From an uncultured archaeon (GTDB taxonomy: Archaea; Asgardarchaeota; Heimdallarchaeia; Heimdallarchaeales; Heimdallarchaeaceae), in contig CAZJUB010000087.1 in the NCBI GenBank assembly GCA_964549075.1, positions 1 to 11,024 of the forward strand: DNA of 11,024 nt, given 5' to 3'. Position numbers and translations under genes: made by a program. This document shows positions 1-11,024 of this stretch, one piece after another (the stretch's first letter is position 1; every line of letters starts with the position of its first letter). The notes below the pieces were generated by a model. The model searched no databases. It was not told the origin of the DNA and saw only the letters and a list, made by a program, of their open reading frames with translations.

Positions 1-409
1 CAATAGCTTTCTAAATAAAAGATTCTACCGGAACATCAGCTCCAATATCAAATACTTCAAATCCCTCTGAAGATAGCATTGAAGCGACTAATGTTTTTCC
101 TATGTCGTGAATATCTCCCTCTATAGTACCTATGACAACTTTACCAAGAAACCTCTCTTCTTTACCTTCCTGAAGCAGTGGGTGAATTATGGTCATAGCA
201 GCTTTCATCGCTTCAGCACTACGCATAAGTTCTGGTAGAAAGAATTCTCCTTCTTCAAACAAGTCACCTGCTTCTCGTATAGCTAAAGAAAATGAGTCGA
301 TAGCTTCATTGACTTCCATTTTTCCATTAACTACTTTTCTCGCTAAATTTTCTGCTAACTCGATATTCCCATCTAAAATTGCTTTTTTACATTCATCACT
401 GAAAGTCAT
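1..409 (-). CDS. Corrinoid (B12-binding) protein, MtaC/MttC-like; in-frame TAG at 11-13, frame continues off the window edge (readthrough or pseudogene)
   Basis: Four-helix cap (FFLPELMRSAEAMK) followed by the B12 motif GTIEGDIHDIGKTLV...GFEVFDIGADVP. AGGAG upstream of the ATG. The domain is incomplete at the TAG, and the frame reads ESFI*KAI, matching the usual 'F(I/V)EKA' continuation. Confidence 0.88.
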
Positions 410-474
410 TTATATCTCCTACAACGATATTTTACAATTAGTGAGAAAGATTAATTGTTAATTAGACTTTCCCC

Positions 475-858
475 TTATTCATGGCAAATTTTTATTGTCC
501 AATCGATTAACGGTTGAAGTGCTTTTGAAAGTTCCTCCCCTTTAGTTGAAAGAGAATATTCAACTTTTGGAGGGATTTCTGCGTGAATATCTCTGATGAG
601 TAAACCTTCTTTGTGTAATTCAGTTAAACGAGCTGAAAGAGTTGCATCACTAATTTTATCCCTCTTCCAACCTTTATGAAGTAATTCTCGAAGCTCATTA
701 TACCTTACTTTCTTACCATCACTTAGAACATTAATTAGTTGGATACTCCATTTTTTACCTACAAGATTCAAAATTTTTTGTGCTGGAATGAAACATGGAT
801 ATCCATTTTTCTCATGAGAACATTTGACGATTGAAGGGTACTCGTTTATTTTACTCAC
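475..858 (-). CDS. HxlR/MarR-DUF24 winged-helix transcriptional regulator
   Basis: LVGKKWSIQLI, VRYNEL, ISDATLSARLTEL...GLLIR...EIPPKVEYSLSTKGEEL..L..W are HxlR hallmarks. GTG start; two N-terminal Cys. Confidence 0.93.
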   Translation of the reverse strand: MSKINEYPSIVKCSHEKNGYPCFIPAQKILNLVGKKWSIQLINVLSDGKKVRYNELRELLHKGWKRDKISDATLSARLTELHKEGLLIRDIHAEIPPKVEYSLSTKGEELSKALQPLIDWTIKICHE

Positions 859-904
859 ATTACTTCACTTCTTCAAAGTTACTTAAAATTTATTTAGAAA
901 GACC

Positions 905-957
905 TTATATATAAATACTTTCATATCTAAAGTAATAACACTTTGATAACTAAAGTG
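905..957 (+). promoter_or_regulatory. TATA box plus two tandem palindromic operators (YACTTT-N7-AAAGTR) between the divergent hxlR-like gene and a micro-ORF
   Basis: TTATATA at 905-911; TACTTTcatatctAAAGTA at 916-934; CACTTTgataactAAAGTG at 939-957. Confidence 0.7.
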
Positions 958-968
958 AGGTAGTGACA

Positions 969-1121
969 ATGAACAAAGATTGTAAAGGAAAACACCATAA
1001 CTGTGGAGAATTCAAAGGAAATGAAACTAAAGAGGAAAAACTCCAACATTTAACAGATTGTAAAGCAAAACTACAAGATCAGATAAAGAAAATCGATAAA
1101 GCTATTGCTGAATTAGAATAA
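969..1121 (+). CDS. 50-aa Cys/His-containing coiled-coil micro-protein (resembles DUF5320-type proteins)
   Basis: Manual translation MNKDCKGKHHNCGEFKGNETKEEKLQHLTDCKAKLQDQIKKIDKAIAELE. GAGGT/GTGA SD-like motif upstream; TAA TAG followed by a T-run. Not in the ORF track. Confidence 0.75.
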   Translation: MNKDCKGKHHNCGEFKGNETKEEKLQHLTDCKAKLQDQIKKIDKAIAELE

Positions 1122-1128
1122 TAGTTTT

Positions 1129-1581
1129 TCATTCTTTGTTTGGAAAATACTTGCATAATTCCCAAAATGGAGGAACTAATTCTAAATCTACCAAGATATC
1201 TACAAGACAGAAAGCACCCCATTAATTAATGACCTTACCTTCTTGATCGACTTCAAGGATTGCCATACCGTCAACTTCTGTCTCTTTATTGGTCGGTTCA
1301 AATCCCCAGGCACTACCTCCATGTCGCATTTTTGCAGTATATCTTACCCAAACCTTTGTCTTATCAGCAATTAGATCTTCTACTGAATATCTTAGATCAT
1401 GAAAAGCTGATCTAAAATATTTTATCTCATGAATAACAAGTTCTGGTCCTTGTTTAGGTATTCCAATATAATCTGGTTTGAAGTCAGGATGAATTAATTG
1501 ATAAGCTAAGTCAAAATCTGGTCTACTCCACATCTCCTCAAACCAACGTCTTCCAATCTCCTTGTTTCTTTCTACTGACAT
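1129..1581 (-). CDS. SnoaL-like ester cyclase (NTF2-like) protein with in-frame TAA at 1222-1224 (readthrough or pseudogene)
   Basis: MSVERNKEIGRRWFEEMW...FRSAFHDLRYSVEDLIADKTKVWVRYT...H.G...GFEPTNK. After GKVIN* the frame continues WGAFCLVDILVDLELVPPFWELCKYFPNKE to TGA at 1129-1131, completing the expected last strand and helix. Confidence 0.85.
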
Positions 1582-1615
1582 AGATAGAAAGTTCTTGGGA
1601 CTTTAATAATTCTTT

Positions 1616-2581
1616 CTAGAAAAGAAGTAAACTTAATACTCGCTGTTTTGCTTCCAAATATTTGTCCTCTTGATTAGATTCACTGAAAAATCCTGCCGCT
1701 GACATTCCTATATATATTTTATAGCATAATAGTCTCTTCTCATAGTTTTCAAAATCTAATAATTCTGAATCTTTAAATTTCTCACAATATAATTTTGAGT
1801 AATTATCTTCATCTCTAAAACCCCAGAAATCTAACCAAGCTATGTCATAAACAAAGTCTCCGTAGATAGAGTGTTCCCAATCAAAAACTGCTGTTATTTT
1901 GCCTTCTGTATCTGCTAAAACATTATCAAAGCCAAAATCACCATGAACTAGATAACGTTTAAAGGAACAAAATTTGATTAATTCTTGTATTTTTTTTACC
2001 CCTTCATTATATAACTCAAGCTCAAAAATTCCAGAAGAAAATCTTTCATTTGTATAGATTTTTTCTTTTTCCAACCTCTCTAAAATGTACTCTTGCATGG
2101 TTTTGTATTTGCCTTTTTTCCATATTTCCCAGTATCCATAACCTCGTGTATCTGAAATTTTAGTTGTATGGATTAAATATAGCATCTCCACAAGAGATTC
2201 ATCTACTACCTTCAGCTTATCTTCTGGAAAGAGGTGAACAAAAGAGCCATTGATGTTTTCCACTATACTGTAAATAAATTTGTTTCTTTTATATTCTTTA
2301 AAGATACCCTGTTCAATTGTTTTTGGAATGGGAATCTTAGGATTTCTTTTTTTCAAAATTTCATAAATAAAAATTTCTTTCACAAAAGGATTTGTTTTTC
2401 TAAACCTTTTCTTGACTTTTCTGATTTTGATGACATATTTTTGATCTTTGTTCTCAAAAGAGAAAGCTTGAGATATTTCTCCTCCTTTAAGAATTTCAAT
2501 GTTTTTAATGCCTGAACTGAATTTTTGAGTTAGAAATTCTTCTATCTCAGATATACTAATTCTAGTTTTCAGTAAAGACAC
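1616..2581 (-). CDS. Aminoglycoside phosphotransferase (APH/choline kinase-like) family protein
   Basis: GGEISQAF loop, YVIKI lysine, Brenner motif LVHGDFGFDNV, AVFDWE..IYGD..YDIA. Start more likely the GTG at 2581, with a TATA-like TTATAT about 25 nt upstream, than the ATG at 2698. Confidence 0.88.
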   Translation of the reverse strand: MSLLKTRISISEIEEFLTQKFSSGIKNIEILKGGEISQAFSFENKDQKYVIKIRKVKKRFRKTNPFVKEIFIYEILKKRNPKIPIPKTIEQGIFKEYKRNKFIYSIVENINGSFVHLFPEDKLKVVDESLVEMLYLIHTTKISDTRGYGYWEIWKKGKYKTMQEYILERLEKEKIYTNERFSSGIFELELYNEGVKKIQELIKFCSFKRYLVHGDFGFDNVLADTEGKITAVFDWEHSIYGDFVYDIAWLDFWGFRDEDNYSKLYCEKFKDSELLDFENYEKRLLCYKIYIGMSAAGFFSESNQEDKYLEAKQRVLSLLLF

Positions 2582-2657
2582 AAATCTTGAGTAAACAGCT
2601 GTTGATATAACTCTTTTGCTCTCGATATTGGAATGCAATCTGTTTGGTATGTATAGC

Positions 2658-2684
2658 AAAGAGAAAGAACTGTTCTTACTCTTT
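2658..2684. terminator. Inverted repeat, possible terminator or operator
   Basis: AAAGAG-A-AAGAAC-T-GTTCTT-A-CTCTTT, just downstream of the MBL gene stop. Confidence 0.35.
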
Positions 2685-2691
2685 TTTCTTT

Positions 2692-3582
2692 CTAGCATTC
2701 AAATGTTAAAGTATCTCCCACTCGAAACTTCTTTACGATTTCTTTACCAAAATACGCTGTCATGAAATCAATAGCTTTCAATCCTGTACAATGACTAAAG
2801 TAAAGTTGAGGTTTGTTGTATTTTGTTTCAAGTTGATTCGCAACATATCTGAGATCTTCTTCATCAGTAAAAGCGACTAGATGAGTTCCTCCTATAATCT
2901 TTTTGATTTCTTTATCAGGATAAATCTCTTTAGCTCGGGCACAAATATTAAGAACACCTGCGTGACCACATCCTAATATAAGAACCAAACCATCTTTTGT
3001 TTTAAGAATTAGTGATAGATCATCTAGAAGATCATCGTGAACAAATTTACCTTCAAGTTCAATTGTTAAGCTATCTATTTTGCAAGGTTTTTCTTTCCAT
3101 TCATTTATTTCACCTGTCGTGGTTAGTATAGGTGTAATTTGGTAAGGCTCAATAATTTTAATTATCTCAAGTTTTTCCATAATCTCTTGCGATAATGTAG
3201 GAAAACCAAGATTGTACCATCTATATTTGAGATAAGTTGTTAATCTGCGAAAAGGATTTTTTACCCTTCTTCTGGTAAATACATTGGGATGACCAATTAA
3301 CTTTAAGGTTGGTGCATCATCCCTACTTTGCATTAAAGCTTCGATTCCAAATGTGTGATCCCAATGTCCATGACTAAAAATAACCATATCAATGCTCTTC
3401 GGATTAATTCCTAAAATTTGCATGTTATTAAGTAGAATTATTCCTTGATCTCCTGTATCAAATAAGATTCTCTTATTGTCTATTTCTATCAAATAACATA
3501 AACCATCAGAAGAAATAAACTCTCTATCTGGTCGAACATATTTATCAACAATGTTGGTGAGTTTAACTTCCATTAAAATCAT
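2692..3582 (-). CDS. MBL-fold metallo-hydrolase, COG1237 (MJ0301-like dihydropterin-RFA-P synthase family)
   Basis: ILFDTG, SHGHWDH, DDLSLI, GCGHAG, IIGGTHL, SHCTG motifs. Start may be the ATG at 3573. Confidence 0.9.
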   Translation of the reverse strand: MILMEVKLTNIVDKYVRPDREFISSDGLCYLIEIDNKRILFDTGDQGIILLNNMQILGINPKSIDMVIFSHGHWDHTFGIEALMQSRDDAPTLKLIGHPNVFTRRRVKNPFRRLTTYLKYRWYNLGFPTLSQEIMEKLEIIKIIEPYQITPILTTTGEINEWKEKPCKIDSLTIELEGKFVHDDLLDDLSLILKTKDGLVLILGCGHAGVLNICARAKEIYPDKEIKKIIGGTHLVAFTDEEDLRYVANQLETKYNKPQLYFSHCTGLKAIDFMTAYFGKEIVKKFRVGDTLTFEC

Positions 3583-3698
3583 GATAAGCTTTTTTTTAAC
3601 ATTATTAATTTTATCCTCATGAAAAAATCGATAGATACTTATATTTTTAACTAAGTTTTTTTTGTGTTTATTACTATTCAGAATTTTAGTGATGAAAT

Positions 3699-4604
3699 AT
3701 GAATAAGCGAGATATTATATCAATAATTGGTGTCATTATTGCAATTGCTGCTGGTACAGGACTTGCATTCGCTGGAAGCTATAAAGGAGTTTTAATCTTT
3801 GGTGGTCTTCCGTTATACGCTTTCTGTATAATAATTGCATTTGCAATGCAATGGCTTGCTTTTATACCTGCATATATTTTTAAAACAGAAAAATTCTATG
3901 ATTTAACAGGTGCTGTAACCTATACAACAGTAATTTTATTAGCTGTGTTCCTAGGACCTAATCTCAATCCTACTATTAGTATTCGATCTATTATTATACT
4001 TATACTAGTTGCGGTTTGGGCTTTTAGACTGGGTTTCTTCTTGTTTAGAAGAGTGTTAAAAGTAGGTGAAGATAAACGATTTGAAGAAATTAAAAAATCC
4101 TTCACACGCTTTCTATTAACATGGACTCTCCAAGGACTTTGGGTCAGTTTTACACTAGCTGCAGCTTTGGCTGCTGTAACTGTGATACAACCAACAACTT
4201 ATGGAGCTTATGATTTGATATTTCTGATTCTAGGTGGTATAATCTGGTTGTTTGGATTTAGCTTTGAAGTTATCGCAGACTATCAGAAGAATAAATTTAG
4301 GGCAAATACTGAAAATAAGGGTAAATTTATCACAGATGGACTATGGTCTATTTCTAGACATCCTAATTACTTCGGTGAAATAGTGATTTGGATTGGTATA
4401 GCTCTCATAGCCTTACCAACGCTTATTGATTGGAGATTTGTTACTTTGATCTCTCCCATTTTTGTAACTTTACTTCTAACATTACTAAGTGGAATACCCA
4501 TGTTAGAGAAACGAGCAGATGAAAAGTGGGGTGGTCAAGAAGATTATGAAGAGTATAAGAAAAACACTCCTGTTTTAATACCATGGCTGCGTTTCAAGAA
4601 ATAG
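3699..4604 (+). CDS. DUF1295 (steroid 5-alpha-reductase-like) membrane protein
   Basis: TEKFYDLTG, WAFRLG.FLF.R....GEDKRF, EVIADYQK, GLWSISRHPNYFGE, SGIPMLE, YEEYKKNTP. T-rich terminator-like tract follows. Confidence 0.93.
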   Translation: MNKRDIISIIGVIIAIAAGTGLAFAGSYKGVLIFGGLPLYAFCIIIAFAMQWLAFIPAYIFKTEKFYDLTGAVTYTTVILLAVFLGPNLNPTISIRSIIILILVAVWAFRLGFFLFRRVLKVGEDKRFEEIKKSFTRFLLTWTLQGLWVSFTLAAALAAVTVIQPTTYGAYDLIFLILGGIIWLFGFSFEVIADYQKNKFRANTENKGKFITDGLWSISRHPNYFGEIVIWIGIALIALPTLIDWRFVTLISPIFVTLLLTLLSGIPMLEKRADEKWGGQEDYEEYKKNTPVLIPWLRFKK

Positions 4605-4798
4605 CACCTTCTCCTTTCTTTTTTTATTTGCAACACAGCAGATTTATTATACCTTTGGAGAAAGATTCTGGTCTAATTGGGAAAACAATCCTCAATCTAA
4701 TGATGGATGGATACAAACAGGACACTACGAATAAAGAATAATCTAATAGGAAATATCATATCCTAATATTTTTATTCGAAAGATAATATGGTGAGAAT

Positions 4799-4978
4799 AT
4801 GAAGTTTTTTCGTAAACTCTGGACATTATTAAAAGAATCTTTTGCTCTCGAGACATTATGGAAATAGAAGAACCGAGAGAAAATTCATAAAATCATTCGA
4901 TTAATCCTTGTAGGTTTTCTAAATATAGTCATCTTTGTTGGAGTTTATTTACTTGTTTATCATTTTTATTATAATTAA
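4799..4978 (+). CDS. Putative 59-codon single-TM micro-protein with in-frame TAG at 4865-4867
   Basis: GGTGA SD upstream; MKFFRKLWTLLKESFALETLWK*KNREKIHKIIRLILVGFLNIVIFVGVYLLVYHFYYN-TAA. Confidence 0.5.
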
Positions 4979-5036
4979 GGTGTTTCTTCTGTAAAATAAA
5001 GTATCAAAAAAATGAGAGATTTGGAAGGTTAAAGAA

Positions 5037-5780
5037 ATGAAAAGATTTTTCCTTTATGATAGAATAAGTAAGACTGATCTAATTAGTGGAATAGTTGTTT
5101 TAGTTGGCACCTTCTTTCAGTTTTTTCTTTATATTACAAAATATATTGAATACTATTACATTTCATCTATCATTGTTGGATTAGGTTTCAGTATTTTTGG
5201 AATCAATCATCTATTTGAGAAAAATACAGATACTAATCAGAACAAAAGGATTGTACGAAATAAATTAGGATTAAATAAATTCTTTATTTTCTTTAGCATT
5301 AGTTCAATAATCGTTGGATTAAGTATGATTCTAGGTGATAGTTTTACAAGTTTTGGATATATACGTGATATTTACTATTTAGTAATAATAGGACGTCTCT
5401 TTAGAACTCTATATCTTTGTATATTACTAATGATATGTATGTTACTTATTTTTCTAACTTATATATATAAGAAGAGGTTTGAAATTCAATTAATTCCATT
5501 GATATCAGAAATAATTTTTGTTGTGATTCTTATTCTTATGTTATACATGGATATAGAAAGTATGTTTTATTACCAATGCTATAGATTATTCGAGCTTCCA
5601 AGCTGTTTTCCATCTGGTTTCTACTTCCTTACAAGTTCTCTCTATGTAATTTTAAGCGGATTATTTGTTAAATTAGTTCAAATTTTTTCAAAAGAAATCT
5701 CTCCAATAAAGACTTCTGTTCAAGATGAAAATGAAAACTTAAGTGAAGCTCAGGTACCAAAACAGAATGAAGGGAAGTGA
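5037..5780 (+). CDS. Hypothetical multi-pass membrane protein (about 6 TM)
   Basis: 247-aa ORF with repeated hydrophobic segments and a polar C-terminal tail. No family recognised. Confidence 0.75.
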   Translation: MKRFFLYDRISKTDLISGIVVLVGTFFQFFLYITKYIEYYYISSIIVGLGFSIFGINHLFEKNTDTNQNKRIVRNKLGLNKFFIFFSISSIIVGLSMILGDSFTSFGYIRDIYYLVIIGRLFRTLYLCILLMICMLLIFLTYIYKKRFEIQLIPLISEIIFVVILILMLYMDIESMFYYQCYRLFELPSCFPSGFYFLTSSLYVILSGLFVKLVQIFSKEISPIKTSVQDENENLSEAQVPKQNEGK

Positions 5781-5893
5781 ATCATCATATTTATAACACT
5801 GCATTAATTATAATTCATCTCTTTTTGTATTAACTACATTTAGTAAGCGTAAAGGTTATATTTCATAAATTTTATCTTTTTTTTAGTGATAAT

Positions 5894-6070
5894 ATGGTAG
5901 TTCAAAGACCAGATGCATTTATCTGCAATAACTGTGGACATCGTTTTAATAATGAAGAGAAAAAAACCTTAAAAGAGGAAGTAGATGGGATATTTACTAC
6001 AAAAACAGTATGCCCTAAGTGTTTATCTCCTGATATCAGAACTACAATAACAGGTCATAGGGACGAGTAA
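5894..6070 (+). CDS. 58-aa zinc-ribbon micro-protein
   Basis: MVVQRPDAFICNNCGHRFNNEEKKTLKEEVDGIFTTKTVCPKCLSPDIRTTITGHRDE: CxxC...CPxC. Confidence 0.8.
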   Translation: MVVQRPDAFICNNCGHRFNNEEKKTLKEEVDGIFTTKTVCPKCLSPDIRTTITGHRDE

Positions 6071-6146
6071 CAATCGTTTTTTTGTATTACTGGGGTAGTC
6101 TCTTTATCATACTTACTCTATAAAAAACTTTGACTATCTTTATTTC

Positions 6147-6320
6147 ATGCAACCTGAGAATCTAGTTGATGAGATGAACCGTATCCTAGTAAAAATGGAT
6201 AAAGAATTACATAGTTTGAATAGAGAGTTGGATAAAATACTGAAGAAATACCCAAAATATATGGAAGAGGATGAAATTCGACTCAAATATGCAATGTATA
6301 AATACAATCATGGTAAATAG
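6147..6320 (+). CDS. Small helical hypothetical protein (57 aa to TAG; 87 codons to TAA at 6408-6410 if read through)
   Basis: MQPENLVDEMNRILVKMDKELHSLNRELDKILKKYPKYMEEDEIRLKYAMYKYNHGK*IAILSSRAKLRDFRGIIDLINSIFAEESF. Confidence 0.6.
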   Translation: MQPENLVDEMNRILVKMDKELHSLNRELDKILKKYPKYMEEDEIRLKYAMYKYNHGK

Positions 6321-6454
6321 ATCGCTATTCTATCCTCTAGGGCAAAATTAAGGGATTTTAGGGGAATAATCGACTTAATAAACTCTATATTTGCTGAGGA
6401 ATCATTTTAAATGTCATATCTATTTTATAATAAGAAAAAGAAGGATTGCTGAAG

Positions 6455-7483
6455 ATGAAAGAAATCAGAATAAATTTTCCTGCAGAAAAACTGGAAATTG
6501 TACAAGAATTGTTTGAAAGGTTAGGGTATGATTTCACTCTCTCTATATTCGAAAAAACTGTTACAATGACAATTGATGTTAAGAATGAACATACTTCAAC
6601 AATCCTGGAAGAATTGAAAGGTATAGGTGTTGGAACAATTTTTGGAAAAATAATTGTCTCTCCTGTAGCTTTAGAGATTACTTCAAAGAAGACGGAACCA
6701 ATTGTTAAAGATAGAGGAATTAGTATCGATGAAATGATTTCCAATATTAAACATCTCTCTCTAATAAATACAACTTTCATCGGATTAATTATATTAGCTG
6801 GAATTTTAGCTTCATTTGGGTTAATTTATGATAACGTTGTTATTATAATTGCTAGCATGATTATTGCTCCACTTTTGGGACCTATTGCTCTTGCAGTTAT
6901 TGGTACTATGACACCAAAGAATATCTACACAAAACGCGCAATAACAGCTGAAGTAGTAGGCTTATTTTTAATTATTCTAATTGGATTTTTAGTGGGTATT
7001 ATCTATAGATTCACTGCTCCTGAACAAATCATAAATGAAGGTGAAATTATGAGCCAACAGATTTCGTCAAGAATTAAACCTACCATAGGTGATATTGCTT
7101 TCGCGATTGCTAGTGGTTTAGCAGCAGGAGTATTTATTATCAGAGGTGAAAGTACTTCTATTGTAGGAGTTGCAGTAGCAGCGTCACTGTGTCCTCCAGC
7201 AGCTAATGTAGGAGTATTATTAGCAACAACAGGTACAATTGGAGAAGCGTTTGGTTCACTAATCTTGTTAGTGCTAAATGTTTTAGCTATTTATGCATCT
7301 TGCGCTCTTATCTTTTGGACATCACAGTCCTTTGTTAGAGGTGGAACAGTCTCTACTAGACAATTTAAAAGAATTAGTAGAAAATATATTATCCAAATAG
7401 CGCTGACCTTTTTCGTTTTAGCAACCATCATCACACTAATAGTGTTAGATAATATTTACAATTTTATTCAAATCAAAGTATGA
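6455..7483 (+). CDS. TIGR00341/DUF389 family membrane protein with N-terminal soluble domain
   Basis: ASFGLIYDNVVIIIASMIIAPLLGPI, AIASGLAAG, VGVAVAASLCPPA, NVLAI motifs. Start at ATG 6455 or TTG 6446. Confidence 0.9.
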   Translation: MKEIRINFPAEKLEIVQELFERLGYDFTLSIFEKTVTMTIDVKNEHTSTILEELKGIGVGTIFGKIIVSPVALEITSKKTEPIVKDRGISIDEMISNIKHLSLINTTFIGLIILAGILASFGLIYDNVVIIIASMIIAPLLGPIALAVIGTMTPKNIYTKRAITAEVVGLFLIILIGFLVGIIYRFTAPEQIINEGEIMSQQISSRIKPTIGDIAFAIASGLAAGVFIIRGESTSIVGVAVAASLCPPAANVGVLLATTGTIGEAFGSLILLVLNVLAIYASCALIFWTSQSFVRGGTVSTRQFKRISRKYIIQIALTFFVLATIITLIVLDNIYNFIQIKV

Positions 7484-7509
7484 ACCAGATGAAATAGTAC
7501 ATAAATTAG

Positions 7510-7686
7510 TTATCTAAAGTGTTCAATCATTGATTTCATAACCATTTTTACAGCATATTGAGCTTCCTCATTTAAGTCCTTAAAACCTTTACCGCAACTT
7601 GGGCAAGGTTCATAACCTTCAGGATCGCTTTTACTAAATTTAAATCCACAATGGAAGCAATATACTTTGTTTGGTAATTCATTCAT
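7510..7686 (-). CDS. 58-aa CPxCG-type zinc-finger micro-protein
   Basis: MNELPNKVYCFHCGFKFSKSDPEGYEPCPSCGKGFKDLNEEAQYAVKMVMKSMIEHFR. Confidence 0.8.
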   Translation of the reverse strand: MNELPNKVYCFHCGFKFSKSDPEGYEPCPSCGKGFKDLNEEAQYAVKMVMKSMIEHFR

Positions 7687-7800
7687 TTAAATCAAAAATA
7701 TGTAAGGATTTAATCCAAATAAACCTTTTTGAGAAAATCATATATTGGTAAAGTATTCAAGTCTAGACTGTATTGTTTCCTTTAGAATCTTTTCTCTTTC

Positions 7801-8841
7801 TTATCTCCAATACCTTGGATCCCCTATTCCTAAATACCAGTAACAATAACCTCCTACGGGATATTTGTTTATAGCATCCTCTTTTTTTTGTGTTGATATA
7901 TAATCTTGAAAAACTGCAAACCAAGTTACATCGCTTTCATCCTTGTAAATAAAAAATAATTCCTTTGAATCCGAGTATCTGTCTGTTTTTACTCCATAAG
8001 AATCCACTAGGTTTTTGAAATAGTAGTATCCGCCTGATAAAGCTGCTTCACCATTATCTGGCCAATTATAGCCATATAGAGGAATACCACAGTAGATTTT
8101 TTCGTAAGGAATTGTTTTTGTTGCATAATTCAAGACATTTCTTATCCAGCTTATTGGAGATATCTGTCCTGGATTACTATATGAGTAATCATATGTCATT
8201 ATCATCACATAATCACAAATTTCCCCAATTGTTGTATAATCAAAAGCTCCTCCCCATCCTATTGTCCAATCAGCTGATTTTGCTGGTACATCTATTGATA
8301 TGATATATTCAGATCCTAACGAATCTTTAACATCTCTCAGAAATTCATTAAATACTGCTCTATCTCTTGCTGGAACTCCTTCAAAATCTAGGTTTATTCC
8401 CGTACAATTGTAAAGATTAAGCAGAAAAATAGCTGATTCAATAAAATTACTTACACTTGTTTCATTATTAATTATTATAGATATAAGTTCTGAACTAAAA
8501 AATTCATCATAATTTGATACTAAGGGATGAACTTTAATACCTTTACTCCTACAAAAATCAAATACTTCATTTGGTGAAACATCTAAATTCCAATATTCAT
8601 CAGTCATCGTTCCATTTGGCAAAACTCTCCACCATGAAGGTGAAATCATATCGATTTCATCTGCGGAATCTATCAATCTTGCGTATGATGCATTGTTCCA
8701 AGTACTGAACCAAAAAAAATTCTTCTTGATTGGATACTCCACATTGAAATAAGGACTGAAATAGAAGTATAAACCTATACCCGTACCTATCATGCCTAGA
8801 ATGATTATTCCTGCGATTAGTCTGATATAAATAGATTTCAC
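7801..8841 (-). CDS. Membrane-anchored glycoside hydrolase family 18 protein (YaaH/YdhD/chitinase-like)
   Basis: N-terminal TM helix; ISPSW, GINLDFE catalytic motif, IMTYDY, PGQISPISW, GIPLYGYNW, WYLGIGD. Confidence 0.9.
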   Translation of the reverse strand: MKSIYIRLIAGIIILGMIGTGIGLYFYFSPYFNVEYPIKKNFFWFSTWNNASYARLIDSADEIDMISPSWWRVLPNGTMTDEYWNLDVSPNEVFDFCRSKGIKVHPLVSNYDEFFSSELISIIINNETSVSNFIESAIFLLNLYNCTGINLDFEGVPARDRAVFNEFLRDVKDSLGSEYIISIDVPAKSADWTIGWGGAFDYTTIGEICDYVMIMTYDYSYSNPGQISPISWIRNVLNYATKTIPYEKIYCGIPLYGYNWPDNGEAALSGGYYYFKNLVDSYGVKTDRYSDSKELFFIYKDESDVTWFAVFQDYISTQKKEDAINKYPVGGYCYWYLGIGDPRYWR

Positions 8842-8925
8842 AATCTATATTTCCTCTTCCCTTTTTGAAGTTAATCCCTCAATATACTAAAGATTTATTA
8901 TTCTCTCTGTGATGAAAAACTTACT

Positions 8926-10851
8926 ATGAATTCAGTAGAAAAAATGTGCGAAAAGTATACTGTAGAAAATGCTATAGAACACGGGAAAGCAGCAGTAGGT
9001 CCTGTTATGGGGCTTGTGTTTAAAGCTGATCCTGAATTGAGAAAAGATGCAAAAAACATCAAGAAAATCGTCGAAAAAAAAGTTGACTATATCAATTCAT
9101 TAAAAGCTGAAGAAATACAACAACTCGCACAGAAACAATTCCCAGAACTACTTCGAGAAAGAGAAGAAGAAGTACAGGAGGAAGCTGATTTCATAAGAGA
9201 GATTATAGAAGAACATAATCGAACCGGTAGATTTGGAGGAAAAGTGCATACTCGCTTCCCTCCTGAACCGAATGGTCTGCTACACATAGGTCACGCTTAT
9301 TCTATAGATCGTCAATACTATCTAACTATGGAGTATAAAGGAAAATTCAATCTAAGATTCGATGACACAAATCCAATAACTGAAGAAGAGGAATTTGTCG
9401 ACGAAATAATTAGAGATGTCAAGTGGTTAGGTGCTGATTTTGAAGATAGACTTTTCTTTGCTTCTGATTATTTTGAGCAGTTTTACGAATACGCGGTCCA
9501 GCTAGTTAAGAAAGGCTTAGCTTATGTTGACGATTCAACAGTTGAAGAAATTCGTGAAATGAGAGGAACAATAAATGAACCTGGAAAAGAAAGTCCATTT
9601 AGGAATCGATCAATTGAAGAAAACTTGAATCTATTCACAAAGATGAGAAATGGAGAATTTGCGGATGGAGAGAAAGTTCTTCGAGCGAAAATAGATATGG
9701 CACATCCTAATATGCTAATGAGAGACCCGATTGTATATAGAATTCTTCACGCTAAACATCATAGATCAGGAGATAAGTGGTGTATATATCCGATGTACGA
9801 CTGGGCACATGGATTGGAAGATTCGATTGAAGGTATAACACAATCAATTTGTACCCTTGAATTCGAAGTTCATAGACCTTTATATGACTGGTATATTGAC
9901 CAATTAGAGGATGAAGATGGTAATCCGATACACCATTCGCAGCAGATAGAGTTTGCTAGAATGAACCTTACTTATATGGTTGCAAGTAAAAGAAAACTTC
10001 GAATGCATGTAGAGGAAGGTTATGTTACTGGATGGGATGATCCAAGATTGTTAACTATTGCTGGAATGAGAAGAAGAGGAATCACACCTGAAGCTATCCG
10101 AAATTTTGCTATAGCTATACCTTTCACCAAACGAGACAAAATTATTGATATCTCTACCTTTGAATATTATGTCAGAGAAGATTTGGATAAACGATGTCCT
10201 AGAGTAATGAGTGTTATTGATCCTCTCAAAGTGGTTATAACTAATTATCCAGAGGATTTAACTGATGAGTTCGAAATAGCCAATCATCCTATGAATAAAG
10301 AAATGGGTACTAGAAAAGTCAAATTCACTAAGAATCTTTACATTGAAAAAGAGGATTTTATGGAAAATCCACCTGAGGATTATTACAGACTTTCAGTAGG
10401 AAAGGAAGTAAGATTGAAATATGCTTATTTCATAAAATGTGAAAAAATTGTAAAGGATGAGAAGACTGGAGTGATAAAAGAAATCCATTGTACCTATGAT
10501 CCAGAAACCAAAGGAGGAGAATCTCCTGATGGAAGAAAAGTACAAGGTACTATTCATTGGATATCAGCTGATAATGCTTTGGAAGTTGAAGTTAGACAAT
10601 ATGACAGGCTTTATACAAAAGAAAATCCAATGGAAGCGGAAGAAGGTAAAGATTTCAGAGATTATATCAATCCAGATTCAATTAAAATTATGAAATCTTA
10701 TGCAGAACCTTTTCTCAAAAATAAGGAACGTGGATCAAGATTCCAGTTCGAAAGAGAAGGATATTATGTAATCGATATAGTAGATTCTACCAAAGAAAAT
10801 CCTATATTTAACAGAATCATTACACTAAGAGATTCTTGGGGAAAGAAATAG
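8926..10851 (+). CDS. glnS: Glutamine--tRNA ligase with an N-terminal archaeal-GluRS-like helical domain
   Basis: From about aa 88 it is collinear with bacterial GlnRS: FIREII, VHTRFPPEPNGLLHIGH, LRFDDTNP, RAKIDM, WCIYPMYDWAH, SICTLEF, QIEFAR, SKRKL, GWDDPR, EVRLKYAY, GTIHWIS, FQFEREGY, FNRIITLRDSW. Confidence 0.96.
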   Translation: MNSVEKMCEKYTVENAIEHGKAAVGPVMGLVFKADPELRKDAKNIKKIVEKKVDYINSLKAEEIQQLAQKQFPELLREREEEVQEEADFIREIIEEHNRTGRFGGKVHTRFPPEPNGLLHIGHAYSIDRQYYLTMEYKGKFNLRFDDTNPITEEEEFVDEIIRDVKWLGADFEDRLFFASDYFEQFYEYAVQLVKKGLAYVDDSTVEEIREMRGTINEPGKESPFRNRSIEENLNLFTKMRNGEFADGEKVLRAKIDMAHPNMLMRDPIVYRILHAKHHRSGDKWCIYPMYDWAHGLEDSIEGITQSICTLEFEVHRPLYDWYIDQLEDEDGNPIHHSQQIEFARMNLTYMVASKRKLRMHVEEGYVTGWDDPRLLTIAGMRRRGITPEAIRNFAIAIPFTKRDKIIDISTFEYYVREDLDKRCPRVMSVIDPLKVVITNYPEDLTDEFEIANHPMNKEMGTRKVKFTKNLYIEKEDFMENPPEDYYRLSVGKEVRLKYAYFIKCEKIVKDEKTGVIKEIHCTYDPETKGGESPDGRKVQGTIHWISADNALEVEVRQYDRLYTKENPMEAEEGKDFRDYINPDSIKIMKSYAEPFLKNKERGSRFQFEREGYYVIDIVDSTKENPIFNRIITLRDSWGKK

Positions 10852-10919
10852 CCTCTCTTTAGAAAAATTTAAAATAAAATGAAGAAATCAACGGTTGTCA
10901 AAGAAGTTTGGCAATCTAT

Positions 10920-11024
10920 AGTCCCATGGTGTAGCCTGGAAACATTCCAGACTTTGAAGAAAGTCATCCAGATGCCTTTTGAAGTCATCTGGCGCCGGGA
11001 GTTCAAATCTCCCTGGGACTACCA
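10920..11024 (+). tRNA. tRNA-Gln (UUG) with a 29-nt intron at 37/38 (10958-10986) and encoded CCA
   Basis: Acceptor AGTCCCA/TGGGACT, D stem GTGT/ACAT, anticodon stem CCAGA/TCTGG with loop CT-TTG-A|A, T arm GGGAG-TTCAAAT-CTCCC, then ACCA. Bulge-helix-bulge at the intron ends; 76 nt when spliced. Confidence 0.95.

Follow-up and report, generated by a model that had tools for sequence, protein, structure and literature searches.

An N-terminal domain of the archaeal glutamyl-tRNA synthetase (GluRS) type precedes a bacterial-type glutaminyl-tRNA synthetase (GlnRS) body in the product of the glnS gene of a Heimdallarchaeaceae MAG (Heimdall, an Asgard archaeon), as the original prediction had proposed from the letters of the DNA. 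The gene lies in the window, by which we mean the whole stretch of 11,024 nucleotides that was analysed. As judged from comparison of related sequences, two families of the Heimdallarchaeia have conserved the fusion, with purifying selection acting on it. [quoted passage not shown] The features of the region are summarized in Table 1.

Table 1. Features of the glnS region, in positions of the window
Feature	Position	Strand	Basis or remarks
glnS	8926..10851	+	641-aa GlnRS with N-terminal appended domain; ATG start; stop codon included
N-terminal domain, aa 1-76	8926..9153	+	Homology, AlphaFold2 fold, dN/dS
Acidic linker REREEEVQEEA, aa 77-87	9154..9186	+	Sequence; predicted disorder
Bacterial-type GlnRS body, complete, aa 88-641	9187..10848	+	Profile and structure-sequence matches
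HIGH signature, H120-I-G-H123	9283..9294	+	Columns invariant or nearly so in two alignments
A+T-rich spacer (84 nt) between GH18 gene and glnS; presumed promoter region	8842..8925	+	
GH18 gene, divergent from glnS	start at 8841	-	
tRNA-Gln(UUG) gene	10920..11024	+	aragorn, intron mode; reaches contig end

The body contains, in order, an N-terminal helix (DFIREII), a Rossmann catalytic domain and two beta-barrel anticodon-binding domains, with PF00749, PF03950 and PF20974 matched in this order along the protein. Bacterial GlnRS had been predicted to begin at DFIREII (nt 9187), and D88 was confirmed there. Residues 107-640 cover the whole of the glnS equivalog TIGR00440 (model 1-524 of 524) at 676.1 bits, the cut-off being 425.8, and the best-scoring model, NF011291, was likewise matched over its cut-off (806.7 bits; residues 81-640 GlnRS-type). 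The complete protein stayed below the cut-offs of the archaeal GluRS models TIGR00463 (377.1 vs 401.75 bits) and NF003169 (364.3 vs 516 bits). The best matches outside Asgard archaea were bacterial GlnRS of Anaerolineales, Dehalococcoidia and Anaerohalosphaeraceae, with 60-64% identity and a coverage of 86-88%, from which it follows that the N-terminal domain is absent from them. GlnRS from Pseudomonas aeruginosa (5BNZ) was aligned end-to-end over residues 84-640 with 651 bits, and the body scored 639-651 bits to the E. coli and P. aeruginosa enzymes vs 378 bits to human GlnRS. The KMSKS-type loop reads MVASKRK, a variant of the V[ML]SKRK found in most relatives. With a core dN/dS of 0.03-0.11, the gene is predicted to encode a working GlnRS that attaches glutamine to its tRNA.

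Residues 1-87 were searched separately. Among NCBIfam models they matched only those of archaeal GluRS, namely NF003169 (E 5e-16, residues 2-84 to model 3-86) and TIGR00463 (E 6.4e-10), and they matched residues 3-80 of the GluRS from M. thermautotrophicus (3AII, E 4.7e-10), which bears out the predicted similarity to archaeal GluRS. A word-indexed search with residues 1-95 returned 16 close orthologues only, while an exhaustive phmmer search of residues 1-95 against 1.84 billion representatives gave 91 matches at E<=0.001. Pfam was run on 36 of these 91, including 24 longer than 300 aa, 21 of which had at least 500 aa. In 22 of the 24 the segment is found at about residues 1-90 and is followed by a class Ic catalytic domain; the two exceptions are P0199, a repeat protein that is probably spurious, and P0207, where a zinc ribbon precedes the segment (residues 221-298). 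The cores of the 21 matches of at least 500 aa are only 26-37% identical to the Heimdall GlnRS core, and these proteins are therefore of GluRS type. Homologues of the domain thus appear, from these searches, to occur solely as N-termini of class Ic synthetases whose cores are of GluRS type. No Pfam family was found for the domain. At E<=1, neither the window's own domain nor any sequence of a 68-sequence domain set matched GatB_Yqey (PF02637) or YqeY (PF09424), and the same searches gave no match to tRNA_synt_1c_R1/R2, the families of the eukaryotic GlnRS N-terminus.

The full-length AlphaFold2 model has a mean pLDDT of 92.2. The domain is modelled as four helices (residues 2-19, 24-34, 36-57 and 61-71) with pLDDT 84-95, and residues 78-86 of the linker have pLDDT below 50. 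Linker length and sequence differ between orthologues, and the acidic linker is, according to the model, flexible or disordered. A Foldseek search of the domain model against the PDB gave no match at E<=0.001. Using VIA-align, residues 119-182 of human GlnRS (4YE6, Z 6.8), residues 97-148 of B. subtilis YqeY (1NG6, Z 5.7, rmsd 1.9, 47 aligned) and residues 119-184 of yeast Gln4 (3TL4, Z 5.5) were among the top 18 of 48,161 chains, at Z-scores in a range common for helical domains. The archaeal GluRS N-terminus is called a disordered 'YQEY domain' in passages of Nureki et al. (PMC2978374); for the present domain, the label 'YqeY-like' is weakly supported.

To determine how the fusion is distributed, 400 Asgard-phylum genomes were scored against a GlnRS cut-off. 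The 41 genomes over the cut-off all belong to three families (f1, f5 and f7) of one class, Heimdallarchaeia, and GlnRS was found in none of 16 genomes from the sister families f2-f4 of the same order. The domain is present in all 17 loci examined from families f1 and f7, in about 60 cluster representatives and in the single-contig genomes G054 and G055, and its dN/dS is 0.09-0.54. The GlnRS of family f5 has no such domain. A bacterial-type GlnRS can accordingly persist in an Asgard archaeon without it, as in f5, where the domain is not strictly required.

Among 79 GlnRS frames recovered from 80 genome-contig loci, 77 have no domain (76 bacterial or unclassified and one labelled Thermoplasmata), and the two that carry it are labelled Heimdallarchaeota. 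Two long tblastn matches, L031 ('Planctomycetaceae', residues 4-640) and L209 (a viral contig, residues 6-641), were considered as domain-bearing GlnRS outside Asgard archaea and rejected as spurious, since their frames begin 33-50 aa before RFPPEPNG and contain no domain.

In the phylogenetic trees, the eukaryotic side was represented by proxies only, namely the eukaryote-like GlnRS of giant viruses. The bacterial-type cluster, including the Asgard clades, was separated from the giant-virus GlnRS with SH-aLRT 96 (83 rows) and 93 (45 rows). These trees support a core that belongs to a tight cluster of bacterial-type GlnRS, distinct from both GluRS and the eukaryote-like GlnRS of giant viruses, in agreement with the strongly bacterial character originally ascribed to it. 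Branching at the base of this cluster shifts with model and sampling. With GluRS as sole outgroup and LG+G4, all 83 bacterial-type rows together form the sister group of the domain-bearing clade (91/93); in a mixture-model tree of 45 rows this clade and the f5 clade are both part of a polytomy at the base; and with more rows and eukaryote-like outgroups the domain-bearing clade nests with Ignavibacteriota (SH-aLRT 92, not starred). On the 45-row set, the nesting costs 10.75 lnL units (p-AU 0.254), and neither placement was rejected. Both Asgard clades sit on long stems of 0.24-0.26, compared with 0.02-0.1 for bacterial internal branches.

The domain is 23-38% identical to GluRS N-termini of its own genus and 39-46% identical to those of Nitrososphaerota, Thermoprotei and Sulfolobales, and is thus no closer to the host's GluRS than to that of other archaea. 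The host's own GluRS is encoded on another contig, and in a quick domain tree the GlnRS domain falls outside a clade made up of the resident GluRS N-termini (SH-aLRT 97). On the low identity and the domain tree, recent copying from the 5' end of the resident gltX was rejected. The original prediction of a bacterial glnS domesticated by recombination with the host gltX 5' end is thus retained in one part, as acquisition of a bacterial glnS followed by fusion is the best-supported course of events, while the host gltX as source of the domain is not. Most likely, the body would have come by horizontal transfer from a bacterium into the ancestor of the two Heimdallarchaeia families, and an archaeal GluRS N-terminal domain of ~76 residues with a flexible acidic linker would then, in the order that we infer, have been fused before the intact bacterial N-terminus.

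A tRNA-Gln(UUG) gene is located 69 nt 3' of the glnS stop codon, and linkage between glnS and tRNA-Gln is also seen in relatives. It was reported by aragorn with introns and not by an intron-blind tRNA finder or by Rfam at the gathering threshold. The gene has a 29-nt intron after position 38 (exons matching 10920-10958 and 10987-11024), A1:U72, A73 and an encoded CCA. Bacterial tRNA-Gln has U1:A72 and G73 (in part from passages of PMC9499178). According to passages of the same 2022 review, all archaea lack GlnRS, the reason given being an identity barrier on tRNA-Gln, which evolved together with GatDE. In family f5, whose GlnRS is domain-less, G73 was found on tRNA-Gln in all glnS-bearing genomes read (CUG 12/12, UUG 8/8), on intron-less genes beside glnS, and A73 in two f5 genomes without glnS. 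In the domain-bearing families, A73 is present on UUG in f7 (4/4) and f1 (11/11) and on CUG in 12 of 21 f1 genomes, the other nine having G73. The archaeal A73 is thus kept together with the domain and a bacterial-like G73 occurs in all 12 domain-less genomes, with f1 CUG mixed, in a pattern drawn from three lineages. GatD and GatE homologues over cut-off are retained alongside GlnRS, and judging by gene content the direct route would co-exist with them.

Several known synthetases resemble the Heimdall enzyme in part. In GlnRS from Deinococcus radiodurans (2HZ7, NF011291), too, a flexible link connects a bacterial-type body with a helical domain related to the indirect pathway of Gln-tRNA formation, but there the appendage is C-terminal and about 215 aa long, whereas the Heimdall enzyme has at its N-terminus an appendage of about 76 aa that belongs to the archaeal GluRS N-terminal type. 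Archaeal non-discriminating GluRS (ND-GluRS; M. thermautotrophicus 3AII) has a homologous N-terminal domain in the same position, on a core of the low identity given above, and archaeal tRNA-Gln is presumably a substrate of the two enzymes alike. Bacterial GlnRS (E. coli 1GTS/1QTQ, P. aeruginosa 5BNZ) shares HIGH, the N-terminal helix and both beta-barrels, but is without the extra domain and linker and serves a tRNA with the bacterial identity elements in place of A1:U72 and A73. Eukaryotic GlnRS (yeast Gln4 3TL4, human QARS 4YE6) also has an N-terminal appendage before the GlnRS core. That appendage is about 200 aa with two subdomains, the second of which (the yeast and human segments retrieved in the fold search) is 20-22% identical to the Heimdall domain, and its Pfam R1/R2 families find no match there. 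The N-terminal domain of eukaryotic GlnRS raises the affinity of its enzyme for tRNA.

In the Heimdall enzyme, the body would perform the chemistry and read the anticodon as bacterial GlnRS does. The tethered domain would, we infer, act in cis as an additional tRNA-Gln-binding module and raise the affinity for an archaeal tRNA-Gln that has A1:U72 and A73 and not the G73 preferred by bacterial GlnRS. This proposed role as a cis-acting affinity enhancer draws on analogy with the Yqey domain of D. radiodurans GlnRS, for which it is reported in passages of PMC1865053. Alternatively, the same transfer and fusion may have taken place with a domain that does not bind tRNA and serves as a protein-protein adaptor (docking GatDE, GluRS or another translation factor) or as a regulatory or stability module. 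Such a role would fit the persistence of GatD and GatE homologues beside GlnRS, the absence of sequence membership in the YqeY/GatB-tail families and the archaeal GluRS N-terminal domain itself, which has no demonstrated function and is disordered in 3AII. We nevertheless consider it unlikely: both carriers of the domain, ND-GluRS and Heimdall GlnRS, share tRNA-Gln as substrate, the discriminator base tracks presence and absence of the domain, and the flexible tether has a parallel in the Deinococcus Yqey domain, where tRNA affinity was measured (PMC1865053, in the passages cited). Specificity drift, yielding a tRNA-Gln-specific glutamylating enzyme that feeds GatDE in the manner of bacterial GluRS2, or a non-translational paralogue, would account for the retained GatD and GatE homologues and for the MVASKRK variant. 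This is very improbable for a protein 250 bits over the TIGR00440 equivalog cut-off, 61-64% identical to bacterial GlnRS over its full length and strongly constrained in its core (dN/dS as above). The Gln-pocket residues around TRFPPEPNG and CIYPMYD, which we take to be conserved, argue in the same direction.

With regard to origin, the architecture could also be a relic, GlnRS having arisen from an archaeal-type GluRS, domain included, in the Asgard/eukaryote stem, with the bacterial and f5 forms having lost the domain. The domain precedes the Rossmann fold, just as it does in all archaeal GluRS examined, and this is compatible with a relic, as are the basal placements in the GluRS-rooted LG+G4 tree and the 45-row mixture tree, the dissimilarity from resident gltX and the retrieval of the second eukaryotic subdomain in the fold search. 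Moreover, the domain has diverged from GluRS N-termini (23-46% identity) about as far as the core from GluRS cores, and the carriers are Heimdallarchaeia, discussed as close to eukaryotes in two Nature papers. We regard a relic as improbable all the same, as human and yeast GlnRS are less similar to the Heimdall enzyme P0001 (378/370 bits) than to the bacterial P0076 (498/440 bits), the clade nests within bacteria when more rows and eukaryote-like outgroups are included, the long Asgard stems fit acceleration after transfer, a complete bacterial N-terminal helix (DFIRxII) is kept behind the linker, and loss would be needed in roughly 330 other Asgard genomes sampled, including the sister families of the same order. 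By these sequence scores, the Heimdall enzyme is not an intermediate towards eukaryotic GlnRS. That GlnRS was invented in the Asgard lineage leading to eukaryotes, with bacterial GlnRS as its domain-less descendant and the eukaryotic N-terminal domain as an elaborated homologue, is slightly less probable again. An annotation artefact, in which the true start is internal and the first 87 codons are an untranslated leader, is close to refuted. Nine NCBI-named cluster representatives (P0016, 22, 24, 35, 54, 56, 60, 62 and 75) do begin at an internal Met within or after the domain, and P0102 is likewise called from an internal start. The shorter NCBI calls have full-length frames in relatives, and the cluster of P0102 includes a 650-aa member. 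In the window, the last ATG before nt 9187 is M28 (nt 9007), inside helix 2; no start codon occurs between M28 and D88, and none of the codons for residues 59-88 is ATG, GTG or TTG, so that no start near nt 9187 is available. Such a start, which would have removed the domain from the protein, is also contradicted by an open frame with homology from residue 1 onwards in 17 of 17 f1/f7 loci, by the domain dN/dS of less than 1 and by the confidently predicted fold. P0102, which had looked like a domain-less exception within the domain-bearing clade, is probably a start miscall, because the N-terminus of its 650-aa cluster mate groups with the GlnRS domains.

Under the favoured reading of transfer, fusion and affinity enhancement, there appear to be two natural solutions to the tRNA-Gln barrier, a graft on the protein with A73 kept (f1 and f7) and, on the tRNA side, a switch to G73 with no graft on intron-less tRNA-Gln genes beside glnS (f5). 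Four proteins and a few transcripts would suffice for a direct test of the barrier hypothesis. The proposed role gives the archaeal GluRS N-terminal domain, disordered in the sole crystal structure, a first testable function, and the domain may be used as it stands in the engineering of cross-domain or orthogonal GlnRS/tRNA pairs. The openly accessible literature that was searched contained no description of the fusion and mentioned archaeal or Heimdall GlnRS only in passing. For the databases, two corrections follow. At least nine NCBI-named representatives have a start that was placed within the domain. The NCBI product name of orthologues, 'GlnRS/YqeY domain fusion protein', is borrowed from the Deinococcus model; the match to NF011291 covers model positions 7-558 of 769 and the Heimdall protein ends at residue 641 after the body, and the name is right only by accident, since the Deinococcus-type C-terminal Yqey domain is absent.

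The product of glnS combines an N-terminal domain (residues 1-76) and a linker (residues 77-87) with a GlnRS body (residues 88-641). It scored 676.1 bits against the NCBIfam model TIGR00440 (cut-off 425.8), which assigns the body to GlnRS, and 806.7 bits against NF011291 (cut-off 681), where the alignment is limited to model positions 7-558 of 769 and the product thus lacks the Deinococcus C-terminal domain. The whole product stayed under the cut-off for both archaeal GluRS models, yet aligned to them from residue 2-5 onward, and these two models were the only NCBIfam matches of residues 1-87 alone (E 5e-16 and 6.4e-10). The same residues matched residues 3-80 of M. thermautotrophicus GluRS (3AII; E 4.7e-10), and residues 1-105 gave no Pfam match above threshold. 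Bacterial GlnRS alignments begin at D88 of DFIREII, nt 9187, exactly where the original prediction placed them, and its picture of a GluRS-type N-terminus on a bacterial-type GlnRS body is borne out by the GluRS-only matches of residues 1-87 and the GlnRS-scoring body. By these matches, the domain is an archaeal GluRS domain. AlphaFold2 models it with confidence as four helices (2-19, 24-34, 36-57, and 61-71; pLDDT 84-95) followed by a linker with pLDDT <50 at residues 78-86.

Features of glnS, its tRNA-Gln genes and its neighbours
Feature	Location	Strand	Remarks
glnS	window 8926-10851	+	single ORF, 641 aa, ATG start
Class Ic catalytic domain	residues 106-421		Pfam
Two beta-barrel anticodon-binding domains	residues 424-525 and 542-617		Pfam
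tRNA-Gln(UUG)	window 10920-11024, to contig end	+	29-nt intron; 69 nt past glnS stop
tRNA-Gln(CUG)	contig C58 of the host assembly (G000), 4-77		opens contig C58
Neighbouring genes	window 11-8841		B12-binding corrinoid protein (cut by window start), HxlR regulator, SnoaL-like protein, APH/fructosamine-kinase-like kinase, metallo-beta-lactamase-fold protein, DUF1295 membrane protein, 247-aa membrane ORF without family, DUF389 protein, GH18 glycosidase

The start upstream of the domain is real. A true start near nt 9187, considered in the original prediction, is contradicted by the lack of a start codon there, the conserved N-terminus and dN/dS below 1: ATG, GTG, and TTG are all absent from the codons for residues 59-88, the final ATG upstream of 9187 being M28 (nt 9007); some 60 cluster representatives, 60-99% identical, share the N-terminus; and within the genus residues 1-76 have a dN/dS of 0.09-0.54 (mostly 0.1-0.25) and the core one of 0.03-0.11. 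Nine shorter NCBI-named representatives start at internal Met codons, and another short one, P0102, shares its cluster with a 650-aa protein. Among the protein representatives P0016, P0022, P0024, P0035, P0054, P0056, P0060, P0062, P0075, and P0102, several starts lie at an internal Met, with the domain partly or wholly cut off. NCBI-named orthologues are labelled 'glutamine--tRNA ligase/YqeY domain fusion protein', a name derived from the Deinococcus model. Pairwise dS between species of the genus was consistently lower for the domain (8926-9153; ~0.1-1.15) than for the core (9187-10848; ~0.27-2.5, often saturated); short length, 5'-end constraint, and exchange between genomes are candidate causes.

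Residues 1-95, used as query in an exhaustive phmmer search, matched 91 proteins at E<=0.001. A Pfam scan covered 36 of these, 24 of them >300 aa, and in 22 of the 24 (21 of at least 500 aa) the domain lies at ~1-90 and is followed by a class Ic catalytic domain; the other two are a repeat protein and a protein with an extra zinc-ribbon extension. Since the cores of the domain-bearing matches are only 26-37% identical to the GlnRS core, those proteins are GluRS; the carriers with named sources come from Nitrososphaerota, Thermoprotei, Sulfolobales, and Borrarchaeum. Only two of 79 GlnRS frames (from the 80 best genome_contigs loci) carry the domain, both labelled Heimdallarchaeota. The original prediction favoured a bacterial glnS fused with the 5' end of the host gltX. 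Its archaeal GluRS domain stands, and recent copying from the resident gltX is rejected: the domain is 23-38% identical to GluRS N-termini of its own genus, and in a poorly resolved domain tree (85 columns) the resident GluRS N-termini of the family (f1) form a clade (SH-aLRT 97) with the GlnRS domains outside, grouping loosely with non-Heimdall GluRS. Identities to GluRS N-termini of families f4, f7, and f5 were 36-41%, 36-44%, and 33-41%, and to the best non-Asgard GluRS 39-46%.

The closest non-Asgard proteins to the body are bacterial GlnRS at 60-64% identity, a range also seen when GlnRS of different bacterial phyla are compared with each other. We put at about 0.6 the probability that a bacterial-type glnS entered Heimdallarchaeia and gained an archaeal GluRS N-terminal domain by fusion, which would aid binding of A73 tRNA-Gln; in a second lineage the tRNA would have adapted in place of the enzyme. 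The competing explanation, that the GlnRS layout with its N-terminal domain is ancestral, is in line with tree 1 (107 rows, LG+G4, GluRS as sole root), which places the domain-bearing clade as sister to the whole set of 83 bacterial-type rows. Against it stand the scores to human and yeast GlnRS, 378 and 370 bits for the window-type GlnRS (P0001) vs 498 and 440 bits for a bacterial relative; the lower similarity means that P0001 is not an intermediate, and we regard an ancestral layout as quite improbable. In tree 2 (83 rows, LG+C20 PMSF, eukaryote-like giant-virus GlnRS among them), SH-aLRT is 96 for the bacterial-type cluster; the domain-bearing clade (100) is nested beside Ignavibacteriota (92), and the f5 clade (100) is nested elsewhere (94). 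Tree 3 (45 rows) has a basal polytomy with the two Asgard clades together at support 47, and constraining the domain-bearing clade with Ignavibacteriota was not rejected (p-AU 0.254, 45 rows). Membership of the body in the bacterial-type cluster is solid, and transfer from bacteria into Heimdallarchaeia is the favoured direction. Two kinds of GlnRS occur on giant-virus-sized contigs (viral_contigs loci L171-L228): one is short, bacterial-like and starts MNFIEE, the other is eukaryote-like and in some cases has an N-terminal extension of ~190 aa (L217-L219).

Over the cut-off, glnS was found in 41 of 400 Asgard-phylum genomes, all belonging to one class and three of its families (20 of 30 f1 genomes plus the window's genome, 12 of 22 in f5, and 10 of 12 in f7 at E<=1e-100), and in none of 16 genomes of the sister families f2-f4 or ~330 other Asgard genomes. 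The domain is present on the f1 and f7 enzymes; f5 enzymes are without it, with in-frame stops 42-65 codons upstream of RFPPEPNG. A domain-less bacterial-type GlnRS on a 113 kb contig labelled Thermoplasmata (CAYHBA010000008.1, L056) clusters with Planctomycetota in each of the three trees, and may stem from a separate transfer or from faulty binning. A portion of a 2022 review states that GlnRS is lacking in all archaea (PMC9499178), a passage of one preprint places GlnRS beside cox genes in Hodarchaeales and Kariarchaeaceae, and one review asserts, in a passage, GlnRS transfer to Archaea. Our literature search found no paper describing a GlnRS fusion with a GluRS-type N-terminal domain.

In f1 and f7, tRNA-Gln(UUG) lies downstream of glnS on the same strand, with tRNA-Gln(CUG) 0.5-13 kb off on the same contig (L132, L135, L137, L138, L140, L144, L145, L148, and L255); in f5, an intron-less CUG and UUG pair usually lies convergent just beyond the glnS 3' end. 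A1:U72 is kept in all tRNA-Gln read but one (G1). The discriminator is A73 in f4, which is without GlnRS (3/3 genomes), and on UUG genes of f7 (4/4) and f1 (11/11); of 21 f1 genomes, 12 have A73 on the CUG gene and 9 have G73. In f5 genomes with glnS, G73 was found on CUG (12/12) and UUG (8/8, one after 1-nt aragorn offset correction; L119-L146, L260-L284), and f5 genomes without glnS have A73 in intron-containing genes (2/2). The G73 genes have the host acceptor stem AGCCCCG and are therefore host-derived. One glnS-bearing f5 genome (G066) also retains an A73 copy that contains an intron, has an abnormal C33 and may be decaying. A further tRNA was observed outside the window (L145:1165-1239 (-), L135, L141, L236-L238; L245:1327-1400 (+)). 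According to aragorn, it has a 6-nt anticodon loop ('ta') in the genus (g1); the G052 copy, with mismatched A1/A72, is assigned as tRNA-Stop(UUA). Decay or a suppressor-like role may explain this tRNA.

As to the indirect route, the host has gatE and gatD homologues over cut-off side by side (contig C3:61210-64454; L014, L015), and GatB is absent. Of the 83 genomes of the class, 78 gave a GatE match, which scores only 375-410 bits in f1 vs 560-640 in f2-f4. Two GatE-like genes (~640 and 320-437 bits) occur in f7, and one or the other type in f5.

The domain gave no Pfam YqeY or GatB-tail match, and a Foldseek search with its model gave none. The VIA-align top 18 of 48,161 chains include human GlnRS 119-182, B. 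subtilis YqeY 97-148, and yeast Gln4 119-184, at Z 5.5-6.8; this resemblance is suggestive but lies in the noise range for helices. Nureki et al. (PMC2978374), in a passage on GluRS, describe its N-terminus as a disordered 'YQEY domain', and a section of another paper reports that the Deinococcus Yqey domain raised tRNA-Gln affinity in cis (PMC1865053).

The host assembly comprises 3.23 Mb in 217 contigs (89.7% complete), and orthologues are named from Heimdallarchaeaceae, Heimdallarchaeota, or Asgard group sources. As the gene is found in single-contig relatives (G054, G055), it is chromosomal and a binning artefact is excluded. The host's own archaeal GluRS (contig C5; TIGR00463, 416.5 bits) is 30% identical to GlnRS along the entire length, including the N-terminus. 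In GluRS of the genus (L002:1465-3207 (+); L099-L108, L117, L118), HPHIGQ replaces the HIGH signature and the N-terminal motif is divergent (NAYKYGSA vs the usual archaeal NAxxHxGKA); the GlnRS-borne domain retains the canonical motif (NAIEHGKA). None of the neighbouring genes in the table is related to translation, and the G+C content of glnS (0.34-0.365) is slightly higher than that of its surroundings (0.26-0.33).
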